DNA of 64,000 nucleotides from a virus. The translations under genes were made by a program, and so were the position numbers. The notes beneath the pieces are model-generated. The model was not told the origin of the DNA. It did not search any database and saw nothing but the letters and a program-made list of their open reading frames with translations. The number at the start of each line of letters is the position of its first letter. Position 1 is the first letter of the stretch. The DNA is taken from IMG/VR virus record IMGVR_UViG_3300045988_147927, positions 1 through 64,000 of that record; one strand, given 5' to 3'. Shown one piece after another: positions 1 through 64,000 of this stretch.

Positions 1-218
1 TAATTCGATTTAAGCTACGGAGTGGTGCAATAGAGAAGGAAATGCAGAAACAGATGATGAGTATTAGTGAGTTATCACGAATGAGTGGATTATCTCGACC
101 TGCGATTTATTCTTTAATTAAAGAAGATGTTGATTTTGTAAGAGTAGCAACTTGTAGAAAAGTATCATTAGCATTAGGTGTTGATGTGACTGATTTATTT
201 GAAGTGGTAGGTGAGTAG
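1..218 (+). CDS. XRE/Cro-type helix-turn-helix DNA-binding protein (5' end may lie at or just beyond the window edge)
   Basis: Frame open from nt 3, ATG at 42, TAG at 216-218. Translation ...KEMQKQMMSISELSRMSGLSRPAIYSLIKEDVDFVRVATCRKVSLALGVDVTDLFEVVGE has the typical short HTH_XRE layout. Confidence 0.7.
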   Translation, partial: IRFKLRSGAIEKEMQKQMMSISELSRMSGLSRPAIYSLIKEDVDFVRVATCRKVSLALGVDVTDLFEVVGE

Positions 219-221
219 GGT

Positions 222-1238
222 ATGGATGAGAATAGGTTTTATAGTTTAGATATTCATACGCAATACCTATTACAGGATAGTGTTAGACGAGATAGTTTTA
301 AGAATATCACTACCATAGAGGGTGTACAGTGGTTACTATTCACTTTTTATCATTGGGGTATTCAATATCTCACTTATGATGAGAAAAAGGGTTTACAGTT
401 ATTTCATAGTAAACCTGTATATGATACTAAGTCTAAGAGTTGGTATGGTGGTGTTATTACTAAATCAGTAGAGAATACTGATGGTAATGGTAATAATGGT
501 AATAGTGGTAATATTGGTGTAGGTGAAGGCAATGGAAATACTATTAATAGTGGGGTTGATAGCAGGAGTGTGTCTAATATCACAAGAGACATCAACTCTG
601 AGGTTAATACTATTAGTGATACTGCTGTTGCTGATGGTAGGGAAGGTGTAAATCATGTTACTAGAGTTTCTAATGTTGATGGTACTGGTAATAGTATGGT
701 TAATAGGGGTATTCTCAATCAAAGGGAGCCTAATCGGACAGATAGTATGGCTATTCCTAATCATATGGATGTACGATATAATGTTCCTGTAGAAGAATAT
801 GTAGATACTATTAATAAATCTAAGAATCTATCTTTTTATATTCATTCCTTGATTTCAAGTGTATTCCCTTTTAATGATGGTACAGGTATTGAATTGGTAA
901 CACAGGCAATTAATGAGGATGCTACTAAACAAAAGTTACATGATGGTAGTATAGTAGAAGTATCTAATAATGGTGTTACATGGTTTAAGAGGTATTTTAA
1001 AGAGATAGTACCTAATATGTCTACTAAATTTTGTGTGTATGGTGGTGGGCGAACAAAAGATACGATTAGGGATATGGCTGATGTAGAGTATTATCAGTAT
1101 ATTAGATATAATGATGTAGATACTAATAGTAATACTTGTGGTAATACTTGTGGTAACTGTCATACTGTAAAATATGAGGCAATTAGGAATACTATTGATG
1201 GTAATGGAGTATTTAGTGATAGGGATAGTTTGAAATAA
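222..1238 (+). CDS. hypothetical protein with Gly/Asn-rich low-complexity core
   Basis: 338-aa ORF. GGTAAT-type tandem codon repeats at ~nt 481-545 (GNGNNGNSGNIGVGEGNGN) and a duplicated AATACTTGTGGTA near nt 1128-1156. Confidence 0.7.
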   Translation: MDENRFYSLDIHTQYLLQDSVRRDSFKNITTIEGVQWLLFTFYHWGIQYLTYDEKKGLQLFHSKPVYDTKSKSWYGGVITKSVENTDGNGNNGNSGNIGVGEGNGNTINSGVDSRSVSNITRDINSEVNTISDTAVADGREGVNHVTRVSNVDGTGNSMVNRGILNQREPNRTDSMAIPNHMDVRYNVPVEEYVDTINKSKNLSFYIHSLISSVFPFNDGTGIELVTQAINEDATKQKLHDGSIVEVSNNGVTWFKRYFKEIVPNMSTKFCVYGGGRTKDTIRDMADVEYYQYIRYNDVDTNSNTCGNTCGNCHTVKYEAIRNTIDGNGVFSDRDSLK

Positions 1239-1247
1239 AAAAAAGAG

Positions 1248-1781
1248 ATGGGAAGTAGTCAATCAGAATACAGTAATAATGTTAATAGGAAGATTACTGT
1301 GGGAGATACAAAAGATAGCAAGATAAATGCAATAGGACAGAGGGTGTTTGAGTTAGGTACTATACCGAAAGTATCTATTAATCTCTCTGAATATTTGCGT
1401 TTACAGGGGATTGAGAGGGAATATAAACATTTACAAAAGAAACAAGATAGGTTAGAGGTAGTTGAGCCTATAGATTGTTATGATTCATTAGAGGATAATC
1501 TGTATAATGAGTTAGAGGTGCTATATACAAAGTATCGTGGTTGTTTTATATGGGATTTATCCAATATTTTATGTGGTATTATAGCATTTTATATTGAGAA
1601 GTATCTTGAAGAGGCATCAATTAGTTTTGAAGATGAAGAGTTTTATAATGATTTAAAGTATATATCTGATACTATGCATCATTATTTTACTAAAGGTGAT
1701 GTTGATAGAGATGATGATGTAGAGAGTGTTAAAATAGCATTGGAGTTGTTACAAAAGCATGTATTTAGTTTGTGGACCTGA
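1248..1781 (+). CDS. hypothetical protein
   Basis: 177-aa ORF in the co-directional array. No motif recognised. Confidence 0.7.
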   Translation: MGSSQSEYSNNVNRKITVGDTKDSKINAIGQRVFELGTIPKVSINLSEYLRLQGIEREYKHLQKKQDRLEVVEPIDCYDSLEDNLYNELEVLYTKYRGCFIWDLSNILCGIIAFYIEKYLEEASISFEDEEFYNDLKYISDTMHHYFTKGDVDRDDDVESVKIALELLQKHVFSLWT

Positions 1782-1789
1782 TAGTGAAT

Positions 1790-1954
1790 ATGTGGCGATA
1801 TATTGTATTAGTTTGTTTGCTGTTCTTATTGGTATTTACCTTTGGGTGTGTAAACAATCAAAATAATAATCAACAGAATCAAATACAAGATACAAAACAA
1901 AAGATAGTTTATGTATGTCATAATTTAAAGGAGAGCAAAAAGGGTGAGAAATAA
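1790..1954 (+). CDS. small putative lipoprotein
   Basis: MWRYIVLVCLLFLLVFTFGCVNN: hydrophobic signal segment plus a lipobox-like FTFGC. Start uncertain (the track ORF starts at 1772). Confidence 0.5.
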   Translation: MWRYIVLVCLLFLLVFTFGCVNNQNNNQQNQIQDTKQKIVYVCHNLKESKKGEK

Positions 1955-2438
1955 TATAAATATCAATATGTGTAGGTGGAAAAGTGAATCTACATTTCAA
2001 TACATTCTAGCTAAACAATTATATCTTAATAATATCTGTATTCCTAATGTTACAATGTATACTCCTAAGAAGAGAGAATATGAGGCAGATTTCTTATATT
2101 TTAACTTAAAGAGTAGACGTTTAACAGAGGTTGAAATTAAAATTAATAAAATTGACTTTCAAAATGATTTTAATAAACCTAGATATCATGATAGTGAGGA
2201 TGTATCTTATTTATATTATGCATTACCTAGTGATGTGTATGAAAAACATAAGGATTTTATTGATTCTAGATTAGGGGATGCTGGGCTTATCTTAATTGAT
2301 AGGAAAGAGGATAAGGATGGTGCTTATTATACATTTGGTAGTTTTAAAAAGAAAGCTAAAAAACGTAAATATGCACTCCCTTTAACAGATGATAAAGTTA
2401 TTCGATATATGCGTATAGGCTGTATGAAATGGGTTTGA
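1944..2438 (+). CDS. putative PD-(D/E)XK-type nuclease (MmcB-like)
   Basis: EYEADFLYF...LTEVEIKINKIDFQNDFNK matches a D...E-x-K nuclease core followed by the K-x-x-DF-x-x-D pattern I associate with MmcB-like proteins. AAGGAGAG RBS ~8 nt upstream of the GTG start. Confidence 0.4.
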   Translation: MRNNININMCRWKSESTFQYILAKQLYLNNICIPNVTMYTPKKREYEADFLYFNLKSRRLTEVEIKINKIDFQNDFNKPRYHDSEDVSYLYYALPSDVYEKHKDFIDSRLGDAGLILIDRKEDKDGAYYTFGSFKKKAKKRKYALPLTDDKVIRYMRIGCMKWV

Positions 2439-2558
2439 AGAGTGATTAGTATGTATTAGACTAATTTAGGTTAATGATATGGAACACACAATCGCTATCA
2501 TACTATATTTGAATAATATATTACATGATGATACAGAAGATGAATAGGAGAGATAACT

Positions 2559-3161
2559 ATGGGAATGTTTAAACTAAAAGATATTCAAGCACGATTAGAT
2601 ATATTGTCTAGTACAAAGAATGTAGAATTATTAAATGGTGATTTACTTTACAAGTATACATTTGATACCGTGAGTTTTAATACATATAATTATGATGGTA
2701 TTGAGATTATTACATTTTTTGTGCATGATAATAAATACATTGAAGTTACCTATAAGTACTTAAATGCTATTATGACTAAGGCAATTAATATAGTTAAATA
2801 TAAAGATACTAATGATGGGGTTTTTTATTTAGACTCTTTTTCAATATTGAATGAGTTATTTACAACATTACCTAACTATGTTGATTATGTGGATATGCAG
2901 ACTTTGTGTAATGGGTTTGATTTTGTAGAGAAACAATATCTTAAAATAGTTGATACAGATGATAGGTTTGTAACGTCAGGTAAATCTTTTGTAGGTGGGA
3001 ATCATTTTTTTGTACGTTTTTATACGATTGATTTTGATGGTAAGGATGCACAAGGTGAAAATAAATATTTTGTAGAGTCTTTGCTTGATAGAGATTTGTT
3101 TAAGGGTGAGGAGTCTAATATTTCTAATTTAAATGAAGTGATTAAATATGCTAGTGAATAG
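2559..3161 (+). CDS. hypothetical protein
   Basis: 200-aa ORF preceded by AGGAGAG. Confidence 0.7.
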   Translation: MGMFKLKDIQARLDILSSTKNVELLNGDLLYKYTFDTVSFNTYNYDGIEIITFFVHDNKYIEVTYKYLNAIMTKAINIVKYKDTNDGVFYLDSFSILNELFTTLPNYVDYVDMQTLCNGFDFVEKQYLKIVDTDDRFVTSGKSFVGGNHFFVRFYTIDFDGKDAQGENKYFVESLLDRDLFKGEESNISNLNEVIKYASE

Positions 3162-3236
3162 TGGGTTATAAAGTGGGCTAGTATCTAGTGGTGTCGTGAG
3201 TTATAGTTGATTTGTTGTTAATTTATAGGGGTTTGT

Positions 3237-3488
3237 GTGGTGTGTATTCATAGGGATGTAGAACATAGGACACGTTCTTATACTGATAATCAAGAAGTGA
3301 TTCAAAGTCATAAGGAAGTGTTAGATAATATAGAGTATATATGGGGTTGTTATCCTGAGTTACGTTTGGGGCAGCTATTATGTTATATCTCTAGTGAGGT
3401 ATTAGGTACATCAGACCCTTTTTATTTACCTGATAGTCGATATGAGTTGTTTAAAGATACAGTAGCAGATAGGTATAAGAATCTATGA
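3237..3488 (+). CDS. hypothetical protein
   Basis: 83-aa ORF with GTG start; its end overlaps the next gene's start (ATGA). Confidence 0.55.
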   Translation: MVCIHRDVEHRTRSYTDNQEVIQSHKEVLDNIEYIWGCYPELRLGQLLCYISSEVLGTSDPFYLPDSRYELFKDTVADRYKNL

Positions 3489-3853
3489 GTGATGTCAAAG
3501 AGTATATATTGAGCTGGATAACATACTTTAAGTTATGTGTATATGTTGAGGTGATGAATCATATACAAAGGAGTTCTACTCAATATTATCAGTATATAAT
3601 TAATAACTCTTTTAAAGAGCTATTTAGAGTCTATGGTGATTTTGTTGATAAGAATTATGATGAGGCATGTTCTAAACTAGAAAAAGAAATAGATATTACT
3701 AATGATGAGGGATATAAACAATATTTAACTGCTTATATGGAAGGACTTAAAAAACAATATACCTTTGGAAGAAATTTAAGGGTTCAAGCTATGAATGATT
3801 GTGATACATTTATGAAGGAATTAAAGTGTTATGAGTTCATTAAAAAAGATTAG
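3485..3853 (+). CDS. hypothetical protein
   Basis: 122-aa ORF, translationally coupled to its neighbours. Confidence 0.65.
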   Translation: MSDVKEYILSWITYFKLCVYVEVMNHIQRSSTQYYQYIINNSFKELFRVYGDFVDKNYDEACSKLEKEIDITNDEGYKQYLTAYMEGLKKQYTFGRNLRVQAMNDCDTFMKELKCYEFIKKD

Positions 3854-4286
3854 TATACTATCTGTAATATTGATTACTACGAGTACTGTAGGATATGGTG
3901 CTACAGTAGTTGTGCCTAGAGTATCTGTTGTAAGAGTGCCTACAAGTAGACCAACTGTCAATACACCTAAACCTAGTGTAACTAAAAGTACATCTAATAC
4001 ATCTAATAAGAGTAGTAATGGTACTACACCTAAATCTAGTGAGAGTAAGAGTTCTACTGTAGAGAAGAGTTTTAGTGAGAGTAGTGGACGTTCATCATTT
4101 TTTGATAGTATGAGTGGTGCAATTACTGGTTCATGGTTATATAATTCATTATTTAATAATCATTATAGTAGTAACGCTAATGATAATAAAGAATCTCCTA
4201 GTGAGGGTAGTGATAATTCATGTGGATTATGGGATTGGATAACTAATAATATTGAATATTTAAAACGAGTATTATTAGGGGAGTAA
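3831..4286 (+). CDS. secreted/membrane-anchored Ser/Thr-rich protein
   Basis: N-terminal hydrophobic segment ISILSVILITTSTVGYG followed by a long S/T/K/P-rich region. Confidence 0.6.
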   Translation: MSSLKKISILSVILITTSTVGYGATVVVPRVSVVRVPTSRPTVNTPKPSVTKSTSNTSNKSSNGTTPKSSESKSSTVEKSFSESSGRSSFFDSMSGAITGSWLYNSLFNNHYSSNANDNKESPSEGSDNSCGLWDWITNNIEYLKRVLLGE

Positions 4287-4292
4287 TATACT

Positions 4293-4574
4293 ATGAGTAC
4301 TAAAGATGTTACTGATATTATACATACATTATTAAATCTTGATAGTGTTGAGTTAGAGGATTATTGGATATTCAAAGTCGATGATTCTTTATTTGATAGA
4401 GTTGATATAATACTAGAAGAGGATGGTACTGATACATATCGCAGGTATATTTATAAGTGTGTAGATGGTAAGTATTATGAATATGCATACTGGGAAGATT
4501 ACTTTGGGGATAGATATGCTTTTAGTTTTAGGGAAGTTAATAGAGTACCTAAAGTTGAGTATGAGTGGAAATAG
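4293..4574 (+). CDS. hypothetical protein
   Basis: 93-aa ORF. Confidence 0.65.
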   Translation: MSTKDVTDIIHTLLNLDSVELEDYWIFKVDDSLFDRVDIILEEDGTDTYRRYIYKCVDGKYYEYAYWEDYFGDRYAFSFREVNRVPKVEYEWK

Positions 4575-4595
4575 TATAATATAAAAAGTTTTTAT

Positions 4596-4639
4596 GAGAT
4601 AGTGCAGATATGTAATAATATTTGTATTATCTCTTTTTT
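4596..4639 (+). terminator. rho-independent terminator candidate
   Basis: Stem GAGATAGTGC / GTATTATCTC followed by TTTTTT (4634-4639). Confidence 0.55.
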
Positions 4640-4698
4640 GTTATATTTAGTATAATAAAAGTGTAATAGTGGTTCTTAGTTTAAAAGGAGATACTAAA

Positions 4699-5052
4699 AT
4701 GATTCCTAGCTATGATTTAATGTATGTAATAACTAAAGAATGTATCTCATACCTACAAAGTGTATGGGGTAATGATGAATGTGAGGATTGTACATTTGAA
4801 GATATATACTGTTGTCTAATGATTGCTGTTAATGATGGTTTATTAGATATACCTCTTTACATTAAAGAATCCAAAGAATATTATAAAACAAAAAGGGAAG
4901 TAAACTTTAATAAGTATATGTTAGATGTGTTGTTAAAGATGTATGAAGAGAATAAAATGAAGTATACGTATAAGGTTGATAACGTAACACATATTTCTGA
5001 TGAGTTCTATGTCTTAGAGAAAGAGTTAGAAAAGTTAGTAAAGGAGAATTAA
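4699..5052 (+). CDS. hypothetical protein
   Basis: ATG at 4699 preceded by AAAGGAGA; the track ORF starts upstream at GTG 4669. Confidence 0.65.
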   Translation: MIPSYDLMYVITKECISYLQSVWGNDECEDCTFEDIYCCLMIAVNDGLLDIPLYIKESKEYYKTKREVNFNKYMLDVLLKMYEENKMKYTYKVDNVTHISDEFYVLEKELEKLVKEN

Positions 5053-5054
5053 AT

Positions 5055-5375
5055 ATGATTAATCTAAAAGTACCTAGTGATGATTTAATTAGAGATATCG
5101 TAGTAATATGGAAAGAATGTTGTGAGTTTAGTAAGAATGCTGGATTAGATATGGATAGTGATTTTATATTATGTGGGATATTTGATGAGTTAAGTTGTGG
5201 TGCTATTGGATGTGCATTATATCAACAGGAGAAGAAAGATTATCTTAGATTATTTGATTGTGGGTTTCATAAAGCTATTTATGATAAGATTATGAGTATC
5301 TACGATGTAAATAAACATAAATACAATAATACTTTTAATTATGTGGAAGTAGTATCTAAAGAATTAGGGTTATAA
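5055..5375 (+). CDS. hypothetical protein
   Basis: 106-aa ORF preceded by AAGGAGAA. Confidence 0.65.
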   Translation: MINLKVPSDDLIRDIVVIWKECCEFSKNAGLDMDSDFILCGIFDELSCGAIGCALYQQEKKDYLRLFDCGFHKAIYDKIMSIYDVNKHKYNNTFNYVEVVSKELGL

Positions 5376-5392
5376 TAGAGGAGATAAGAATC

Positions 5393-6817
5393 ATGGCAAA
5401 AACATTGTTAATTAATGATATGGATATAAGTGTGGTGGATTTAGAGGATTTCTATCATAAACGAGTTCGTGGTATAGGTGTATATGAGGTATTAGATACT
5501 AATCATATTAAGTCAGATGTAACCTATGCGATTGAAACACCTTTTACATTTACTGATATTGCAGTAACTGAGGTGTTTACTAAAGGTATATTTATATTAG
5601 ACTCTATGGCTATTGAAGAAGATGGTGTAGTTAATAGTGGTGACTTAATTGTTACACTTAGACATATGTTGCATAAGAGTCATGGGTTTGAAGAAATTGG
5701 TGATTATACTACTGTTGGTGATACATTACAGGATATTATGTGTAGGGAAAGTTTTGATGAAGAATCTTATAGTAGTAGTGTACAGTATTTAAACTTCGTC
5801 TATCAGGTTTTAACTGAGATAACTGATGTATTTAGTTATGTAGGTGGAGATAGCATTAAGGGTTGGATTCATTTTTTAAAACATTATACTATTCAATATG
5901 ATGGAGAATATCATATCTCATTTGTACCAATAAAAAAGTATAAAGAATTAGCACAAGATGTAGGTAATAAGAGTGTAACTCTTTTGCAGTATGTAATGTC
6001 TTTGGGGTATGATGTAATTCAAAGAAATGTATTTGTGAAGGGTAGTGGTGTGTATTATCGTTCAGTAGGTAAAGACGGGTATCCTTGTAGTTTAGATTTT
6101 ATCTTAGAGAATGATAAGTTACCTAAGATATATAGAGCTTGTTTAGATGAAGTAATGGGTAAGTATATTAAGCGGAATAGACAGTCTATTTTTTATAGTA
6201 GCTTTATCAATATCATCGATGTGATTGAGTGGGTTACTAAAAATTGTGATATTAATGATGTAGATATTGAGTATGTTAAACAGTATATGAAGGAAGTTAC
6301 TAATACTATCAATAGTAATGTAGATACTATCTTAAAGAAACAGGATTTTAAGTACCTATATGATTCTTTATTATTTTTGTATACTAAGGGGTATAAAACA
6401 TTAGATATTCATGAAGATTATTTGTTAGCTGTAAAGCAGAAATATACACAACAAGATGTAGATTCACATAAAGTACCTTTAAAATCTTATATCGATATTT
6501 CATTCTTATTCGATGTATTAGGGATTAGATATAAGATTGAGTATGGTGTGTATAATATTCTTGAAGTATTAAATATTCCTGTTAATGGTTCATTAGTGTA
6601 TCATAATAATCAACCTTATTACTACCATTCTATGTCTATTGAACGTGGTGAGTGTGTTCATAGAGTGTATTATAATCATTACAATAAAGAAGTATGTGAT
6701 ATTATGGGGTATGAGCCTGTAAAGGTTGATACTGTGTCATATGATAGTGGTGTTACAATTTTTAAAGATGTTACTACTGATGATAAGTGGAAAGAATTTT
6801 TAAAAAGTAAGGTTTAG
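5393..6817 (+). CDS. hypothetical protein (474 aa)
   Basis: Long ORF preceded by GAGGAGA. Confidence 0.8.
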   Translation: MAKTLLINDMDISVVDLEDFYHKRVRGIGVYEVLDTNHIKSDVTYAIETPFTFTDIAVTEVFTKGIFILDSMAIEEDGVVNSGDLIVTLRHMLHKSHGFEEIGDYTTVGDTLQDIMCRESFDEESYSSSVQYLNFVYQVLTEITDVFSYVGGDSIKGWIHFLKHYTIQYDGEYHISFVPIKKYKELAQDVGNKSVTLLQYVMSLGYDVIQRNVFVKGSGVYYRSVGKDGYPCSLDFILENDKLPKIYRACLDEVMGKYIKRNRQSIFYSSFINIIDVIEWVTKNCDINDVDIEYVKQYMKEVTNTINSNVDTILKKQDFKYLYDSLLFLYTKGYKTLDIHEDYLLAVKQKYTQQDVDSHKVPLKSYIDISFLFDVLGIRYKIEYGVYNILEVLNIPVNGSLVYHNNQPYYYHSMSIERGECVHRVYYNHYNKEVCDIMGYEPVKVDTVSYDSGVTIFKDVTTDDKWKEFLKSKV

Positions 6818-7227
6818 TTGTAAATCATTTTCAATAAGCACTTTTTCAGTTTTGTTAAAATATAGGTGTTTTATAAAATTTCATAGAGGGAGATACAAAA
6901 AATTTTGTAATATTTTGTATATTTTTGTAGTGTTTTGTAAAGTGTGTAAAAATATTAGTTGTGAATTATTATCATTTATAGGGTATTTTTGCACACTTTA
7001 TGTTGTTTTTGTGAATTATTATCATTTAGAATGATAGTTAGGGTATTTTCTGAATTTTGATAATTTTCAATTTTAGGTCATTTTGATGATTTTGATAACT
7101 TTTCACTATAGGAAGTATAAAAAATATTTGTAATATTGTGTAATGTGGTGTAAAATATAGTAAAGTTAATGAAAAATACATAGTTTTTATGTATTGTAAA
7201 TTATTCTCAATTAGATAGGAGATTTGT
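6818..7227. promoter_or_regulatory. repeat-rich non-coding region (candidate operator/iteron or origin-like region)
   Basis: About 410 bp with no credible ORF. GTGAATTATTATCATTTA occurs at 6961-6978 and 7011-7028, each followed by AGGGTATTTT (6980-6989, 7040-7049). ATTTTGATAAyTTTTCA occurs at 7053-7070 and 7088-7105. TTTGTAATATT(T)TGTA occurs at ~6902-6919 and ~7126-7142. There are many TGTAA motifs. Confidence 0.5.
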
Positions 7228-9366
7228 ATGTATACAGTAGCAAGAGATAGAGGGTTAGGGTGTCAAAAAGTAAATGCTAAGGATTACCTTGATGCTATTA
7301 CATTGTATTATGATGTATTAGTTAATGATGCTCATATGTCTATTACAGATGTTAAGGGTATTAGTTGTCATTTAGTGAATAAGTTTAAGGATTTCTATGT
7401 AGGTGATGTTGGATATTGTATTTCTAAGCTATATGAATTTATTCGTAGTGCTATTTATAGGGATATAGAGGTATATGATTATTTACGTGGAAATAATGAG
7501 TTTATCAATGTTGATTTTACATTGATAGATTGTGTACACGAGTCATCTATTAGTGGGATTGTTAAACTTTTAATTCGTTGTAAGATGTTGATGAGATTAC
7601 TTGGAGAACGTGCCAATAAGGGAGATACAATAACGTATCTTAGAAGAAACAACTTTTTATCTAAGTTTGTAGTGTGTGGTGTATCAAGCATTAATTTAAG
7701 TCCTTTTGAGGATATTCTATATATCGTTACATTTAATGGTAAGAAGTGGATAAGCATTGAAGATGTGATGACTAATATTAAATGTATGATATCCTATATC
7801 TGTAGTGATAATAGAAACGAATTACGTGCATTATATGATGTGATTCGTGAGGATACATCATATTTACAGATAGAAAATACCTTAACAGCTGTAAGTTTTG
7901 ATACAGATTGTAGTGATGATTGCTATGTATATGAGATAGATGATGTTTTTAGATGTGAATTAGAACATATTGAGTGTGTGGGTGATTTACAAGATTTATT
8001 TTATGTTCTACATTTTGCTACTAAGTATTTACATGAAGATGATAGATTAATTACATTAGGGGATATTGCTGGATATATGCTATCTCATGCATATCTATCT
8101 AGGGTTGGTTGTATGTCGATTCTTAATGATAGTAGTGCTTTAGATTCTGTTGAGCAAACTATGGTTACAGAGTGGTGTCTACATGGTGATTTTATTGGAG
8201 ATTCATGTATGCCAATACATCAAAGTTATTGTGTTAGTGTTTTAAATACATTCAATGGTTATCTAACTAATGGGAGTATAGTTAGGTTGCATAGACTGCT
8301 TAATGTGTTAGATACACATAGAAGTGATGTCACTGTTTCTGATGGGAGTATAGTCATTGATGGCTATGTGTTTGGTTTTGGTGCATATATTCAACCTACA
8401 TATTTAGATACGATTGTTGGTGTCTATGAAGAGATTGTTACATTGCATAAGATTCATGAGGTGTTACAAATGTATTCTATGTTGTGGAATACTACTGTCA
8501 TTCCTTTAAATGTTGTGGAAGTTTTTAAATGTTTGTCTTGTATGTCTGATGATACTCTAACTTGTGGTTTTATGTTAGATGTTGATGGGAGTGGTACTGT
8601 GTATGTACGTGATATTGATGAAGATAGTCTAGTGTATACACATAGTCATTCTCTACAGCATATGTTTGATTATAGTGGTGTTAAAACTTATAAAGATGTA
8701 AAAGAGTCTAACAGGGTTATGCATTATGTGAAAGATAATATTAAGAATTACATAGATTCGTTACGATTGTTAGTTAATGGGTTCAAAGAGGTATGTTCGT
8801 ATAAAGGTATAGATAAGGTATTCTTGGATTGTGAATCACAACAAATAGATTGTTTTGGGTATATGATTGCTTTACATAATGGTAAGAATAGAAGAGTTAT
8901 CATCGATTGTCCTAACCTTAGTAGTACAATATATCATATGTGTATGGATTGTTTTCATGAAGGGCTTACAGAAAATTCATTGTATGAGATGTTAGTGGCA
9001 TTGAATCGATTATATGGGTATCTAAATGATGCATTGGCTAATGTAGGTCTACGAGATGAGTATTATGAAGTATTAAAAGATATTAGTCATGATTTGTTTG
9101 TTGTCGAAGAGATGTTTAATAAAGTGATGGGTCATAGTAAATGTGTTAATCATAAAGCAGATAATGTATCTAAACAGTTAGTGCAAGATTTCATTGATAA
9201 TGGATATGTGTTAGCAGTTAAAGATGGTGATGATATTGTGGTGTATACTGAAGATAAGAGCCAGTCTGAGGTAGTGCCAAAGTCATTACACAAATATTTC
9301 TATAATATTGATTCGATTGATATGTTACCTTTAGTGTATTATGTGTATCATTGTGAGGGATACTAA
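7228..9366 (+). CDS. hypothetical protein (712 aa), paralogue family with 9817..12051
   Basis: Long ORF. The C-terminal ...SEVVPKSLHKYFYNID matches the small ORF at 11863..12051. Confidence 0.8.
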   Translation: MYTVARDRGLGCQKVNAKDYLDAITLYYDVLVNDAHMSITDVKGISCHLVNKFKDFYVGDVGYCISKLYEFIRSAIYRDIEVYDYLRGNNEFINVDFTLIDCVHESSISGIVKLLIRCKMLMRLLGERANKGDTITYLRRNNFLSKFVVCGVSSINLSPFEDILYIVTFNGKKWISIEDVMTNIKCMISYICSDNRNELRALYDVIREDTSYLQIENTLTAVSFDTDCSDDCYVYEIDDVFRCELEHIECVGDLQDLFYVLHFATKYLHEDDRLITLGDIAGYMLSHAYLSRVGCMSILNDSSALDSVEQTMVTEWCLHGDFIGDSCMPIHQSYCVSVLNTFNGYLTNGSIVRLHRLLNVLDTHRSDVTVSDGSIVIDGYVFGFGAYIQPTYLDTIVGVYEEIVTLHKIHEVLQMYSMLWNTTVIPLNVVEVFKCLSCMSDDTLTCGFMLDVDGSGTVYVRDIDEDSLVYTHSHSLQHMFDYSGVKTYKDVKESNRVMHYVKDNIKNYIDSLRLLVNGFKEVCSYKGIDKVFLDCESQQIDCFGYMIALHNGKNRRVIIDCPNLSSTIYHMCMDCFHEGLTENSLYEMLVALNRLYGYLNDALANVGLRDEYYEVLKDISHDLFVVEEMFNKVMGHSKCVNHKADNVSKQLVQDFIDNGYVLAVKDGDDIVVYTEDKSQSEVVPKSLHKYFYNIDSIDMLPLVYYVYHCEGY

Positions 9367-9367
9367 T

Positions 9368-9799
9368 ATGAAATATAAATTTACACCTGCTACAACCATT
9401 TTACATTTATATGATGTGCTGTATTTACTAGATAATACTGCTTTTTATAAGTTAGCTGAACATAAGGGGTATATTACGATTGGTGATATGTTAGAGGCAA
9501 CTACTGTATATAGGGATTTTATGGAAAGTAGTCATAGTAATGCATATCATATTATCAATGAAGCTGTGCAACAGATTTCTTTTAAAGAGTTAGAGGAGTT
9601 GTATCATAGTCATGATGATGTTGATATGAGTGTCTACAAATTAGTGTCTATAGAAGAGGTTAGATATGCTAAAAGTTGTGTACGTGCTTTCAGCTCTAAT
9701 ATAGAGTTATGTGATACAAAATATTATCATAGCTCTGATTTAATGGATGAAGTGTTTAAGGTGATGTCAGATATTAAACAAGAGCTTGGTATACAATAA
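9368..9799 (+). CDS. hypothetical protein
   Basis: ATG 9368 lies just after the upstream stop, with GAGGGA ~8 nt upstream. Confidence 0.65.
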   Translation: MKYKFTPATTILHLYDVLYLLDNTAFYKLAEHKGYITIGDMLEATTVYRDFMESSHSNAYHIINEAVQQISFKELEELYHSHDDVDMSVYKLVSIEEVRYAKSCVRAFSSNIELCDTKYYHSSDLMDEVFKVMSDIKQELGIQ

Positions 9800-9816
9800 G
9801 TAAAGGAGATTAAGTT

Positions 9817-11832
9817 ATGAGTACTATGTTTTTTAAACATGAAAAGATTTCTGCTGAAGATTATGTGAGTATTGTTAGACATATGTATGTGTTTAAGACG
9901 ATGATTCATCTATATAACAATACATTTTTCATTAAGGTTACAGATGATGGTTTAACATATTCTAGTGAGAATGGGTTATCATTGAGTGAGATTGACTATA
10001 TGTCAGATGTGGTTATAGATAAAGATTTGTTGTTGCGATATGCTAAGAGTTTAAAATATGAAGATAAGGTTAATGTTCTAGAAGTGTTACAGTCTTTATA
10101 CAATACAATTTCTTTTAGCATTGTTGATTATGAAGAATTGTCTAAAGCATTTCTACATACTAACATAGCACCTAATTTTGTGCATATCAGAGAGTTCAAG
10201 AGTCAGACAACGTATGAAAAGTTAAAACTGATTACAATGTGTCAGGAGTTAATCAACTACTTAGATAGGTATGACGATGAAGAGATGCTAGTACCTTATT
10301 ATGATTATCATAGTGATACTGTATCGTATAGTATTATGTACCTTAATAGAGATGCTATTAGGTTTAATAAAATTCCATTACATGGGAATGATGTGTTTGA
10401 TAGATTGTTGCCAGTAGTGGCTTTTAGTGGTTCATATGGAGTTAGTGTTAAACAGGTAGTAGATAATACAAATGCTGTTATACAATATTTGATTCGTTTA
10501 TATAATGAGGCTGTTAATGGTTCATATGATGTATTGAAGAGAGATGTGCTATGTGATAGCTCATTAGGGTACAATAAGGCTATAGAATATGTGAGTGAGT
10601 ATAACACTAAGAAAGATACAGATACTACTAAGTATTGTAAAGTTTCTAATGGGTTTATTCGAGATTGCTTGATGTATTTTAAAGATTTAAAGAGTGTTAG
10701 ACTATTTGTAGAGGCTATTGATAATCATTTAGATACGTTGAATAGACCGATATCAGATTCATTTTGTACTACTGCTAGTGCCATATATGGTAATATTAAG
10801 TTAAAGTATGAAAATGTTAATAAAGGGTATGATATATCTAAGGTTGATAGTGTAGTGAGTACATTATTGAAGTTAACAGGTGTTAATGGTGGATTACCTC
10901 ATATACATCAAAGTGCGTATATGTATTTGATTGATAGTTCTTATATGGATACTGATTTCATAGATAATTTAGAAGTGATGCTGTATCAAATGGATACATA
11001 TCTTGAATCTGGTACTGTAAGAGTAGAGTTTTATGGTGGTAGTGATAATACTATTAGAGTCTTTGGTGATGGTATAGATGAATTATATGATATGAGTGAT
11101 TATATTGATTGTGATTCAGTTAGGGGTATTATTACATTAAAAGAGGTACTTGATGTATTATGGTTTTCTTTACGAGTTGTAAAAGTATTTTATCATACGT
11201 GGAAGAGTGATGATACTGTATTTGTGGATGCTGTCAATGGGTTAAAAGTAATTTCTAGTTTACAGAAAGAGAAGTTACATTATGTGTCTACGTTTTTTAA
11301 TTATAGTGTTATTGAGTCTTTACGATTTAATACTGAGATGGTTGGATATTTTAATGATGATTTATTGATGTATGGTGATACTATAATTCCTAATAGTTGT
11401 AGATATACAAATGAGGAGTTGAGAGAAGCTGATTTCATGTACAATATTGCTAAAACTAGGGCATTAGGATTATGTACTATTTTAAACTCTATAGCTCATG
11501 AGATGTTCTTTAATAGGGAAGCATATAGTAAGAGTTCTTATATTACGATGACAACAAATAAAGAGTTTAATACCTTATATGTTAAAGCTGATGGGATTGA
11601 GGAGCGTAAAATTACAATTCCTAAAGAGTTCTATCATACTGTATATGCATTGTTTAATCATAGTGATTATAGTTTTGAGAATATAACTTTTAGTGATGTG
11701 ATTCATATTCTATGTACATTAAAAGATACTATAGGTAATTCTAGTAAGTTTACAGGGTTTTATGGTGTTATGGGTTTTAGCTCACTCAAAGATAAATTAG
11801 ACTTATTGACTGATTATATAGGTAAAAAATAG
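9817..11832 (+). CDS. hypothetical protein (671 aa), paralogue of 7228..9366 lacking the C-terminal module
   Basis: Long ORF ending at TAG 11830-11832. The following ORF is in the same frame. Confidence 0.8.
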   Translation: MSTMFFKHEKISAEDYVSIVRHMYVFKTMIHLYNNTFFIKVTDDGLTYSSENGLSLSEIDYMSDVVIDKDLLLRYAKSLKYEDKVNVLEVLQSLYNTISFSIVDYEELSKAFLHTNIAPNFVHIREFKSQTTYEKLKLITMCQELINYLDRYDDEEMLVPYYDYHSDTVSYSIMYLNRDAIRFNKIPLHGNDVFDRLLPVVAFSGSYGVSVKQVVDNTNAVIQYLIRLYNEAVNGSYDVLKRDVLCDSSLGYNKAIEYVSEYNTKKDTDTTKYCKVSNGFIRDCLMYFKDLKSVRLFVEAIDNHLDTLNRPISDSFCTTASAIYGNIKLKYENVNKGYDISKVDSVVSTLLKLTGVNGGLPHIHQSAYMYLIDSSYMDTDFIDNLEVMLYQMDTYLESGTVRVEFYGGSDNTIRVFGDGIDELYDMSDYIDCDSVRGIITLKEVLDVLWFSLRVVKVFYHTWKSDDTVFVDAVNGLKVISSLQKEKLHYVSTFFNYSVIESLRFNTEMVGYFNDDLLMYGDTIIPNSCRYTNEELREADFMYNIAKTRALGLCTILNSIAHEMFFNREAYSKSSYITMTTNKEFNTLYVKADGIEERKITIPKEFYHTVYALFNHSDYSFENITFSDVIHILCTLKDTIGNSSKFTGFYGVMGFSSLKDKLDLLTDYIGKK

Positions 11833-11862
11833 GGTACTATTGAGGGTAATGAAAGTACTACT

Positions 11863-12051
11863 ATGACAAAAGAGTTAGCTAAGGCTTTTATTGAGAGTGG
11901 GTATGAATATATTTCATTGTATAAAGGTGTTATGATTGTATACAGTAAAGATGGGAATACATCAGAAATAGTTCCTAAGTCTTTGTATAAGTTCTTCTAT
12001 GATACTGATAAGTTTAATCGAGTATCATTACAACAATATATAGAGGATTAA
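11863..12051 (+). CDS. small protein homologous to the C-terminus of 7228..9366
   Basis: KELAKAFIESGYEYISLYKG...SEIVPKSLYKFFYDTD aligns with KQLVQDFIDNGYVLAVKDG...SEVVPKSLHKYFYNID. Confidence 0.6.
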   Translation: MTKELAKAFIESGYEYISLYKGVMIVYSKDGNTSEIVPKSLYKFFYDTDKFNRVSLQQYIED

Positions 12052-12058
12052 ATATGAG

Positions 12059-12292
12059 GTGAGTATGGATGGTGTTAATGCTATATTAAATTATGCTTAT
12101 GGTGTATATTCTATCCTAGGTATATCTATCTATGTGTTTATTGTTATGCTGATTAGTGTTGTGTGTGGCATTAGTAAGTCATATAGATTAGATGTATTCT
12201 GTAAAATATATACCAAGGTTTCTATTGTTATATCTATTATATTTGTAGTAGTGGTGTCTATTGTAAATACAGTTATGTTTTTATTTGAATAA
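12059..12292 (+). CDS. small membrane protein
   Basis: Two hydrophobic segments. Start ambiguous (GTG 12059 or ATG 12065, after GAGGTG). Confidence 0.55.
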   Translation: MSMDGVNAILNYAYGVYSILGISIYVFIVMLISVVCGISKSYRLDVFCKIYTKVSIVISIIFVVVVSIVNTVMFLFE

Positions 12293-12298
12293 TAGGGA

Positions 12299-12490
12299 GT
12301 GGTGTTGTTGAGTCAGTTTAATATAAGTGTTTATAAGGTGATGAGATATTTAGGGATTGAATATATTGCTCATAAAGATGGTATATATTATATGGTAACT
12401 GATAGTGGTGAGAGAATTAGTGGTGAGGAGTTCTTTCAGGTGGTGTGTCGAGAGTTGCTTAATGATAAAGAAGAGTTGTATATGAAATAG
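12299..12490 (+). CDS. hypothetical protein
   Basis: 63-aa ORF followed directly by a terminator. Confidence 0.55.
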   Translation: MVLLSQFNISVYKVMRYLGIEYIAHKDGIYYMVTDSGERISGEEFFQVVCRELLNDKEELYMK

Positions 12491-12494
12491 TAAT

Positions 12495-12525
12495 AAGAGA
12501 GTAGATTATCTACTCTCTTATTTTG
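12495..12525 (+). terminator. rho-independent terminator
   Basis: 11-bp stem AAGAGAGTAGA / TCTACTCTCTT with a 3-nt loop, followed by ATTTTGTT. Confidence 0.7.
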
Positions 12526-12529
12526 TTGT

Positions 12530-12616
12530 ATAACTTAACAAAACTTTACAATATAATAGATATGTGGTATACTATAGGTGTGATAGATATCGTATTTAAT
12601 CAAAGGAGAAATAAAA
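12530..12616 (+). promoter_or_regulatory. promoter + conserved leader cassette, copy 1
   Basis: TTTACA (12545-12550), 17-nt spacer, TGg-TATACT (12565-12573), then a conserved leader ending AATCAAAGGAGAAATAAAA-ATG. Nearly identical to 22583..22668. Confidence 0.65.
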
Positions 12617-12790
12617 ATGATGTGGACAGGATTTTCAATGATGTTACTTGTACTATGGGTGTTAAGTGTGATTGTTTTGTTTGTCAATAATTACAAACCT
12701 ACTAAACTGTATTATGCTATTGGTATTATATTAGCGATAGTATCTTTTATTGATGTGTTTATTGTTAATGCAGATAAATACCCTTTATAG
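12617..12790 (+). CDS. small membrane protein (57 aa; below the ORF-track cutoff)
   Basis: ATG 12617 after AAAGGAGAAATAAAA. MMWTGFSMMLLVLWVLSVIVLFVNNYKPTKLYYAIGIILAIVSFIDVFIVNADKYPL has two hydrophobic helices. Confidence 0.6.
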   Translation: MMWTGFSMMLLVLWVLSVIVLFVNNYKPTKLYYAIGIILAIVSFIDVFIVNADKYPL

Positions 12791-12795
12791 GTGAG

Positions 12796-13089
12796 GTGGT
12801 TAGTGTGGGTACATTAAAAGAGTTGCTACGTATCGTTGATGATAATACATTTAATAATGTGTATGGTGTTACATCAGGAGTTGTAGCAAAAAGAGTTAAT
12901 ACTACTAATATATTGTTTATTGATAGTGGTGTTAGAGGTTCATTAGAGATTTCTTTTGATGATGACTATAATGTCATTAAAATAAGTAAAGATAGATTTC
13001 CTGTTAAGATAGCTGAGGATATATTAATTAAGAGTATAGGGAAGGCTATGAATCATGAAGTAAGTGTTGTAACAGTTAGTGAGGTGTAA
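12796..13089 (+). CDS. hypothetical protein
   Basis: 97-aa ORF after GGTGAGGTGG. The start could be GTG 12796 or GTG 12805. Confidence 0.6.
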   Translation: MVSVGTLKELLRIVDDNTFNNVYGVTSGVVAKRVNTTNILFIDSGVRGSLEISFDDDYNVIKISKDRFPVKIAEDILIKSIGKAMNHEVSVVTVSEV

Positions 13090-13114
13090 AAAATGTTGTA
13101 TATTAATGTAGTTA

Positions 13115-13294
13115 ATGGTGGGGAAGTATTTTTTTTATAAGACAAAACAATATGATGTGGAAAGTTTTAAAGCATATTTAACTAATGTGAATGTAGGGAA
13201 TATTAAATACATTTTCTTTCATGATGAGTATAACAATATTGACGTTTGTGTGTCACCAGTAGCTTCAATTATTATGTTTAAGGGGGAGGAATAA
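13115..13294 (+). CDS. hypothetical protein (59 aa), start unresolved
   Basis: ORF MVGKYFFYKTKQYDVESFKAYLTNV... The better RBS (GAGGTG) serves ATG 13093 in another frame, which meets this frame at a T8 run (13129-13136). Confidence 0.4.
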   Translation: MVGKYFFYKTKQYDVESFKAYLTNVNVGNIKYIFFHDEYNNIDVCVSPVASIIMFKGEE

Positions 13295-13296
13295 AA

Positions 13297-13443
13297 ATGA
13301 TTGTATTGTGGATTTTAGCTTTTATTGTGTTTTCTATGTTATTAGGAGATATGGTAAAACGTAAGAAAGAAGTAAAAGATGCTAGAGATTTCTATTTTAA
13401 AATGAAACAAGATAAAGAGTTTATGAAGAAAATAGGTGGTTAA
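13297..13443 (+). CDS. small membrane protein (48 aa)
   Basis: GGGGGAGGAATAAAA-ATG. MIVLWILAFIVFSMLLGDMVKRKKEVK... has one TM helix plus a basic tail. Confidence 0.55.
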   Translation: MIVLWILAFIVFSMLLGDMVKRKKEVKDARDFYFKMKQDKEFMKKIGG

Positions 13444-13447
13444 TACT

Positions 13448-13873
13448 ATGTTTTTAGCAGTGTTTGGAATATGTATATTTTTGTTGTTAGTGAATATTAT
13501 CGTAGCCTTATTATTGTTTAGAAAAAATAGACATAGTGATGATATATCCTATTATGAAGTGATATCTGTTGAAAAGAATAGGGATTATTCGTTATATATC
13601 ATTGATTTTATGGGTAGAATGGTATTACCTTTAAGTATCTTTACTGTTGAGAGTCATATAGTTTGTGCTATTTTAGTATTTATATTTATTTGTTATTGTT
13701 TGTATTATTTACGAGTTAATGCAAATTTTGTATATGCATTACTGTTTAATGTGTATATTGTTAAGACAGATTGTGGTATTACATATACTGTGTATTCTTT
13801 TAATACACTCAACTCTATTAGAAGTGGTAACTATAGGGAGATAGATGATGGAGTCTTATTGCAGTGCGAATAA
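13448..13873 (+). CDS. membrane protein
   Basis: ATG 13448 after AGGTGG. Several hydrophobic segments. Confidence 0.6.
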   Translation: MFLAVFGICIFLLLVNIIVALLLFRKNRHSDDISYYEVISVEKNRDYSLYIIDFMGRMVLPLSIFTVESHIVCAILVFIFICYCLYYLRVNANFVYALLFNVYIVKTDCGITYTVYSFNTLNSIRSGNYREIDDGVLLQCE

Positions 13874-14318
13874 TGTTTGTGATACACAGATAGATACAAA
13901 TCATATTACACAACCATATCTCATTAAAGCCATAGGTAAAGATGGCAATGAGTATATGGGTTTTTATTATGGGTATGTGAGTTCATTAGGGTTATTTAAT
14001 CAACAAGAGAGAAAAGATTATATTCTAGTTGTTAATGAGGCTACGTTACATAAGGAAGCAAGTGTTAGTAGGGTTGAAATAGATGTAAATACGATTAGAC
14101 AGTCTACTGGCATAACTGATGTTGATTACAATTTATTATTTGTAGGTGATACAGTTCAATTCATTAATACTAATAGGTATACATTTATTATCATTAAGTA
14201 TTATAATAGATTTGTATATGTAGATATTGATGATACAAACAAAGCAAAAATGCCTTTAATGGATAATAGATATACTTGTGGACATAATACTGATATACGA
14301 TTAGTTAAGGGTGAGTGA
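13845..14318 (+). CDS. hypothetical protein
   Basis: 157-aa ORF after AGGGAG. Confidence 0.65.
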   Translation: MMESYCSANNVCDTQIDTNHITQPYLIKAIGKDGNEYMGFYYGYVSSLGLFNQQERKDYILVVNEATLHKEASVSRVEIDVNTIRQSTGITDVDYNLLFVGDTVQFINTNRYTFIIIKYYNRFVYVDIDDTNKAKMPLMDNRYTCGHNTDIRLVKGE

Positions 14319-14324
14319 TAGACT

Positions 14325-14477
14325 ATGTTTTTAATTTTGTTTTTGTGTGCGTTACCAGTCATATTGTTTATAGATGATAACTTTTTGAAATTTATCTGTA
14401 TTTCATTGTGGTGTGTGTTAGTTGCTTTTACAACTTGTGTAGCTTTGTATGTAGATAGAGATGGTAAGGATAAATGA
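14325..14477 (+). CDS. small membrane protein (50 aa)
   Basis: MFLILFLCALPVILFIDDNFLKFICISLWCVLVAFTTCVALYVDRDGKDK. Below the track cutoff. Confidence 0.5.
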   Translation: MFLILFLCALPVILFIDDNFLKFICISLWCVLVAFTTCVALYVDRDGKDK

Positions 14478-14478
14478 A

Positions 14479-14712
14479 ATGAGTAATAAAGATAAGTTAA
14501 TAGATGCTATTGATACATTAGAACATCGAATACACGTTGCTAAGAATATTCTAAATAAAATCGATACGTTGAATGATGATGAATTAAATGATATGGTTAA
14601 ATTAGTTAATGATAGTTCTTTAACTATTGATGTATTAAACTTTCAACTAACTAGAAATATTATCATGACTAATAATAAAGAAAAATTAGAAGAGGTATTT
14701 CATAATGGATAG
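14479..14712 (+). CDS. hypothetical coiled-coil-like protein
   Basis: ATG 14479 after AAGGA. The track ORF begins at 14461, inside the previous gene. Confidence 0.55.
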   Translation: MSNKDKLIDAIDTLEHRIHVAKNILNKIDTLNDDELNDMVKLVNDSSLTIDVLNFQLTRNIIMTNNKEKLEEVFHNG

Positions 14713-14896
14713 TTCTACTATTTTATTTGTCTTATTTTTTGTGTTATATGTTGTTGCTATGTCAATGACTGTATACATATTTAATTGTTATAATAAGTTT
14801 AAAGAGGGTACTAGAAAATTGATGTATACTTCTATAAAATCATTGTATGGTATCTCTATTTTGTGTTTTGTTGTTTCATTGTGTTTAAAGGTTTAG
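14705..14896 (+). CDS. small membrane protein
   Basis: Two hydrophobic helices. Confidence 0.55.
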   Translation: MDSSTILFVLFFVLYVVAMSMTVYIFNCYNKFKEGTRKLMYTSIKSLYGISILCFVVSLCLKV

Positions 14897-14908
14897 GGGT
14901 GTGGTTAG

Positions 14909-15103
14909 TTGCTTTTATATTTGAGTTATTTGTTATGTGTACTAACTGCTTTTTTGTTTATTAGTGTTTTTACTAGAGTATTTATATGTTTAGCTAAGGA
15001 TAAGGATATTATCACACAATCTAATATACGAGAGTTTATACAATTTTCATTGATTTTTTGTATATGTATTATTGTTATGTTTTTGTGTGTATTATTTGAT
15101 TAG
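14909..15103 (+). CDS. small membrane protein
   Basis: TTG start after AGGGGTG. Two hydrophobic helices. Confidence 0.5.
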   Translation: MLLYLSYLLCVLTAFLFISVFTRVFICLAKDKDIITQSNIREFIQFSLIFCICIIVMFLCVLFD

Positions 15104-15299
15104 TATGGTAACAGTAATAGTTGTGATATTGCATACATTAGATGATAGGTATAGGAAATATTACCTAGATAGAAATGAGCTAGTGAATGTCAATTATCAT
15201 GAAAGGATAAAAGCCAAGGATATTCGTGTTGGATATGCTTATTTAGATGGAATAGTTGAAGAAATATATACTAAGGAGATATTACAATGCGTAGATTAG
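15072..15299 (+). CDS. small membrane-anchored protein (start uncertain)
   Basis: 75-aa ORF. An internal ATG at 15105 is an alternative start. Confidence 0.45.
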   Translation: MLCFCVYYLISMVTVIVVILHTLDDRYRKYYLDRNELVNVNYHERIKAKDIRVGYAYLDGIVEEIYTKEILQCVD

Positions 15300-15843
15300 G
15301 GATACCTAAAAATCAAACAAGGATTAAAGATAAAGAAAATGATTTTTATAGTACAGACCCGCAAGCAGTATTTGATTTGTTACGATATGAGAAGTTTCAA
15401 CACCATATTACAGAGCCTAGTTGTGGGAATGGGAATATTGCAGAAGTACTAAAACATGAAGGATATCAAGTTGATGCTTTTGATATAGCTGATAGAGGGT
15501 ATGGCTATCAGAGAGATTTCTTTTCGTGTAAAGATGAATTAGAGGGTGATGTAATAATGAATCCACCTTATGCTTTTGCTAGAGAGCATATTGTTCATGC
15601 TTTACAATATATGAAAGATGGTTCTAAATTATGTGCATTACTTAAAATACAGTTTTTAGAATCATTAAAGAGAAGAGATTTGTTTGAGAAATACCCTTTA
15701 ACTCATATGTATGTATTTAGGAGAAGAGCCAATGTGTATTAGAATGATAATCGCGTTCTTTGGGAATTAGTAATGTGTGTTACTGTTGGTTTGTATGGGT
15801 TAAAGGATATAAAGGTGAGCCTACTATACGTTGGATTGATTAG
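15287..15843 (+). pseudogene. N6-adenine DNA methyltransferase, 3' end disrupted (stop plus frameshifts)
   Basis: The EPSCGNGNI motif (AdoMet-binding, FxGxG-like) and the NPPY catalytic motif lie in the main frame, which stops at TAG 15740-15742. The expected C-terminal ...CYCWFVWVKGYKGEPTIRWID is encoded at 15751-15840 in a different frame. Confidence 0.6.
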
Positions 15844-15866
15844 GTTATATTTGTTATACAGTCATG

Positions 15867-15908
15867 AAGTGTTTGTGTTATAATTAATAAGAATACAAAC
15901 ACTTTTTA
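15867..15908 (+). terminator. rho-independent terminator
   Basis: Stem AAGTGTTTGT / ACAAACACTT followed by TTTTT. Confidence 0.6.
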
Positions 15909-15925
15909 TTTAAAAGGAGATTGTT

Positions 15926-16618
15926 ATGGGAAGAGTTATTTATGATAAAAACTTCCATACTAAAAACTTTATTTTGCATTATAAGCAACTTGTCAATAAA
16001 GATGAGTTTATGAGAGATAAAGTTAAGTACGGTAAGATGTTAGATACATTATCAAAAACAATTAATGTAGATGAAAATAGGTCTATACTATTTATTGGCA
16101 GTAAAGATATTCATAAAGAGGTATTCTTATCTTTGTTTAGTAGATATGATACACTACAGTCTTATTACTATTGCTCTATGATGATGTTGCATGATATTTT
16201 TTGGGGGAATAGGGGTAGTGAGAATACTAATATCTTAGATGATGATAAAATGTTTTCATTACAGGATATTACACAAGACGTATTATGTTTGTTTATCAAT
16301 CGAGAAATGATTCCTACTAAAAATGCTAGCGTAGTTGGTAGTGTGATTACATCTAGATGTATGTTAAGTCATAGCAAGAGAAATTGGATATTCTTTAATG
16401 GGTTTGTATCTGATATGTTAGATAGAGAGGGATACAAATCTATTTATGATTTGTTTAATTCTAATGATGAGTTTGTTGTTGTGGATTTAAATAAAGAGTA
16501 TAGTAATTTACTGTCTAATGCTATAGATAGTAAAAGCAATACTAACAGAAATAGAAATATAAAGATATCTACTAAACGTAGAGAAGTAAGTAATAGTAAT
16601 TTGTCTGATATGTATTAA
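15926..16618 (+). CDS. hypothetical protein (immediately upstream of the helicase)
   Basis: 230-aa ORF after AAGGAGA. No Walker motif seen. Confidence 0.7.
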   Translation: MGRVIYDKNFHTKNFILHYKQLVNKDEFMRDKVKYGKMLDTLSKTINVDENRSILFIGSKDIHKEVFLSLFSRYDTLQSYYYCSMMMLHDIFWGNRGSENTNILDDDKMFSLQDITQDVLCLFINREMIPTKNASVVGSVITSRCMLSHSKRNWIFFNGFVSDMLDREGYKSIYDLFNSNDEFVVVDLNKEYSNLLSNAIDSKSNTNRNRNIKISTKRREVSNSNLSDMY

Positions 16619-16635
16619 GGGGTGTAGTTAGTAAA

Positions 16636-18957
16636 ATGAGAAATATTATTTATTCTAGTTTTAGTAAGGATGACCCTTATTATATTGATTATCTTAAATT
16701 ATTTGAGGAAGAGGCAGATAATTATAAGAAGAATTATAAAATAGATTCTGTTTTATCTGATGTTGAACGTAAGTTTTTAGATTATATTATTAGTTCTTTT
16801 GAGTCTAGTGGTGAGACACCTAGTAAAGATTTGTTTATTAAGGTGTTTAATGATGAGTTTTCATTAGAACATGAGTTTGATAATGCTGTAGAGATTGGTA
16901 TTAATGATTTTCGTGTATATATTTTTAATTTAATTGATAGAAGGGTTAATAAATATATTTCGGAGAGACTTGATGTACTTAATCAAAAAGTAAAAGATAC
17001 AGGTATTACCGATGAGATTGCACAAGAGTTTACAAAACTAACTTCTTTATCAAATAGAAATAAAGCCAAAGATATAGATATAGAGATTAATTCTAGGGAA
17101 GAATATAATTTAAAGAAAGAGCGTCCTGTAGGGTTAATTACTGGTATACCTGAGATTGATGATAAGATTGGTGGCATGAGTCCAGGAACTGTTTCTACGA
17201 TTGCAGGGTTTACATCTCAATACAAGTGCGTATCAGAAAATGAACGTGTGTATACTAATAGAGGTCTTTTAACGATGAAAGAGATTTATACTATTGGTGT
17301 ACATAGTGATTTGATGGTACAGTCTGAGTTTGGTTTTAGTAAACTTGTTGCTGTACATGATGAAGGTGTTAAGAAGTCTTATATCATTTATATTGGTGGT
17401 ATACCTGTTGAGACATCACCTGTTCATAGATTTAGGGTTTTAACTGGTAGTGGTTTAGAGTGGGTTGAAGCACAAAATCTTAAATGTGGTGATAGAGTAG
17501 TTCAGTCATTGAAACAGTCTACACATGAAGGGTTGGTTGGTGATAAGTTATTCTGTGAATATAAAGCAAAGGTAGTTGCTATGACAAGAGAAAGTTTTGA
17601 TGATGACTTATTTACTAAAAGTGTTGAGTGTTGGAAGTTTTTCATTAGTGAATTGTTTAGACATATAGGGTATGTGATTAAGGGTGGAAATACATTTATG
17701 TATTTTCTTAATGTTGATAAAGCATATTCCGTAAGTCATTTGTTATCTGCATTAGGGATTTCTACAGTCTTTATCAATAATAAGTTATTTATAAAAGGTT
17801 CTATATCTTTACAACGATTTATTAATGTGGTAGGTGTGGATACATATAATCATGTTAGTGATAGTTTCTATTTATCGAATATGCATGAAGAAGATTTAGG
17901 GATAGATGAATTTGTTACCATATACAATGATGACATACATGAATTTTTTAGAGCTGAGTTGGTTTGGAATACTGTAACTGATATAGAAGAATCTGAATGT
18001 TATATGTATGATTTGACAGTAGATGGTTCTCCTACATATTGTTTAAATGGGTATGTAACTCATAATACAACGATGGCTTTAAATGTGGCACATCTTAATG
18101 CTTATGAGCTTGGTTATAATGTATGTTATTTATCATTAGAAACACCTAAAGAGGATATTAATTGGAATTTATTATCTTGTCATAGTTATGATAGTAAGTT
18201 CAGTAAATATAATTTTGTCGGACATGATAAGATGCGTAGAGGTACTATGACATCTGAAGAGGAAGATTTTATCTTTAATGAGGTAGAACCTGATTTAAAA
18301 AATGATTATGTAGATGATGAGGGGTATTCTAGAAAACGAGGTAAGGTAGTTATTCTAGATGAGTCTGATTTTAAAACATTCTCTTTTGGGGAAATATCCG
18401 CCGCTATTGAGAAGGTAGATGATAAGTTAGGTGGTAAGTTAGATTGCGTTATTGTTGACTATATACAATTATGTAAGTTTAGTGGTCAGGGTGTTACGTA
18501 TGATGCTAACTCTCAGATTAATAGCTATGTAACATTCTTTAGAAGGTTAGCACAAAACTTTAAGAAAGAGATTAAAGAGGATGGTACTGAAGATGTAAGG
18601 CAACTCACGATGATTTTATTAGCACAGATTAATCGTAGTTCTTGGCAAAAGGCTAGTAGAAATGATGGTAGATATGATATCACTTGTTTAGCTGATGCGA
18701 ATGAGTTGGAGCGTGGTAGTGCTAGGGTATTTACAACGTATACATCTGAGGATTTAAAAGCTAGAAAATCTGCACAAGTGCAGATTTTAAAAAATCGTGC
18801 TGGTCAGACGATGTATGACCCTGTTACTGTGTATGCTGATGGTGAGTCATATGTATTTATGTCAGAGGATAATATGAATGGTAGCTTTAGTGCTGATGGG
18901 TTAGCTAGTGTAGAGAGTGCTTTTGCTAATATGGATGATGATTTTGATTTTATGTAG
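16636..18957 (+). CDS. dnaB: DnaB-family replicative DNA helicase containing an intein
   Basis: Extein motifs: a P-loop split as GFTSQYK / TTMALN, CVIVDYIQL (Walker B), ILLAQINRS and KNRAGQT. See the intein feature. Confidence 0.85.
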   Translation: MRNIIYSSFSKDDPYYIDYLKLFEEEADNYKKNYKIDSVLSDVERKFLDYIISSFESSGETPSKDLFIKVFNDEFSLEHEFDNAVEIGINDFRVYIFNLIDRRVNKYISERLDVLNQKVKDTGITDEIAQEFTKLTSLSNRNKAKDIDIEINSREEYNLKKERPVGLITGIPEIDDKIGGMSPGTVSTIAGFTSQYKCVSENERVYTNRGLLTMKEIYTIGVHSDLMVQSEFGFSKLVAVHDEGVKKSYIIYIGGIPVETSPVHRFRVLTGSGLEWVEAQNLKCGDRVVQSLKQSTHEGLVGDKLFCEYKAKVVAMTRESFDDDLFTKSVECWKFFISELFRHIGYVIKGGNTFMYFLNVDKAYSVSHLLSALGISTVFINNKLFIKGSISLQRFINVVGVDTYNHVSDSFYLSNMHEEDLGIDEFVTIYNDDIHEFFRAELVWNTVTDIEESECYMYDLTVDGSPTYCLNGYVTHNTTMALNVAHLNAYELGYNVCYLSLETPKEDINWNLLSCHSYDSKFSKYNFVGHDKMRRGTMTSEEEDFIFNEVEPDLKNDYVDDEGYSRKRGKVVILDESDFKTFSFGEISAAIEKVDDKLGGKLDCVIVDYIQLCKFSGQGVTYDANSQINSYVTFFRRLAQNFKKEIKEDGTEDVRQLTMILLAQINRSSWQKASRNDGRYDITCLADANELERGSARVFTTYTSEDLKARKSAQVQILKNRAGQTMYDPVTVYADGESYVFMSEDNMNGSFSADGLASVESAFANMDDDFDFM
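17227..18066 (+). other. intein (280 aa) inserted in the helicase P-loop
   Basis: Starts with Cys (CVSENERVY...) and ends ...GYVTHN, followed by Thr as the +1 residue. Removal rejoins GFTSQYK-TTMALNVA into a GxxxxxKT Walker A. The middle part (ISELFRHIGYVIKGG..., SHLLSALGISTVF, RFINVVG) resembles a LAGLIDADG-type endonuclease domain, possibly degenerate. Confidence 0.8.
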
Positions 18958-18972
18958 AAATGAGGTATTTGT

Positions 18973-19131
18973 ATGAAAACTTTTGTTTTTGATGGTAAAG
19001 AGTATAATTTTGCTGAAGACATTACACCTAAAGAAGAGGGTGATTTTGTGGCTGTAGCTACTAGCTCTGAGAATGAGATTTGTCAGTTATATTTCATAGA
19101 TGGCAAATTAATGTCTGTTGATGTGTTATAA
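18973..19131 (+). CDS. hypothetical protein (52 aa)
   Basis: ATG after TGAGGT. MKTFVFDGKEYNFAEDITPKEEGDFVAVATSSENEICQLYFIDGKLMSVDVL. Confidence 0.5.
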   Translation: MKTFVFDGKEYNFAEDITPKEEGDFVAVATSSENEICQLYFIDGKLMSVDVL

Positions 19132-19202
19132 GATTTAATACTAACTTCATAAATGTAGTAAAATAAGGGGTATTTCATTATAATTATGTAGTATATATAA
19201 AA

Positions 19203-19236
19203 TTGAGTGTCTTAATTGTTAGATACTCAATTTTTT
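19203..19236 (+). terminator. rho-independent terminator
   Basis: Stem TTGAGTGTCT / AGATACTCAA followed by TTTTTT. Confidence 0.7.
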
Positions 19237-19268
19237 ACTATATAAGAAAGTGAATATATGATATAGAT

Positions 19269-20069
19269 ATGAAGCAGTTAGATTTATTGACTAAAAGTTT
19301 TGAAGATAATATTATAAAGTGTAGAGTGAGTGGAGATAGAGGTGCTTTAGCAGTTTTATCCGATGTGCATCAAGGTCTTAATGATAGAAAGTATTTACAA
19401 GATACTGTTAAATTCTTGTTATCATTAGGTGATAGGTGTAAAGTCATTCTAGGTGGTGATTCTACAAACACTACAACTAAAAACTCTAAAGGTAATGTGT
19501 TGGAGGAGTGGTGTAGTGGGAGTGAGCAGATTTATACACTGGTTGATGATATGAGACCTTTATATGAGAGTGGACAACTTATAGGTATTATTGAGGGTAA
19601 TCACCCTAAACGTGCTTATAATGAGGCATATATTACTATAGAAGAAATGATTGCTAGTTTGTTAGGTGATAAATCTTTATATAAAGGTTCGATGGGTGTT
19701 GTGTATTTTAATGTAAATGATAACTTATATGTACATCAAATTTTGCATAAGCATAGGTCTGTAGAGGGTGCATATGATTATTTTAGTGCTGATGTAAATT
19801 GGTATGAGCATAAACATAAGCCTATGACTAGACCTAGAGTTAGGATTGAGCATAATAAGTTTGTTAAAAAACCTGTAGCTAAACAGGTCTGGGACATTTA
19901 TCAATCTAGTTTTCAAGTGTTTCCTGATTATGCTAAGAGTGGTGGATATAAACCTAGTGTGAGTGGATACTATATTTGTGAGATGACTGGTGATAAGCAT
20001 AATAGAATGGCAACACCTTATTTTGATAGTGATTATAGAAATTTAATCAAGAGTGGGTATATATTTTAG
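19269..20069 (+). CDS. calcineurin-like metallophosphoesterase
   Basis: The ordered motifs LSDVHQG (DxH), GGDSTN (GD) and EGNHP (GNH). Confidence 0.7.
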   Translation: MKQLDLLTKSFEDNIIKCRVSGDRGALAVLSDVHQGLNDRKYLQDTVKFLLSLGDRCKVILGGDSTNTTTKNSKGNVLEEWCSGSEQIYTLVDDMRPLYESGQLIGIIEGNHPKRAYNEAYITIEEMIASLLGDKSLYKGSMGVVYFNVNDNLYVHQILHKHRSVEGAYDYFSADVNWYEHKHKPMTRPRVRIEHNKFVKKPVAKQVWDIYQSSFQVFPDYAKSGGYKPSVSGYYICEMTGDKHNRMATPYFDSDYRNLIKSGYIF

Positions 20070-20077
20070 GAGATATT

Positions 20078-20539
20078 ATGGGAGATAGACTTTTAGAGAT
20101 GTATCAGAATAATAAGGGTTTTAGATATGGTAATATCATAGCTTGTCTATTTATCGGAAGAGAGGGTGAGTATGGTGAATATCCGTCAGAACCTTTCTTA
20201 GAGTATATGGAATTAGATATTGGTGGATTTGATGAGTTATTGTATGACTCATACATCTATAAAAATCTATCTTTAAGAGATATTGCATATATGGTAATGT
20301 ATTCCTATTTAGAAGATGAGTATGAGTACACAGTAGATTGTGGTTCTTTCAATATGATTGTGAGGTCTGAAGGTTCATACAAAGGTTTTAAGATTTATAT
20401 TAATATACCTTTAAGTGCTTTTATTGATAAGTGTATGTTACGATATTGCTATAAGGATATCAGTCAGGTTGTTAATAAGATTTTTAATTTATACAAAGAT
20501 ACTGAGGTTAGCGAATGTTTGAAAAGAAAAATAAATTAG
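20078..20539 (+). CDS. hypothetical protein
   Basis: 153-aa ORF. Confidence 0.65.
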   Translation: MGDRLLEMYQNNKGFRYGNIIACLFIGREGEYGEYPSEPFLEYMELDIGGFDELLYDSYIYKNLSLRDIAYMVMYSYLEDEYEYTVDCGSFNMIVRSEGSYKGFKIYINIPLSAFIDKCMLRYCYKDISQVVNKIFNLYKDTEVSECLKRKIN

Positions 20540-20907
20540 ATAGTTGGTTGGAAGAGATACATAGTTTCATTGAGTTAGAAGATGGATGTGCAGTTTCTAG
20601 TAGTGTAATTGAAAATGCTTGTAATTTTTTAAGTAGGGTGTATGACATTGATAAGAGCAATCCTTGGTATCGTAGATGTGGTGTTTATATAAAATCTTCT
20701 ACGATTGGTAGTGTTCTAATATCTATACAGGCTGTTAATGGTACATTTGTTGATATTGAGTTTATGGTAGATGGTACTATTAGTGTATATCATTATGATA
20801 CTTTAGAAGATGAAGTTAATATTGTTGATTTAATGTATTTATTGGTGTATAGTGTTGATGAGGCTGTAGAAGAATTTTCTAAGTTGGTTGAGTTTAGCTA
20901 TATTTAA
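20515..20907 (+). CDS. hypothetical protein
   Basis: 130-aa ORF overlapping the upstream gene's end. Confidence 0.6.
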   Translation: MFEKKNKLDSWLEEIHSFIELEDGCAVSSSVIENACNFLSRVYDIDKSNPWYRRCGVYIKSSTIGSVLISIQAVNGTFVDIEFMVDGTISVYHYDTLEDEVNIVDLMYLLVYSVDEAVEEFSKLVEFSYI

Positions 20908-20927
20908 ATACAAAGGGGATAGTAGTT

Positions 20928-21257
20928 ATGATTATTCATTCAGTTGATGAGGCTCATGATATTATTAAGTTCTTTAAAAAAGAGTATGGACAGTTAGATT
21001 TGTCTAATCAACTTAAAAATCTAAGAGATTTTATTGATGGTGTTGATATAGAGAAGCCGATATATAATGTAGATGTTGACATTTCTATTGATAGTGATGG
21101 GATTATTACTTTATCATATAGTGTTAATTCATGGGATGTAGGTATTATATTCTTTCAAGATAATCAAGTACATATTCAAGAGTGTGTTAATCATATTACT
21201 AAATTTGAGAATGTAAAACGTGCTATCTTATATGCTAAACGATTTTTATGTTTATAG
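20928..21257 (+). CDS. hypothetical protein
   Basis: 109-aa ORF after AAGGGGA. Confidence 0.65.
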   Translation: MIIHSVDEAHDIIKFFKKEYGQLDLSNQLKNLRDFIDGVDIEKPIYNVDVDISIDSDGIITLSYSVNSWDVGIIFFQDNQVHIQECVNHITKFENVKRAILYAKRFLCL

Positions 21258-21265
21258 AGGTTTTT

Positions 21266-21433
21266 ATGGAGATATTTTCATTTTTTATTATACTTAGTGT
21301 GTTTACAATTATAATGACTGTTGTACAAGATTATTTGATATACAAGAGTCCCTATTGGTATGCATTGTTTGCGTTTGTTTGGTTTGTGTTGATGATGTTG
21401 TGTTTGTGTCTAATACCAGGGTTATTTCAGTAG
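21266..21433 (+). CDS. small membrane protein
   Basis: ATG 21266 after AGAGG. Two hydrophobic helices. Confidence 0.55.
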   Translation: MEIFSFFIILSVFTIIMTVVQDYLIYKSPYWYALFAFVWFVLMMLCLCLIPGLFQ

Positions 21434-21460
21434 AAGTGTTGTAATACTTCTACTATTTTA
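21430..21460 (+). terminator. terminator candidate
   Basis: Stem GTAGAAGT / ACTTCTAC followed by TATTTTA (weak T tract). Confidence 0.45.
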
Positions 21461-21477
21461 ATATATGGGGGATTATT

Positions 21478-21957
21478 ATGAATGGTACATTTTCAAATGC
21501 AGTTATGGTAGGTACTATAAATAGTTTTAGAAATACATTGTATATAGCTATCAAATTTATGCTAGATAAAGAGTTATATGATATTTATAGTAAAGATTTG
21601 TATTGTAATTGTGGAGATTTTGTATATAGTAAGTTTATTGGTTTCAGCAAGATGACAATTACATTAAAAGATTTTTCTATGTATGATAATACTTTATATT
21701 ATAGTGATGGTAAAATAACTGTTGATAGTGATGAAGGTAGTAAGTTAGATATTAAATTTAATTCTAGTGGATGGTGTGATGCTTATACCTATGGTTATGA
21801 TGGTGTGTCATATGTTATAAATGCTTATGAAAAAGTAATTGAATTTGTAAAACAGTATATTGATTGGTATAAGTTTGATAGAGGTTTTTTAATTGATAGA
21901 CTGAGAGAGTTTGTTACTCAATATGGTTTGATATTACAATGTAGTAATATGAGGTAA
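21478..21957 (+). CDS. hypothetical protein
   Basis: 159-aa ORF after GGGGGA. Confidence 0.65.
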   Translation: MNGTFSNAVMVGTINSFRNTLYIAIKFMLDKELYDIYSKDLYCNCGDFVYSKFIGFSKMTITLKDFSMYDNTLYYSDGKITVDSDEGSKLDIKFNSSGWCDAYTYGYDGVSYVINAYEKVIEFVKQYIDWYKFDRGFLIDRLREFVTQYGLILQCSNMR

Positions 21958-22165
21958 TAGTTTTATATATAATTGTTGTACATTCCGTCATGATGGTTGT
22001 ATAATAAAAGTATATTATTCTTATGAAGTAAGGATGATAGCGACTGTACAAGTAGAAGTAGTGAAGCGTATGTTTATTATCTTAGTTATAGGGAGCAAGT
22101 TTTAGCCGATTATAATGATGATGGGTAACAAAAGCATAACGAAACGAAAGGAGGCCGTTTAATCT

Positions 22166-22495
22166 ATGTCTAATAAGATTAAGGCTTTGTTGTCAATTTT
22201 TGCATTTAGTGTCTTTTTTGTTTTTGGGTGTCACAGTGTTGATGCAAGACAGGTTATGACTACTGCATACTCACCACATGAACAGGCTGGCTATATGGCT
22301 AATGGGCTGTGGATTCAAGAGGGATATGTTGCATTAGATTTTCTACCTTTAGGTACACAGGTTTGGCTCGATGGTGTGCCTTATATTGTGGGAGATAGGA
22401 TTGGCGATGGCGATTATAATCATGTTGATATTGTAATGAATAGTTATGAAGATGCGATTCAGCATGGTAGACGTTATATGGATTTACAGTACTGA
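22166..22495 (+). CDS. secreted 3D-domain (MltA/RlpA-like barrel) cell-wall-binding/hydrolase-like protein
   Basis: Signal peptide LLSIFAFSVFFVFGC, then TAYSP...GT..WLDG.PYIVGDRIG.GDYNHVDIVM, typical of 3D (Asp-Asp-Asp) domains. Strong AAGGAGG RBS. Confidence 0.65.
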   Translation: MSNKIKALLSIFAFSVFFVFGCHSVDARQVMTTAYSPHEQAGYMANGLWIQEGYVALDFLPLGTQVWLDGVPYIVGDRIGDGDYNHVDIVMNSYEDAIQHGRRYMDLQY

Positions 22496-22538
22496 TTCAA
22501 TATAAGAAGATAAAAATTTACTAGTATACAAATATTTT

Positions 22539-22572
22539 AAGGTATGTTGCGTTGACAGCATACCTTATTTTT
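22539..22572 (+). terminator. rho-independent terminator
   Basis: Stem AAGGTATG / CATACCTT followed by ATTTTTA. Confidence 0.6.
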
Positions 22573-22582
22573 ATAATTTCAT

Positions 22583-22668
22583 ATAACTTAACAAAACTTT
22601 ACAATATAATAGATATGTGGTATACTATGAGTGTGATAAGAGTGGTATTAAATCAAAGGAGAAATAAA
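22583..22668 (+). promoter_or_regulatory. promoter + conserved leader cassette, copy 2
   Basis: TTTACA (22598-22603), 17-nt spacer, TGg-TATACT (to 22626), and a leader ending AATCAAAGGAGAAATAAA-ATG. Near-identical to 12530..12616. Confidence 0.65.
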
Positions 22669-22896
22669 ATGAAAAACTTTAAAATCTATATTGTGAGTGG
22701 TGAAGATAGTTCTAAGTATGAGATTTCTTTGGGTGAGTTAGTTACTAAAGGTAATTATACTGAAGATGAAGTTTGTAAGTTGTTAGATTATATTGAGTCC
22801 ACTAAGTACAAAACTTTCAGATGGAAGTTAGTACACAAGGATTCTATTCATGCTATGGATGGCGATGGGATTCAACACTACTTAGTTGTGTTATAA
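22669..22896 (+). CDS. hypothetical protein (75 aa)
   Basis: ATG 22669 follows the conserved RBS. The track ORF start at 22552 lies inside the terminator/promoter and is rejected. Confidence 0.6.
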   Translation: MKNFKIYIVSGEDSSKYEISLGELVTKGNYTEDEVCKLLDYIESTKYKTFRWKLVHKDSIHAMDGDGIQHYLVVL

Positions 22897-22912
22897 TATA
22901 AGGAGAGATAAA

Positions 22913-23317
22913 ATGAAAAAATTCGTAAGTGTTTATTATAATTTTGTTGGTTTGAATATAGAAGAAGTAAGTTCCTATATTGATATTCATGAAAATGGGT
23001 ATTGGGGAGCAGAGTCAGTTAAGGTACAGGCTGATGTGTATGGTCTTGTTAAAGGTAGACATACTATGCCAGTAGAGGAGTATGTTTTTGATGAGATTGG
23101 TGATATGTTTAACTTTTTTAACTTAGAGGTTAAAGCATTGTCATCTATTAAAAAGACATCTGATTTATTAGTGTTGTATGTGACAGGTTTAACTGCCGCT
23201 ACAGTAGCTGTTTTAAATACTGCTAATAGATTAGGGTATAAAGATGTTGTGTTAAAGCATTATAATAAAGATAATGGGCTTTATGAGTGTCAATGGTATA
23301 TTAGAGGTGGGAATTAA
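22913..23317 (+). CDS. hypothetical protein
   Basis: ATG 22913 after AAGGAGAG. Confidence 0.65.
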   Translation: MKKFVSVYYNFVGLNIEEVSSYIDIHENGYWGAESVKVQADVYGLVKGRHTMPVEEYVFDEIGDMFNFFNLEVKALSSIKKTSDLLVLYVTGLTAATVAVLNTANRLGYKDVVLKHYNKDNGLYECQWYIRGGN

Positions 23318-23319
23318 AA

Positions 23320-23610
23320 ATGGATGCAATTAATACAGTATATGGAATTTATCAAGATGGTCAATCAGTAGGATTTCTTTCACATGATAGTTTTGCAGAA
23401 TTTTTTAAAGATGTGTGTATTGATTTAGTATGTCCTGTTGAAGAGAGGGAGTACATTACAGATAAAGTTAATTTGAATGTCTTATACTTTGAGTTTGGGA
23501 AGTTCTTTTCAGATGAAGATGGGACTACATTATATAGAGTTGTAGGTAAATTCCCTAAAAAAGATATGGAAGTTTTTGGTAAAGAGTTTTATAGTAAGAT
23601 TAAAAAATGA
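23320..23610 (+). CDS. hypothetical protein
   Basis: 96-aa ORF. Confidence 0.65.
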   Translation: MDAINTVYGIYQDGQSVGFLSHDSFAEFFKDVCIDLVCPVEEREYITDKVNLNVLYFEFGKFFSDEDGTTLYRVVGKFPKKDMEVFGKEFYSKIKK

Positions 23611-23618
23611 TAATCTCT

Positions 23619-23648
23619 AGAGATACTAATATAGTATCTCTTTTTTTT
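23619..23648 (+). terminator. rho-independent terminator
   Basis: 10-bp stem AGAGATACTA / TAGTATCTCT followed by T8. Confidence 0.75.
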
Positions 23649-23718
23649 GTGTTTATTGTAACTTATATATTATATTAGATGTATTCTTTATTTTTTAGTG
23701 TGTGGTGGTATTTAATAT

Positions 23719-24300
23719 ATGGTAATTTTAACAAAGAAAACAAAATATGACAGTATTTTGGAGGGTGTACATACATTGGTTAATGAGTCTGTGTATGGAG
23801 ATTTAAAGAAGATTGGTAACAGCAAGAAGTTTACTGAGTTAAAATCTTTTAAGGATAAAAAATATCCTCATTTAGATTTAGGATATAGGATTCATAAGAT
23901 TAAGAAAGATACTTTTACATTGGACTTAGATTTCTTAGCAGGAAATAAAGATTTAGATACTCATGCTGAATTTATTGTTAGATGTTCTTGTGAGTATGTG
24001 GATAATGATGGTGTTGGCAATGTAACAATTAATGCAGATACTGTTATTGTTGAGTCTTTAGATGCTCCTATTGTTTCTGCATTAGATAATTTTAAATCTT
24101 TTAAAGTTAAGAGTGGTGTTAATCTCATTAATAAGGAAGATTTTGATGTTAATAGTAGTTTATCTGAAGTAGTTACTGATGCTTGTGTTGTTGCATTACA
24201 AAAGGTGTTACTAAATAATTCTCAATTAGATAAAAAGATAGAGAAGATTACAAATAGTGCAAAAGGATTTAGTTCTGTTAGTGGTTTTTTAACTGTATAG
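23719..24300 (+). CDS. hypothetical protein
   Basis: 193-aa ORF. Confidence 0.65.
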   Translation: MVILTKKTKYDSILEGVHTLVNESVYGDLKKIGNSKKFTELKSFKDKKYPHLDLGYRIHKIKKDTFTLDLDFLAGNKDLDTHAEFIVRCSCEYVDNDGVGNVTINADTVIVESLDAPIVSALDNFKSFKVKSGVNLINKEDFDVNSSLSEVVTDACVVALQKVLLNNSQLDKKIEKITNSAKGFSSVSGFLTV

Positions 24301-24315
24301 ATAGGTGGATACTTA

Positions 24316-25185
24316 ATGGCTGAAGAGTATGGGAAAGAGTGGAGATATTCTTTAGAAAGACAACATAGTGTACATAATCCTGTTATAATCAATGAAGATA
24401 TAGAATTACAAAGACGAATGTTTTGGGAGTCAGCGTTACATACTGGCATTACTGTTGATTTTTATAATTGTAGATTTGAGCAGCAAGATTTCAATCAAGA
24501 TTTAAATCTTATGTGGGATGACGCTATACGATTACCTGTTATTTTCGATGATGCACCTAAAGTTAAAGTATTGAAGAATTTAGGATGGTATACAGAGGAT
24601 GATGAAAGACCTGAGTTGGTATATCTTCCTATGTATAAAGATTGGATGACAAAAGAGTTATTAGATGTCAAAGAAAATTCTATTATCAGATTATATTATT
24701 TTGGTGGTATTAATACTGCTGACTTTAGGGTTACTGATAAGAAGATGGACAGTGTGTATGGTGTATACTGGGTTTGTAAATTAGCACCTGAAAGAATGAA
24801 TGATTTTACTATGATAGAGTTAAATGGTGAGCATTTCTTAAAACGTAGTGAGGTTAGAAGTAGACATACTGAGTACATGGATAAGCAGATTAGTGATGGA
24901 TATAGTCCTGATTATGACAAATCATCTGATTTTAGGAATTATGAACATTCATCGTATGTTAATCAGATAGTTGACAATGATGAGGATGATGGATTAGCAG
25001 ATAACTTGAATTATTCTAGTACTGAAAACAATAATGTTGGTTATATTGATAAAGAAGATAACGAGAGTACAACTTTTACATCTATTGATGGTAAGAAATA
25101 TATAGATAATTTTGATATTATAGAAAATTATGAAAAACCAAAGAAAAAAGATAAAAATTCTGATAGTAGATTTGTAGTGAGGTAA
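24316..25185 (+). CDS. hypothetical protein (possibly virion-associated)
   Basis: 289-aa ORF with an acidic/Asn-rich C-terminus. Confidence 0.65.
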   Translation: MAEEYGKEWRYSLERQHSVHNPVIINEDIELQRRMFWESALHTGITVDFYNCRFEQQDFNQDLNLMWDDAIRLPVIFDDAPKVKVLKNLGWYTEDDERPELVYLPMYKDWMTKELLDVKENSIIRLYYFGGINTADFRVTDKKMDSVYGVYWVCKLAPERMNDFTMIELNGEHFLKRSEVRSRHTEYMDKQISDGYSPDYDKSSDFRNYEHSSYVNQIVDNDEDDGLADNLNYSSTENNNVGYIDKEDNESTTFTSIDGKKYIDNFDIIENYEKPKKKDKNSDSRFVVR

Positions 25186-25190
25186 GTATT

Positions 25191-26102
25191 TTGAAGTATA
25201 GTAGTGATTATATCGTAGAATCATTAAGGGGTAATTCTATTAATGAAGCTAAAGTTGTAACATTTGATGGTAAGAGTAATCCAGATTTTGGTCAGGCTGT
25301 TATTATGGCTGGTGGAGCAGGTTCAGGCAAAGGAACAGCTTTGAAGAGTGTTATCATGATGCAGGGTAAAATCTTTGATGTTGATGAGTTAAAACAATTA
25401 TATGTAAAAGGTTCTAAAGCAGGTATTTTTGATGATATTCGTGGTGGTAATTATGATTTCAAGAATCCTGATGATGTAGCTTTATTACATCAAAAAGTAA
25501 AAGAGTTAGGTTTAAAAGATAGAAGGGAACAGGCTTTCTTTTCATCATTATCTACTAATCGTTTACCTAATATTGTATTTGATATTACAGGTGATGAAGA
25601 ATCTAAGTTGACTAAGTTGTCAATGATGTGTAAGGATATTGGATATAAAGTAACTTTAGTATGGGTAGTTGCTAATAGGGAAGAAGCATTTATTCGTAAT
25701 TTACAACGTGATAGGACTGTTCCTGATGAAGTATTCCATGCTACACATAATAATGTAAAAACAAGTGTATTTAGTTTTCTTGAAGGTAGTGGTAGTAAAT
25801 TCTGTGATAGTGCTTGGATAGTATTCTCTAGTGGTGCTAGTGCTGAGGAAATGACACCTGATGAAAAGAGAGCTTTAGAAAATAATAGGGTTATTAGATT
25901 AGAAAAAAAAGGTTCTAAATTTGTTGTACCTGATAAAGTATATCGTAAAATAATGAAGGTTACAGGTAGGAATGAGATAGACCCTAAGAATCCTCAAAAT
26001 TATATTAGTCAGAAAGATTTTGCTAAAGATGGTTTAAAAGATGCTATTAAATCTGTTAGAGGTGGTAAAACTACAGTTAGGAAAACTATTTTTAATAAGT
26101 AG
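25191..26102 (+). CDS. P-loop NTPase / kinase-like protein (zeta-toxin/AAA_33-like)
   Basis: Walker A MAGGAGSGKGT near the N-terminus. TTG start after GTGAGGT. Confidence 0.55.
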   Translation: MKYSSDYIVESLRGNSINEAKVVTFDGKSNPDFGQAVIMAGGAGSGKGTALKSVIMMQGKIFDVDELKQLYVKGSKAGIFDDIRGGNYDFKNPDDVALLHQKVKELGLKDRREQAFFSSLSTNRLPNIVFDITGDEESKLTKLSMMCKDIGYKVTLVWVVANREEAFIRNLQRDRTVPDEVFHATHNNVKTSVFSFLEGSGSKFCDSAWIVFSSGASAEEMTPDEKRALENNRVIRLEKKGSKFVVPDKVYRKIMKVTGRNEIDPKNPQNYISQKDFAKDGLKDAIKSVRGGKTTVRKTIFNK

Positions 26103-26116
26103 TAGAGGTATTTTAA

Positions 26117-26167
26117 ATGAAAATACTACGTAGTGTTGTTGAGATGGAACATATAGATGGGATTTAT
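26117..26167 (+). CDS. tail-completion / virion-morphogenesis protein, exon 1 (17 codons)
   Basis: ATG after TAGAGGT; MKILRSVVEMEHIDGIY. It is followed by an in-frame TAA, which is the first triplet of the inserted element. Confidence 0.6.
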
Positions 26168-26616
26168 TAAGATGTCAAAATAACAATCATGAATTTATTC
26201 ATAAATATTTTTGACAGAATAGTAAGTCTGTAGGGAAACTTGCAGATAGTAGCAACTAGATGTTGTTCAACAAAGAAACTGAATTGCTGGGAACTCCTAA
26301 AGCTAGCTAAACTACAACGTGATATCTATTAATATGATATGGATGTGAATGTGGCGAAAGCAGAGAAAATTAGTTAGATGGTATAAGGTTAAACCCTAAG
26401 TACTGCGATAATGGATAATCAGCAGCCAAGCCCGTGAGGGAAGGTTCAACGACTATTCCTCGTGAGGGAAGTACATTCAAGCGAATGGAAGTGGTTTCGC
26501 CTAAGTCGTAAAAGTGATATGGATAAGATATAGTCTGTGCTTTATTGAAAGATAAAGATGCACGTAGTGGTGCTGGCTAAGTGGTAGCGTACTTAGTTGA
26601 ACGAGCGTTCTCTCAA
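26168..26616 (+). ncRNA. group I intron catalytic core (copy A)
   Basis: This stretch is more GC-rich than its surroundings. It contains AAGATATAGTC (26525-26535), which I recognise as the classical P7 3' strand and which pairs with GACTAT in GGTTCAACGACTAT. It has GNRA-capped hairpins (CCC-GTGA-GGG; TCTGTAGG-GAAA-CTTGCAGA). The hairpin CTTTAT-TGAAAG-ATAAAG (26540-26557) covaries with copy B. Confidence 0.7.
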
Positions 26617-26718
26617 AAATTTCATAGTTATAGTTATATATTTGATAATAGTTCCTATTAGTATTATAATAAAGATATTAGGATTCTTTATTCAGTATGA
26701 GAGGAGGTGTTATCATCT

Positions 26719-27810
26719 ATGAATAAAAGTTTTAAAGTTAGGATATATCCGACACAAGAACAAAAAATATTGTTAGAAAAGACCTTTGGTGCAAACAGGT
26801 TTGTTTATAATTACTTTCTCAACTTAAAAAGTAAGTTGTATGAGTTTTATAAAATAAGAATTAGTTATAATAATTCTTCTAAGATTCTAACTGAGTTGAA
26901 GAAACAAAAAACTTGGTTTAAAGAAGTTGATAGTGTTTCTTTACAACAAACACTTAGAGATTTAGATAGTGCGTATCAAAACTTTTTTAGTAGGAGATGT
27001 AAATATCCTAAATTTAAGAGAAAAGATGATAAAAACTCATATCGTACTAACTCTAATATTAAAATAGATAATTGGTATATAACAGTTCCTAAGGTGGGAA
27101 TGTTACATTTTAGAGATAAAAACAGATTTAGTGGTGTTACTAAAATTTATAATGTAACAATATCTAAGACATCTAGTGGAAAATATTTTGCTAGCATTTC
27201 AGCTGAGGTTGATATCGCAACTTTTGAGAAAAGCAATCAAAATGTAGGTATAGACTTGGGATTGAAAGATTTTGCTATTCTTAATACTGGAGAAAAGATA
27301 CATAATCCTAGAATATTAAAACATCTTGAAGATAAATACAGAAAGTTAGCTAAATCTGTTTCAAGAAAAGTTAAAGGTTCAGTTAATTATCAAAAAGCTA
27401 GGATTAAGTTAGCTAGGTTTCATGAATACATAGTTAATATACGAAAAGATTTTCTACACAAACTATCTACTAATATAGTTAAGACTTATGATATTATGTG
27501 TATAGAAAATCTCAATATTAGTGGTTTAATGAAAAATCGTAGATTAGAAAAATCATTTCAGAATGTTTCATTGTATGAGTTCATATGGATGTTAGAGTAT
27601 AAAGCTAAGTGGTATGGTAAGACTATTTCTAAAGTAGATAGATTTTATCCATCATCACAGTTATGTTCTAATTGTGGTTATAAGAATAAAGAAGTTAAAA
27701 ATCTTAGCGTTCGTGAGTGGGATTGTCCTGAATGTGGAACTATTCATGATAGAGATATAAACTCAGCAATTAATATTTTGCATGAGGGATTACGACTTTT
27801 AGAGATATAA
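26719..27810 (+). CDS. tnpB: TnpB (IS200/IS605 OrfB-type RNA-guided nuclease), apparently intact
   Basis: GAGGAGGTG RBS. N-terminal [13 protein letters not shown]. RuvC residues in [18 protein letters not shown] and [11 protein letters not shown]. Zinc ribbon CSNCGYKN...WDCPECG. Confidence 0.85.
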
Positions 27811-27817
27811 ATATATG

Positions 27818-27948
27818 AATATATAAGTATAACTGTGGGACACATGGGGATAGCCTATTGTCTGGTTGTAAGACTCTTTTAACATAGTATTAAAAGAGCG
27901 AACCATTGGGTAGGAACCTCACTGACTTTGAGTCATAGAGGATGTCAG
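27818..27948 (+). ncRNA. conserved 3'-terminal RNA module of element A (putative omega-RNA scaffold overlapping the intron 3' end)
   Basis: About 130 nt, nearly identical to 32876..33009 and clearly related to 42229..42359. Ends GAGGATGTCAG. The terminal hairpin TGACT-TTG-AGTCA covaries between copies. Confidence 0.65.
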
Positions 27949-28512
27949 ATTACTGTATCTCAACATATGTTAAAGCTAGGTTCTAAAAGGATACAAAAGG
28001 AGTTAGGGAGTCTTTATTATCAAGACTTCCTAATATTTATGGCTGTTACTTTAGCTAAAGAGTTTGAACGTGCTATAGATACACAAAGATATAAAGGTAC
28101 TAAGTGGGCGCCCTTGTCGATTTCTTATTTAACATATAAACAGAGAAAGAATTTATCTCTTAATATATGGGAGGCGACCGGTTATTTAAAGAATAGTATT
28201 ACTGTATTCAAGAAGTTTACTAATTTTATTGCAGTAGGTTTTCAACAAAAACAATATTATCCTAATAGTGGAGCACAGGTAAATATGGTTGCTCGGTATG
28301 TTGAGTATGGTACTAATAGGAATACAGTAAATGGTAAGAAAACAATGCCAGCTAGACCTTTATTTAGACCTATAGCTAGTTATGTTTCTAAACATATATC
28401 AAGGTATTATAAGACTTATCTAAAAGAGATAGATAAACTCAGAAATAAAAAGATACCATACTTATATCTTAGGAATAAGAGTGTTAAAAGGTCATCTAAA
28501 AATAGGAAGTAG
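27949..28512 (+). CDS. tail-completion / virion-morphogenesis protein (Mu gpG / HK97 gp10-like), exon 2
   Basis: KWAPLSISYLTYKQRKN...IWEATGYLKNSI...VGF...YVEYGT...MPARPLFRP matches the W-x-PL...sG-x-L-x-S...PaRpF pattern of tail-completion proteins. There is no start or RBS at the exon boundary. Confidence 0.65.
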   Translation: MTVSQHMLKLGSKRIQKELGSLYYQDFLIFMAVTLAKEFERAIDTQRYKGTKWAPLSISYLTYKQRKNLSLNIWEATGYLKNSITVFKKFTNFIAVGFQQKQYYPNSGAQVNMVARYVEYGTNRNTVNGKKTMPARPLFRPIASYVSKHISRYYKTYLKEIDKLRNKKIPYLYLRNKSVKRSSKNRK

Positions 28513-28531
28513 TTATATTAATTTACACAAC

Positions 28532-28560
28532 TTTACATAATATATGTTTTATGTTATATT
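28532..28560 (+). promoter_or_regulatory. sigma-A-type promoter candidate
   Basis: TTTACA, 17-nt spacer, TATATT. Confidence 0.5.
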
Positions 28561-28603
28561 AGATATGTAGAGTGGTTAGATTAATTTATAAGGTGTGGTA
28601 TAT

Positions 28604-29206
28604 ATGGATAAACAAAAATTAATTTTAGAAGAACTTAGAGGTGTAGAGAATATTAATGAATCTAGCTTAGGTAGATTATATCAACATATAGGTAAAGATT
28701 ATATTGTATTCATTACATCTGATAGACAGGCATTAGATGTTACTGAAAATAATAAACGTAGGAAAGAGTTAGAGAAGTATATTCGTTTAGCTGGTTTTGG
28801 GTATAATAAAGTAGTTGGAAATTATGTAGAGGAAGAGACTGGTGAACCTAAGAAAGAGAAGTCTTTTGTAGTTTATGGTAAAGATGAGGAAGAGATGCTT
28901 AAAATGTTTAAGCGTTTGGGTGAAAAGTATGAGCAAGACTCTATCTTATTTGTAGATTTAGATGGTAATGCTTATCTTTTATATACATATGGTAGCAAAA
29001 AGGGTACCAGTGATAAACTTGGTAATTTTCATGTAGGTATTGTAGGTGATTTTTATTCTACAATAGGTAAAAAAGCCTTTAGATTTGAGGTTAGTGAGTC
29101 TTACTATAAGGAAAGTTTTACTACATTTAGTGGTATGCTACACGAAAATTTCATGAAATTTGTTAATAAGTACGATGATTTTGATATTAGATGGGAAAAT
29201 AGATAA
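28604..29206 (+). CDS. hypothetical protein
   Basis: ATG 28604 after AAGGTG. The track ORF starts at GTG 28595. Confidence 0.65.
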   Translation: MDKQKLILEELRGVENINESSLGRLYQHIGKDYIVFITSDRQALDVTENNKRRKELEKYIRLAGFGYNKVVGNYVEEETGEPKKEKSFVVYGKDEEEMLKMFKRLGEKYEQDSILFVDLDGNAYLLYTYGSKKGTSDKLGNFHVGIVGDFYSTIGKKAFRFEVSESYYKESFTTFSGMLHENFMKFVNKYDDFDIRWENR

Positions 29207-29988
29207 TGCATAGTCCTTTATATCAATACGATTTAGCTTTATTTGATAGAATACATAGTTTGTATGATGAAGTATTTTTTGCTGATGTTGATGAACAGTT
29301 TATTACTAATGCTAGGGAACATCAAGGTAAGGTAGTTATGCCATTTATTGGTATTAGTAGATTGCCAGATTTTTCTATTAATTATGAATTTTATAATGAC
29401 AGTCAAGTTCGGCGTGGTTGGACTAATCTAGGAGCAAAAGACCAAGATGGTGTAGAGTTTGCAGGTAAGAAAGTTATGATACATTCATTACCTGTTATGC
29501 TACAGTATCAAGTAGATGTGTATGCAACTAAACGTGACGTGTGTGATGGTTTGATTTCAGAGTTGATTATGGAATTTCATGAGAGACCTTATCTAAGGGT
29601 TCAGTTCATGGACTTAGGTGATGTTATACAAGAATTTCAAATAGCTGTTGAAGATGGTGTTACAGATAATACTGATGTTAGTGGTTTTAGTGAAACAAAC
29701 AGGTTTTATAGAAAATCTATAACAATCAATATAGACCATGCATATATCTATAGGGTTGATAAAGCACTAGAGATTGAAAAGATAACAATAGATGTCAATG
29801 ATTTACCTTTAGATAAAAAAGAAATTGAAAAAGTTAGACCTAAAGGTGAAGATAGTGGTAATGGTGGTAAAGTAGTACCTGATAATAGATTAAGTACAGA
29901 TGGGATTTCACCAGGAGTTAGGTCAAAAGATGATTTAAATAAAGCTAATGAAGAGATAAATAGTTCTGATATAGAAATAAAAAGATAA
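29206..29988 (+). CDS. putative neck / tail-terminator-like structural protein
   Basis: Position immediately upstream of the sheath gene; ATGA coupling with the upstream gene. Function inferred from synteny only. Confidence 0.35.
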   Translation: MHSPLYQYDLALFDRIHSLYDEVFFADVDEQFITNAREHQGKVVMPFIGISRLPDFSINYEFYNDSQVRRGWTNLGAKDQDGVEFAGKKVMIHSLPVMLQYQVDVYATKRDVCDGLISELIMEFHERPYLRVQFMDLGDVIQEFQIAVEDGVTDNTDVSGFSETNRFYRKSITINIDHAYIYRVDKALEIEKITIDVNDLPLDKKEIEKVRPKGEDSGNGGKVVPDNRLSTDGISPGVRSKDDLNKANEEINSSDIEIKR

Positions 29989-29999
29989 TAATTGTAAAG

Positions 30000-30032
30000 A
30001 AAGCACATTTCATAAAAAGAAATGTGCTTTTT
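30000..30032 (+). terminator. rho-independent terminator
   Basis: 12-bp stem AAAGCACATTTC / GAAATGTGCTTT followed by TTTTT. Confidence 0.75.
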
Positions 30033-30160
30033 ATATATAAAATTTGAAAACATTAAAACAATAAATATCTATATTTACAAAAGATAATAGTATACAAAAG
30101 ATGGGTAAGTGAATAAATTATAATATATTATAAATTATCCGTTAAGGGGGATACTATTTA

Positions 30161-31948
30161 ATGGCTACATTAACAATGTTAAGTCCTGGTGTATACATGA
30201 ATGAGGTTGATAAATCTCAGTATATTACAGATTCCTCTACTTGTATTATAGGTATGGTTGGTGGTGCAAGGTTTGGGCCAGTTGGTGTACCTACACTTAT
30301 TACTTCTCAACAAGAGTTAGTCAAGACTTTTGGTGAGCCTGTTGAGGGTGAGCATGGGTTGTATAGTGCCATGATGGCTCTAGTTCATGCTAGTCAAGTA
30401 ATTTATACTCGTGTTGTAAGAGGTGGAACAAAAGCTACTGCTGGTGTTTTGGGAACTGATAAAATTCTTTATAAATCAGCTGTTATAGGTGATGCTAGTA
30501 ATGGGTTAAAGATTTCTCAAACTGCTTTAACAGGTGGCAAATTCTCCATTACTGTAAAAGATGCACAGGATGTTGAGAAAGAAAAGTTTGAGGATTTAAC
30601 ATTAACGTCCTCAGAAGAAAACTATGTTGAGGCTATTGTAAATTCTAAATCAAAACTAATCAGGGTTGAACTTCAATCAACTGGCGAAATTACTGCCAAG
30701 GATTTCACGTTAGGTGATACTGTTAAAGGTGGTAACACTGGTGCAAATGCACATGCTGGTAAAAAAGGAACTGATAAGATTGTGTTAGAATCAAAATATT
30801 TTGATTCTGAGTTAAATGGATGTTCCGCAGTATTTAGTGCTATGGATGATTTTACTCAAACATTTAATTTACATATCTTAGATGAGAATGGTAATGTTGT
30901 TGAGCAATTCAGTACTTTATCTTTAGACCCTAAATCACCTCGTTTTGTAGAGACTATTATTAATAATGGTTCTATTCGTGTTAATGCTAAGATGGATACT
31001 AATACATCTATTCAATATCATGAGGATACTTTAATCTTTAGTGGTGGTGATGATGGTATTTTAGGTATCACAGCACAAGATGTAATTGGTGATATTAGTG
31101 GTGGTGGTTTACAAAGTTTCTCTAACCCTGAGACAGTTACTATTGATGTATTGACTGCAAGTGGTTGGAGTGATTCCTCTGTAATTAAAGCTGGTTTACA
31201 TATCGTAGAAAATCGTGCAGATTCTATTTTTATTGTAGACCCACCTTTTGGCATGTCTGTTCAAGAGATGATTAATTGGTCTAATGGTAAGGGTTCATAC
31301 ACTAATCAAGGTGGTTTAGATACATCTTATGGTGCATTGTATTGGCCATGGTTACAAATTAGTGATAACTATACTAATAAAAATATATGGTTGCCGCCTA
31401 GTGGGTTTGTAGCTGGTCAGTATGCATATAATGATAAAGTTGGTTTCCCTTGGTTAGCACCTGCTGGTCTTAATAGGGGTAAAATCACAAAAGCTATTAA
31501 TACAGAATATTCACCTACACAGGGTGAACGTGATGCTTTGTATGGACATAGGAATGTTGTAAACTGTATTACTAATTTCATAGGACAAGGTATTGTAATA
31601 TGGGGTAACAAAACTTTACAACGCCAACCTACTGCATTAGATAGGGTAAATGTTCGACGTTTGATGTGTTTCTTAGAACGTAGTATTGCCGCTAAAACAA
31701 GGTATTTTGTTTTTGAGCAAAATTACGATGCAACATGGGAACGTTGGAAAACTCTTGTTGAACCTGTATTGATTAATGCTAAAAATAATGGTGGTTTGTA
31801 TGATTATAAAATTGTGTTAGATGCTACTGCTGAAGATTATGAAAATAATAGGATGCCTATTAGTATCTATGTTAAACCAGTTAAATCTGCTGAGTTTATT
31901 AGTTTGACATACAATATCATGAGTTATAGTGCTAGTTTTGATAAATAA
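30161..31948 (+). CDS. contractile tail sheath protein
   Basis: N-terminal LSPGVYMNEVD, size 595 aa, C-terminal ...WGNKTLQ...DRVNVRRL... pattern, and it is followed by the tube gene. Strong AAGGGGGA RBS. Confidence 0.9.
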   Translation: MATLTMLSPGVYMNEVDKSQYITDSSTCIIGMVGGARFGPVGVPTLITSQQELVKTFGEPVEGEHGLYSAMMALVHASQVIYTRVVRGGTKATAGVLGTDKILYKSAVIGDASNGLKISQTALTGGKFSITVKDAQDVEKEKFEDLTLTSSEENYVEAIVNSKSKLIRVELQSTGEITAKDFTLGDTVKGGNTGANAHAGKKGTDKIVLESKYFDSELNGCSAVFSAMDDFTQTFNLHILDENGNVVEQFSTLSLDPKSPRFVETIINNGSIRVNAKMDTNTSIQYHEDTLIFSGGDDGILGITAQDVIGDISGGGLQSFSNPETVTIDVLTASGWSDSSVIKAGLHIVENRADSIFIVDPPFGMSVQEMINWSNGKGSYTNQGGLDTSYGALYWPWLQISDNYTNKNIWLPPSGFVAGQYAYNDKVGFPWLAPAGLNRGKITKAINTEYSPTQGERDALYGHRNVVNCITNFIGQGIVIWGNKTLQRQPTALDRVNVRRLMCFLERSIAAKTRYFVFEQNYDATWERWKTLVEPVLINAKNNGGLYDYKIVLDATAEDYENNRMPISIYVKPVKSAEFISLTYNIMSYSASFDK

Positions 31949-31963
31949 GGAGGAGTATAATAG

Positions 31964-32524
31964 ATGAGTCAGTTAAACGCAGCTTTTATGTCTATGGATT
32001 CCACTTATGAAGTTCAACGTACCAATAACTTTAGGTTTATCGTTGATTTAAGTGAGTTTTCTAATAATACTTCTTCCTCTAGTGGTGATATTATCGAGTT
32101 GGCTTGTGATAGTACAGGTTTACCTACCGTATCTAATGACCCTATTGAGTTAGATTATGGTAACTCTCAAATCAAAGTAGCTGGTAAAGCTACAACTGAT
32201 GATATTACTGTTGCAGTTAAAGACTTCATTGAGCCTGATGTTGAAAACATCTTATGGCAGTGGAGGATGAAGGTTTATAACCCTAAAACAGGTAAAGTTG
32301 GTTGGGCAAATAACTATAAACGTACTTGTATGATTGTTCAATATGGGCCAAATGGTGAAGTATTGAGGAAATGGCAATGTGATGGTTGTTGGCCAACAAG
32401 TCTTGATTTAGGTGAGCTTGACTATTCAAGTGGTGATAAAAAACAAATTAGTATGAGTTTGTCTGTAGATACTGCATATCTTGTAAGGGATGGACAAAAT
32501 ACTCATATTTATGGTACTGATTAA
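31964..32524 (+). CDS. tail tube protein
   Basis: 186 aa directly after the sheath gene. NNFRFIVDL...ELDYGNSQIKVAGK pattern of T4 gp19-like tube proteins. Confidence 0.8.
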   Translation: MSQLNAAFMSMDSTYEVQRTNNFRFIVDLSEFSNNTSSSSGDIIELACDSTGLPTVSNDPIELDYGNSQIKVAGKATTDDITVAVKDFIEPDVENILWQWRMKVYNPKTGKVGWANNYKRTCMIVQYGPNGEVLRKWQCDGCWPTSLDLGELDYSSGDKKQISMSLSVDTAYLVRDGQNTHIYGTD

Positions 32525-32537
32525 TAGTATCGTTTTT

Positions 32538-32568
32538 AGAGATGTAACATATGTTACATCTCTTTTTT
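32538..32568 (+). terminator. rho-independent terminator
   Basis: Perfect palindrome AGAGATGTAACAT/ATGTTACATCTCT followed by TTTTTT. Confidence 0.8.
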
Positions 32569-32631
32569 GTGTTATAATACTAATATAATATTAATATTAA
32601 TATTATATTTATGTTTAATAAGAGGTGTATT

Positions 32632-32871
32632 ATGGAAGAAAAACAATTAGAGGATTATCAAGTTAGGTTTATCGACGAGTATCGCACGTTATGTGAAAGG
32701 TGTTCTAAACTACATAGTATATTAGTTAAGTATGACGCTGGTACATTAGACTTTTCTCCTAAATGTAGTTCTGAGTTGCTAAGTAGTCAGTTAGAGTATA
32801 TGGAAGGTTATAAGTATATTCTAGAGGTTAGGGCTGAATTAGAAGGTATTGACTTGTCTAAGTATATGTAG
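32632..32871 (+). CDS. conserved phage protein of unknown function (crAss001_48-like pattern)
   Basis: ATG 32632 after AGAGGTG. The RCSKLHSILVKYDAGTLDFSPKCSSELLSSQLEYMEGYKYILEVRAELEGI pattern is one I recall from a widespread phage family. Confidence 0.5.
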   Translation: MEEKQLEDYQVRFIDEYRTLCERCSKLHSILVKYDAGTLDFSPKCSSELLSSQLEYMEGYKYILEVRAELEGIDLSKYM

Positions 32872-33009
32872 TATATTATAAGTATAACCGTGGGACACAT
32901 GGGGATAGCCTATTGTCTGGTTGTAAGACTCTTTTAACATAGTATTAAAAGAGCGAACCGTTGGGTAGGAACCTCACTGACTTAATTAAAAGTCAAGAGA
33001 GGATGTCAG
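32864..33009 (+). mobile_element. solo copy of the IStron 3'-terminal RNA module (orphan omega-RNA-like / right-end remnant)
   Basis: AAGTATAACCGTGGGACACATGGGGATAGCCTATTGTCTGGTTGTAAGACTCTTTTAACATAGTATTAAAAGAGCGAACCGTTGGGTAGGAACCTCACTGACTT...GAGGATGTCAG differs from 27818..27948 by only a few substitutions plus a changed terminal hairpin. No ribozyme core or tnpB is adjacent. Confidence 0.75.
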
Positions 33010-33067
33010 AAAGTGTATATCTTCTCTGATTATCTGCCTTTTACTATTAATAGATATAACACTTAGT

Positions 33068-33106
33068 AAAACACACTTCTATGGTTTAAATAGAAGTGTG
33101 TTTTTA
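33068..33106 (+). terminator. rho-independent terminator
   Basis: Stem AAACACACTTCT / AGAAGTGTGTTT followed by TTTTT. Confidence 0.75.
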
Positions 33107-33125
33107 TATATGTTAATGTAAGGGG

Positions 33126-33154
33126 TTTACATTTTTTGTGATATGTGTTATATT
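33126..33154 (+). promoter_or_regulatory. sigma-A-type promoter candidate
   Basis: TTTACA, 17-nt spacer including TGt, then TATATT. Same architecture as the promoters at 12545, 22598 and 28532. Confidence 0.5.
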
Positions 33155-33160
33155 TTTGGT

Positions 33161-33305
33161 GGGATATTTTTTAGTAAGTGTTCCTTTCTTTTGGGTAGAT
33201 ACATTTAAGCGTATTTGAGCATATTTTAATCCTGTTGAGTAGTTTGATATATTTTTTGCTCCTTTCTTGCAGTTGACACATTGGTTCTGTGTCAACTGCT
33301 TTTTA
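33161..33305 (+). ncRNA. candidate ~145-nt small RNA
   Basis: It lies between the promoter at 33126-33154 and a strong terminator (GCAGTTGACACA / TGTGTCAACTGC plus TTTTT, 33269-33305). There is no ATG in the interval. It has two CU-rich anti-Shine-Dalgarno-like motifs (TTCCTTTCTTTT, GCTCCTTTCTTG). Confidence 0.35.
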
Positions 33306-33544
33306 TTTTGTCATTTTATAGATTGTTTATATTAAATGTCTTATTATAGTTAGTATAAATAGTTATATTTGATATATGTTCTCATTTTTATTTCAGATAG
33401 TTATTATATATAGTTAATCTTGTTATTAATAATATATAATAAATGTGTAAGTACTCAAAGATTCCAGTTCTACATTATACCGTATTGCTAATTAATATAC
33501 AAAGGATATGTAAGGTAGTGTCATATTTAAGTAGAATGGGGGAA

Positions 33545-34024
33545 ATGTCTTTGAATATTATTGAGATGCTTTCTGTTCTAGGTATGAATATCAGTATAAG
33601 TGATGTTTCTATGGCTACGATTTTACTACTAACTATCATTCAGATATCACCAATAGATTTTAATCCACTATCTGTGATTTTATCTATTATAGGTAGAGAA
33701 TTAAATAAAGAGGTTATAGATAGGGTTGAAAAAATTGAAAAGTTAGGTGAGTCTAATAGTAAGGAGTTAGTTAAGTTGTCTTATGACATATCTGAGACTA
33801 GGGCAATAAATTCACGCTCTAGGATTTTGGAGTTTGATGATGACTTATTACATAATGTAGCAAAGTCAAGAGAGAGTTTCGACCACATTATGCTTGATAT
33901 AACTTATTATGAGCATTTTTGTAGGAGGTATCCAGATTTTCACAACCATATAGCTGATATAGCTACATCACATATAGTAGAGACATATAAGAGTAGATTG
34001 TCTAGGAATGATTTCTTAAAGTAG
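33545..34024 (+). CDS. membrane-anchored hypothetical protein (start uncertain)
   Basis: N-terminal hydrophobic segments (LSVLGMNISISDVSMATILLLTIIQ...), then a soluble domain. The track ORF start at 33443 looks too far upstream. Confidence 0.55.
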   Translation: MSLNIIEMLSVLGMNISISDVSMATILLLTIIQISPIDFNPLSVILSIIGRELNKEVIDRVEKIEKLGESNSKELVKLSYDISETRAINSRSRILEFDDDLLHNVAKSRESFDHIMLDITYYEHFCRRYPDFHNHIADIATSHIVETYKSRLSRNDFLK

Positions 34025-34040
34025 ATGAGGTTATATGGAG

Positions 34041-34077
34041 AGTAGAGTTAGGGTAAATACTAACTCTACTTTTGTTG
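34041..34077 (+). terminator. rho-independent terminator candidate
   Basis: Stem AGTAGAGTTA / TAACTCTACT followed by TTTGTTG. Confidence 0.55.
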
Positions 34078-34162
34078 TTATATGGGGTTATATTATTGTA
34101 TATAAATAATTTTAGTAGGAATACTTTAGATATTTTATTTAATACGTACAGAAGAGGTTTAT

Positions 34163-35113
34163 ATGGTTCAAGAGAATACATTTAGTTTAGGTTCTGATGT
34201 TTTTGGTGATAATAATAGTGGTGTTGAAAGAGTAGATGTTATTAACAAAGATGTTAGAGTAGATGATTTAGGTGTTAGGGAAGATAAAAAAGACATGGTA
34301 GAAAACAATACAAAAGTTGATACTATTGCAAGAGATTTAGATAGGGAAGATATGTCAGCTGGTTCTAAGAAAAGTAAATTAGATTATGAAACAACAGTTT
34401 TGTTACCATCTAAAGGGATTTTATATAGAGAGGACGGTATACCTGCTAATATTACTTTACGTGGTATGACAACTCGTGATGAGAAGATTATGTATGCTAG
34501 TCAGGGTGCTGATGTATTTAAAAAGATTCTAAGGAATTGTATTGTTTCACCTGAGAATATTGATATTAATCGTCTTATTAGTGCTGATGAAATGTTCTTA
34601 ATTTTGCAGTTAAGGATGGTAACTTTTGGTGATAAATATAAAGTACGTTCTACTTGTCCTCATTGTGGTGCTGTAGATGAGCATGAAATTAGTTTGTCTG
34701 ATTTTGAGACTTTATATTTAGATGATGATTTCACAGAGCCTATTAAAGTTGAGTTACCTCGAAGTGGGGATGTTATTTCTTTACGTTTGTTGCGTAACTC
34801 AGATACTGAGTATGTTGAAAAATATGCTAAAAGGTTTGCTAAACAATTTAATCAGAATTATAAAGAAGTGTTGTATATCTGTAGGATGGCTAAGTATATT
34901 GTTGCTATTAATGATAAACCAGTAGATTTCATTGATGCTAGGTCTTATGTAGAAAATATGTTATCTATGGATAGTGCTAAAATGCAGTCTGTTATTGGTA
35001 GTATTATTGTAGGTGTTGATACAACTGTAGAACATGAATGTACTACTTGTGGTGAGTATTACGATTTTCAAATGCCTATTACGAGTGAGTTTTTTCGTCC
35101 CACAATTAAGTAG
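34163..35113 (+). CDS. tail assembly chaperone-like protein with zinc ribbon
   Basis: Located between the tube and tape-measure genes. CPHCG...CTTCG cysteine pairs. Confidence 0.5.
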   Translation: MVQENTFSLGSDVFGDNNSGVERVDVINKDVRVDDLGVREDKKDMVENNTKVDTIARDLDREDMSAGSKKSKLDYETTVLLPSKGILYREDGIPANITLRGMTTRDEKIMYASQGADVFKKILRNCIVSPENIDINRLISADEMFLILQLRMVTFGDKYKVRSTCPHCGAVDEHEISLSDFETLYLDDDFTEPIKVELPRSGDVISLRLLRNSDTEYVEKYAKRFAKQFNQNYKEVLYICRMAKYIVAINDKPVDFIDARSYVENMLSMDSAKMQSVIGSIIVGVDTTVEHECTTCGEYYDFQMPITSEFFRPTIK

Positions 35114-35369
35114 TTATAATACTGAAGAAGAGAATAAAGTTGCTAGGGAGATTCGTTTTTCCGCATTTAGGGTTCTCATGAAAGAGGCTTTTCAGTTAGC
35201 ATATTTTGGGAGAGTTTCTTATGAGTCTGTTGATAATATGAGTTCTTTAGAGAGAAGAACTATGTATCAATTATTAGTTGAGCAGAAGAAGGAAGAAAAG
35301 AAAGCACAAGATGAGGCTATTCAGAAGGCTAAAGAGAATAAAGGTTCTCGTAGGCATAGAAGGAGGTAG
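35094..35369 (+). CDS. frameshift extension of the tail assembly chaperone (+1 frame)
   Basis: The +1 frame is open across the end of 34163..35113 and continues for 85 codons beyond its stop. It has no start codon or RBS of its own. TTT-TTT-CGT at 35090-35098 is a plausible +1 slip site. The product tail is basic (KKEEKKAQDE...SRRHRRR). Confidence 0.45.
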   Translation, partial: FVPQLSSYNTEEENKVAREIRFSAFRVLMKEAFQLAYFGRVSYESVDNMSSLERRTMYQLLVEQKKEEKKAQDEAIQKAKENKGSRRHRRR

Positions 35370-35398
35370 CCTCTTTCTTTTATATTGGTGGTTTGTAT

Positions 35399-38300
35399 AT
35401 GGATGAAGCAAAGAATAAAGAAAATCTAAATAAACGTATACAAAAGATAGAGCAAAAAGAGGCTAAAAGGGTTGAAAAGCAGATTGCTAAACGTGAGCAA
35501 CGTTTTTCTAAAATGCTAGACAATCAGATGAATATGCTAGAGAAGTTCTATGAGACTTCTAATAAGAAAACAAAGGATAGACTTAGTAGTGGGTTACAGA
35601 ATCAGCAGACAATCTTAGAGGATAATTTGTCTGATATGAAGAGAGAGTTCAACTTATATGCTAAGTATATGGACAACAGTACTCGTAAGTATTATAAGGG
35701 TATGATTTCTGTTGCTGATGAAAATTTACAAACAATGAAAGACACAGTATCTAAGCGTTTTGGTGAAATGACTGATGATATTGAAGATGAGATTGTGGGT
35801 ATGACTGATTCTATCTCTGATAGGGTGAAGAGGTTTACAAAGGATATTAGAGATGCCGCTATAGCTTTGGAATTAACAGATGTTGCTGACAATGTTAAAA
35901 GTCAATTAACAGACATTACAGACTCTTTTATTGACAATTTTAGGGAACGTAGTGCTATGTATAATGGCAACATTACAAAAGGCAGTTATCAAAAAATGAT
36001 AGGTAGTGTTGTGGATTCATCATATGCTATGAGTAGGTCAGAGGCATCTGAGCTTGTAAATTCTGTTATGGATGAGATGTCTATGAAAACGGGTGAGCAG
36101 TTAGAGCCGTATTTGAAAGAGATATCAGCGTTACATGCTTCTATAGATGCTAATATTAATGATATGACTGGTATTATGAGAGCAGATATAAATTCAGGGG
36201 CTAGGGGTGCTATATTTAAGAGTATTTCTAATATAGCGACTGGACTTGGTTCTGATACGAATTTAACTGTTGATAGTAATGCTATGTTATCTTCTATGAA
36301 TGAGCATATTGAGGACTTATTTAATTTGTCAAAAGGTGATTCTAAAAAATTCACAGGTATGACTAAATCATTGGCTACGATGGAAGGTATTCAGCAACAA
36401 GAATATAATAAAGGTGTTGAGGAAGCAGGGGGCAAGATTGTAGAGTGGTCTAAAATGTCTGTTCCTGAACTTCTTAAAGATGATGATTTTGTCCATTTTA
36501 CTGCTTTGAGTGGCATGACTGCACAAGATTTCAGAGATAATATTGATAGTGGTAATGCTGATAAAGTCATGATGGCTATGCAAGATACGTTGAAAGATGT
36601 AAAAAATGACCAGTTCGCTTTGAATCAACGTAGAGAGATGTTAGGGTTTAGTTCGGATGCTGTTGCGATGGCTTTAGCAGATGAGGATAGTTTAGCTGAT
36701 AACTTGAAGAAAGTTACTGATAATATTAATGCTAATGCAGATAAGACTGGTTCAAATGCTGAAAGTATGGCTGGTAAGTCTACAGGATTCGTAGAAAAAA
36801 TTGGTAATTGGTTGTCTGATTCATTCCCAGTTAGGTTGGTATCTGATTTCTTTAGTCAGTTAGATGTTAAAGCCGCCAACTTAGCAAATTACGCTATTAT
36901 AGCTTATACCGCCGCTAATGCGTGGGGTAATGTAAAAGGATATTTCAATAGTTTTAAAGGAATATCTAAAGGTTTTAAAGGGATGGGAACATTCTTTGAA
37001 AAGGGAGGATTAAAGAGGGTATTCAGTTCTAAAGGTGCTTTAAGTGGTGCTATAGAGAGTGGATTATCTTCTGTGTTTGGTAAGACAGGAGGTTTTTTCA
37101 GTAAGGTATTTGATGGCTTTAAAGGTGTGTTTTCGTGGGTAGGTAGAGTATTCTATGCAAATGCACCTGAGGGGATAATAAGGGCTTTATCTAAAGTTGG
37201 TTCTAAATTATGGAAGCCTTTTTCTGATTTCTTTGGTACTATTTTCTCTAAAATAGGTAGTAGTGGTATTGGTAAAATATTCAGTAAGTGGTTTGGTGGG
37301 GGAATATTTAAAGTCTTAGGTAAATTTATACCAATCATTGGTGGATTTTTTGATGTTATATTAGACTTCTTTGATGGTTTGAATAATGTTGATAAATGGT
37401 TTGGTGAGAATCATAGTCTATTTGATACTATTATGAGTGGATTAATAGGTTCTATTTTTGGTACTGGTAGTGGTGTTCAAGGTAAGGATTTCGTGAATGA
37501 TTTTCTCACTGTTTTGGCTGGTGCTTTTAAAGGTGGTGCAGCTGGTTTCGCAGTAGGTGGGCCTATGGGTGCCTTGGTAGGTGCTATTATAGGTGCTATT
37601 GCTAATGCTATTGGTGGTGACAGGATTGCTAATGCATTTAATGACTTCAAAGATAGGATTATAGGTATTTTTGATGGTATATTTGATGCTTTACATGATT
37701 TAGTAGCTGATTCATGGGTTGGTAAGTTGTTTGGTATGGAAAAGACTAATCCAGATGCTACAACTTCTGATAATTTAGGGACTATATTTAAGGGTGGTTT
37801 AGAGTTAAATCCATTTTTAGCACCAGCGATGGCTGTATATAATAAGATGACTACACCTATTGATGATAGTGATATAGGTTCTCATGCCGATGGTTTATCA
37901 AATGTACCTTATGATAATTATTTAGCATATTTACATAAAGGTGAGGCTGTTTTAACTGCTAATCAAGCTGGTGCCGTTAGGTCTGATGGTGGTATTGATG
38001 TTGGTAATAGTGGTTCTTTGATTAATGCTTTAGGGCTAAATGGTGAAATAGGTCAAGGACGTTCTGTATTTGAGAAAGTGTTAAGAGGTGTTTTTGGTAT
38101 CACTGGTGAGGATACGTATGGTGTAGGTGGTCTTTTTGGTACTATACTTAAAAACTTATTTAATATTGGTAGTGATGGTATAGGTGGTCTTTTTGGTGAT
38201 GGTTCTTTATTAGACAAATTAAAGTCATTGATTGGTGGTAGTGATTCTTCTTCATCAGGTGGTGGAAAGGGTGCCCCTATGTCTACTGGTAAAGGTGATT

Positions 38301-39070
38301 CTAAGAAGGTGTGGGATTTCTTAGCTGGTAAGGGGTTTTCTGCTAATGCTATTGCTGGCATTATGGGGAATTTACAGGAAGAGAGTGGATTCCGTAGTGG
38401 TGCTATTGAAGGTGATATGGGGAAAACAAATGAGGATTTACTTAAACAGATTACTGCTAGTAAAGATGCATTTTTGGCTCATCAAGGTGGTTTTGGTTTA
38501 GCACAATGGACAAGTGATAACAGAAAATCTGATTTATGGGATTATGCACAGTCTAAGGGTAAGAGTGTTGCTGATTATGATACTCAGTTAGAGTTCTTAT
38601 TTAAGGAATTAAAAGAAAATTATTCTGATACTTATGATGCTTTAATGAATGGTAGCATATCTTTAGAGGAAGCTTGTACAGTATTCGGTGATAAGTATGA
38701 GGGTTTTGGCGCAAATTCAGCCGCTAATAGGTTAGCTAATGCTAAACAAGTATATCAAGATAGTACAGCTACAGCAGGTAGTGGAAAACCTCAATACGCT
38801 CAGGGTACACCTTGGGTACCTGATACACAGGTTGCTTTAATTCACGAGGGAGAGATGGTAGTACCAGCTGATGTAAACCCACTTAATACAACTACAAGTA
38901 CAACAACTGTTTCAGATGAAGATGGTAGTGAAAATGTAGTAGACGCTATAAAGTGGCAAGTTAGTAGGTTGGAGGCTAAGTTTGATATATTAATTAATAT
39001 ATTATCAGGTGGCTCTAGTACTAGAGGTGTTAGTGGTAGTACTTCAGTCGATAATTTGTTGAGAGTGTAA
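35399..39070 (+). CDS. tail tape measure protein with C-terminal lysozyme-like domain
   Basis: 1224 aa. Coiled-coil N-terminal half and Gly-rich hydrophobic middle (GxxxG runs). AIAGIMGNLQEESGFRSGAIEGD...GFGLAQWT is the tail-associated lysozyme pattern. Confidence 0.85.
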   Translation: MDEAKNKENLNKRIQKIEQKEAKRVEKQIAKREQRFSKMLDNQMNMLEKFYETSNKKTKDRLSSGLQNQQTILEDNLSDMKREFNLYAKYMDNSTRKYYKGMISVADENLQTMKDTVSKRFGEMTDDIEDEIVGMTDSISDRVKRFTKDIRDAAIALELTDVADNVKSQLTDITDSFIDNFRERSAMYNGNITKGSYQKMIGSVVDSSYAMSRSEASELVNSVMDEMSMKTGEQLEPYLKEISALHASIDANINDMTGIMRADINSGARGAIFKSISNIATGLGSDTNLTVDSNAMLSSMNEHIEDLFNLSKGDSKKFTGMTKSLATMEGIQQQEYNKGVEEAGGKIVEWSKMSVPELLKDDDFVHFTALSGMTAQDFRDNIDSGNADKVMMAMQDTLKDVKNDQFALNQRREMLGFSSDAVAMALADEDSLADNLKKVTDNINANADKTGSNAESMAGKSTGFVEKIGNWLSDSFPVRLVSDFFSQLDVKAANLANYAIIAYTAANAWGNVKGYFNSFKGISKGFKGMGTFFEKGGLKRVFSSKGALSGAIESGLSSVFGKTGGFFSKVFDGFKGVFSWVGRVFYANAPEGIIRALSKVGSKLWKPFSDFFGTIFSKIGSSGIGKIFSKWFGGGIFKVLGKFIPIIGGFFDVILDFFDGLNNVDKWFGENHSLFDTIMSGLIGSIFGTGSGVQGKDFVNDFLTVLAGAFKGGAAGFAVGGPMGALVGAIIGAIANAIGGDRIANAFNDFKDRIIGIFDGIFDALHDLVADSWVGKLFGMEKTNPDATTSDNLGTIFKGGLELNPFLAPAMAVYNKMTTPIDDSDIGSHADGLSNVPYDNYLAYLHKGEAVLTANQAGAVRSDGGIDVGNSGSLINALGLNGEIGQGRSVFEKVLRGVFGITGEDTYGVGGLFGTILKNLFNIGSDGIGGLFGDGSLLDKLKSLIGGSDSSSSGGGKGAPMSTGKGDSKKVWDFLAGKGFSANAIAGIMGNLQEESGFRSGAIEGDMGKTNEDLLKQITASKDAFLAHQGGFGLAQWTSDNRKSDLWDYAQSKGKSVADYDTQLEFLFKELKENYSDTYDALMNGSISLEEACTVFGDKYEGFGANSAANRLANAKQVYQDSTATAGSGKPQYAQGTPWVPDTQVALIHEGEMVVPADVNPLNTTTSTTTVSDEDGSENVVDAIKWQVSRLEAKFDILINILSGGSSTRGVSGSTSVDNLLRV

Positions 39071-39090
39071 TGTTTGGGGGTGTTTGAGTT

Positions 39091-39687
39091 TTGGCAAATG
39101 ACTTTAGTTCTGACAAGTATTCTATGTCAGTTGGTAAGAGTGGGGTTACTACGATGCAGTGGAATCCCACTCAAATCGTACCTTGTTACATTGTAAATCT
39201 TGTTACAGGTATGAAGATTAATTTTGCGACTCTACCTACAGATGTTTCTGAGGATTACTCTGCTAGTTTCGGTTCTCAGCAACCTATGGGTAGGTCATCT
39301 CCATATTTTAACTATGAAAATAGTGAGGCTAGGACAGTTTCTTATAGCGTTACATTGCATAAAGATATTGTACCTGATATGGAGAATGTTGTATTAGAGT
39401 GTAAGAAGTTAGTCTATCCTAAGTATACTGGTAGTTTAGTTACACCGCCTTATTGTTATGTGAGGTTTGGTGCTATGATAAATATGACTGCTATAGTCAA
39501 TTCAGTTAGTGTTGAGTGGGGTGGTGCAGCTGGAACTATATTAGGAGATACTTTGGATAGTGAGTCTTTAGGGGGAAATAGTTCACCTACATATTCTGAT
39601 GTACAATTAAGTTTTAGTTTTACTGAATTAAGATTACGTTCCTTAATGCAAGCTGATAATGTATTTGACGAAGGGCCAGTAAGGTAG
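39091..39687 (+). CDS. baseplate tube-initiator-like protein
   Basis: Position after the tape measure. ATLPTDVSEDYSASF...GRSSPYFNYENSEARTVSYSVTLH...LVYPKY...PPYCYVRFG resembles tube-fold baseplate proteins. TTG start after GGGGGTG. Confidence 0.45.
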   Translation: MANDFSSDKYSMSVGKSGVTTMQWNPTQIVPCYIVNLVTGMKINFATLPTDVSEDYSASFGSQQPMGRSSPYFNYENSEARTVSYSVTLHKDIVPDMENVVLECKKLVYPKYTGSLVTPPYCYVRFGAMINMTAIVNSVSVEWGGAAGTILGDTLDSESLGGNSSPTYSDVQLSFSFTELRLRSLMQADNVFDEGPVR

Positions 39688-39696
39688 GTGATTTTT

Positions 39697-40053
39697 ATGC
39701 ATAAACCGTCATTAATAAAAACAGAAATAACACAGTCTTTTACAAGTAGACAGGATAAAATATCTCGATATTCTAAATTAAAGAGGTTAGTTAATCTCAA
39801 TGGTGATACATATATAGAAACACCTAACAAGTTTACAATAGAGGAGAGTAATAGGGATATTTACTACTCTGTTGAGAAAGGTTTTGAGGATAGATTAGAT
39901 TTAATATCTAATAAATTTTATGGTACACCGTTAATGTACTGGGCAATAGCTGTTATGAATCATATAGATAACCCTTTAGATGTTCCTGTAGGTGTTGTGT
40001 TGAGGATACCAGCCATTGAGTCCATTTACGATACAGGGGTGATTCAAATTTGA
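39697..40053 (+). CDS. LysM-like tail protein (P2 gpX / XkdP-like)
   Basis: FEDRLDLISNKFYGTPLMYWAIAVMNHIDNPLDVPVGVVLRIP is a LysM-type pattern, in the conserved position upstream of the hub gene. Confidence 0.6.
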   Translation: MHKPSLIKTEITQSFTSRQDKISRYSKLKRLVNLNGDTYIETPNKFTIEESNRDIYYSVEKGFEDRLDLISNKFYGTPLMYWAIAVMNHIDNPLDVPVGVVLRIPAIESIYDTGVIQI

Positions 40054-40541
40054 GTGATTACAAAGATAGTCTTATTACTAGAAATTTAAGTCCTCATCAG
40101 CCTCTATATGCTTTTATAGATTTAAGTATTGATGGGCATAATATATCATATTTCGGTAATAAAGAATTTAATGATTCAGTAATTAGTCTTAATGTGGAAA
40201 GAAAAGGTACTTCTAATCAAGATTTAGCTGGTTCTACTTTTGATATAGAGTTGTATGATGATACTGCTTTAAGAATAGAAGAGCTGTTAGCGAATACTAT
40301 ACCAGCAGGTTCAAATTTTAAGACCGCTAAAGAGTTGAAAGATACTGGTAATAAGGTTACTGATGGTAATATCGAGTGGAAACAACAAGAGGAAGCTAAG
40401 AAAAAAGAGCAGGCAGAGAAGGATAATACATATACAGAGGAAGATGAAAAGAAAGACCCTAATCATAAAGCAGGCACTAAAAAACAGTCTGGTGGTGCAA
40501 CTCAGTCTGGAAATGTTAGGTGTAAATATGGATGGTGTGAT
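40050..40541 (+). CDS. baseplate hub / late-control-D-like multidomain protein, exon 1 (164 codons)
   Basis: TTG start after AGGGGTG. Ends ...NVRCKYGWCD, then an in-frame TAA that is the first triplet of element B. Confidence 0.65.
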
Positions 40542-41028
40542 TAAATGTGCTACATATATTCATAGTTATAGTTATGAATAGGTATGTATATAGCACGTAT
40601 AGTCCATACATCTAGTGATAGGTGTGTGTCGAGTGGTAACACTCGGAGATTCATTGAATTGCTGGAAAGTCCTAAAGCTCAATTAACTACAACGTGATAT
40701 CTAATAATATGATATGAGCGTGAATGGTAGCGAAAGCAGAAAAAATAATTGAGATGGTATAAGGTGAAATAAAAGCTATATCACATATGATATAGTCCTA
40801 AGTACTGAGATAATGGACAATCAGCAGCCAAGCACGTAAGTGAAGGTTCAACGACTATCCTGTGAAGGAGTACGGCTCTAGTGAGTGGGTGAGAATCCCT
40901 TAAATGGAAGTGGTGAAGGTCTTTCAGATAGAAAGATTAAGATATAGTCTGTGCCTACATGAAAGTGTAGGATGCACGTAGTGGTGCTGGCTAGAAGTAG
41001 CGATTCTAGTTGAACGAGCATCCTCTCA
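40542..41028 (+). ncRNA. group I intron catalytic core (copy B)
   Basis: AAGATATAGTC at 40939-40949. GGTTCAACGACTAT. Hairpins CGAGTG-GTAA-CACTCG and CAC-GTAA-GTG. CCTACA-TGAAAG-TGTAGG (40954-40971) covaries with copy A. Confidence 0.7.
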
Positions 41029-41131
41029 TAGAGAGTTTTATGGTTTTATATATATTGAAATTAATCTCCTTTTGTAGTACATTAATAATATAATGTTTAT
41101 TGTTAATGATACGAAAGGGGGTGTAAATCTC

Positions 41132-42224
41132 GTGAATAAGAGTTTTAAAGTTAGGATTTATCCAAATCAAGAACAGAAAGTCTTGATTGATAAGACATTT
41201 GGATGTGCAAGATTCATATACAATTTTATGTTGAATCTGAAACAAAAATTGTATGAGTATCATAATATTTCTTTAGGTTTTTATGACCTATCTAAGATTC
41301 TTACAGAAATTAAAAGACATAAATTGTGGCTTAAAGAAGTTGATAAGTGGGCATTACAAAATGCTTTAAAAGATTTAGATAGTGCTTATAAAAGATTTTA
41401 TAATGGTGGTGGATTTCCTAAGTTTAAATCTAAAAAGCGAGATAAAAACTCCTATCGTACAAATCATAGAATACAGTTAATTGTAGATAATAAGAAAGTT
41501 AAAATTTCCTAAAGTTGGTAGTATTAAGTTCAGAGATAAAAGTAGATTTGATGGAATTACTAAAATTTATAATATCACTATTTCTAGGACATCTAGTGGA
41601 AAATATTATGCTAGTATATCTGCTGAGGTTAATATTGAACATTTTGAGAAAACCAATCAGAGTGTGGGTATTGACTTGGGATTAAAAGATTTCTGTATCT
41701 TAAATGATGGAACTAAGTTTGAAAATCCTAAATTTTTAGTTAGAAATGAAAAGCGACTTAGATTACTTCAAAAATCGTTAAGTCGCAAGATTTGTGGTTC
41801 TAAAAACTATGAAAAAGCTAAGATAAAGTTAGCTAAATTTCATGAGTATATTGTTAATTTTCGTAAAGATTATTTACATAAAATATCGTTATATTTGGTT
41901 AGAAATTATGATATTTTATGTGCAGAAACATTGAGAGTTAAGAATATGGTAAAGAATCATAAGTTAGCTAAATCAATTAGTGATGTTAGTTGGTATGAAT
42001 TTTGTAGGCAGTTAGAGTATAAGTGTCTGTGGTATGGAAAGAGATTTGTACAGATTAGTACATATTTTGCATCATCACAAATATGTTCTAATTGTGGGTA
42101 TAAGAATTCTGATGTTAAAAATCTCAATGTAAGAGAATGGACTTGCTCTAAATGTGGCAGTCATAATGAAAGAGATATCAATGCATCGATTAATATTTTG
42201 CATGAAGGATTAAGAATTATATAA
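41132..42224 (+). pseudogene. tnpB: tnpB with a single frameshift near nt 41490-41510
   Basis: GTG start after GAAAGGGGGTG. The N-terminal frame stops at 41510-41512 (...DNKKVKIS*). The continuation [45 protein letters not shown]...GIDLGLKDF is in the +1 frame. The downstream RuvC and zinc-ribbon motifs are intact. Confidence 0.75.
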
Positions 42225-42228
42225 TTTC

Positions 42229-42359
42229 AGTATATAGAACCATAGGACATATGGGGATAGCCTACTGTCATAGTGTAAGACGTATAGTGAATCTGTTTCA
42301 TTATGTGTAATTATTGGGTAGGAACTTCGTCACTTTAATGAGTGGTGAGAGGATGTCAG
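42229..42359 (+). ncRNA. 3'-terminal RNA module of element B
   Basis: GGACATATGGGGATAGCCTACTGTC...TTGGGTAGGAACTTCGTCACTTTAATGAGTGGTGAGAGGATGTCAG is homologous to 27818..27948. Confidence 0.6.
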
Positions 42360-45300
42360 AGAAAAGGTCAAGTAATAGAAGATATTTCTCTTATAGGGAA
42401 GGCTTTAAAATATACCTTAGCTTTTGAGGGGCCTGCTTTAACCCTAACATTAAATTGTGTGGCTGAGGCTGATGTTAAGACTACGCAAAAGTTGAATATG
42501 GAGTTTAGCGCTGAAAAGTTTGGGGGTAAGCCATCAGATATTGTTAGAGCATTATGTGAGAAAGCTCATATCAAGATTGGTCGGATTGTAGAAACAAAAC
42601 CAATCTTAGGTGATGATGGTAAACCTAAAGAGTTTAAGATGGGTTCTCGTACTATGAGGGAGTTTATTGCAGATGAGTTGTTAGAAAAAGCTACACCTAC
42701 TGATTCTGATAAACCTGGTTATAAATTCTTTTTGCAAGTTGTTGATGGGGAAGAGAAAGCATTTTTTGTTCCTAATGATATGTATGGTGATATGACTGTT
42801 ATCACATATAAGAAGATGGAAGAGACTACAACAACTACTACAACCACAACAACTTCTAATGATAAGCCTAGTGGGTTAAGTCCGTATCAAAAAGTTATGG
42901 GTGTATCTACGCCAATTCTAGGGCATACAAGAGATACTAATGTTAGTGTAGTAGGTGATGGTAAGGTTGTCTTTGTAGGTGATTTTAGAGTTAGAGATTT
43001 ACAAAATTCAGTACCTGATAATAAAGATTTAATGTATATCTATGATGATAAAGCTAATTATAGGTGGTTAAAGGATAACTTTGAATTAATAGAGTCTAAG
43101 TTACATATGGGGTATCGTGTATATTTTATGTTAGGGCATAATGATATAGACAATATTCTTAATTATGTTGAGTTTTATAATAAAGTAGCTAAAGAATTAG
43201 ATACAAAGGGTGTTCAAGTCTTTGTTGTATCTGTTTTACCTGTTTTCATGGGTAAAACAGATTTACATAATAGTAATATACAACGATTTAATAATGCTAT
43301 AAATCAGAATAGAGTTAGGGAATTGCATTATGTAAATATTTATGGTGATATTTTAAAGACTTTAAGAAGTAATAATACTAAACAAGATGGTATTTCTTAT
43401 AATAATAGATTAATGCAAGATGTATATAATAGAATAGTCTATTATCGTGAGGATTTAACTACATCTAAGAATATAGGTCTTAGTAGAAGTAATATTATAA
43501 ATGGGTTAGAATTTGTTACACATACATTACCGGATATGTTAAATACAAATTCATATCAAGGTAATGTTTCAGATGATGAGTATTATGGTAGTTTTATTGG
43601 TGTAGAGGAAGATACATCAAACCTAGTAGCATTAGCTTTAGCTGATGCCTCAAATGAGGATATAGCAAATTTACTATCTGAGATGACATTGTGGAAGATG
43701 TACTTAGAGGATGAGAATAATAAGGTATCTAAGGTAGGTATACTTGGTAGTGATAAGACTGAGAGTATCGATAAGTCTAAGTTACAGTTTGATAAAAATA
43801 AATTAGTTAATGCTTTCATAGATGTACTAGATAAGAAGGGATATACTAAGGAAGTTAAAGAGTATGTATCACTTGTAAATACATTTACTGATACTATTAA
43901 AGATAAGAAATTAGATACAACTGATAAATATGTAAATGCTTTGACTATGTTATCTAGCAAACTTGGTAAAGATAGTTCTATTTCAAAAACTATTACTAAT
44001 GTTGTTAAGGTTATTACTGAGAATAAAGATAAGGTTCTTAATGTTAAGGACAAAAAGATTTCTTATGATGATTTAGCTACAGATATAGTTTCTAAATTAC
44101 TACCTAATCAGAGTGCTAATATAAGTAAAATCACTGATAAGGTTTCATCTATTATGAAGTTAGATAGAGATAAGATAAAAAAAGGTGATTATTCTGAATT
44201 ACAAGGAATGTTAGCTAAAGAGCTAGGGATTAATGATAAAGATATTAATAAATATGTAGAGATAGGTAAGACTATATCTGAGATATATAAGAATAGGGAA
44301 TACTTTGACATAAAAGATTTAAGTCTAGTTTCTACTGATTTATTAAAGAGTGTTGTAGGGGAAGAAAAAGTAAAAAAAGTTGAGAAGTATATAGATACTG
44401 CTCAGAATTTATACAAGGCTTTTAGTGGTGCTAAAGATATAAAGGATATCAATAGTGCTGTAACTTCTTTGTCTGATGTGTTAGGTAAGAATACAAAAAT
44501 TAATAGGTATATAGATACTGCTAGGTCTTTTATGGATATCATTAATAAAGGTAGTGTTGGTACAGGCATCATTAATACTAATAATGGAATTAGTAAAATC
44601 ATAAATGATAGGTTGCCTAATATAGCACAGGCAGGTACTTTAGGTGGAGTTGTGGCATCTACTGTAGGTATATCACCAACTTCTACTAAAGAGGTGTTAA
44701 AGGCTTATGTTCCTAAAGGTGTTGATAGTGGTGTTACTAAGGTAAATGGTAGTCCTACTGATGGTACTAAGACAGGTCAATCATCTAATGTTACAAAAGA
44801 TGGGATATCAGATGAGGAAATGAAGAAAGGTGTTAGGTCTGTTACTTTTGGTGGTAAAAAGACTAAAATGGAGATTTGTGGTGAGTATGAGATTTACACA
44901 GGAAGACCTGATGGTAGGGTAATTAGTTTCTCACCAGAGTTTGAGAGTGATAATATAGCTACAAATAAAGTACCTACAAGTGCATTGACAATAGATGGTG
45001 TTAGGAATGAGATGCTAGAGTGTACTATTGAGGGTGTTGGTGGTGCTTTAGCTAGTGATGCTTATATGGAGAGGTCTAATCAAGAGGGGAGTAGTAATGT
45101 TGGTGTTGTGTTAGGTATGAGTGGTTCTTCTTTCAAGAATTTAGAATCATCAGCCGCAAGTATGTGGAGTCGATATTTTAGTTCTGTATATGGTGCTAGT
45201 TTAGAGATATTAGGCGATACTAGAGTTAAGTTTCAAGGACATATCAAGATAGCAGTTTATACTAAGTACGGTTTTTTACACCATACCAGTGGTATTTACA

Positions 45301-45854
45301 ATATACAAGGTATAACAGATTCTATTAATGGTGGTATGTTTACTACTACACTTGATTTACAGAAAAATAGTGATGAAGTTAAGAAAAAGAAAAAAGGAAA
45401 GGAAAAGAATAAAGTGGATGAAACAAAAGGACATGATGTAGGTGATGGTAAATACTGGGTTAAACAAAGTGGCAAGGTATCTTTAGAGGGTGCTATAAGT
45501 GGGATACCTAGTGCTTTAGATATGTTAGGTAAGTGGTTCTATGATAGGTCAGGGCATAAGTTGGTTGTTACCTCTGTTACTGATGGAGACCATGCATATG
45601 GTGAACACTGTCATGCTAATGGTTGGAAGATGGATGTCAATGATTGGTATGGGCCAGAGGGGTTACAAGGTGGATTAATTATTAATAGTGATGATACACC
45701 TGGCTCGATTTGTCTTGACTTTATTGAATATGGTAGGTCTATAGGTCTAGGTATGAATTTTGAGGGAGACCATATAGATATTCAAATGGATGGCACTGAG
45801 TGGAATGAAAATAATCCTGGTGGTGCTAAAGATAATGGTGGTTTTAGAGGATAG
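42360..45854 (+). CDS. baseplate hub multidomain protein, exon 2 (1164 codons) with SGNH-like and LAS/M15-like peptidase domains
   Basis: Begins RKGQVIEDISLIGKALKYTLAFEGPALTLTLNC (hub-type beta region). It has a poly-Thr linker (T9), then VVFVGDFRVRDL...YFMLGHNDI...VVSVLPV (SGNH-like), a long Lys-rich repeat region, and C-terminal SGHKLVVTSVTDGDHAYGEHCHANGWKMDV (zinc D,D-/L,D-peptidase-like). Confidence 0.65.
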   Translation, partial: RKGQVIEDISLIGKALKYTLAFEGPALTLTLNCVAEADVKTTQKLNMEFSAEKFGGKPSDIVRALCEKAHIKIGRIVETKPILGDDGKPKEFKMGSRTMREFIADELLEKATPTDSDKPGYKFFLQVVDGEEKAFFVPNDMYGDMTVITYKKMEETTTTTTTTTTSNDKPSGLSPYQKVMGVSTPILGHTRDTNVSVVGDGKVVFVGDFRVRDLQNSVPDNKDLMYIYDDKANYRWLKDNFELIESKLHMGYRVYFMLGHNDIDNILNYVEFYNKVAKELDTKGVQVFVVSVLPVFMGKTDLHNSNIQRFNNAINQNRVRELHYVNIYGDILKTLRSNNTKQDGISYNNRLMQDVYNRIVYYREDLTTSKNIGLSRSNIINGLEFVTHTLPDMLNTNSYQGNVSDDEYYGSFIGVEEDTSNLVALALADASNEDIANLLSEMTLWKMYLEDENNKVSKVGILGSDKTESIDKSKLQFDKNKLVNAFIDVLDKKGYTKEVKEYVSLVNTFTDTIKDKKLDTTDKYVNALTMLSSKLGKDSSISKTITNVVKVITENKDKVLNVKDKKISYDDLATDIVSKLLPNQSANISKITDKVSSIMKLDRDKIKKGDYSELQGMLAKELGINDKDINKYVEIGKTISEIYKNREYFDIKDLSLVSTDLLKSVVGEEKVKKVEKYIDTAQNLYKAFSGAKDIKDINSAVTSLSDVLGKNTKINRYIDTARSFMDIINKGSVGTGIINTNNGISKIINDRLPNIAQAGTLGGVVASTVGISPTSTKEVLKAYVPKGVDSGVTKVNGSPTDGTKTGQSSNVTKDGISDEEMKKGVRSVTFGGKKTKMEICGEYEIYTGRPDGRVISFSPEFESDNIATNKVPTSALTIDGVRNEMLECTIEGVGGALASDAYMERSNQEGSSNVGVVLGMSGSSFKNLESSAASMWSRYFSSVYGASLEILGDTRVKFQGHIKIAVYTKYGFLHHTSGIYNIQGITDSINGGMFTTTLDLQKNSDEVKKKKKGKEKNKVDETKGHDVGDGKYWVKQSGKVSLEGAISGIPSALDMLGKWFYDRSGHKLVVTSVTDGDHAYGEHCHANGWKMDVNDWYGPEGLQGGLIINSDDTPGSICLDFIEYGRSIGLGMNFEGDHIDIQMDGTEWNENNPGGAKDNGGFRG

Positions 45855-45861
45855 AAGTTAA

Positions 45862-46680
45862 ATGTCTATACGCAATGATGATTTTAGTGGTAGTCTAAGG
45901 ACACCTACTGAACTTAGTGGTATATATCGTGCTAGGGTTGAGAATAATGTAGACCCTTTACATATAGGTAGGGTTCAAATACGTGTGCCAATGGTTCATA
46001 AAACAGTTTCTAGTGGTGGTACCTCTAATGATATGTTGCCTTGGGCCAGCTACTGTTCGTCTATAGGTGCTGGGTACAATTATGGTTCTTTTATTGTTCC
46101 TGAGATAGGTGAGTATGTGTGGGTTATGTTTGAAGATAATGACCCAGAGAAGCCTGTATACCTAGGTTCTGTTTTTGGTACTGACTCTACTCTTGAAAAG
46201 AGGTATGGTAGTGATGATACTACTGGTGTTTGGAGTGGTGTAGTTGGTGCTAATGAGGTTCCCATTGAATCACAAAGAGAGAGTCCATCTCATAAGATGA
46301 TTTATAAATCCAGACACGGTACTATGATGTACTTCGATACCGATGATAAGACAAATTCCTTTGGTGTTGAGGATGCCAATAATCAGAAGTTCAAGATATC
46401 ATCTGTAGAGGGGAAAACATTCACATTAATGGAAGGTGAGAATAATGTGGTTGTTAAGATACATGATGGTAGGGTTGACATCGGTTATGAGGGTGGTAGA
46501 GGTATTCAAGTTATACCAAGTGATGGAAATATAGTATTAAAGGCTAGTGGTGCTACTATAACATTATCAGATTCCATTACTATGAAAGCAGATAGTGTTA
46601 GTGTTAAATCAAGTTCATTTAGTGTTAAGTCTGATGATATTAAGATGACAGCTGGGAATGTTAAGATTATAGAGACATAG
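45862..46680 (+). CDS. baseplate central spike (gpV / gp5 OB-fold, VgrG-like)
   Basis: GIYRARVENNVDPLHIGRVQIRVPMVH...LPWASY...GEYVWVMFEDNDPEKPVYLGS. Confidence 0.8.
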   Translation: MSIRNDDFSGSLRTPTELSGIYRARVENNVDPLHIGRVQIRVPMVHKTVSSGGTSNDMLPWASYCSSIGAGYNYGSFIVPEIGEYVWVMFEDNDPEKPVYLGSVFGTDSTLEKRYGSDDTTGVWSGVVGANEVPIESQRESPSHKMIYKSRHGTMMYFDTDDKTNSFGVEDANNQKFKISSVEGKTFTLMEGENNVVVKIHDGRVDIGYEGGRGIQVIPSDGNIVLKASGATITLSDSITMKADSVSVKSSSFSVKSDDIKMTAGNVKIIET

Positions 46681-46687
46681 AGTTAAA

Positions 46688-46714
46688 TAGAGGTACGATT
46701 CGTACCTCTATTTT
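46688..46714 (+). terminator. rho-independent terminator
   Basis: Stem TAGAGGTACG / CGTACCTCTA followed by TTTT. Confidence 0.65.
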
Positions 46715-46853
46715 AGTGTAAAAAATTCATGTTAATTTTAGTATGGTATTCGATTATAAATATATGTGAGTGTTTAGAGTTGATTACTTTGTGTTTGGTT
46801 GATAAGTGTATTCTGTAGAAGTAGTTTTTATGATGTTTAGTGTATCTTCTTAC

Positions 46854-48235
46854 TGAAAGGTTGTTTTTATAGTATGTATATATCATAATCATCTTGTAAA
46901 AATAGAAAGTGGGGTGATAATAATGTACTTAACAATGAAGCAACAAGTAAAGCATTTAACTAAAGAAGAATATAATATTTTAAGAGAGTTGTGCAGAATA
47001 TCAAAGAATTTAACTAATCAAGCAATTTATAATATTAGACAATATTATTTTCAAGAAAAACAATATTTAAGGTATGAGTCTAACTATCATGAGTTAAAAA
47101 ATTCTGAGAATTATAAGTTGTTAAATTCTAATATGGCTCAACAGACCATTAAAGGTGTTGACTCAATGTTTAAGTCATTTTTTGCTTTAATTAGATTAGC
47201 AAAACAAGGTAAATATAGTTTTAAGCATATAAGATTGCCTAATTATTTACCTAAAGATGGGTATTCATGTTTAATTATTGCTCAGTTTAGTATTAAAGAT
47301 GGTAATGTTTTAATGATTCCATATTCTAATGCTTTTAATAAAAAATACAAAACAAGAGTTAGTGTTAGAGTTCCTAAAGTATTAGAAGATAAAAAGATAA
47401 AAGAAATTAGAATTATACCTAAATTTAATGCTAGGTTCTTCGAGATTCAATATACTTATGAAATTCAAGGAGAAAATATACAATTAAATACTAACAATGC
47501 ACTGGCTATTGATTTAGGGGTTAATAATTTGTGTACTTGCGTAACAAACATAGGCAAATCTTTTATTATTGATGGAAGAAAGTTAAAGTCTATCAATCAA
47601 TTCTTTAATAAGAGAAATGCGAGATTACAGTCCATTAAAGATAAGCAAAATATCAAGAAACAAACAAAGCAACAATATTTAATCTCTCAAAAGAGAAAGA
47701 ATAGAGTTGAGGATTATATCAATAAAGCATGTAGGTATATTATTAATTATTGTTTGTCTAATGATATTGGTATTTTAGTTATTGGTTATAATCAGTCATT
47801 TCAAAGTAAAGCTAATTTAGGGAATATAAACAATCAAACTTTTACTCAATTACCTTTTGGTAGGGTTAGAGATAAGTTAGATTGTTTATGCAAACGATAT
47901 AATATGAATTATATTCTACAAGAAGAATCTTATACGTCTAAAGCTAGTTTCTTTGATAATGATATTCTACCTATTTATAATGCGGATAATCCACAAACCT
48001 ATGAGTTTAGTGGTAAACGTATCAAAAGAGGTTTATACCAAACTAAAAATAATTATCGTTTTAATGCAGATTGTAATGGAGCATTAAATATTCTTCGTAA
48101 AAGTAAAGCTGTAGACTTAACAGTCTTATGCAGTAGGGGCGAACTGGACACGCCTAAAAGAATAAGGGTTTATTAGGATATCAAACTTCTTAATAAAATG
48201 ACTTTATGTTGTTTTTAGAATCATAGGATGTTCAG
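46854..48235 (+). mobile_element. TnpB-only IS200/IS605-type element C (second lineage)
   Basis: Sequence shared with 52250..53652 starts at TGAAAGGTTGTTTTTATAGTA, directly after TTAC (46850-46853), and ends ...GAATCATAGGATGTTCAG (48235). The flanks are unrelated between copies. Confidence 0.65.
46923..48176 (+). CDS. tnpB: TnpB-family protein, zinc-finger-less lineage
   Basis: AIDLGVNNL (RuvC-I Asp) ... LVIGYNQSFQSKANLG ... QEESYTSKASF ... FNADCNGALNILRK (RuvC-III Asp). 418 aa. Confidence 0.8.
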   Translation: MYLTMKQQVKHLTKEEYNILRELCRISKNLTNQAIYNIRQYYFQEKQYLRYESNYHELKNSENYKLLNSNMAQQTIKGVDSMFKSFFALIRLAKQGKYSFKHIRLPNYLPKDGYSCLIIAQFSIKDGNVLMIPYSNAFNKKYKTRVSVRVPKVLEDKKIKEIRIIPKFNARFFEIQYTYEIQGENIQLNTNNALAIDLGVNNLCTCVTNIGKSFIIDGRKLKSINQFFNKRNARLQSIKDKQNIKKQTKQQYLISQKRKNRVEDYINKACRYIINYCLSNDIGILVIGYNQSFQSKANLGNINNQTFTQLPFGRVRDKLDCLCKRYNMNYILQEESYTSKASFFDNDILPIYNADNPQTYEFSGKRIKRGLYQTKNNYRFNADCNGALNILRKSKAVDLTVLCSRGELDTPKRIRVY

Positions 48236-48263
48236 AAATATATGTTAGAAGGGGTGATGATTT

Positions 48264-48743
48264 TTGGCTTTTTATTACAATAATGAATTTAAGGATACAA
48301 TAGCTGGTAGAGGATTATCACTTAATAATACTTTTACAGTAAATTATAGAGATGGTAAAGGGGTAACAAATGTAATTAGTGGTGAGGAGAAGATAAACGA
48401 GAGTATATTCTCAATTCTATCGACTAGGGTAGGTGAAAGGTTTTTCGTGCCAGAGTTTGGTAGTCGATTACATTTAGTACTTTTTGAGCAAAATAAATAT
48501 ATTGCTCAGGATTTGATATCTATTTATATACGAGAAGCATTGTCTAACTGGGAAAAGAGGATTGTTGTTGAGGATGTGGCTTTAGGAGATGGGTGGGAGG
48601 ATTCTAATGTTGTTCCAATTCATATTACCTATAGTCTTGCTAACAGTAATGTCATGGGTTCATATGTATACCCTTTTAATAGGAGTATAGATGGTGTTGA
48701 TATGTATGATTTAGGGAGTTCTAACAATATAACAGCTTATTAG
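48264..48743 (+). CDS. baseplate wedge protein gp25 / GPW-like
   Basis: INESIFSILSTRVGERFFVPEFGSRLHLVLFEQN is the gp25-like signature. TTG start after GAAGGGGTG. Confidence 0.8.
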   Translation: MAFYYNNEFKDTIAGRGLSLNNTFTVNYRDGKGVTNVISGEEKINESIFSILSTRVGERFFVPEFGSRLHLVLFEQNKYIAQDLISIYIREALSNWEKRIVVEDVALGDGWEDSNVVPIHITYSLANSNVMGSYVYPFNRSIDGVDMYDLGSSNNITAY

Positions 48744-48760
48744 AAAGGGGGTTTTACTTT

Positions 48761-50206
48761 TTGGCTAGTAGCAATAATTCAATGTCTTATACTGGAAGAG
48801 ATATTGTCAGTATAAGGAAAGAATTGATAAATACAATACCTACGTTGACAGATAAGTGGACTGATTTTAATGAGTCTGATTTAGGTATGGTGTTGGTTGA
48901 GTTAATGGCTGGTGTACAAGATATGCAAAACTTCTATCTTGATACACAGGCTTTTGAAACATATAGTGATACTGCGGTTCAAGATAAGAATGTTAGAGCA
49001 TTACTACGTTCTATGAATTATAGGATACCGTTGGCTAAATCAGCTGAGTGTATAGTAAGGATTACATTTGTTAATAATGACATACGAGATATAACCATTC
49101 CTAAATATACGTCGTTTACGAGTAGTGTTAATACAAGTGTTATTAATTATGTTGCTAAAGATACAGTAACAAAGAGTGGTAATTTTGATTATATTGATAT
49201 ACCAGTTATGGAGGGTATTGCTAGGTCTATAACATGGAGTAAGGATGATTTTATATCTAATGTCAATGTAGATGGTGATATATCTAGAAGAATTTATTTA
49301 GGGTATAAGAATGTTTCTGATGGTTCTGTTGAAATTGTTCAGAGTGGTAATGTTTGGGAAGAGTGTGATGATGCTCTATTAAAATATGAAGGTGGTCGGT
49401 GGTTTTCTGTTCATGCAGATGCTGAAGGTCAGGTATATGTTTTAATGTCTGTCAATTTTTTACAACTGATTGAAGATGGCGAGACTATTACATTTAATTT
49501 TGTAACAACAAGTGGTATGCAGGGTGTTGTTGATATGGATGTAATAAATACCATAAATATGAGTATTCAAGGTGTTCAGAGGATATATAATACAACTAAG
49601 TCATATGATTCAGCTGATGTTCCTAGTAGTTCTGATTTACAAGATATGAAAGTACTTGCTAGAAGAAATGCTGTTACAATGGGTAGACTTATTACTTTAG
49701 AAGATTTTGAGACAGCTTTATATAAGAATCCTTATATTTATAGTGCAGTTGTTAAGGATTGGAAATATAGTGATTATGTAGATGAGCCTTATATTGTTAA
49801 AATATGGGCTGTAAATAATCTTGGTGAGTCTTTAGGCGAGTTGACTAGAGAAAAGTTAAAAAAGGATTTAATGTCTAAGGCTATTGCTGATGTGACTGTT
49901 CAAGTGTTGGAAGTAGAGAATGTTAATTTTGATATAGATGTTGATGTTGTGTTATCTCTTGACAATGCAACAGCTAGAGAGAGATTAAGGACAGAGATTA
50001 AAAACTATTTATCCACTAAATATCGAACTGAGGTAATGGGGTTTGGTGAGACAATATCATATTCATTACTAACTTCTAGGGTTCAAGCATATTCACCTTA
50101 TGTAAAAGATGTCAGGGTTAAGACACCTAATAAAGATATAAAAGTTGGTAATATACAATTCCCTAAACTTGGAAATGTTGTTGTTAATTTAGTAGATGAA
50201 TTATAG
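48761..50206 (+). CDS. baseplate J-like protein (gp6 / gpJ family)
   Basis: TDFNESDLGMVLVELMAGVQDMQNFYLDTQAFETY and its position after the gp25-like gene. Confidence 0.75.
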   Translation: MASSNNSMSYTGRDIVSIRKELINTIPTLTDKWTDFNESDLGMVLVELMAGVQDMQNFYLDTQAFETYSDTAVQDKNVRALLRSMNYRIPLAKSAECIVRITFVNNDIRDITIPKYTSFTSSVNTSVINYVAKDTVTKSGNFDYIDIPVMEGIARSITWSKDDFISNVNVDGDISRRIYLGYKNVSDGSVEIVQSGNVWEECDDALLKYEGGRWFSVHADAEGQVYVLMSVNFLQLIEDGETITFNFVTTSGMQGVVDMDVINTINMSIQGVQRIYNTTKSYDSADVPSSSDLQDMKVLARRNAVTMGRLITLEDFETALYKNPYIYSAVVKDWKYSDYVDEPYIVKIWAVNNLGESLGELTREKLKKDLMSKAIADVTVQVLEVENVNFDIDVDVVLSLDNATARERLRTEIKNYLSTKYRTEVMGFGETISYSLLTSRVQAYSPYVKDVRVKTPNKDIKVGNIQFPKLGNVVVNLVDEL

Positions 50207-50214
50207 GTGTTGTA

Positions 50215-51522
50215 ATGAAATTAGTTGATAAATTAAGAAATAATAAGTATATGACACTTATTCCGGATAAATACAAAGAGAATGAAAATTTTCTAGTATT
50301 TTTCCATCTACTAATAACTCAATTCAATATTAATGAAGAGAACATAAGGAATTTTACTAATTTAATTAATAATGATAAAGTACCTATGAAGTTTTTACAG
50401 AATCTAGGTGCATTTGTCAATTACTCCTATCAGCATTTAGCTAAGAATGATTTTAATCGTGAGTTGTCAATGCGTATGCATAATATATGGGAACAGAGGG
50501 GTAGTAAGAAGTCTATAGTTGATGCCGCCACGTATGGTGATAACATAGGGTGGGTAGGTGGGGATTTATGGATACCTGGTTATTATAAGCCATCAGCAAT
50601 AGCTGGGTTTGAGTTGCCAAGAGATAGGATTTTTAGACATAGTGTTTCTAAATTTTCTAGTACTCATGTCTTTGAAGATGGTAAGACATATATGCCTGGT
50701 GTTATATTACTCTCTGTACCTAATTTGACTAGGTTAGTAAAAAAACGTATATACGAGGTTACTCCTGCTGGTAGAAAGTATATATTTCAGATTGAATCTT
50801 CGTTCTTCCCTAATGATGGGATAGATAAATTAGATATAGGTTCTTATAATGAGTTGTCTTTTTATAAGAGAATGAGGGTATATCCTAAAGACATTAATGA
50901 AGAGAATCCACCATATGACAGGGATACAGATATAGATTTCACATATGAGATTGATATGATGGCTAATATGGATGAGTTTTTTAACATACTTATTCATAGT
51001 GAAAATAGAGGTAAGAAGTATCATAGTGGACATTTAACAAATATAACTAACTATGGGTATGAGATGAATATGTCAGCATCTATGTTACCAGTAAGTTTTT
51101 TATCTCATAAATTCCCTGTAAATGGTAATGATTCTCTACCTGACAATGCATATAAAAAATCTAAGACTGGTGAATATTTAGATACTTATAACAATAAAGG
51201 GATAGATTCTATTATGAGGGATATATCTCTTATCAATGATAATAATGTAGATTTAGATGTTCATAGAGAAGTTAGGTTGACTGCTATACGGAGTGAGAGT
51301 TCTTCTAGTAGGTCAGGGAATGGTAAGATGAGTGGTATAACATCTAGTATTGTTGATGCTTTTGTAGAATCTGAGCCTATATTACCTAGCGATTGTTTGT
51401 ATTCTGTTGATGATGTTGCTGATTTGAATGAAAATTGTTTTAGAGATGAATTTTATTCAAGTGGTGTACAGATAAATGGTGATAGAGAGTATCCGTGGAG
51501 ATTGTCTTTAACTCATATATAG
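50215..51522 (+). CDS. baseplate wedge / tail protein I-like
   Basis: Synteny after the J-like gene. N-terminal LIPDKYKENENFLVFFHLL...LQNLGAFVN pattern. Confidence 0.5.
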   Translation: MKLVDKLRNNKYMTLIPDKYKENENFLVFFHLLITQFNINEENIRNFTNLINNDKVPMKFLQNLGAFVNYSYQHLAKNDFNRELSMRMHNIWEQRGSKKSIVDAATYGDNIGWVGGDLWIPGYYKPSAIAGFELPRDRIFRHSVSKFSSTHVFEDGKTYMPGVILLSVPNLTRLVKKRIYEVTPAGRKYIFQIESSFFPNDGIDKLDIGSYNELSFYKRMRVYPKDINEENPPYDRDTDIDFTYEIDMMANMDEFFNILIHSENRGKKYHSGHLTNITNYGYEMNMSASMLPVSFLSHKFPVNGNDSLPDNAYKKSKTGEYLDTYNNKGIDSIMRDISLINDNNVDLDVHREVRLTAIRSESSSSRSGNGKMSGITSSIVDAFVESEPILPSDCLYSVDDVADLNENCFRDEFYSSGVQINGDREYPWRLSLTHI

Positions 51523-51581
51523 TTAGTAATATATAATATTGTAATATTTAATAGAGTGATAGTTGTGGAGGTATAAATACT

Positions 51582-52124
51582 TTGGCTATTTGTACATTAA
51601 AAGCTCATGTATCAAGAGCTTTAGATTTTTATAAAAAAGATGATATTTATTTTGCTATAGGTAAAGGTTCTCAATGGACTGCATCTGATTTAGAAAACTT
51701 TGATACCACTAGGGATTATGATATGAATCCACCAGTACCTAAAAATACTGATGATATGAAAGAGTTGATTGGTTTTAAAAAGTCTGAGTTTAAGGCTTTG
51801 GTAATTCAAGATGACAATGGTTCATTGGAGTATCGTGGCGTTAATTGGAGAATTGTTAGTCCTGATGATGCTATTACGCAAGGTGCTAGGTGGGTATATG
51901 TTTCTACTGAATTGTCTTATGATGAGTTGCCTACAGATAAACCATATCGTCAGGTTGGTATTTATACTGGACTAAGGAAGTCAGAGTCAGTACAGGGTAA
52001 TGTGTATAATTTATTACCTAATCAGGTTGTAGATAAAGGTTTGTTAGAAGTAATAGATTATCGTAAACCTGTATATAGGGATACTGATGTTAGGGAAAAA
52101 TTAAAAATTATTTTAGAATTTTAG
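51582..52124 (+). CDS. hypothetical structural protein
   Basis: 180-aa ORF; TTG start after GGAGGT. Confidence 0.6.
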   Translation: MAICTLKAHVSRALDFYKKDDIYFAIGKGSQWTASDLENFDTTRDYDMNPPVPKNTDDMKELIGFKKSEFKALVIQDDNGSLEYRGVNWRIVSPDDAITQGARWVYVSTELSYDELPTDKPYRQVGIYTGLRKSESVQGNVYNLLPNQVVDKGLLEVIDYRKPVYRDTDVREKLKIILEF

Positions 52125-52249
52125 CCGTGAGATGTGGATAGTAAAGGTTCTAGGAAACTATCACATAGTGGTAGTTCTTATACTATCCAACTAAGACATC
52201 TAATTGATTTTAGAAATATGGTTCTAAAAATGTCCTATAAGATTTTTAC

Positions 52250-53652
52250 TGAAAAGTTGTTTTTATAGTAAAAACATATTATAATCATCTTGTAATATAA
52301 TAGAAAGCGAGGTGATATTAATGTACTTAACGATAAAGCAACAGGTAAAACATTTAACTAAAGAAGAATATAATATTTTAAGAGAATTGTGTAGAATATC
52401 AAAGAATTTAACTAATCAAGCAATTTATAATGTAAGACAGCATTATTTTCAAGAAAAACAATATTTGAGATATGAAGCGAATTATCATGAATTAAAGAAT
52501 TGTGAAAACTATAAATTGTTGAATTCTAATATGGCTCAACAGACTCTTAAAAATGTTGATTCAATGTTTAAATCATTCTTCGCTTTGATTAGATTAGCAA
52601 AACAGAGTAAATACAGTTTTAAATATATAAAGTTACCTAAATATTTACCTAAAAATGGTTATGCAAATTTAATCATTCAAATGATTAATATTAAAGATAG
52701 CATAATAACACTTCCTGTTTCTAATGCTTTTAAGAAAAAACTTGATAGGAGACTTAAAGTTCAAATTAAAATTCCTAAGGTGTTAGAAGATAAAAAGATA
52801 AAGCAGATTCAAATTATTCCTAAATTTAATGCTAGGTTCTTCGAGATTCAGTATACATATGAGATTCAAGAAGAAGAAATTAAATTAGATATCAACAATG
52901 CACTAGCTATTGATTTAGGAGTTAATAATTTGTGTACTTGTGTTACTAACATAGGTAAATCTTTTATTGTAGATGGGAGAAAGTTAAAATCTATCAATCA
53001 ACTTTTTAATAAACAAAATGCAAGATTGCAGTCTATTAGAGATAAGCAAAATATTCTTAGACAGACAAAACAACAATTCTTAATCTCTCAAAAGAGAAAG
53101 AATAGAGTTGATGATTATATTAATAAAACGTGTCGATATATTATTAATTATTGTTTGTCTAATGATATTGGTACTTTAGTTATTGGTTATAATCCGTCAT
53201 TTCAAAATAAGGCTAATCTAGGGAAGAAAACTAATCAAACTTTTACTCAATTACCTTTTGGTAGGGTTAGAGATAAGTTAGAATATTTATGTAAACGATA
53301 TAATATTAATTATATTTTACAAGAAGAATCTTATACTTCTAAAGCTAGTTTCTTTGATAATGATGAGTTACCTGTTTATAATGCGGATAATCCACAAACA
53401 TATGAATTTAGTGGTAAACGTGTTAGAAGAGGTTTATACCAAACTAGAAACAATTATCTTTTTAATGCAGATTGTAATGGTGCATTAAATATTCTTCGTA
53501 AAAGTAGAGCTGTAGACCTAAGGGTCTTATGCAGTAGGGGCGAACTGGACACGCCTAAGAGAATAAGGGTTTCTTAGTAAACCAAACTTCTTAATAAAGA
53601 GACTTTTTAAGTTTCTTTTAGAATCATATGACTAAAATCATGTGATGTTCAG
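52250..53652 (+). mobile_element. TnpB-only IS200/IS605-type element D (second lineage)
   Basis: Starts TGAAAAGTTGTTTTTATAGTA directly after TTAC (52246-52249) and ends ...TGTGATGTTCAG (53652). Homologous to element C throughout. Confidence 0.65.
52321..53577 (+). CDS. tnpB: TnpB-family protein, zinc-finger-less lineage (paralogue of 46923..48176)
   Basis: Collinear with copy C, with most residues identical and the same motifs. 419 aa. Confidence 0.8.
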   Translation: MYLTIKQQVKHLTKEEYNILRELCRISKNLTNQAIYNVRQHYFQEKQYLRYEANYHELKNCENYKLLNSNMAQQTLKNVDSMFKSFFALIRLAKQSKYSFKYIKLPKYLPKNGYANLIIQMINIKDSIITLPVSNAFKKKLDRRLKVQIKIPKVLEDKKIKQIQIIPKFNARFFEIQYTYEIQEEEIKLDINNALAIDLGVNNLCTCVTNIGKSFIVDGRKLKSINQLFNKQNARLQSIRDKQNILRQTKQQFLISQKRKNRVDDYINKTCRYIINYCLSNDIGTLVIGYNPSFQNKANLGKKTNQTFTQLPFGRVRDKLEYLCKRYNINYILQEESYTSKASFFDNDELPVYNADNPQTYEFSGKRVRRGLYQTRNNYLFNADCNGALNILRKSRAVDLRVLCSRGELDTPKRIRVS

Positions 53653-53687
53653 TTTAGAGTTTTAGTTAGTTTGAGGGAATATATAGA

Positions 53688-56600
53688 ATGAGTATAGTAT
53701 CACAAAGTCCTTACTATGATAGGTATGATAGTGTAGATTCTGAACATAGGAAAGAAGGTTATACGAGGGTTTTGGCTATTCCTGGAAGGGCAGAGCAGGC
53801 ATCTGAGTTTAATGAAATTCAATCTATACAAGAGGACTATTTGTCTAGGATAGGGGATTCCCTATATAAAGATGGTTTTGTTATTAGTGGGTGTGAGATC
53901 AATATCTCAAATAACTTTATCACAATTTCTAAGGGTAGAATTTATTTAGGTGGTTTGATTAGGAATACAGATGAAGTTAAGTTAGCTATAACAGGTGTCG
54001 GAAAAGAAAGAGTTGTTGCAACATTGGTAACAAGTGTTGTAACATCTTTACAGGATTCGTCATTGAGAGACCCTGCACAAAACGCTGAAAATTACAATCA
54101 GGTTGGTGCTAATAGGTTAAAACAGGTTGTATCATTTTCAGTTGTTAGTGATGGTTCAGCTGTTGGAGATAGTTCTGCTGTTGTATATAATTTGAATGAT
54201 GGTGTAGTTGTTAAAGAGGCAAAAACAGATAACTATTCTATCTTAAATGATGTATTGGCTAGACGTACATATGATGAGAATGGTAACTATAAGGTTGAGG
54301 GTTTGGATTTACAATCTGTTACTGAAGATGAAGGTGATAAGATTAGGTTATATGTTAGTGCTGGTAAAGCCTATATTCGTGGGTATGATGTAACAAAACC
54401 AGCAATGAGTAGTATTCTACTTAATAAATCTAAATCAACTCGTATTATAACAAGTGAATCTCATTATTATAAATCATCAGTAAGGAAATATAAATTATCA
54501 AATTCACCTGTGGCATCTATTCAGAATTTTACTGCAAGTGTTCTTGTTACAGGTGAGCGTAAATTTAGAGGGAATGTAAAAGGTGGTCAGGAGGCTTTAA
54601 ATAATACACCAGTCCAAAGTATTGTTAGTGTATACACTAAGAACTCACAAAATAATAAAGAGACTGTGTATGTTGCTGGTAGGGATTATTCATTGTATTC
54701 AGACCAGATTGACTGGTCTTTTACTGGTGAAGGTGCTACTGAGCCTACACAAGGTACTACTTATTACGTAGATTATATCTATAACTATTCTATGCGTGAG
54801 GGTGTAGATTTTAAAATAGAGAATACAGTAGATGGTTCATATGTTGTATTGTTAGATAATGGCAATAAACCAACTGAAAATTCTCTTATGTATTTTACAT
54901 ATAATTTCACTTTGGCTCGTAGGGATTTGATTTTATTAGATAGTGATGGGTATCTAAGTGTGGTTGAAGGTACTCCTGATAGGTTTGAAGATTTAATCAC
55001 TCCTTATAGTGGTTCAACAGCTTACTTAGAGTTAGGGTATGTAGACATCTATCCTACAAATGCTTTGGGTGTTACTAATGCTTCTAGGTTATCTAGGGTA
55101 ACAAATTATGATGGTGTTAGGGTTTCACAGGATAATTTGTTATTGATGTTAAGAAGGATTAATAAGTTAGAAGATAGTATCGCATCTCTTGATATGGAGA
55201 GAAGCGTTGAGAGTGGTGAGGATTTATCTAGTTTAAGTGGCTATTTTACTGATAGTTTTGAGAATATTAATAAGTCTGATTTAACATATACTGATACAGC
55301 TAAGAGGTTATCTTATACTGCTTGTATTGACTATAATAGAAGTGAGTTGACAACATCTGCTACTTTAGGTAGTGTTGATTTGTCTGTTGATGATAGGTCA
55401 AGTGATGGGTATGCTACTTTTGGTAACATAATCTCAGCACCGTATAATTCTATTTTGTCTTTATCTCAACAATATGTAACAGGTACAATGAAAGTAAACC
55501 CTTATGCTAGTTATGGGCCTCTATGTAAGGTTGAGTTATCACCAGCAGTTGATGACTGGGTAGATACAAATACTGTTAATGTATTCAATACTGCTGAGGA
55601 TGTAAAGTATGTTACAGAGACAAAAGTATATTCAAAAGGTTTTTGGGGACGTCATGCTAATGAAGAAAAAACATCAACTTTTTTAGATGGTGTTGAAACA
55701 ACAAAGAATGTTTCAGAGTCTGTAGCCAAATCTATTTCAGAATATATGAGGGTTAAAGATATTAATGTAGTTGGTTCTGCTTTTGGTAATAATACTAGAA
55801 ATATCAGAGCTGTGTTCAATGGTAGTCCTGTAAACATTACACCTACTGATGGTAGTTCTAGTGGTACAGCTTATTCTGAAGGTGGAAAGACATATGCAAC
55901 GATTAATGCTGATGCTAATGGTATGTTCAAGGGTAAGATTACTGTTCCTGAGAGGACACCATGTGGTACTGTAGCAGTACAATTTCAAGCTACAAATAAT
56001 TTAGGTGAGACTCATACTGGTACTGCAAACTATGTAGCTAATGGTACTATTTTAACAAAAACCTTGACTAATACTACAACAGTTACTCAAAGGTATAAGG
56101 TCTTAAAAGAGATTACAAATTACTATAATACTGACCCTTTGGCTCAGTCATTTATTGTAGATGAGGTATATGATAGGAATATTCATAAGATTGATTTATA
56201 CTTCTCTAAAAAATCATCGACTAGACCAGTTGTTGTACAGGTTAGGAATATGGTTAATGGGTATCCTGGTGAGACTGTGTATGCTGAGGTGTTACTAAAA
56301 CCTAGTGAGGTAAATATACCTACTGACCCTAATGTTCCTGTTGTAACAAGTGTTACACTAAATCAACCTGTTTATTGTGTAGCTAAAAGGTATTATTGTT
56401 TTGTTATTATTTCTGACAGTAATGATTATGAAATGTATGTTGCTAAGATGGGTGATAAATTCTTAGGTAGTAATGACCAACTTGTTGTCAACCCTTATGG
56501 TGTTGGTGTATTGTTTAGTTCTTCTAATGCTAGTACATGGACTGCACATCAAGATACAGATTTGATGTTCAAGCTATATAGGACTCAATATACTGGTAAT

Positions 56601-57326
56601 GGTGAGATTATATTTAATAATGTAGCTGTTAGGGATATTACTGGTGTTATGTTAGATGCTGCATATGAAGTTGATAGTGATAGTGATAGTAAGAATATAT
56701 CTTCAAGCAAGACTGGTATTAAATGGTTCTATAGATATACTAAGAGTGGTGCAGGTGAATCTCCTACAGACTGGTTAAGTATAGATACTTTAGTCTTTAG
56801 GGATTTACAATCTTATGCTAGGAATATTGATTTAAAGGCTGAGATTACAACTGATTTTAGTACTTCACCTTTTATTGCAAAAGATAGGGTAGCTTTGAGG
56901 ACATTCTTAGATAGTAAACAATCTACCTATATTTCTAAGTCTATTGATGAGACAAATTTTGCTAATCCTTATCAAGCATTGAAGATAAGTTATCAAGCAG
57001 CTCTACCTCAAAATACTTCTATGGATGTATTTTATATGGATAAAGAGGATGGAGATTGGGTAAAATTAGCTACTGATAATACAACTGTTAATGTTGGTGG
57101 TAATGCAGTTAAATTGGTGTCTTTAGATTCAATTACAAATGTTGATGAAGAGTTTAAGCAGTATACTTGGAATATCAATAAGATTAATTGTATGGTTAGT
57201 GATACTCAATCTAGAGGTTCAAAATTCTTTAAATTGAGAATTGATTTGAACACTACGCAGGCTTTTAATCGTCCTAGGGTTAAGAAATTAGCTTGTATCT
57301 TTAAAGAAAAAGAATATAGGACTTAA
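53688..57326 (+). CDS. large virion structural protein (baseplate/fibre-associated; DUF4815-like N-terminus)
   Basis: 1212 aa. The N-terminal SPYYDRYDS...GYTRVLAIPGRAEQASEFNEIQSIQEDY resembles a conserved phage structural family. Confidence 0.55.
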   Translation: MSIVSQSPYYDRYDSVDSEHRKEGYTRVLAIPGRAEQASEFNEIQSIQEDYLSRIGDSLYKDGFVISGCEINISNNFITISKGRIYLGGLIRNTDEVKLAITGVGKERVVATLVTSVVTSLQDSSLRDPAQNAENYNQVGANRLKQVVSFSVVSDGSAVGDSSAVVYNLNDGVVVKEAKTDNYSILNDVLARRTYDENGNYKVEGLDLQSVTEDEGDKIRLYVSAGKAYIRGYDVTKPAMSSILLNKSKSTRIITSESHYYKSSVRKYKLSNSPVASIQNFTASVLVTGERKFRGNVKGGQEALNNTPVQSIVSVYTKNSQNNKETVYVAGRDYSLYSDQIDWSFTGEGATEPTQGTTYYVDYIYNYSMREGVDFKIENTVDGSYVVLLDNGNKPTENSLMYFTYNFTLARRDLILLDSDGYLSVVEGTPDRFEDLITPYSGSTAYLELGYVDIYPTNALGVTNASRLSRVTNYDGVRVSQDNLLLMLRRINKLEDSIASLDMERSVESGEDLSSLSGYFTDSFENINKSDLTYTDTAKRLSYTACIDYNRSELTTSATLGSVDLSVDDRSSDGYATFGNIISAPYNSILSLSQQYVTGTMKVNPYASYGPLCKVELSPAVDDWVDTNTVNVFNTAEDVKYVTETKVYSKGFWGRHANEEKTSTFLDGVETTKNVSESVAKSISEYMRVKDINVVGSAFGNNTRNIRAVFNGSPVNITPTDGSSSGTAYSEGGKTYATINADANGMFKGKITVPERTPCGTVAVQFQATNNLGETHTGTANYVANGTILTKTLTNTTTVTQRYKVLKEITNYYNTDPLAQSFIVDEVYDRNIHKIDLYFSKKSSTRPVVVQVRNMVNGYPGETVYAEVLLKPSEVNIPTDPNVPVVTSVTLNQPVYCVAKRYYCFVIISDSNDYEMYVAKMGDKFLGSNDQLVVNPYGVGVLFSSSNASTWTAHQDTDLMFKLYRTQYTGNGEIIFNNVAVRDITGVMLDAAYEVDSDSDSKNISSSKTGIKWFYRYTKSGAGESPTDWLSIDTLVFRDLQSYARNIDLKAEITTDFSTSPFIAKDRVALRTFLDSKQSTYISKSIDETNFANPYQALKISYQAALPQNTSMDVFYMDKEDGDWVKLATDNTTVNVGGNAVKLVSLDSITNVDEEFKQYTWNINKINCMVSDTQSRGSKFFKLRIDLNTTQAFNRPRVKKLACIFKEKEYRT

Positions 57327-57373
57327 TTATAAAATTAAGTCATAGTATATAACTATATATAGTTATAGTTGGT

Positions 57374-57410
57374 ATAGAGGTGTAGCATAAGATTACACCT
57401 CTATTCTTTT
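57374..57410 (+). terminator. rho-independent terminator
   Basis: Stem ATAGAGGTGTA / TACACCTCTAT followed by TCTTTT. Confidence 0.65.
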
Positions 57411-57433
57411 AGAATATAAAGAGAGGTGTGTTT

Positions 57434-57652
57434 ATGCCTGAAAGAGTACAAAAGATGTTCTGTACAATGTTTAAAAAAACAGAGGAAGAGCAGAGGAATT
57501 ATGATGCTAGGAAAGAATTATCTAGGACTAAGGAAGAGTTAAAAAATACTTCTGAGACTTTAGATAAGGCTATGACATTAATTCAAGAATTAAGTAGTGA
57601 ATTATCTTCTATTAAGGAAGAGTTAAATAATACAAAAGAGAGTAGTAAATGA
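57434..57652 (+). CDS. small coiled-coil protein
   Basis: The heptad-like KEELKNTSETLDKAMTLIQELSSELSSIKEELNN. ATG 57434 after AGAGAGGTG. Confidence 0.55.
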   Translation: MPERVQKMFCTMFKKTEEEQRNYDARKELSRTKEELKNTSETLDKAMTLIQELSSELSSIKEELNNTKESSK

Positions 57653-58586
57653 ATATTTTAAAGAGATACAATTCAGATAATATAGACTGGAATATAGGTT
57701 CTTTGTTTGCACATGATGATTATATTATAAAGTTGTTATATTTGATGAGAGAGTTGGATATGGCTAATCCCATAAAGTATGTGTTTGGTTCTATACCAAC
57801 TGTACTATGTGGTGGGAGAGTACCTCCAAGAGATGCTACAGTTGAAAATACTTTTAAGATTATTGATAGGTATAATCAGTTAGGTGTTGGTTGTAGGTTG
57901 ACATTTTCTTCACACAATGTTTCTAAAGATGAATTAAGTGATGATATATCTAATAAACTCATGCAACATTTAGAGGATAATAATCAAAAATATGGTGTTA
58001 GAATGAATGGTGTTATTCTAGTATCTGAATTATTAAGTGAGTATATTTATAATACATATAATTCTTTAGAGTTAATATCTTCACAAGTCAAACCATCTAT
58101 AGAAGTTGGACTTGTGAAGATACAGTAGAATATTATAATAGATTATTTGATTTATTTGATATTGTTGTTGTGAATCCTAGTAAGTGGTGTGATGCTAATA
58201 TAATTCATGGGTTAAAACATATAGATAGGGTAGAGTTTATAGTTAATCATAGATGTTTTTTAGATTGTCCTATGGCTGGTGAGCATTATAAAGCACAGGT
58301 TGATTTAAATAAAAAGATGCTTAAAGTTGAAGATTACTCTATAGAAGAGGGTAAATTAAAATCAATAAATGATTGGTGCTATAAGACGAGAGGAGAATAT
58401 CCATTAAATGGTTCTTCTTTTGGTGATTCTGAGATTAATATGTTGATAGATAATGGTGTTAAACATTTTAAGTTAGAAGGAAGAGATAATAGTTCTACTT
58501 CTTTTTTGCGTGATGTAGGAGATTACATTTTTAATCATCAATATTTTTCGAGGATTGCACATAGTATAAGAGGGGAGGCAGTGTAG
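57649..58586 (+). pseudogene. hypothetical protein gene split by a -1 frame change near nt 58100-58115
   Basis: Frame 1 ends ...SQVKPSIEVGLVKIQ* at 58128. The -1 frame is open from 58062 and reads ...SWTCEDTVEYYNRLFDLFDIVVVNPSKWCDAN..., continuing into the 58170..58586 ORF. No slippery heptamer is evident. Confidence 0.5.
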
Positions 58587-58587
58587 T

Positions 58588-59382
58588 ATGTCAACTAGAA
58601 TAGAGTCAGAGTCTGGTGAGGAGTTGTGGGGGCCTGATACGTTCGGTAAATACTCTATTGATAAGATACGTGTTATTGCAGAGATTATGAAAGGTGTGTT
58701 TAAGGATACACCTATAACTTTTGTTAATAAAGGTAAAGATAGTGATGATGTTTACACAAAGATAGAAAGTAATAATCTATTTGTGTTTAAGTCAGATTTT
58801 AATACATTAGCAGGTGATTTAGTTAAGACTTTGACAGCAAGTTATTTGAGGCAATTATCTGAGACTGAAGGTGTTGCAAGTGCAAATGATATAAAGGTTT
58901 TAACAAAGGTTGCAAACTTTTTGACAAGGGTGTGTTTTAATCAAACATATACAGAGATAAAAGATTTATCAACAATGAATATTGTTGCAATACCTGATAG
59001 GTTACAACAGGTTGAGACACAACAAGTATCTGTGGACACTAGAATTAATCATATGATGGGTGTTATCTATGAGATTAATAGGGATGGTTCTTTCTCCTCA
59101 ACTTCTAAAGTAGCTACAAAAGAAGAGGTAAGCAGTATTGTTAATAGGCTAGGGAGTGGTTCTGTTACTGTAAGAGGTGCTAGTGATGTAGTTGATGCTG
59201 TAAATCGTTTAGATAGAAGTGTTGTAGCTCTAGAGTCTATTTCAAACCTAGTTAGTAGTCTGTCAACAACTGTAAATGCACTTGCCAATACTGTTAATAG
59301 ATTAGATACACTTTTAGGAAGTGAGCCATTAAGGACAAATGCTAAGACTATTACTGGTGCTATAAATGAATTAAAGAGATAA
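58588..59382 (+). CDS. tail fibre-associated protein
   Basis: C-terminal ...TNAKTITGAINELKR motif, common in fibre/receptor-binding proteins. Located in the fibre region. Confidence 0.4.
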   Translation: MSTRIESESGEELWGPDTFGKYSIDKIRVIAEIMKGVFKDTPITFVNKGKDSDDVYTKIESNNLFVFKSDFNTLAGDLVKTLTASYLRQLSETEGVASANDIKVLTKVANFLTRVCFNQTYTEIKDLSTMNIVAIPDRLQQVETQQVSVDTRINHMMGVIYEINRDGSFSSTSKVATKEEVSSIVNRLGSGSVTVRGASDVVDAVNRLDRSVVALESISNLVSSLSTTVNALANTVNRLDTLLGSEPLRTNAKTITGAINELKR

Positions 59383-59403
59383 GATATAAAGGGGTAGAAA
59401 GTT

Positions 59404-61095
59404 TTGGAAATAAAGCCTTTTAAAAAGATAAATGGAGGGGGATATTCATTTAAAGAGGTATGGGATATCTATGATGAGCAATTTAATCTTATTAGAGATA
59501 TCATATTATCTTTAGGTGATAAGTACCATGTTGATAATGTTAGTGGTAGTGATGAGAAAATAATCACTTTAAATACGCCGTATAATAGTAACCAAGTATT
59601 TGTGTATTGTAATGGTGTACTTCAATGGAAGGATAGGGATTATAGGGAAAATTCTTCTAATGAGATTGAGTTGTTATTTGATAGAAAAGCGTCTGATGAT
59701 ATACGAATTGTTACTATAAAAACTAATGTAATTAAGTCAGATTTACAACAATATTTACAAGATATTAATAGTATATGTAAAAATGCTAAGGAGAATTATG
59801 ATTCAGCTAGAGGTTTAGAATCTAGGTTAGTTGAGTTATATTCATCACTACAACAAACTCATTCTTTATACACAAATAATCGTGTAGATAGTCTTGTTGA
59901 GGATTTAAAAAATATAAAGAAAGAGTATGATAAAAACAATACAAATTTTAATACTATTTTAGATAAATCTGATAAGTTATTTACTAAGTTGAGTAATACA
60001 GATGTTTATATTAATAATAAACTAGAGACCCTTGATACTGATGTTGATGTGATTGTTAAAAGGGATTTAAAAGCAATTAGTGATGATTTTAATAGTAGGC
60101 TTAGCGAACATATTTCAGATGTAAGCAGTAGTCTAGAAAATCATATGAATGATGTTAGTAACAAGATAGATTCTTTAAAGACAGATGTAAGCAATAAAAT
60201 TAAAGAAAACAATAAGAAGATAGATGATTACATTTCTAAAAATGATAGGTCTGTTAAAGATTTAGGTAAAGATATTGAATTATTGAAACAGAAGTCATTA
60301 AATACAATACATGAATCGTTGAGTGGTCAAGTTGATTTAAACTCTATTACAAGTATAGGTATATATGATTTAAATACTGAAGATTTTGTTAATGGTATTG
60401 GAAGTTTTATGATGCTTAATGGTACCAGTACTAACTTTGAGCATGGGACTCTTATTGTAACAGAAGTTAATGGTAGTATAGTTCAAGAGGTCATAACTAA
60501 TCATGGGTTTAGATTTACAAGGAAAAAGCCTAGTGGTGGTGTATTCACACAGTGGGATTACCTTGTAGGTGGGAGTGTACTAAGTGATGTCAAGGGGACT
60601 ATGAGTTCTGAGATTGGCACTAAATTGAATAATATTAAAAGAGGTAATTTAAATTATACTGCATTAGTTGACTGGGATAAGACAGCTAAGATGATGAATC
60701 CGTCTTATAATGGAGATACTATCAGGTGGGTTCAGGATGCAAACTCTGGGTATTATAAACTTAGTAATTGGAATTATAGATATAGACCTAATGGTGAATT
60801 TGCAGTTATATTTCTTAAAGAGAGTTGGTTTACATATGATGAGTTAGTGTTTAAATTACATAGAAATGATTATGATGTGAATATACCAATAAAAGTCGAA
60901 TTTTTAAAGTGGAGTTTACAGGGTAATAATACAAATACGCTGTTTGGTAATACTTATTGTTATTTTCAGTTAATTGCAACGCAGATAGATAAGACAAAGA
61001 ATAATGTAAACTACATTTTAACTGATGCTACTACTATGAGCTTTATAGGGTTTGCAGGTGATTTAGTAGAGATTTATGGTGTTAAGTATAATTAG
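59404..61095 (+). CDS. tail fibre protein (coiled-coil shaft + C-terminal globular domain)
   Basis: 563 aa with a long heptad-rich middle region. TTG start after AAGGGG. Confidence 0.45.
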   Translation: MEIKPFKKINGGGYSFKEVWDIYDEQFNLIRDIILSLGDKYHVDNVSGSDEKIITLNTPYNSNQVFVYCNGVLQWKDRDYRENSSNEIELLFDRKASDDIRIVTIKTNVIKSDLQQYLQDINSICKNAKENYDSARGLESRLVELYSSLQQTHSLYTNNRVDSLVEDLKNIKKEYDKNNTNFNTILDKSDKLFTKLSNTDVYINNKLETLDTDVDVIVKRDLKAISDDFNSRLSEHISDVSSSLENHMNDVSNKIDSLKTDVSNKIKENNKKIDDYISKNDRSVKDLGKDIELLKQKSLNTIHESLSGQVDLNSITSIGIYDLNTEDFVNGIGSFMMLNGTSTNFEHGTLIVTEVNGSIVQEVITNHGFRFTRKKPSGGVFTQWDYLVGGSVLSDVKGTMSSEIGTKLNNIKRGNLNYTALVDWDKTAKMMNPSYNGDTIRWVQDANSGYYKLSNWNYRYRPNGEFAVIFLKESWFTYDELVFKLHRNDYDVNIPIKVEFLKWSLQGNNTNTLFGNTYCYFQLIATQIDKTKNNVNYILTDATTMSFIGFAGDLVEIYGVKYN

Positions 61096-61103
61096 GAGTT
61101 AGT

Positions 61104-63560
61104 ATGTATAAAATTCCCTATAGGATGGTGGAGATACTAACAGATAGTGGGGAAAGACTAACCTTAGAGGATATTTTAAAGTCTTTATCCGAAGTACCTA
61201 TAAATTTGTTTGTAGGTAATAATGACTATACTAAAGAAAAGATAAATGATGTGATATCATATCTAAAGACTCATGGTGGTGGTAGGTTTGTCATACCTGA
61301 GAATGGGAATATACATAAACTCGTTGTAGATGTTTGTAGAAATAAGTTTCAAGATTACGTAGTACATTTTTATTATTTTGATTACAGGTACCCTATTGGA
61401 AATGAAAAGAGACCTTATACTGGTGAGCCATGGCAAGCTGGTGATATCATTTATAATTTAGATATTCTAAACTCAGATGATAAATGTACAATGTGGTTTT
61501 GTAAGCAGAGTGGTACAGATACAAATAGTGGAGTGTGGGCACAACAGTCTATATGGCAATTAGCCTCATCTGAGATAGATGCTTTAGTTGTTTCTCATGT
61601 AGGTTCTTCTATAGGGCCACTTGTTCAAAAAGAGGTTGGTTTACAGGGGCCTGCTATGATGTCTAGTGAGGTAACTCGTCAACTTGATGCAAGGGTACCA
61701 GATAAAGTTACTGAAGAGGTTACAAATCAGCTAACAAATACGTTACCTAATATGTTAGGTACAATGGTTAGTGATAAACTGCCTAAAGAAGTGTCTAAAA
61801 GGGTTGATAGTGTAGTTACACCTATTATTAATAATAGACTTAATACAGCTTTATCTGATACCGCTATTGCTCAGATGATAGATGCTAAGGTAGACCCTAA
61901 GGTCTTAGATATTACTAATAATGCTAAGAATACTGTTGATACAAAGATACATGAAGCTACATCAACATTAGATAATACTGTTAATAATTATATTGATGAA
62001 GCTAAGAGGAAGTTAAGTACTATTACAACTGTTACCGCTAAAGATGTTGATGATAAGATTGAGGCATCTAAGAGGGAAGTAAACACTAAGATAGATGATA
62101 TATTAAATACTAGGTTAGCTAATCTAAGGACTGGACATAGTGATATTGTTTCTACTGAGGAATTTAAGCTCGTTGCTGATGGTGTTACAGATGATACAGT
62201 TAAGTTTGAGCAGTGTGTGGCAAGTGCTAATGGTAAAATATTAATTATTAGTCCTGGTGTCTATAAGTTGACTAAGAATATTTTTATTGATAAATGTAAA
62301 GAAGTCATTAATTTAGGTTCTTTTTCATCTAAAGTACCATTTATAAAAAATAATGATGTATTCATATCAAGTCCGTCTAATATAGAGTTTGTCACTGATT
62401 TGACATTAGATACAAATAAAGTTAATCAATGTCAGGGTTTTGCTTATAATCAAAATAACAATGAATTTGTAGTAGCTACTATAAACTCAGATAATACAAA
62501 TCAGATTCTTTATATTCTTGATGGTGATGATTTAACATCTGTTAAGCGCAAGGTAGAATTTAGTGATGTAGTATCGTTGGGGCATTGTAACACAATGACA
62601 TATAATAAGGATTTAAGTACTCTATTTATATGTAATGGTGATACTAATTCTGTAGCTGAGAGGGTTGCTAAGTTAAATGATTCATATACATTGATATCAA
62701 TGTATAGTGAGTCTAATGCTGTTAGGAAATTTAATTTTGCCTATGATAGTGTTACTAAATGTTATTGTTCTATTATGCCTGGTGATAGAAGTACTGGTTT
62801 ACGTCATGTATATATATTGAATAGTGATTTTGAGAAAATTAGAGAGTTTGATGTTGACTTTTTAACCAAGGACTTTAATAATAATGGTGCTTTATTTCAT
62901 AATGGGTTGATTATGTGTGCTAGTTTGACATCGTTGATACAGTTTGATGTGTTTGGCAATGTTAGAAATGTGGTAGACATTGACAGTTCTTATGAAATAG
63001 AGGATTTTGATATAAAGGGTAACTGTGTGTATTTTTCTGTTTTGGAAGGTCATAACGTAAAAATATTCAAGGGTACTTATAATAAATTTAATGATGTTCA
63101 TATTAATAATATGAAGATAAATAGACTTGTATTAGGTAATAATATTCCTTTAAGAGGTCTATCACCAGACAATAAGGAGATAAGTTTAGCTAAAGTTGGT
63201 AAACAAGGTGGTATCGAGATTGGTGATAAGACAGTCAATACGATAATAGTAGGTAAAGATGTAAGGATGTGGGATGGTGGAGATGCCTCATACACATTGT
63301 TATCGACTAAGCATTATGGTAATGCAATATATTCAAAGAAACAAGTAGATGATAATTTTGTTTCTAAGGCACAACTCGTTAAATTATCAATCGATGTAAA
63401 ACCTGATTTTATAGGTCAATTAGCTGTAGTAGGTGATAAGACATACATAGCAATTAGTACAACTGGTACAGATGGTTGGAAAGCTATGGGTGGTGGCAGT
63501 AATGTTGCTACATTAGATAAGATTAGGTTTACAAATGGTGCAGAGTTGTGGATTGAATAA
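61104..63560 (+). CDS. tailspike / receptor-binding protein with pectate-lyase-like domain
   Basis: FKLVADGVTDDTVKFEQCVASANGKILIISPGVYKL matches the GDGxTDDTxAxQ motif that opens beta-helix depolymerase domains. 818 aa. Confidence 0.5.
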   Translation: MYKIPYRMVEILTDSGERLTLEDILKSLSEVPINLFVGNNDYTKEKINDVISYLKTHGGGRFVIPENGNIHKLVVDVCRNKFQDYVVHFYYFDYRYPIGNEKRPYTGEPWQAGDIIYNLDILNSDDKCTMWFCKQSGTDTNSGVWAQQSIWQLASSEIDALVVSHVGSSIGPLVQKEVGLQGPAMMSSEVTRQLDARVPDKVTEEVTNQLTNTLPNMLGTMVSDKLPKEVSKRVDSVVTPIINNRLNTALSDTAIAQMIDAKVDPKVLDITNNAKNTVDTKIHEATSTLDNTVNNYIDEAKRKLSTITTVTAKDVDDKIEASKREVNTKIDDILNTRLANLRTGHSDIVSTEEFKLVADGVTDDTVKFEQCVASANGKILIISPGVYKLTKNIFIDKCKEVINLGSFSSKVPFIKNNDVFISSPSNIEFVTDLTLDTNKVNQCQGFAYNQNNNEFVVATINSDNTNQILYILDGDDLTSVKRKVEFSDVVSLGHCNTMTYNKDLSTLFICNGDTNSVAERVAKLNDSYTLISMYSESNAVRKFNFAYDSVTKCYCSIMPGDRSTGLRHVYILNSDFEKIREFDVDFLTKDFNNNGALFHNGLIMCASLTSLIQFDVFGNVRNVVDIDSSYEIEDFDIKGNCVYFSVLEGHNVKIFKGTYNKFNDVHINNMKINRLVLGNNIPLRGLSPDNKEISLAKVGKQGGIEIGDKTVNTIIVGKDVRMWDGGDASYTLLSTKHYGNAIYSKKQVDDNFVSKAQLVKLSIDVKPDFIGQLAVVGDKTYIAISTTGTDGWKAMGGGSNVATLDKIRFTNGAELWIE

Positions 63561-63625
63561 TCATTATTGGTATAAGTATAGTTATATATAGGTAGTGTTA
63601 CATATAGAAGTAGGGGGTAGTGTCA

Positions 63626-63955
63626 ATGAAAAGAAATACATTCATTAGAGGTACTACCCCTACTCTTGAAGTTAGTATGAGTAGGGGTATTAATGTTGAG
63701 AATATAGATAGTATGATAGTCTACTTCTCGCAGGGTATCACCGTACTAAAGAAAAAACTTGAAGATGTTAAAATTAATAAGACTACTAATAAGGTATATG
63801 TACCTTTAACAGAGTTAGAGACATATGTATTTAGTCCTAGTGTTGTTAATTTGCAGATTCGATATAAGTTGGTTAATGATACAAACATTTATAGCACACA
63901 AATTTATCCTTTTAGGGTATTATCACAGATTTGTAATGAGGTGTATGATGAATGA
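63626..63955 (+). CDS. hypothetical protein
   Basis: ATG 63626 after AGGGGG. Confidence 0.55.
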   Translation: MKRNTFIRGTTPTLEVSMSRGINVENIDSMIVYFSQGITVLKKKLEDVKINKTTNKVYVPLTELETYVFSPSVVNLQIRYKLVNDTNIYSTQIYPFRVLSQICNEVYDE

Positions 63956-64000
63956 GGGAATAATAAAGTCAAATGGAACTTTTAACAGAATAAGTATCAA
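63945..64000 (+). CDS. hypothetical protein, 5' fragment (runs off the window)
   Basis: ATGATG overlapping the upstream stop; MMNEGIIKSNGTFNRISI... Confidence 0.3.
   Translation, partial: MMNEGIIKSNGTFNRISI

What the first reader, a model, noticed from the sequence alone, without database searches (positions are those of the whole stretch)
27818..27970. The same 3' terminus looks like both the intron 3' splice site and a TnpB guide-RNA scaffold; predicted guides equal the first bases of the 3' exons
In IS200/IS605 elements the TnpB guide RNA (omega-RNA) scaffold spans the tnpB 3' end and right end, and the guide is the DNA just outside the right end. Here the right end (...GAGGATGTCAG) coincides with the intron's terminal G.

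That would make the guides the start of exon 2:
- Element A: ATTACTGTATCTCAACATAT (from 27949).
- Element B: AGAAAAGGTCAAGTAATAGA (from 42360).

The motifs 5' of the left ends are TTTAT (A) and GTGAT (B), reminiscent of the TTGAT-type TAM of ISDra2-like TnpB.

An intron-less allele would therefore read TAM + guide match and be cleavable by TnpB. The insertion separates the TAM from the target, so the occupied allele would be immune. In a phage this amounts to an RNA-guided homing or exclusion device against co-infecting intron-less relatives, analogous to T4 intron homing endonucleases.

It also implies a built-in competition between splicing and guide-RNA maturation on one transcript. As I recall, this has been reported for TnpB-associated group I introns in bacteria, but I am not aware of it for a phage late gene.
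Basis: inference. Interest (0 to 1): 0.8.

Follow-up and report, generated by a model that had tools for sequence, protein, structure and literature searches.

The report
TnpB-carrying self-splicing introns in phage genes

Summary
Element A (26168-27948) and element B (40542-42359) each hold a group I ribozyme (Rfam 68.6 and 75.1 bits), a tnpB gene close to ISDra2 TnpB (E 2.5e-90), and a ~116-nt 3' module ending GAGGATGTCAG. Intron-less alleles in related phage contigs fix both boundaries to the base. They read TTTAT|ATyACTG... for gene A and GTGAT|AGAAAAGGTCAAGTAATAGA for gene B.

The 3' module has an ISDra2-type omega-RNA layout, supported by covariation. Its last ~12 nt can instead pair with a segment just after the ribozyme core, so splicing and guide-RNA folding exclude each other.

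All of this matches "group A" (IS200/IS605) IStrons (Tourasse 2014; Zedaveinyte 2023). They insert after TTGAT/ATTAT/TTTAT, end in TCAG, and place the IS part after P9.2-GAACGA. It is therefore a new member of a known kind.

New details:
- The host is a TnpA-less clade of ~130-230 kb phages.
- Two lineages sit in one genome, and the TAM -3 base co-varies with the TnpB residue equivalent to ISDra2 K76.
- tnpB-B carries a frameshift.
- A third, orphan scaffold lies at 32876-33009.

Homing or exclusion between co-infecting phages is plausible but untested.

The parts
26117..26167 (+). Exon 1 of the tail-completion/Neck1-like gene (17 codons). It ends in TTTAT, which is both the 5' splice-site flank and the TAM.
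   Evidence: Intron-less homologues are continuous across this point. PHROG tail completion/Neck1 match.
26168..27948 (+). Element A: a complete group A IStron of 1781 nt. It starts with an in-frame TAA and ends ...GTCAG.
26220..26228 (+). Candidate internal guide sequence UAGUAAGUC. It pairs with exon GAUUUAU plus intron UA (P1), placing a U.G wobble at the 5' splice site.
   Evidence: Duplex prediction of -8.5 kcal/mol. Otherwise read by eye, so this is inference.
26222..26557 (+). Group I ribozyme core of element A.
   Evidence: Rfam RF00028, 68.6 bits (gathering score 50), E 8.6e-17, full model 1-253. About 80% identical over 175 nt to introns of Twort-like Staphylococcus phages.
26596..26614 (+). 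GUUGAACGAG motif closing P9.2, followed by the 5' arm GCGUUCUCUC of the long-range helix that brings the 3' splice site to the core.
   Evidence: The motif and its position match Tourasse 2014.
26642..26670 (+). Sigma-70-like promoter TTGATA-17-TATAAT, downstream of the ribozyme and upstream of tnpB.
   Evidence: Matches 11 of 12 consensus positions. Similar TTGATA...TAyAAT sequences lie upstream of tnpB in several relatives by visual inspection. Function is inferred.
26719..27810 (+). tnpB-A, 363 aa, intact. RuvC D/E/D residues and the zinc-finger cysteines are present.
   Evidence: Pfam HTH_OrfB_IS605, OrfB_IS605 and Cas12f1-like_TNB. ISDra2 TnpB 8bf8/8exa/8h1j at E 2.5e-90 over the full length. 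dN/dS 0.17-0.21 against relatives.
27833..27948 (+). Omega-RNA-type scaffold, which is also the right end and the intron's 3' terminal domain. It contains: stem 1 at 27833-27847 with loop GGACA; a long-range stem 27854-27859 with 27906-27914; a variable hairpin at 27875-27897; a terminal hairpin at 27917-27941; and UGUC at 27943-27946, the pseudoknot partner of the loop. G27948 is the intron's terminal G.
   Evidence: The layout matches the ISDra2 omega-RNA description.
27936..27945 (+). 3' arm UAGAGGAUGU of the splicing helix. It overlaps the terminal stem and the pseudoknot strand of the scaffold, so the two folds exclude each other.
27949..27968 (+). Predicted guide A, ATTACTGTATCTCAACATAT, which is the first bases of exon 2.
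27949..28512 (+). Exon 2 of the tail-completion/Neck1-like gene.
40050..40541 (+). Exon 1 (164 codons) of a 1328-aa virion gene downstream of the tape-measure gene. It ends in GTGAT.
40542..42359 (+). Element B: a second group A IStron of 1818 nt, from a different lineage.
40602..40971 (+). Group I ribozyme core of element B.
   Evidence: Rfam RF00028, 75.1 bits, E 1e-18.
41019..41028 (+). 5' arm CAUCCUCUCA of the splicing helix of element B. It is perfectly complementary to 42346-42355.
   Evidence: -20.6 kcal/mol.
41132..42224 (+). tnpB-B, broken by one extra A in the run GTTAAAATTTCC (41498-41509). The repaired product is 363 aa, retains D/E/D, and has Lys at the ISDra2 K76 position.
42240..42359 (+). 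Omega-RNA-type scaffold and right end of element B. Stem 1 CCAUA/UAUGG is compensatory relative to element A.
42360..42379 (+). Predicted guide B, AGAAAAGGTCAAGTAATAGA.
   Evidence: A perfect TAM plus target is present in L094 and L095.
32876..33009 (+). Third, orphan copy of the scaffold (type A), with no ribozyme and no tnpB. It lies after a crAss001_48-family ORF and is followed by AAAGTGTATATCTTCTCTGA.

Best explanation
Both elements are group A (IS200/IS605-type, CdISt1-like) IStrons. Each is an IA2-type self-splicing group I intron fused to a TnpA-less IS605-type module, which consists of an internal promoter, tnpB and the right end.

The DNA boundaries of the transposon coincide with the RNA splice sites. 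The pentanucleotide before the left end is therefore at once the 5' exon strand of P1, the insertion target, and the TnpB TAM. The last ~116 nt are at once the transposon right end, the omega-RNA scaffold, and the intron's 3' terminal domain ending in the terminal G.

An unspliced transcript, or a transcript from the internal promoter, can yield a scaffold followed by about 16 nt of exon 2 as guide. With TnpB, that RNA would recognise only an unoccupied allele, where TAM and target are adjacent.

On a full-length transcript the last ~12 nt (GAGAGGAUGU) have two options. They can pair with the segment just after P9.2-GAACGA, bringing the 3' splice site to the ribozyme so that splicing restores the virion gene. 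Or they can form the scaffold's terminal stem and pseudoknot, giving the guide RNA. The two outcomes exclude each other.

Shown here: the anatomy, the exact boundaries, homology to ISDra2 TnpB, covariation in the scaffold, the alternative helix, the existence of empty alleles, and purifying selection on tnpB.

Inferred: that the elements splice, that the omega-RNA is made, that TnpB-A cleaves TTTAT-flanked targets, and that this drives homing or marker exclusion in mixed infections. Element A looks competent. Element B has a frameshifted tnpB and is probably only a splicing passenger.
For: Ribozymes and nuclease:
- Both ribozymes score above the Rfam gathering score.
- TnpB-A matches ISDra2 TnpB at E 2.5e-90 with D191/E278/D361 equivalents present, and has the three Pfam TnpB domains.

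Boundaries:
- In-frame exon joins.
- Uninterrupted homologues fix the boundaries to the base.
- One of them lies in a contig about 97% identical to the window, which keeps element A but lacks element B.

Defining group A IStron features from Tourasse 2014 are all present:
- T-rich pentanucleotide target (TTTAT, GTGAT; relatives have TTTAT, GTTAT, TTGAT).
- No target duplication and variable 3' flanks.
- 3' end TCAG.
- IS part placed after P9.2-GAACGA.
- An 8-12 bp helix enclosing the ORF region.

Scaffold:
- Across 20 distinct copies, 99.5% of cells are paired, against 35-48% when the partners are slid.
- Five pairs show compensatory double changes, a level reached by 0 of 500 shuffles.
- The variable hairpins keep their shape with different sequences.
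- The loop GGACA at -111..-107 can pair with UGUC at -6..-3. This parallels the ISDra2 pseudoknot, -106..-102 with -6..-2.
- The module accompanies tnpB even where the ribozyme is absent, in about 18 of 25 clade loci. It therefore belongs to the TnpB unit and not only to the intron.

Selection and specificity:
- All 16 tnpB copies examined are intact, with dN/dS 0.14-0.25.
- The TAM -3 base co-varies with the K76-equivalent residue. It is Ser with T, and Lys with G as in ISDra2.

Literature: the dual role of the IStron right end and the splicing/omega-RNA antagonism were shown experimentally for a C. botulinum IStron and described bioinformatically for C. difficile IS605-type IStrons.
Against: - There are no expression, splicing or cleavage data for this phage.
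- tnpB-B is frameshifted.
- No Y1 TnpA is present in the window or in any of the clade loci, so the route of transposition is unknown.
- The pseudoknot pairs are nearly invariant, so covariation neither supports nor tests them.
- The single-sequence fold of the scaffold is only marginally better than shuffles, z = -1.6.
- The TAM of the Ser-76 type of TnpB has not been measured.
- All sampled empty gene-A alleles with a TTTAT TAM differ from guide A at position 3 or at positions 9, 12 and 15.
- I found no convincing P10 pairing by eye.
Confidence: 0.85

Rival explanations
1. Relic reading. The elements are only self-splicing introns carrying a decaying transposon remnant. The 3' module is conserved solely because splicing needs it (terminal G, long-range helix), and no functional guide RNA or nuclease activity remains.
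For: tnpB-B is frameshifted. No TnpA is present anywhere in the clade loci. The last ~12 nt are needed for the splicing helix. There are no expression data.
Against: - tnpB is intact in 16 of 16 relatives examined, with dN/dS 0.14-0.25.
- The catalytic triad is present in TnpB-A.
- Stem 1 and the long-range stem covary although they take no part in the splicing helix.
- The module is conserved next to tnpB in many copies that have lost the ribozyme, and also as an orphan copy.
Confidence: 0.08
2. DNA-signal reading. The conserved hairpins of the 3' module are mainly single-stranded DNA signals for a Y1 TnpA supplied in trans by the host bacterium or elsewhere in the phage. Spread would then occur by peel-and-paste transposition, with TnpB only guarding against loss, as in bacterial IS605.
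For: In IS200/IS605 elements the right-end DNA hairpins and the omega-RNA stems coincide. Related elements occupy many different sites after T-rich pentanucleotides without target duplication. That pattern implies real transposition events at some time. Element B is absent from a ~97% identical genome.
Against: No TnpA or TnpA fragment lies in the window or in 4-kb flanks of about 25 clade copies. The nearest bacterial TnpB relatives are at most 56% identical, so this is a phage-resident lineage. This reading complements the guide-RNA role rather than excluding it.
Confidence: 0.05
3. Phage-weapon reading. The TnpB/omega-RNA units have been co-opted by the phage lineage as RNA-guided weapons against related co-infecting phages. 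They would give marker exclusion and intron or 'intron-less' homing, including ribozyme-less copies and the orphan scaffold acting in trans.
For: - There are several tnpB+scaffold units per genome, most without ribozyme or recognisable left end, yet under purifying selection.
- Natural empty alleles carry an intact TAM+target.
- The orphan scaffold is conserved with an identical 3' flank in four relatives.
- The idea that TnpA-less IStrons spread by intron homing is already in a 2026 review, as untested.
Against: - No target for the orphan guide was found in any fetched locus.
- The copy with a perfect natural target (element B) has a broken nuclease gene.
- Selfish maintenance explains the same data without any benefit to the phage.
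Confidence: 0.25

Closest known systems
Group A IStrons (CdISt1 of Clostridioides difficile, FnISt1/2, EfISt1, LbISt1; Braun 2000, Tourasse 2014; 'CdiIStrons' of Zedaveinyte 2023)
   Same: - IA2-type group I intron at the 5' end.
- IS200/IS605-type ORF B (tnpB) placed after P9.2-GAACGA.
- Insertion after TTGAT/ATTAT/TTTAT with no target duplication, and a 3' end of TCAG.
- A short helix enclosing the ORF region.
- Often lacks TnpA.
- The omega-RNA lies in the tnpB 3' UTR and overlaps the 3' splice site.
   Different: - It resides in a large uncultured myovirus-type phage, inside virion genes.
- No tnpA fragment remains at all.
- TnpB is at most 56% identical to any bacterial relative found.
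- Two lineages with different TAM and K76-equivalent states share one genome.
- GTGAT and GTTAT are target variants not listed in the 2014 survey.
ISDra2 (IS200/IS605) TnpB-omega-RNA, Deinococcus radiodurans
   Same: - Full-length protein homology (E 2.5e-90) with the catalytic D/E/D residues.
- TTGAT-family TAM.
- A ~116-nt scaffold with a 5' stem-loop whose loop pairs with positions -6..-3, a long-range stem, and a terminal hairpin.
- The guide is the DNA just outside the right end.
   Different: - ISDra2 has no intron, and it does have tnpA.
- TnpB-A has Ser/Val at K76/F77 and a 3-residue deletion at T123/N124.
- The scaffold here lies wholly downstream of the tnpB stop codon.
CboIStron (group B, IS607-type) of Clostridium botulinum, and CbISt3/4 in C. 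botulinum phages c-st and D-1873
   Same: - Intron + TnpB + omega-RNA with overlapping DNA and RNA boundaries.
- Experimentally shown antagonism between splicing and omega-RNA folding or TnpB binding.
- Precedent for IStrons carried on phage genomes.
   Different: - Those have a serine-recombinase TnpA, a TGGG/GG target, a 3' end of CGG, and a G rather than U at the 5' splice site.
- None of these features applies here.
Homing-endonuclease group I introns of phages (T4 td/I-TevI, Twort and SPO1 introns)
   Same: - A group I intron in an essential phage gene.
- An intron-encoded nuclease predicted to cut only the intron-less allele.
- Expected spread in mixed infections.
- The ribozyme core is ~80% identical over 175 nt to Twort-like phage introns.
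   Different: - The nuclease is RNA-guided (TnpB), and its target is defined by the flanking exon, so it is reprogrammed at every new insertion site.
- The nuclease's guide RNA competes with splicing for the same nucleotides.

Membership tests
Group A IStron (IS200/IS605-type) | Group I intron (IA2-like) ribozyme at the 5' end of the element | tested here: met
   RF00028 at 68.6 and 75.1 bits against a gathering score of 50. About 80% identity to Twort-like phage introns. The IA2 subclass was not modelled helix by helix.
Group A IStron (IS200/IS605-type) | IS200/IS605-type ORF B (tnpB) placed downstream of P9.2 after a GAACGA-type motif | tested here: met
   GTTGAACGAG at 26596-26605 and 41009-41018, followed by the promoter and tnpB.
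Group A IStron (IS200/IS605-type) | [quoted passage not shown] | tested here: met
   TTTAT for A and GTGAT for B; relatives have TTTAT, GTTAT and TTGAT. Empty sites show no duplication. GTGAT and GTTAT are one-base variants of the listed motifs.
Group A IStron (IS200/IS605-type) | 3' terminus ends in TCAG | tested here: met
   ...GGATGTCAG in A, B and C and in most relatives.
Group A IStron (IS200/IS605-type) | Short (6-10 bp) helix flanking the ORF region | tested here: met
   8-12 bp between the segment after GAACGA and the last ~12 nt before CAG, in A, B, L006, L008, L017 and L033.
Group A IStron (IS200/IS605-type) | Y1 tyrosine transposase ORF A, or a fragment of it | tested here: not met
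   tblastn with two Y1 TnpA proteins finds nothing in the window or the clade loci.
Group A IStron (IS200/IS605-type) | Self-splicing that restores the host mRNA | not testable with these tools
   Only indirect support. There is an in-frame TAA at the first intron codon in two virion genes, and joining at the boundaries reproduces the uninterrupted homologues.
TnpB-omega-RNA (OMEGA) system of IS200/IS605 | TnpB with an intact RuvC triad and zinc finger | tested here: met
   Met for A. B is frameshifted, but the residues are retained after repair.
TnpB-omega-RNA (OMEGA) system of IS200/IS605 | Structured scaffold at the tnpB 3' end / right end, with a pseudoknot, followed by flank-derived guide | tested here: met
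   The stems are supported by covariation. The pseudoknot is placed as in ISDra2 but is invariant, so it is consistent and not proven.
TnpB-omega-RNA (OMEGA) system of IS200/IS605 | RNA-guided, TAM-dependent DNA cleavage | not testable with these tools
   Needs biochemistry. The TAM of the Ser-76 variant is unknown.
Group B IStron (IS607-type) | GG-ending target, 3' end CGG, serine-recombinase TnpA, G at the 5' splice site | tested here: not met
   The targets end in AT, the 3' end is CAG, and there is no TnpA.

The most novel reading that the evidence does not exclude
In this clade of large phages, TnpA-less TnpB/omega-RNA units act as RNA-guided homing and marker-exclusion devices between co-infecting relatives. 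The units occur with a ribozyme when inside genes, without one when intergenic, and once as an orphan scaffold. This would be the first natural case of RNA-guided intron homing in a virus. The TAM, the ribozyme's internal guide sequence and the TnpB TAM-reading residue would be co-evolving as a three-way lock.
Probability: 0.25. Interest if true: 0.75.

Novelty: new member of a known kind. Interest (0 to 1): 0.45.

Why it matters
IStrons are the only known elements in which a ribozyme, a transposon end and a CRISPR-like guide RNA share the same nucleotides. Whether TnpA-less IStrons spread by TnpB-driven intron homing is stated in a 2026 review as an open, untested idea.

Phages are the classic system for measuring intron homing and marker exclusion in mixed infections. 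This clade supplies what such a test needs:
- Occupied and empty alleles in ~97% identical genomes.
- An apparently intact nuclease (TnpB-A).
- An internal negative control (frameshifted TnpB-B).
- Natural TAM/K76 variants that predict a changed TAM specificity.

For annotation, it also shows that apparently split virion genes and "transposase" ORFs in phage metagenomes can be a single spliced gene.

Tried and rejected
- **Rfam on the whole window.** Both the gathering and the E-value modes found nothing. Both introns appear only when about 2 kb is scanned. The same filter loss hid the L006 and L008 introns in a 45-kb batch. Negative Rfam results on long inputs should therefore not be trusted here.
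- **Search for the source phage.** megablast against 50,697 phage records gave only the ~175-nt intron core in Staphylococcus Twort-like phages. tblastn with gene B's junction region gave nothing.
- **Host inference.** The nearest isolates for the tail sheath are Streptococcus, Bacillus and Listeria myoviruses at 31-44% identity. This suggests a Bacillota host but does not show it. Bacterial TnpB relatives are at most 56% identical, so no host could be inferred from them.
- **TnpB in isolated phages.** 434 records have TnpB relatives, at most 48.5% identical. I checked whether three of them are IStrons. S. thermophilus P7574, Enterococcus iF6 and Bacillus BSP21 look like plain intergenic IS605/TnpB insertions.
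- **Orphan guide C.** I looked for a target in all fetched loci and found none. I also looked for a clean empty site for the orphan module. Homology to relatives simply breaks after the crAss001_48 gene.
- **P10 pairing.** I looked for pairing between the internal guide sequence and exon 2 by eye and found none convincing.
- **RNAalifold.** On the MAFFT alignment it recovered only three helices, because the variable hairpins are misaligned. I folded them per sequence instead.
- **Co-conversion tracts.** I considered testing for them around element A, but all occupied alleles belong to close relatives, so the test would be uninformative.
Full report
**1. What is at the coordinates**

The window is AT-rich (31% G+C) and encodes a contractile-tail virion module on the + strand. 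It includes a tail sheath, a T4 gp19-like tube, a T4-type baseplate protein, and a tape-measure protein with a lysin domain.

The finding lies at the 3' end of a 1781-nt insertion, element A (26168-27948). A second insertion of 1818 nt, element B, lies at 40542-42359. Each element has three parts.

- A group I ribozyme. Rfam RF00028 scores 68.6 bits (E 8.6e-17) at 26222-26557, and 75.1 bits (E 1e-18) at 40602-40971. The gathering score is 50.
- A tnpB gene. TnpB-A (26719-27810, 363 aa) has the three Pfam TnpB domains. It aligns end to end with ISDra2 TnpB (8bf8/8exa/8h1j, E 2.5e-90), and the D191/E278/D361 equivalents are present.
- A ~120-130-nt non-coding tail ending GAGGATGTCAG.

The two elements are 77-79% identical in their RNA parts. 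Their TnpB proteins are 61% identical once a frameshift in B is repaired.

**2. Check of the observation**

Both introns begin with an in-frame TAA. Joining exon 1 to exon 2 at the proposed points gives continuous reading frames of 204 and 1328 aa.

Related phage contigs in IMG/VR give independent proof. About 35 loci carry gene A uninterrupted and read ...GG(G/T)ATTTAT|AT(T/C/A)ACTGT... across the junction. L001/L060 and L077 carry the same element at the same site. All 33 relatives of gene B are uninterrupted. Two of them (L094, L095) read GTGAT|AGAAAAGGTCAAGTAATAGAAG, which is the TAM plus a perfect 20-nt-plus match to guide B.

L095 comes from contig UViG_3300008138_000009. That contig is about 97% identical to the window around gene B and does carry element A. 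Element B is therefore a recent gain here, or a recent precise loss there.

The 3' module is a genuine repeat. The exact 11-mer occurs three times, against 0.6 expected with one mismatch allowed. nhmmer finds all three copies.

**3. Is the 3' module an omega-RNA scaffold?**

I aligned 20 distinct copies: three from the window and 17 from relatives with 72-93% identical TnpB. Four helices are kept.

- A 5' stem-loop, CCGUG-GGACA-CAUGG.
- A long-range stem, CCUAYU with UUGGGUAGG.
- A variable internal hairpin.
- A terminal hairpin, CYUC...GAGRGG.

For the three alignable helices plus a candidate pseudoknot, 99.5% of cells are standard pairs. When the partners are slid, only 35-48% are. Five pairs show changes on both sides, for example CCAUA/UAUGG, CUGUG/CACAG and CCGAG/CUCGG in stem 1. 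No shuffle out of 500 reaches these values. The variable hairpins keep 8-12 bp stems with unrelated sequences.

The loop GGACA sits at -111..-107 from the 3' end and can pair with UGUC at -6..-3. In the ISDra2 cryo-EM structure the 116-nt scaffold has four stems and a pseudoknot between -106..-102 and -6..-2 (Nakagawa 2023). The layout is therefore co-linear. The pseudoknot pairs here are almost invariant, so they are consistent with the model but not tested by covariation.

The module also travels with tnpB rather than with the ribozyme. Only 7 of about 25 clade loci keep the intron, yet almost all keep the module. A third copy in the window has neither ribozyme nor tnpB.

**4. Is the same terminus the 3' splice site, and is there a conflict?**

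The terminal G at 27948 (42359 in B) is fixed by the empty alleles.

The segment immediately after the P9.2-GAACGA motif is GCGUUCUCUC in A (26605-26614) and CAUCCUCUCA in B (41019-41028). It is complementary to the last nucleotides before CAG-3', UAGAGGAUGU in A and UGAGAGGAUG in B. The B pairing is 10 perfect base pairs at -20.6 kcal/mol. The same helix is present in L006, L008, L017 and L033. This is the "IR stem enclosing the ORF region" that Tourasse et al. describe for all IStrons.

Its 3' arm contains the 3' strand of the scaffold's terminal stem and part of the pseudoknot strand. One RNA molecule can therefore adopt the splicing fold or the guide fold, but not both. This is the antagonism shown experimentally for the C. 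botulinum IStron and predicted for C. difficile IS605-type IStrons.

A strong sigma-70-like promoter (TTGATA-17-TATAAT, 26642-26670) lies downstream of the ribozyme. Transcripts starting there could make TnpB and omega-RNA but could not splice. That last point is inference.

**5. TAM, internal guide sequence and TnpB co-vary**

The left-end flanks are:
- TTTAT in element A, L001 and L006.
- GTTAT in L008, L009 and L021.
- TTGAT in L023.
- GTGAT in element B.

In ISDra2, K76 makes a bidentate contact to the -3 G of TTGAT, and K76A abolishes cleavage. The equivalent residue is Lys in TnpB-B, L023 and ISDra2, all of which have G at -3. It is Ser in every TTTAT/GTTAT-type copy.

The ribozyme's presumed internal guide sequence also differs. 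It is UAGUAAGUC in the A type, pairing with GAUUUAU and placing a U.G wobble at the splice site. It is UAUAGUCC in the B type, pairing with GAU (plus reading by eye). The P1 assignment is inference.

The window thus holds two IStron lineages with different predicted specificities. TnpB-A probably cannot substitute for the broken TnpB-B.

**6. State of the two elements**

tnpB-A is intact. tnpB-B has one extra A in GTTAAAATTTCC (41498-41509), which splits it into two ORFs. This may be a real mutation or an assembly error.

No Y1 TnpA, and no fragment of one, is present in the window or in the 4-kb flanks of the clade copies. Even so, all 16 tnpB genes compared are uninterrupted, with dN/dS 0.14-0.25. 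The protein is therefore maintained by selection.

**7. Comparison with what is known**

Tourasse et al. 2014 define group A IStrons by the following features:
- An IA2 intron.
- IS200/IS605 ORFs placed after P9.2-GAACGA.
- Insertion after TTGAT/ATTAT/TTTAT with no duplication.
- A 3' end of TCAG.
- A 6-10 bp enclosing helix.
- Frequent loss of ORF A.

All of these are met here except the presence of ORF A, which is optional.

Zedaveinyte et al. 2023 describe the same boundary overlap for the C. difficile elements: LE = 5' splice site with a TTGAT TAM, and RE = 3' splice site = omega-RNA. A 2026 review states that TnpA-less IStrons could propagate by intron homing if TnpB is active, and lists co-infecting phages as a setting for intron homing.

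IStrons on phage genomes were recorded earlier, but only group B (IS607-type) in C. botulinum phages c-st and D-1873. I found no report of group A IStrons in phage virion genes. TnpB-only IS elements are common in isolated phages, with 434 records. The three I inspected are ordinary intergenic insertions.

**8. Verdict**

The structural interpretation is supported by homology, exact empty sites, covariation and an explicit alternative helix. The thing itself is a known kind of element, a group A IStron, found in a new host: a clade of roughly 130-230 kb uncultured phages in which such units are numerous.

The homing or exclusion role is plausible for element A. Its TAM is intact in empty alleles, but every sampled empty allele has at least one mismatch to the guide, the closest at position 3. 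The role is doubtful for element B, which has a perfect natural target but a broken nuclease gene. Nothing functional has been tested.

The interest is moderate. The concept is published, but the system is unusually well suited to test RNA-guided intron homing.

Noticed in passing
window 32876-33009 (+): There is an orphan third copy of the type-A scaffold ending GAGGATGTCAG, with no ribozyme and no tnpB. It lies directly after a crAss001_48-family ORF (32611/32632-32871) downstream of the tail-tube gene. It is followed by AAAGTGTATATCTTCTCTGA and a hairpin at about 33057-33115. Four close relatives have the same arrangement with an identical 3' flank. Other relatives have an unrelated terminator region instead. 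No target for this 'guide' was found in any fetched locus.
   Followed up: partly
window 41498-41509: tnpB of element B is split by a single extra A in the run GTTAAAATTTCC. The repaired ORF is full length (363 aa) and retains the catalytic residues. This could be a real inactivation, an assembly error, or slippage.
   Followed up: partly
window 26168-26557 and 40542-40971: Rfam scans of the whole 64-kb window missed both group I introns in both the gathering and the E-value modes. Each intron scores well above the gathering score when about 2 kb is scanned. The filters appear to lose these introns, which carry large insertions.
   Followed up: yes
loci L001-L023, L031, L033 (IMG/VR contigs of 130-230 kb): Related phage genomes carry up to three or more tnpB+scaffold units each. 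Most lack a ribozyme or keep only a P9.2 remnant, and some have tnpB starting about 40 nt after the preceding gene's stop codon. All tnpB ORFs are nevertheless intact, with dN/dS 0.14-0.25. This is a phage-resident, TnpA-less TnpB lineage.
   Followed up: partly
TnpB-A residue equivalent to ISDra2 K76 (window about 26926-26931) and TnpB-B (about 41339-41344): The residue that reads the -3 G of the TAM in ISDra2 is Ser-Val in all TTTAT/GTTAT-type copies. It is Lys-Trp or Lys-Cys in the GTGAT/TTGAT-type copies. This predicts a natural TAM switch.
   Followed up: partly
L023 1461-1666: A second, short ORF-less group I intron (RF00028, 69.3 bits) lies about 2 kb upstream of the IStron in a 230-kb relative. 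Free-standing introns therefore coexist with IStrons in this clade.
   Followed up: no
window 25191-26102 and 28595-29206: The genes flanking the interrupted tail-completion gene encode a Zeta-toxin/AAA-like kinase-fold protein and an S-adenosylmethionine-lyase-family protein. The second may have an anti-restriction function. Both sit within the virion module.
   Followed up: no
window 26642-26670: A near-consensus sigma-70 promoter (TTGATA-17-TATAAT) lies inside the intron, between the ribozyme and tnpB. Similar sequences appear upstream of tnpB in several relatives. Transcripts starting there would lack the ribozyme.
   Followed up: partly

What the first reader, a model, noticed from the sequence alone, without database searches (positions are those of the whole stretch)
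32864..33106. Orphan copy of the IStron 3' RNA module downstream of the tube operon: a stand-alone guide RNA gene?
About 130 nt at 32876-33009 are almost identical to the 3' module of element A (27818-27948). The match includes the terminal GAGGATGTCAG. There is no ribozyme core and no tnpB next to it.

The only substantial difference is the last hairpin (TGACTT-AATTAA-AAGTCA versus TGACT-TTG-AGTCA), which keeps its pairing. Decay would not be expected to preserve the stem, so this argues for continued function.

It lies right after the stop codon of 32632..32871. It is followed by a unique 3' flank (AAAGTGTATATCTTCTCTGA, from 33010) and then a strong terminator (33068-33106). It would therefore be transcribed as scaffold + novel ~20-nt guide + terminator.

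It could be a deletion remnant of a third IStron. Alternatively it could be a trans-acting guide that retargets the intact TnpB of element A to a new sequence (host, competing phage or plasmid). Its near-identity to A, while A and B have diverged, favours recent functional coupling to A.
Basis: partly seen in the sequence, partly recalled or inferred. Interest (0 to 1): 0.75.

Follow-up and report, generated by a model that had tools for sequence, protein, structure and literature searches.

The report
Leftover IStron right end (guide-RNA module)
A 130-base piece of a jumping intron-transposon (its guide-RNA-encoding right end) sits alone behind a small phage anti-defence gene; it is most likely a leftover fragment rather than a purpose-built guide RNA gene, because it has no target, varies freely and occurs in related phages that lack the partner nuclease copy.

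Summary
Window 32877-33009 is a third copy of the right-end/omega-RNA module of the window's IS605-type IStrons (BLAST E 2e-49; covariance model 131.6 bits). No ribozyme or tnpB lies beside it. It follows the stop codon of a small ORF and precedes a strong terminator.

The "stand-alone retargeting guide" reading is not supported:
- About 25 closely related phage contigs carry the same solo module at the same junction. Five of the six checked lack element A.
- The guide has no TAM-flanked match in the window, IMG/VR, 185,579 species genomes or JGI metagenomes.
- The only module-less allele found has ATTTT, not TTGAT/TTTAT, before the target.
- The module is the most polymorphic part of the intergenic region (13% versus 3.4% segregating sites), including hits at family-invariant bases (terminal G>T).
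- One lineage has deleted the guide and the terminator.
- One contig carries an added tnpB 3' fragment at this site.
- The "compensated" hairpin also occurs in an intact IStron.

Best reading: a solo right-end relic of an IStron. It is probably transcribed passively in the 3' UTR of a Sequestin-family gene and exchanges sequence with intact copies by recombination. Residual trans activity with TnpB cannot be excluded.

The parts
32538..32563 (+). Intrinsic terminator directly after the tail-tube gene (stop at 32524). It separates the tube operon from the small-ORF unit.
   Evidence: 11-pair stem followed by TTTTTTGTG.
32568..32576 (+). Extended -10-like motif TGTTATAAT upstream of the small ORF. 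Inferred promoter of the unit that contains the module.
   Evidence: Read directly from the sequence. Function is not tested.
32632..32871 (+). Small ORF (79 aa) of the crAss001_48 / 'Sequestin' family, PF21825. The module lies in its 3' UTR.
   Evidence: Pfam E 6e-18; labelled Sequestin; phrog_774. 12% of sites segregate among 15 haplotypes.
32849..32877 (+). Sigma-70-like match TTGACT-17-TATATT that ends at the left edge of the module.
   Evidence: 10 of 12 positions match. The number of such sites in the region is not above the shuffled expectation (9 found, 10.7 expected), so this is weak evidence.
32877..33009 (+). Solo right-end / omega-RNA module of an IS605-type IStron. Helices: 32888-32892/32898-32902; 32909-32914/32964-32969; central hairpin 32929-32937/32945-32953; terminal CCTC/GAGG 32972-32975/32999-33002, enclosing TGACTT/AAGTCA 32978-32983/32990-32995. 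It ends in the family-invariant GAGGATGTCAG.
   Evidence: BLAST. (covariance model, 131.6 bits). (consensus structure, 5 of 17 pairs with compensatory changes)..
33010..33029 (+). Flank that would serve as the guide (AAAGTGTATATCTTCTCTGA). It is the transposon/target junction of the ancestral insertion.
   Evidence: same junction in all syntenic loci. No TAM-flanked match anywhere. Deleted in L109.
33068..33106 (+). Strong intrinsic terminator that closes the small-ORF/module unit.
   Evidence: z = -6.3. C-G to T-A compensatory change at 33072/33100 among haplotypes.
26168..27948 (+). Element A, an intact IStron. TAM TTTAT at 26163-26167; group I core at 26222-26557; tnpB at 26707-27810; module at 27825-27948. 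It splits a 204-aa gene (exons 26117-26167 and 27949-28512).
40542..42359 (+). Element B, a diverged IStron (about 70% identical to A) whose tnpB is frameshifted. TAM GTGAT at 40537-40541.

Best explanation
The 133-nt element is the isolated right end of an IS200/IS605-family IStron. It contains the TnpA-type subterminal hairpin, the complete omega-RNA scaffold and the 3' splice site. The left end, the ribozyme and tnpB are gone.

Shown: the right junction (GTCAG|AAAGTG) is an exact transposon/target junction. From this I infer that the module arrived by a genuine IStron insertion, and that the rest of the element was then lost. This could have been an internal deletion or an illegitimate recombination that ended in the AT-rich spacer just after the tnpB stop codon.

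Inferred: the module is carried passively in the 3' UTR of a Sequestin-family anti-defence gene and is transcribed up to the terminator at 33068-33106.

Shown: it is not maintained as a guide gene.
- It is more polymorphic than the neighbouring non-coding DNA.
- It carries mutations at positions that are invariant in intact copies.
- It has lost its guide and terminator in one lineage.
- It persists in genomes that lack element A.
- It has no TAM-flanked target.

Shown or strongly indicated: its demonstrable activity is as a patch of homology that exchanges sequence with intact IStron copies. Polymorphisms are shared in mosaic fashion between paralogous copies. In one contig, 140 nt of tnpB 3' end identical to a relative's element A has been copied in, at the cost of the small ORF.

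Possible but untested: where an intact TnpB of the same subfamily is present, as in this window, an omega-RNA with the guide AAAGTGTATATCTTCT could form. I expect it would have nothing to cut.
For: Family boundaries and the normal situation
- A filled versus empty sheath-gene site gives TTGAT|TAAG...GTCAG|flank. Element A's empty site is TTTAT|ATCACTG. These define the TAM, and they define GTCAG as the right-end terminus.
- The orphan ends exactly at GTCAG in every copy.

Distribution
- About 25 contigs carry the solo module at the same junction: L004, L019, L021, L087, L089, L090, L091-L100, L102, L103, L106, L108, L110.
- None of them has a full IStron at this site.
- Element A is absent in 5 of 6 orphan-bearing loci.

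Relaxed constraint
- 18 of 136 module columns segregate among 15 haplotypes, against 15 of 435 in the downstream intergenic DNA.
- Changes occur at family-invariant bases. The terminal G is T in L092/L102 and L106. L092 has a TG insertion in helix 1. L098 has A>G in GGGGATAGCC (checked against the invariant columns).
- L109 has a 131-nt deletion that removes 33010-33140, which is the guide plus the terminator.

Recombination with intact copies
- In L016/L026 the small ORF is cut after codon 37 and joined to tnpB codons 323-365. That stretch is identical to L019's element A as far as the hairpin, which is of the orphan type.
- The variants TAAGTATAAC, GCGAACC/GCAGACC and the AATTAA loop are shared in different combinations between orphans and intact A copies.

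Deletion series elsewhere in this phage group
- L127 is a mini-IStron without tnpB.
- L018 carries a second, independent solo module.

No target
-.
- The only module-less allele (L088 and relatives) reads AATTTT|AAAGTG.
Against: - The scaffold is structurally complete. Most of the polymorphisms fall in loops or keep G-U or Watson-Crick pairs. This is what selection on the RNA would also produce. It is equally expected if the variants are imported from functional paralogues.
- An intact, ISDra2-like TnpB with the RuvC motifs is encoded in the same window.
- The module has a promoter-like site in front of it and a terminator behind it.
- Two independent solo modules, this one and the one in L018, begin within about 3 nt of each other, just outside the structured part. 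That is unexpected for random deletion end points. It hints either at selection for a whole module or at a site-specific mechanism.
- No full-length progenitor at this site was found, so the deletion is inferred and not observed.
- The L016/L026 evidence rests on one 4.3-kb contig.
Confidence: 0.75

Rival explanations
1. Trans-acting homing guide. The solo module is transcribed and processed, then loaded onto a TnpB made by an intact IStron elsewhere in the phage genome (element A in this window). The complex cuts module-less alleles of the same locus in co-infecting relatives. The module, together with the linked Sequestin allele, is then copied in by recombinational repair. This is the logic proposed for protein-less PATEs (PMC10055086).
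For: - The scaffold is complete and shows covariation.
- An intact TnpB is present in the window.
- The guide 33010-33036 is invariant in 15 haplotypes.
- A terminator lies downstream.
- A module-less allele with a perfect 20-nt match exists in nature: L088, L104 and relatives.
- Two solo modules share a left boundary.
Against: - The module-less allele has ATTTT where TTGAT or TTTAT is required.
- The orphan persists without A in 5 of 6 loci.
- The terminal G>T variant circulates.
- L109 has deleted the guide.
- The module shows no excess conservation.
- 27 invariant nucleotides is not significant when 3-7% of sites segregate.
Confidence: 0.12
2. Retargeting guide. The new flank programmes TnpB-A against a host, plasmid or competing-phage sequence.
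For: The only support is a 22-nt match to the guide in the terminase gene of an unrelated 39%-GC phage (L064/L065).
Against: - The L064/L065 match is preceded by TTGTA, lies antisense to the gene, and is near chance expectation for the size of the collection (my estimate).
- T[GT]AT plus the 16-mer gives 0 hits in 185,579 species genomes.
- The 19 hits to the 18-mer are scattered over unrelated taxa and none has a TAM.
- The metagenome hits are either the locus itself or lack a TAM.
- No seed match next to a TAM exists in the window.
- The flank is simply the local intergenic DNA, which is also present in the module-less allele.
Confidence: 0.03
3. Mobile mini-element. The roughly 130-nt module is a discrete unit that was inserted as such, with TnpA acting on an internal pseudo-left end, rather than what remains after a deletion.
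For: - The L018 solo module sits exactly after a canonical TTTAT when compared with the empty L011 site.
- Its left boundary, (ACAT)AATTATAACC, matches the orphan's, (TAT)AAGTATAACC.
- Intact elements carry TATAT just before this point.
- The orphan is preceded by ATTAT, a 4-of-5 match to TTTAT.
Against: - The 5' hairpin of the module (CCGTG/CATGG) does not resemble the left-end and right-end TGA.T/A.TCA hairpins. That these are the TnpA-binding hairpins is my inference.
- The L018 junction has a 5-nt ambiguity.
- The window's module-less allele does not give a clean TAM|target empty site.
- Only two cases are known.
- No tnpA was seen in any locus.
Confidence: 0.12

Closest known systems
IS200/IS605-family IStrons (CdISt1 / CdiIStron type of Clostridioides difficile; bioRxiv 10.1101/2023.11.20.567912)
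   Same: - Elements A and B have the full architecture: TTGAT-type TAM, a group I intron at the 5' end, tnpB, and a right end that encodes the omega-RNA and the 3' splice site.
- The orphan is homologous to that right end over its whole length and ends at the same terminal nucleotide.
   Different: - The orphan lacks the left end, the ribozyme and tnpB. It is a fragment, not an element.
- These copies sit in roughly 130-230-kb phage contigs from metagenomes rather than in a bacterial chromosome.
PATEs (palindrome-associated transposable elements) with IS605 or IStron ends, which carry an omega-RNA but no protein (PMC10055086; fig. S3 of 10.1101/2023.11.20.567912)
   Same: It is a protein-less derivative that still encodes an omega-RNA. 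Any activity would need TnpB supplied in trans.
   Different: PATEs keep both the left and right ends and remain mobilisable. Here no left end is detectable, so excision and re-insertion, and therefore the donor-joint target, are not expected.
ISDra2 TnpB-omega-RNA (PDB 8H1J, 8EXA)
   Same: - TnpB-A aligns over its full length with ISDra2 TnpB (E about 1e-90).
- It uses a TTGAT/TTTAT motif.
- The scaffold is about 125-130 nt and is immediately followed by the guide.
   Different: - Here the scaffold lies wholly downstream of the tnpB stop codon and doubles as the intron 3' end.
- No biochemical data exist for this subfamily.

Membership tests
IS200/IS605-family IStron (complete element) | Group I intron catalytic core at the 5' end | tested here: not met
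   No Intron_gpI match at E<=5 in 32500-33600. Positive control: element A at 26222-26557, 68.6 bits.
IS200/IS605-family IStron (complete element) | tnpB gene | tested here: not met
   tblastn with TnpB-A hits only 26707-27810 and 41132-42221. No ORF of that kind lies near the orphan.
IS200/IS605-family IStron (complete element) | Left end (TAAG/TAAA... plus hairpin) abutting a TTGAT/TTTAT TAM | tested here: not met
   BLAST of A's, B's and L055's left ends finds nothing at the orphan. The sequence upstream is ATTAT, a 4-of-5 match, followed directly by internal right-end sequence.
IS200/IS605-family IStron (complete element) | Right end with a subterminal hairpin, ending in the family-invariant GAGGATGTCAG | tested here: met
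TnpB omega-RNA (functional guide RNA) | Scaffold homologous to the region 3' of an intact tnpB, with a conserved structure supported by covariation | tested here: met
   131.6 bits to the family covariance model. 5 of 17 consensus pairs show compensatory changes across 19 members.
TnpB omega-RNA (functional guide RNA) | Cognate TnpB encoded in the same genome | tested here: inconclusive
   Met in this window: element A is intact and ISDra2-like. However, A is absent from 5 of 6 orphan-bearing relatives within the 10-kb loci available. Other IStrons may exist elsewhere in those roughly 200-kb genomes.
TnpB omega-RNA (functional guide RNA) | A TAM-flanked DNA target that matches the guide | tested here: not met
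   None in the window, the fetched loci, IMG/VR, GTDB species genomes or JGI metagenomes. The module-less allele has ATTTT.
TnpB omega-RNA (functional guide RNA) | Transcription, 5' processing and loading onto TnpB | not testable with these tools
   Only promoter-like and terminator signals are available.
PATE (non-autonomous IS605 mini-element) | Both left-end and right-end hairpin ends flanking a short ORF-less core | tested here: not met
   The right end is present and no left end is detectable. By contrast, L127 keeps intron/left-end-side sequence plus the right end.
Domesticated stand-alone guide RNA gene | Guide and scaffold conserved above the background across genomes | tested here: not met
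   13% of module columns segregate against 3.4% in the flank. The terminal G is mutated in one circulating haplotype. The guide is deleted in L109.

The most novel reading that the evidence does not exclude
Solo omega-RNA modules may be discrete, selectively retained units in these large phages. Using a TnpB encoded by any intact IStron in the same genome, the module behind the Sequestin gene would cut the alternative allele of the locus during co-infection. That allele carries an unrelated 1.57-kb insertion, lacks the module and has a perfect 20-nt match to the guide. Cutting it would drive inheritance of the module's own allele. In effect this would be a protein-less homing element guarding an anti-defence locus.
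Probability: 0.08. Interest if true: 0.65.

Novelty: new member of a known kind. Interest (0 to 1): 0.28.

Why it matters
As found, this is an ordinary product of transposon decay. Its main value is as a caution: a well-folded, near-identical copy of a guide-RNA scaffold with a terminator behind it is not evidence of a guide gene.

It also documents several other points:
- IS605-type IStrons are abundant and in flux in a group of roughly 130-230-kb phage contigs from metagenomes.
- Their right ends outlive the rest of the element and recombine with intact copies.
- The region around a Sequestin-family anti-defence gene is a hotspot for several TnpB-type insertions.

If the minority reading were true, and solo omega-RNAs were used in trans for allele drive, it would extend the TnpB homing model to fragments that can no longer transpose.

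Tried and rejected
- INPHARED phages: near and distant DNA searches with the locus and with the module found no match. These phages are not in GenBank phage records.
- Rfam gathering scan of the whole window: nothing. It even missed the group I intron that a regional scan found. No Rfam family covers the module.
- Guide searches with up to 5 mismatches in the window: only noise (the output was over-long).
- 22-nt guide match in a terminase gene of an unrelated phage (L064/L065): rejected as chance, with the wrong motif TTGTA.
- 19 genome hits and 2 metagenome hits to the 18/20-mer: scattered taxa and no TAM.
- L088 was first taken for a clean empty site. Closer reading showed that it carries a different 1.57-kb insertion 20 nt upstream and an unalignable 12-nt stretch in place of the module. 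No clean TAM|target empty site could be reconstructed.
- Strict concerted evolution between A and the orphan: concordant in the window and in L019 but discordant in L103. The claim was softened to mosaic exchange.
- Exact-protein look-ups for TnpB-A, both start codons: not on record. The sheath look-up gave only a repeat-broken 5-kb contig.
- The 444-aa ORF of insertion X: no Pfam, PHROG or PDB sequence hit and no significant BLASTP similarity to TnpB-A. My impression that it is TnpB-like remains unverified.
- The sigma-70-like site in front of the module: not above the shuffled expectation.

Full report
THE OBSERVATION

The window is a 31%-GC myophage-like genome segment. The genes near the finding are:
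- tail sheath, 30161-31948;
- tail tube, 31964-32524;
- a small ORF, 32632-32871;
- a roughly 535-nt non-coding stretch, then baseplate and tape-measure genes.

Positions 32877-33010 match 27822-27949 at 91.8% over 134 columns (E 2e-49). A covariance model built from 19 family members finds exactly three copies in the 64 kb:
- the orphan, 32880-33009, 131.6 bits;
- element A, 27825-27948, 129.6 bits;
- element B, 42232-42359, 113.3 bits.

No group I intron and no tnpB lie next to the orphan. The variant hairpin, the unique flank and the strong terminator at 33068-33106 (z = -6.3) are as described.

One correction is needed. The tube gene has its own terminator at 32538-32563. The module therefore belongs to the transcription unit of the small ORF.

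WHAT THE PARENT ELEMENTS ARE

Element A (26168-27948) is a complete IS200/IS605-type IStron.
- Its group I core is at 26222-26557 (Rfam Intron_gpI, 68.6 bits).
- Its tnpB (26707-27810) aligns over its full length with ISDra2 TnpB (8H1J/8EXA, E about 1e-90). The GIDLG, IENL and HDRDINSA motifs are present.
- It splits a 204-aa gene.

The family boundaries come from filled and empty sites.
- In the sheath gene, L055 (filled) compared with L052 (empty) gives GTTTTGAT|TAAGTG...GAGGATGTCAG|TAATGC.
- Relatives that lack A read GGTATTTAT|ATCACTGTATC.

So the TAM is TTGAT/TTTAT (GTGAT for B), and the right end terminates at GTCAG.

Element B (40542-42359) is about 70% identical to A, and its tnpB is frameshifted.

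The module itself is a conserved structured RNA. It has:
- a 5-bp hairpin;
- a long-range helix, CCUAUU/GGUAGG, closing a variable domain that contains a central hairpin;
- a terminal CCUC/GAGG helix enclosing the TGACU/AGUCA hairpin.

Five of the 17 consensus pairs show compensatory changes. The orphan keeps every helix, so it is a complete scaffold.

RELATED GENOMES

INPHARED has nothing similar. IMG/VR, JGI metagenomes and ENA/Logan assemblies hold many relatives.

About 25 contigs carry the solo module at exactly the same junction, GTCAG|AAAGTGTATATC. They have 96-100% identical neighbouring proteins. None has a full IStron at this site.

More distant clades have a sheath about 89% identical and a small ORF 65-70% identical. 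They have no module, and their intergenic region is unrelated. Homology to the window stops exactly at the small ORF's stop codon.

The locus is a mobile-element hotspot.
- L089 has another intact IStron whose right end abuts the small ORF's ribosome-binding site.
- L088, L105, L107 and L111 (and partly L104) lack the module. They carry instead an unrelated 1.57-kb insertion with a 444-aa ORF, placed in the 3' end of the small ORF.
- In that allele the flank is 99.5% identical to the window, but the 5 nt before AAAGTG are ATTTT. This is not a TTGAT-type TAM.

IS IT MAINTAINED AS A GUIDE GENE?

Four lines of evidence say no.

(i) Coupling to A. Ten loci share the identical SAM-lyase protein. 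Six carry the orphan, and only one of those six (L103) has A. The other five have the uninterrupted target gene.

(ii) Conservation. Among 15 distinct haplotypes, 18 of 136 module columns segregate. This compares with 15 of 435 in the downstream intergenic DNA and 4 of 59 between the module and the terminator. Several changes hit positions that are invariant across intact family members, which themselves are as diverged as A and B:
- the terminal G of GTCAG is T in L092/L102 and L106;
- L092 has a TG insertion in helix 1;
- L098 has A>G in GGGGATAGCC.

(iii) The guide. L109 has a 131-nt deletion that removes 33010-33140, the whole guide and the terminator. A different sequence now lies next to GTCAG.

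(iv) Targets.
- No second copy of the guide with 4 or fewer mismatches exists in the window.
- No TAM-adjacent site has 2 or fewer seed mismatches.
- No copy exists in the fetched loci outside this locus itself.
- In IMG/VR there is only the locus itself plus a chance-level 22-nt match in an unrelated terminase gene, preceded by TTGTA.
- T[GT]AT plus the 16-mer is absent from 185,579 species genomes.
- The 18-mer gives 19 scattered hits without a TAM.
- Metagenome hits are the locus itself, the ATTTT allele, or two matches without a TAM.

THE HAIRPIN ARGUMENT AND THE NEAR-IDENTITY TO A

The AATTAA-loop hairpin is not a compensated change that arose in the orphan.
- The intact element A of L103 has the same hairpin.
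- Most family members have TGACTT-AA-AAGTCA-TGAGAGG. The orphan differs from this only by a 4-nt loop insertion.

Variants such as TAAGTATAAC versus TAATTATAAC, GCGAACC versus GCAGACC and the loop type occur in different combinations in orphans and in intact A copies. This points to recombination between paralogous copies.

The clearest case is L016/L026. There the small ORF is cut after codon 37 at a GGT microhomology and joined to tnpB codons 323-365. The following stretch is identical to L019's element A as far as the hairpin, which is of the orphan type.

I read this as repair of the orphan locus using A as the template. It rests on one 4.3-kb contig. The junction is not at a repeat, so a misassembly is unlikely.

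Recombination therefore explains the near-identity to A without any functional coupling.

ORIGIN

The right junction coincides exactly with the family's right-end terminus. This implies a true transposition junction, and hence an ancestral IStron at this site (inference).

The left boundary lies in the AT-rich spacer 8-10 nt after the position of the tnpB stop codon.

Derivatives with other deletion extents exist in this phage group:
- L127 keeps intron sequence and the tnpB ribosome-binding site but has lost the ORF.
- L018 has a second, independent solo module. It sits right after a canonical TTTAT when compared with L011. Its left boundary is within about 3 nt of the orphan's.

That shared boundary is the one observation that a random-deletion model does not explain well. 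It leaves room for a site-specific mechanism, or for selection on an intact module. I carry both as minority readings.

MECHANISM AND VERDICT

Most likely (0.75) this is a solo right-end relic. It is transcribed passively in the 3' UTR of the small ORF and stopped by the 33068-33106 terminator. The terminator is under selection in its own right, as shown by the C-G to T-A compensatory change at 33072/33100.

In this window an omega-RNA with the guide AAAGTGTATATCTTCT could still form with TnpB-A, but nothing suitable to cut is known.

Protein-less omega-RNA carriers acting in trans have been proposed for PATEs (PMC10055086). IStron-ended PATEs are described in C. difficile (10.1101/2023.11.20.567912). 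This fragment lacks the left end that defines those elements. It is a new example of a known kind of decay product, and it is of modest interest.

The small ORF belongs to PF21825 (crAss001_48 / 'Sequestin'). Recent work describes that family as an immune-signal sponge. This fits the hypervariability of the locus.

Noticed in passing
window 32632-32871: The small ORF upstream of the module belongs to PF21825 (crAss001_48 / 'Sequestin'), a phage family reported to sponge immune signalling nucleotides. It has its own extended -10-like motif (TGTTATAAT, 32568-32576) after the tube terminator. 12% of its sites segregate among 15 near-identical phages.
   Followed up: partly
L088 630-2250 (minus strand); also L105, L107, L111, partly L104: The alternative allele of the locus has a 1.57-kb insertion at TTGACTT in the 3' end of the small ORF. 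It encodes a 444-aa protein with no Pfam, PHROG or PDB sequence hit and has a roughly 270-nt structured-looking 3' tail. It looked TnpB-like to me by eye (IENLDFKD, NPAWTS), but this is unverified. Every module-less allele seen carries this insertion or a remnant of it.
   Followed up: partly
L089 1-700: Another intact IStron (tnpB plus a module 84% identical to the orphan) ends exactly at the ribosome-binding site of the small ORF (GTCAG|GAGGTGTAACATGG). In that phage the small ORF is therefore bracketed by two omega-RNA modules.
   Followed up: no
L018 3271-3395 (compare L011 1405-1460): A second, independent solo module lies 35 nt downstream of an intact IStron's right end. It is inserted after a canonical TTTAT, with a 5-nt ambiguity (ACATA). 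Its left boundary is almost the same as that of the window's orphan.
   Followed up: partly
L127 about 2400-2715: A mini-IStron without tnpB. Part of the group I intron and the tnpB ribosome-binding site are joined directly to the last codons of tnpB and the module.
   Followed up: no
window 26168-27948 and L102-L111 near 4275-4350: Element A is a recent or rare insertion. 9 of 10 relatives with an identical SAM-lyase protein have the uninterrupted 204-aa gene (TTTAT|ATCACTGTATC; one mismatch to A's guide).
   Followed up: yes
window 41080-42224: Element B's tnpB is split by a frameshift near 41480-41510. Within this window only A encodes an intact TnpB.
   Followed up: partly
L109 9400-9420 (= window 33010-33140): A 131-nt deletion removes the presumptive guide and the terminator directly after the module. 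A new sequence (ATATGTGTTATATTTTTGGT) now lies next to GTCAG.
   Followed up: yes
L054 / L055 (sheath gene), L051: Other relatives carry an IStron inside the tail sheath gene, at TTGAT after codon 540. L051 has a distant TnpB (34% identity) inserted in the sheath gene. Essential structural genes are being used as insertion sites.
   Followed up: partly
L064 3829-3850, L065: There is a 22-nt exact match to the orphan's guide inside the large terminase gene of an unrelated 39%-GC phage. It is preceded by TTGTA and lies on the antisense strand. I judged it to be chance.
   Followed up: yes
window 1-64000 (technical): The Rfam gathering-threshold scan of the whole window returned nothing. A regional scan then found Intron_gpI at 26222-26557 with 68.6 bits, above the 50-bit gathering score. 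This looks like a filter loss on the large AT-rich input.
   Followed up: yes
window 33269-33299: A second strong terminator-like hairpin (12 pairs plus a T-run) lies in the same intergenic region, about 160 nt after the first. Its purpose is unknown.
   Followed up: no

Follow-up and report, generated by a model that had tools for sequence, protein, structure and literature searches.

A segment of 1818 nt at positions 40542..42359 of the window, which is the whole 64,000-nucleotide stretch of viral DNA that was analysed, is very probably a group A IStron (IStron B), in which an intron of the self-splicing group I type is combined with a tnpA-less IS200/IS605 element inside a baseplate hub gene. 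The assignment to group A is based on its position after GTGAT, its TCAG end, the lack of a target duplication, and its size and layout, with a ribozyme at the 5' end, followed by tnpB (41132-42224) and then the right end (42225-42359). An IStron-type layout (group I ribozyme, tnpB and 3' module) had already been proposed in an earlier sequence-only reading, and it splits the hub gene exactly at the junction predicted there; the two open reading frames (40050..40544 and 42342..45854), the 1818-nt length, the 1328-codon frame and all other sequences and coordinates of that reading hold on checking.

The split hub gene and the element family

The hub gene and the element are arranged as follows:
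40050..40541, plus strand: hub exon 1, 164 codons, TTG start
40050..40544, plus strand: ORF with the C-terminal end NVRCKYGWCD, then TAA
40542..42359, plus strand: IStron B, 1818 nt, probable group A (IS200/IS605-type)
42342..45854, plus strand: ORF opening with GTG at 42342 and reading RKGQVIEDISLIGKALKYTLAFEG from 42360
42360..45854, plus strand: hub exon 2, 1164 codons, based on the ORF

The first triplet of IStron B, TAA, stops the reading frame of exon 1, and the 3' end is TCAG; on translation, excising 40542..42359 gives a single open frame of 1328 codons, with the protein reading YGWCD/RKGQV across the joined exons and with YGWCDRKGQVIEDISLIGK as the predicted junction-spanning peptide. 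The final 5 nt of exon 1, GTGAT, serve both as transposon-adjacent motif and as context of the 5' splice site. In the related intron-less phage contigs L001 and L002, ...TGGTGTGAT is followed directly by AGAAAAGG..., which corresponds to exon 1 plus exon 2 exactly. Since these empty alleles (...TGGTGTGAT/AGAAAAGGTCAAG...) run over the junction without a gap, the flanking bases being neither duplicated nor deleted, the boundaries of IStron B are unambiguous. Another 26 hub homologues (62-63% amino acid identity) are likewise uninterrupted at this position, and the intron-less alleles that the earlier reading had proposed to seek in related phages do exist. Moreover, residues 164/165 are spanned by the alignment in 9 close and 42 remote hub homologues, in which Y160 and G161 are invariant.

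IStron B lies in phase 0 within the gp27-like domain of the hub gene. The hub protein had no match in Pfam or PHROG; the top Foldseek matches of its model were T4 gp27 (E 2e-5, probability 1.00) and other baseplate hubs, at low TM-scores (0.22-0.29). In the predicted structure, the gp27-like fold covers both exons and the junction falls in a beta-hairpin whose domain is modelled with confidence (pLDDT 76). The gene order around the hub is tape measure, tube-like, LysM-like, hub, Phage_base_V and gp25, and a position between the tape measure/LysM protein and the gp5/gpV spike fits a gp27-like baseplate hub.

The element belongs to a family of collinear elements with at least 80 copies or loci in this phage group, several per contig, and excision restores long reading frames in each of the 12 copies that lie clearly within genes. 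Element A (26168..27948, after TTTAT, in a host gene with its ATG at 26117), whose start had been set at about 26100 and was corrected to 26168, is collinear with IStron B, as had been stated, with 81% mean column identity. The motif upstream of IStron B, GTGAT, is one base off the canonical TTGAT; sister copies follow TTGAT, CTGAT, ATGAT or GTGAT, and in the A-like group the motif is TTTAT or NNTAT. Because the upstream motif and the matching guide-sequence base differ and the TnpB proteins (that of B after repair) are 60% identical, A and B are different sub-lineages, so that B did not arise by recent duplication of A. The earlier description of both as old, independently maintained insertions and not a recent duplication is supported as to the latter point and not supported as to the age of B, which is missing in L001, L002 and the 26 other alleles. 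As a separate observation, the copies of the family are mosaic and the hub region has been hit at several sites.

Ribozyme, closing helix and guide-RNA right end

The RNA features of IStron B are the following:
40539..40604, plus strand: P1 hairpin, exon GAU (40539-41) with GUC (40602-04)
40542-52/40591-601, plus strand: P1 extension in the intron; its sequence varies and its pairing is kept
40559-66/40571-78, plus strand: P1 apical stem
40542-41030, plus strand: ribozyme part of the layout
40602..40971, plus strand: group I ribozyme core, Rfam RF00028 (Intron_gpI)
40606-14/40619-27, plus strand: P2
40650-54/40913-17, plus strand: P3
40660-65/40821-26, plus strand: P4
40670-72/40815-17, plus strand: P5
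40828-29/40845-46 and 40833-35/40840-42, plus strand: P6
40853-57/40945-49, plus strand: P7
40858-61/40866-69, plus strand: P7.1
40919-25/40931-37, plus strand: P8
40954-60/40965-71, plus strand: P9
40974..41012, plus strand: hairpins on the 3' periphery of the ribozyme, with an RNAalifold consensus that shows compensatory changes
40974-77/40984-87, plus strand: P9.1-like
40988-95/41005-12, plus strand: P9.2-like
41019..41028, plus strand: closing helix, 5' strand CATCCTCTCA, long-range, bracketing tnpB
42225..42359, plus strand: right end and guide-RNA (omega RNA) scaffold
42240-44/42250-54, plus strand: right-end hairpin
42261-65/42318-22, plus strand: right-end long stem
42325-28/42349-52, plus strand: right-end terminal hairpin, base CTTC/GAGG
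42346..42355, plus strand: closing helix, 3' strand TGAGAGGATG

Only three exon bases are paired in P1, namely U40541 with G40602 (a U-G wobble at the splice site), A40540 with U40603 and G40539 with C40604, and exon position -3 covaries with guide-sequence position 3 over 21 copies (11 T-A, 9 G-C and 1 G-T); no P10 helix involving the 3' exon was found in IStron B. The core at 40602-40971 matches the full RF00028 model (1-253) with 75.1 bits (threshold 50, E 2.7e-19), a match obtained only once the search was restricted to a short stretch, the default Rfam pipeline and its filters having overlooked the intron; P3 and P8 were placed by eye from alignment columns, without a score. The ribozyme of element A reaches 68.6 bits against the same model. 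The intron may be of group IA2, a subclass marked by additional P7.1 and P7.2 hairpins and an extended P9 domain (P9.0-P9.2): hairpins occupy the P7.1 position (40858-69) and the P7.2 position (40873-40906), and two further ones come after P9. IStron B retains 87 of the 88 consensus pairs of the family, in which 97.2% of the cells are paired and 56 of 85 pairs show double changes, a result matched in 0 of 500 shuffles, with only 34-37% paired in the slid controls. The element ends in ...GGATGTCAG, with its terminal G at 42359, and the CAG end recurs in 25/25 copies. On this evidence from sequence, the intron is likely to be of group I and self-splicing.

Transcription of the hub mRNA would proceed through IStron B, whereupon the 5' ~490 nt fold into the ribozyme, with the exon GAU and the internal guide GUC forming P1, as sequence and covariation show. 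The helix between 41019-28 and 42346-55 (-20.6 kcal/mol) has an equivalent in 25/25 copies though their sequences vary (for example CAUUCUCUU/AAGAGAAUG and AACCUCU/GGGAGGUU); it would loop out tnpB and may set the ...UCAG end at the active site. Two transesterifications would then ligate 40541 to 42360 and give the 1328-aa hub, the predicted product being the sequence of the intron-less allele, and translation of unspliced RNA would halt at the first triplet of the intron, TAA.

Alternatively, the last ~135 nt of the transcript could become a TnpB guide RNA. The scaffold comprises three conserved helices with 15 consensus pairs, 11 of them with compensatory changes among 25 copies, and the right end is 99.3% identical to that of the orthologue of IStron B that occupies the same hub site in contig L145. 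The guide would correspond to the first ~16-20 nt of exon 2, AGAAAAGGTCAAGTAATAGA, and the 20-mer at the start of exon 2 is identical in L145 and in L001/L002, where it directly follows GTGAT. Guide-loaded TnpB would cut intron-less hub alleles (GTGAT plus AGAAAAGGTCAAG...) and promote copying of the element there; since tnpB is frameshifted in this copy, any nuclease would have to come from another one. As GAGG at 42349-52 is needed in the guide-RNA hairpin, splicing and guide-RNA fates would compete, and competition between IStron splicing and guide-RNA folding has already been reported (bioRxiv 10.1101/2023.11.20.567912; PMC13521648).

The tnpB lesion and the age of the insertion

The tnpB gene is broken into two parts:
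41132..41512, plus strand: tnpB 5' part, with a GTG start that aligns with the element A start and a premature TAA from the frameshift
41505..41507, plus strand: T-run with the extra T (+1 nt), context AAAATTTCC
41508..42224, plus strand: 3' part of tnpB, open in the +1 frame until the stop at 42222-24

A single frameshift in tnpB had been noted in the sequence-only reading, and it comes down to one extra T at 41505-41507, so that IStron B lacks an intact TnpB reading frame. Removing one T gives a 363-aa TnpB that is collinear with that of element A and contains the Pfam domains HTH_OrfB_IS605, OrfB_IS605 (RuvC) and Cas12f1-like_TNB (zinc ribbon), with GIDLG, AETL and RDINA in the 3' part, where the three RuvC catalytic residues are expected. 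The TnpB of element A matches the ISDra2 TnpB structures (E 2.5e-90), and TnpB identity to any bacterial copy found is at most 56%. No Y1_Tnp match was found among 19 mid-size ORFs of the window, and the gap between ribozyme and tnpB is only about 100 nt, without ORF A (Y1 transposase TnpA); this delta-ORF A form is common among IStrons and compatible with group A membership (PMC4227781). With tnpB broken and tnpA not found, mobility of this copy would need factors in trans.

The frameshift is either a very recent lesion or a sequencing error and is thus uninformative on long-term relaxed selection. The extra T, in the A4T3 run of AAAATTTCC, is missing from all 12 of the nearest relatives and from L145 (AAAA-TTCC or equivalent, with open frames of 363-371 codons), neither half of tnpB has a further stop or indel, and the L145 tnpB is intact and 99.1% identical to B over the frameshifted half. 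All this would be expected of a sequencing or assembly error masking an intact TnpB and a fully equipped homing IStron, which is possible but rather unlikely, given that three T's are a short run, unlike the classic error-prone homopolymer for most platforms, and that loss of IS genes is frequent in IStrons (PMC4227781).

The earlier inference of selection on splicing rather than on the nuclease is not upheld, as it is drawn from a single base, unique to this copy, in a gene that is open elsewhere and whose L145 counterpart is intact. That the IS part decays while splicing persists is, nevertheless, a documented general pattern of IStrons (PMC4227781), and it could be argued that IStron B is old and fixed, its nuclease decayed, with selection for hub expression keeping splicing only; the broken tnpB stands beside a fully intact ribozyme, and 8 base pairs differ on both sides from the L145 copy with pairing retained, which points to a constrained structure. 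We consider this improbable, because there is only one lesion, the tnpB of the orthologue is intact, L001, L002 and the 26 other hub alleles lack B, and the distribution of B departs from the hub tree, exon 2 of L145 sharing 98.3-98.7% identity with intron-less alleles and 95.9% with the window. Presence and absence of B are independent of the hub allele tree, in keeping with recent homing or precise loss, and its absence from the closest alleles together with its presence in L145 makes it a segregating, recently mobile polymorphism.

It is very doubtful that splicing does not occur and that the hub is made as two polypeptides (164-aa and about 1170-aa) or the phage is defective: the downstream frame is indeed opened by a GTG at 42342, inside the element, but a ribosome-binding site upstream of it is not evident by eye, the junction would divide a beta-hairpin within one gp27-like domain, the consensus pairs are kept (87/88) with the Rfam threshold passed, and a second lineage retains the insertion, with compensatory changes. 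Least credible of all is programmed +1 ribosomal frameshifting that bypasses the tnpB break and regulates TnpB levels. In its favour, the shift site falls in an A/T run immediately before the stop (...AAA ATT TCC TAA); against it, the sequence fits, on reading alone, no known +1 slippery motif, and the arrangement is found in no relative and, being unique to one copy, is unconserved.

Relation to known elements and possible spread

Group A IStrons, reportedly treated in Braun 2000, share with IStron B a 5' ribozyme, of group IA2-type in those elements and possibly so in B, followed by IS200/IS605 ORF B (tnpB), with ORF A missing, a length of about 1.76-1.86 kb and precise restoration of the host ORF. 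They include CdISt1 (Clostridioides difficile), FnISt1, LbISt1 and others (Tourasse 2014; PMC4227781), are inserted directly 3' of TTGAT, ATTAT or TTTAT with a TCAG terminus and no target duplication, and frequently have a degenerate IS part with the ribozyme kept (PMC4227781). However, their host is the bacterial chromosome, whereas IStron B resides in a large phage (related contigs reach about 200 kb), targets a baseplate hub gene after GTGAT and belongs to a family with a very high number of loci in this phage group (at least 80).

As in the IS607-type, group B CboIStron of C. botulinum (Zedaveinyte et al., bioRxiv 10.1101/2023.11.20.567912; PMC13521648), a single transcript would serve either as TnpB guide RNA or as self-splicing intron, and the splicing structure would compete with the base of the 3' terminal guide-RNA hairpin; group B IStrons also occur in C. 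botulinum phages (PMC4227781). Nevertheless, group B elements have a serine recombinase TnpA, insertion after TGGG, a CGG end and G at the 5' splice site, while in IStron B the splice-site base is U, the terminus is TCAG and TnpB is ISDra2-like. With ISDra2/IS605 TnpB (PDB 8bf8, 8ex9, 8h1j) it shares the TTGAT-type adjacent motif and a guide taken from the flanking sequence immediately 3' of the right end. ISDra2 carries tnpA without a ribozyme, whereas IStron B has a group I intron at its left end and no tnpA.

Phage group I introns with homing endonucleases include those of T4 td, nrdB and sunY, Twort and SPO1. As with IStron B, they occupy essential phage genes, vary in presence among close relatives and are expected to spread in mixed infections. 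However, the mobility gene of IStron B is an RNA-guided TnpB accompanied by a transposon right end, where those introns have a homing endonuclease of protein only, and its target choice requires just a short motif and a guide.

Tentatively, tnpA-less IS605 IStrons may spread as RNA-guided homing introns between co-infecting large phages. If so, TnpB from the same copy or from one of several sister copies within the genome, together with the right-end RNA, would cut intron-less alleles of essential structural genes, for instance at GTGAT/AGAAAAGGTCAAG in the hub gene, and the genome that carries the intron would serve as the repair template, resulting in spread of the element plus marker exclusion against rival phages. 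Homing would then explain the tree-uncoupled presence and absence, the mosaic copies and the several insertion sites in the hub region.

Boundaries of the insertion and the interrupted gene

The gene interrupted by element B, an IStron, appears in the window as two ORFs, the first of which (40050..40544) ends in ...NVRCKYGWCD-TAA, and the second of which (42342..45854) reads ...RKGQVIEDISLIGKALKYTLAFEG from 42360 in the ORF table. When 40541 is joined to 42360, translation gives a single open frame of 1328 codons, with YGWCDRKGQVIEDISLIGK as the junction-spanning peptide of the predicted spliced protein. The parts are as follows:

40050..40541, exon 1 of the hub gene
40542..42359, element B
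42360..45854, exon 2 of the hub gene, starting at residue 165 of the spliced protein

Hub relatives were retrieved from IMG/VR and by exhaustive search, since a word-indexed protein search returned none; among GenBank phages, neither megablast of the region nor tblastn of the spliced hub N-terminus gave a match. The IMG/VR scan with the exon 2 protein yielded 33 loci, in 28 of which the match starts at exon 2 residue 1; in all 28, the frame extends upstream for 169-178 codons that code for the exon 1 protein. Two intron-less alleles, L001 and L002, share 98% identity with the window across 600 nt around the junction and read ...TGGTGTGAT|AGAAAAGGTCAAG... without a gap. B begins with T and exon 2 with A, and B ends with G and exon 1 with T; thus, the limits of B are exactly 40542 and 42359 (1818 nt), and the target is not duplicated. 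Moreover, nine close homologues (77-79% identity) also align through the junction gap-free, the matched stretches of several of the 42 remote homologues found by exhaustive search cover residue 164|165, and Y160 and G161 are invariant in the alignment at this point. Uninterrupted homologues therefore do align across the junction, contrary to the condition under which the sequence-only reading would have been refuted, and the anatomy drawn by that reading (ORFs, junction, ribozyme, tnpB and 3' module) is correct.

Neither Pfam nor PHROG has a match to the spliced protein, and when the two hub pieces were scanned against Pfam with E relaxed to 10, no match passed the threshold; searches of PDB sequences returned only spurious matches for an N-terminal profile and no significant match for the exon 2 protein. 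The gene order runs from a tape measure with a lysozyme domain through a tube-like and a LysM-like protein to the hub, a Phage_base_V spike, an IS, gp25 and further wedge proteins. A single-sequence AlphaFold model (pLDDT 35) was of no use, and a model of spliced residues 1-319 that drew on the remote homologues had pLDDT 76. For this model, Foldseek ranks T4 gp27 (E 2e-5, probability 1.00) and hubs from other contractile systems highest, at low TM-scores of 0.22-0.29. Among the remote homologues, peptidoglycan hydrolase domains and a weak YQBQ-like match were found. The identification of the interrupted gene as a baseplate hub is supported. In the model, the junction falls in a beta-hairpin (strands 155-163 and 169-187), and both exons form parts of one domain. 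A poly-Thr run of ten threonine codons in exon 2 (window 42828-42830) differs in length by one codon from L001, L002 and L145, the last being a hub allele that carries B.

Ribozyme structure and its covariation

Intron_gpI was absent both from a gathering-threshold Rfam scan of the whole window and from an E-value scan of 4 kb, but a 551-nt scan placed it at 40602-40971 over the full model (75.1 bits, threshold 50, E 2.7e-19), and the misses were filter artefacts. The second IStron of the window, element A (26168..27948), has a group I match at 26222-26557 with 68.6 bits, and both introns of this AT-rich window were missed by the Rfam default filters and found only when some 550 nt were searched, probably because large P5 and P7.2 insertions defeat the filters. 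For annotation, this is a warning that hub-type genes can be mis-called as two ORFs. All four classical conserved core elements were found in B.

Ribozyme features of element B (core elements by eye, P3 and P8 by alignment reading)
40657, core element P, AATTGCTGG
40819, core element Q, AATCAGCAGCC
40846, core element R, GTTCAACGACTA
40939, core element S, AAGATATAGTC
40539-41 with 40602-04, P1, exon GAU with GUC, with the usual U-G at the splice site
40650-54 with 40913-17, P3, UUCAU with GUGAA
40919-25 with 40931-37, P8, GUCUUUC with GAAAGAU
41019-28 with 42346-55, closing helix, CATCCTCTCA with TGAGAGGATG, 10-12 bp, four bases before the splice site, looping out tnpB

Over 20 ribozymes, RNAalifold drew 88 pairs, 57 of them with compensatory changes, and 87 of the 88 are intact in B. 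An explicit count of 85 pairs, from which the RNAalifold pairs 40546-48/41018-20 were excluded as spurious, found 97.2% of cells paired and double changes in 56 pairs; none of 500 shuffles was as high, and slid controls were 34-37% paired. P3 crosses P7, so P3 and P8 could not be drawn by RNAalifold and were assigned by reading the alignment. A first hand assignment of P3 (GATTC 40646-50 with GAATC 40891-95) was dropped, since its 3' partner lies in a B-specific insertion and UUCAU/GUGAA is the pairing in both the Rfam and the family alignments and covaries with GAAAC/GUUUC of A; copies other than B have GAAAC/GUUUC, GACAC/GUGUC, CUAAU/GUUAG or CUACU/GGUAG. In P1, exon position -3 covaries perfectly with guide position 3 in 21 copies (11 T-A, 9 G-C and 1 G-T), which divides the family in two, A-like copies of the TTTAT type and B-like copies of the TTGAT type. 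The closing helix is present in all 25 copies despite many sequence differences, and B ends in G. From these sequence features, B would be expected to splice.

TnpB, the guide-RNA module and the frameshift

Once repaired, the ORF of B contains HTH_OrfB_IS605, OrfB_IS605 and Cas12f1-like_TNB domains (Pfam), and its product is 60% identical to the TnpB of A, itself a match to ISDra2 TnpB structures (E 2.5e-90). B has no space for a tnpA, and none was found among the 19 mid-size ORFs of the window. The final 135 nt of B are a conserved structured module of three helices, with compensatory changes in 11 of 15 pairs, whose position and form are those of a putative TnpB guide-RNA scaffold, so that B may also produce a guide RNA. 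The base of its terminal hairpin (CTTC 42325-28/GAGG 42349-52) shares bases with the intron closing helix and, thus, the two folds are mutually exclusive. An antagonism between splicing and guide RNA has been described for IStrons (bioRxiv 10.1101/2023.11.20.567912), with "stability at the base of the 3' terminal stem-loop" as the reported determinant (PMC13521648), and the competing folds of B represent the same antagonism and the same determinant. B also resembles group A IStrons (PMC4227781; PMC13565253) in the TTGAT-like pentanucleotide upstream, the TCAG end, the size of about 1.8 kb and the presence of ORF B only, and belongs to this known kind of element.

The tnpB of B reads AAAATTTCC, where 12 relatives read AAAA-TTCC or an equivalent; all 12 have an open frame of 363-367 codons, and both halves of the B gene are open apart from the frameshift. 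Programmed frameshifting was rejected because the arrangement is found in the B copy alone, and the frameshift reflects either a single, very recent mutation or an error. The sequence-only reading had taken it as a sign of selection on splicing rather than on nuclease or mobility functions; a single very recent or erroneous base cannot bear that inference, although a decayed IS part with splicing retained is a well-known IStron pattern (PMC4227781).

A solitary right-end/guide-RNA module, 98% identical to that of A and ending in ...GAGGATGTCAG, lies at window 32877-33009, in an intergenic position just after a small ORF and with no adjoining ribozyme or tnpB; the related contig L047 has one at the corresponding position, likewise flanked by the 20 nt AAAGTGTATATCTTCTCTGA. 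The module may be what is left of a decayed element, or it may act alone as a guide RNA for the TnpB of A.

The IStron family and the mobility of element B

A TnpB-based scan of IMG/VR gave 198 related stretches, 80 of which were kept, many of them occurring several per contig on contigs of about 200 kb. Bacterial genomes gave no match to the exact ribozyme pattern, and bacterial TnpB relatives are at most 56% identical, bar one fragmentary match. A B-like IStron occupies another hub site, after GCGAT, in a related locus (L031 8-630, equivalent to window 45218|45219), and the hub is a repeated IStron target. In L004 (3694-5393) and L083, which belong to the more distant hub homologues (the 62-63% clade), the LysM-like gene next upstream of the hub contains an A-like IStron seven codons ahead of the stop. 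Element A itself is shared with one related contig, at the same site and with 95-98% identity; its start, earlier placed near 26100, is corrected to 26168, after TTTAT, which leaves an exon 1 of only 17 codons from the host ATG at 26117. With A removed, this exon is in frame with 27949 onward (gene region 26117-28512). Nine of 12 intragenic copies are in phase 0, an excess that is not significant, since phase 1 is impossible at TTGAT sites (TGA in frame).

Close TnpB relatives (67-77% amino acid identity; L055-L057, L061-L064, L070, L072, L074, L075) have right-end module matches, at least to its start, and blastn found no ribozyme upstream of their TnpB. One TnpB/guide-RNA lineage thus seems to exist both as plain IS and as IStron.

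L145 (ERZ772920 NODE_9587, 3.1 kb, coverage 2.6), found by a pattern search of metagenome contigs, carries B in the hub gene at the site seen in the window, and the 3' junction is identical. Its alignment to window 40673-43784 has 93.7% identity, and its tnpB is intact (371 open codons), without the extra T. Exon 2 of L145 shares 98.3-98.7% identity with the intron-less L001 and L002 but only 95.9% with the window, so the presence of B is uncoupled from the hub allele tree, as expected if B homes into closely related alleles or is precisely lost from them. Within B, identity between the window and L145 is mosaic:

ribozyme, 84.9%
tnpB 5' half, 99.1%
tnpB 3' half, 86.0%
right end, 99.3%

Eight base pairs are changed on both strands between the two copies yet are still paired, which indicates that RNA structure is constrained at this hub site. 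L145 also has an 8-nt deletion, equivalent to window 40911-40918, that touches the P3 3' strand and may be an assembly error (2.6x coverage) or a real defect. The description of B as an old, fixed insertion is not borne out, since B is polymorphic, being absent from L001 and L002, present in L145 and uncoupled from the hub tree.

In the intron-less alleles, the 20 nt after GTGAT match the would-be guide perfectly, and GTGAT+AGAAAAGGTCAAGTAATAGA is the candidate TnpB target in the hub. In the 62-63% clade, AAT replaces GAT at the insertion site, so that this clade lacks both the adjacent motif and the P1 G-C pair. These features suggest that B could home. A possible co-conversion tract, in which eight of 12 mismatches to L001 fall within 105 nt upstream of the insertion, was not significant, since the locus diverges in a strongly mosaic manner, with 20-28 mismatches in other bins of 250 nt.

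Other parts of the window also vary or repeat. A 1470-nt insertion (46766-48235) between the spike and gp25 genes encodes a 420-aa TnpB of a different sub-family (tnpB 46914-48176), without a ribozyme; it is missing from L001 and L002 and is a further presence/absence polymorphism in the baseplate module. Its paralogue, 85-88% identical, lies 5.4 kb downstream at ~52243-53600 (tnpB 52312-53577). A 99-nt direct repeat (12518-12616 and 22571-22669, 87% identity), with TTTACA ... TATAAT-like motifs and the end ...AAAGGAGAAATAAAA, resembles a phage promoter/leader in two copies.

IStrons have been known since 2000, their dual intron/guide-RNA logic was established in 2023-2026, and the find itself is ordinary. 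The spread of tnpA-less IStrons by TnpB-guided homing is an idea raised in a 2026 review (PMC13565253), and a limited literature check found no demonstration of it. In B, an essential phage structural gene holds a clean, well-bounded IStron of the IS605 type, for which alleles with empty and with filled sites occur naturally. B lies within a large radiation of IStrons in one clade of large metagenomic phages, and this population evidence suits the testing of TnpB-guided homing by tnpA-less IStrons in mixed phage infections.
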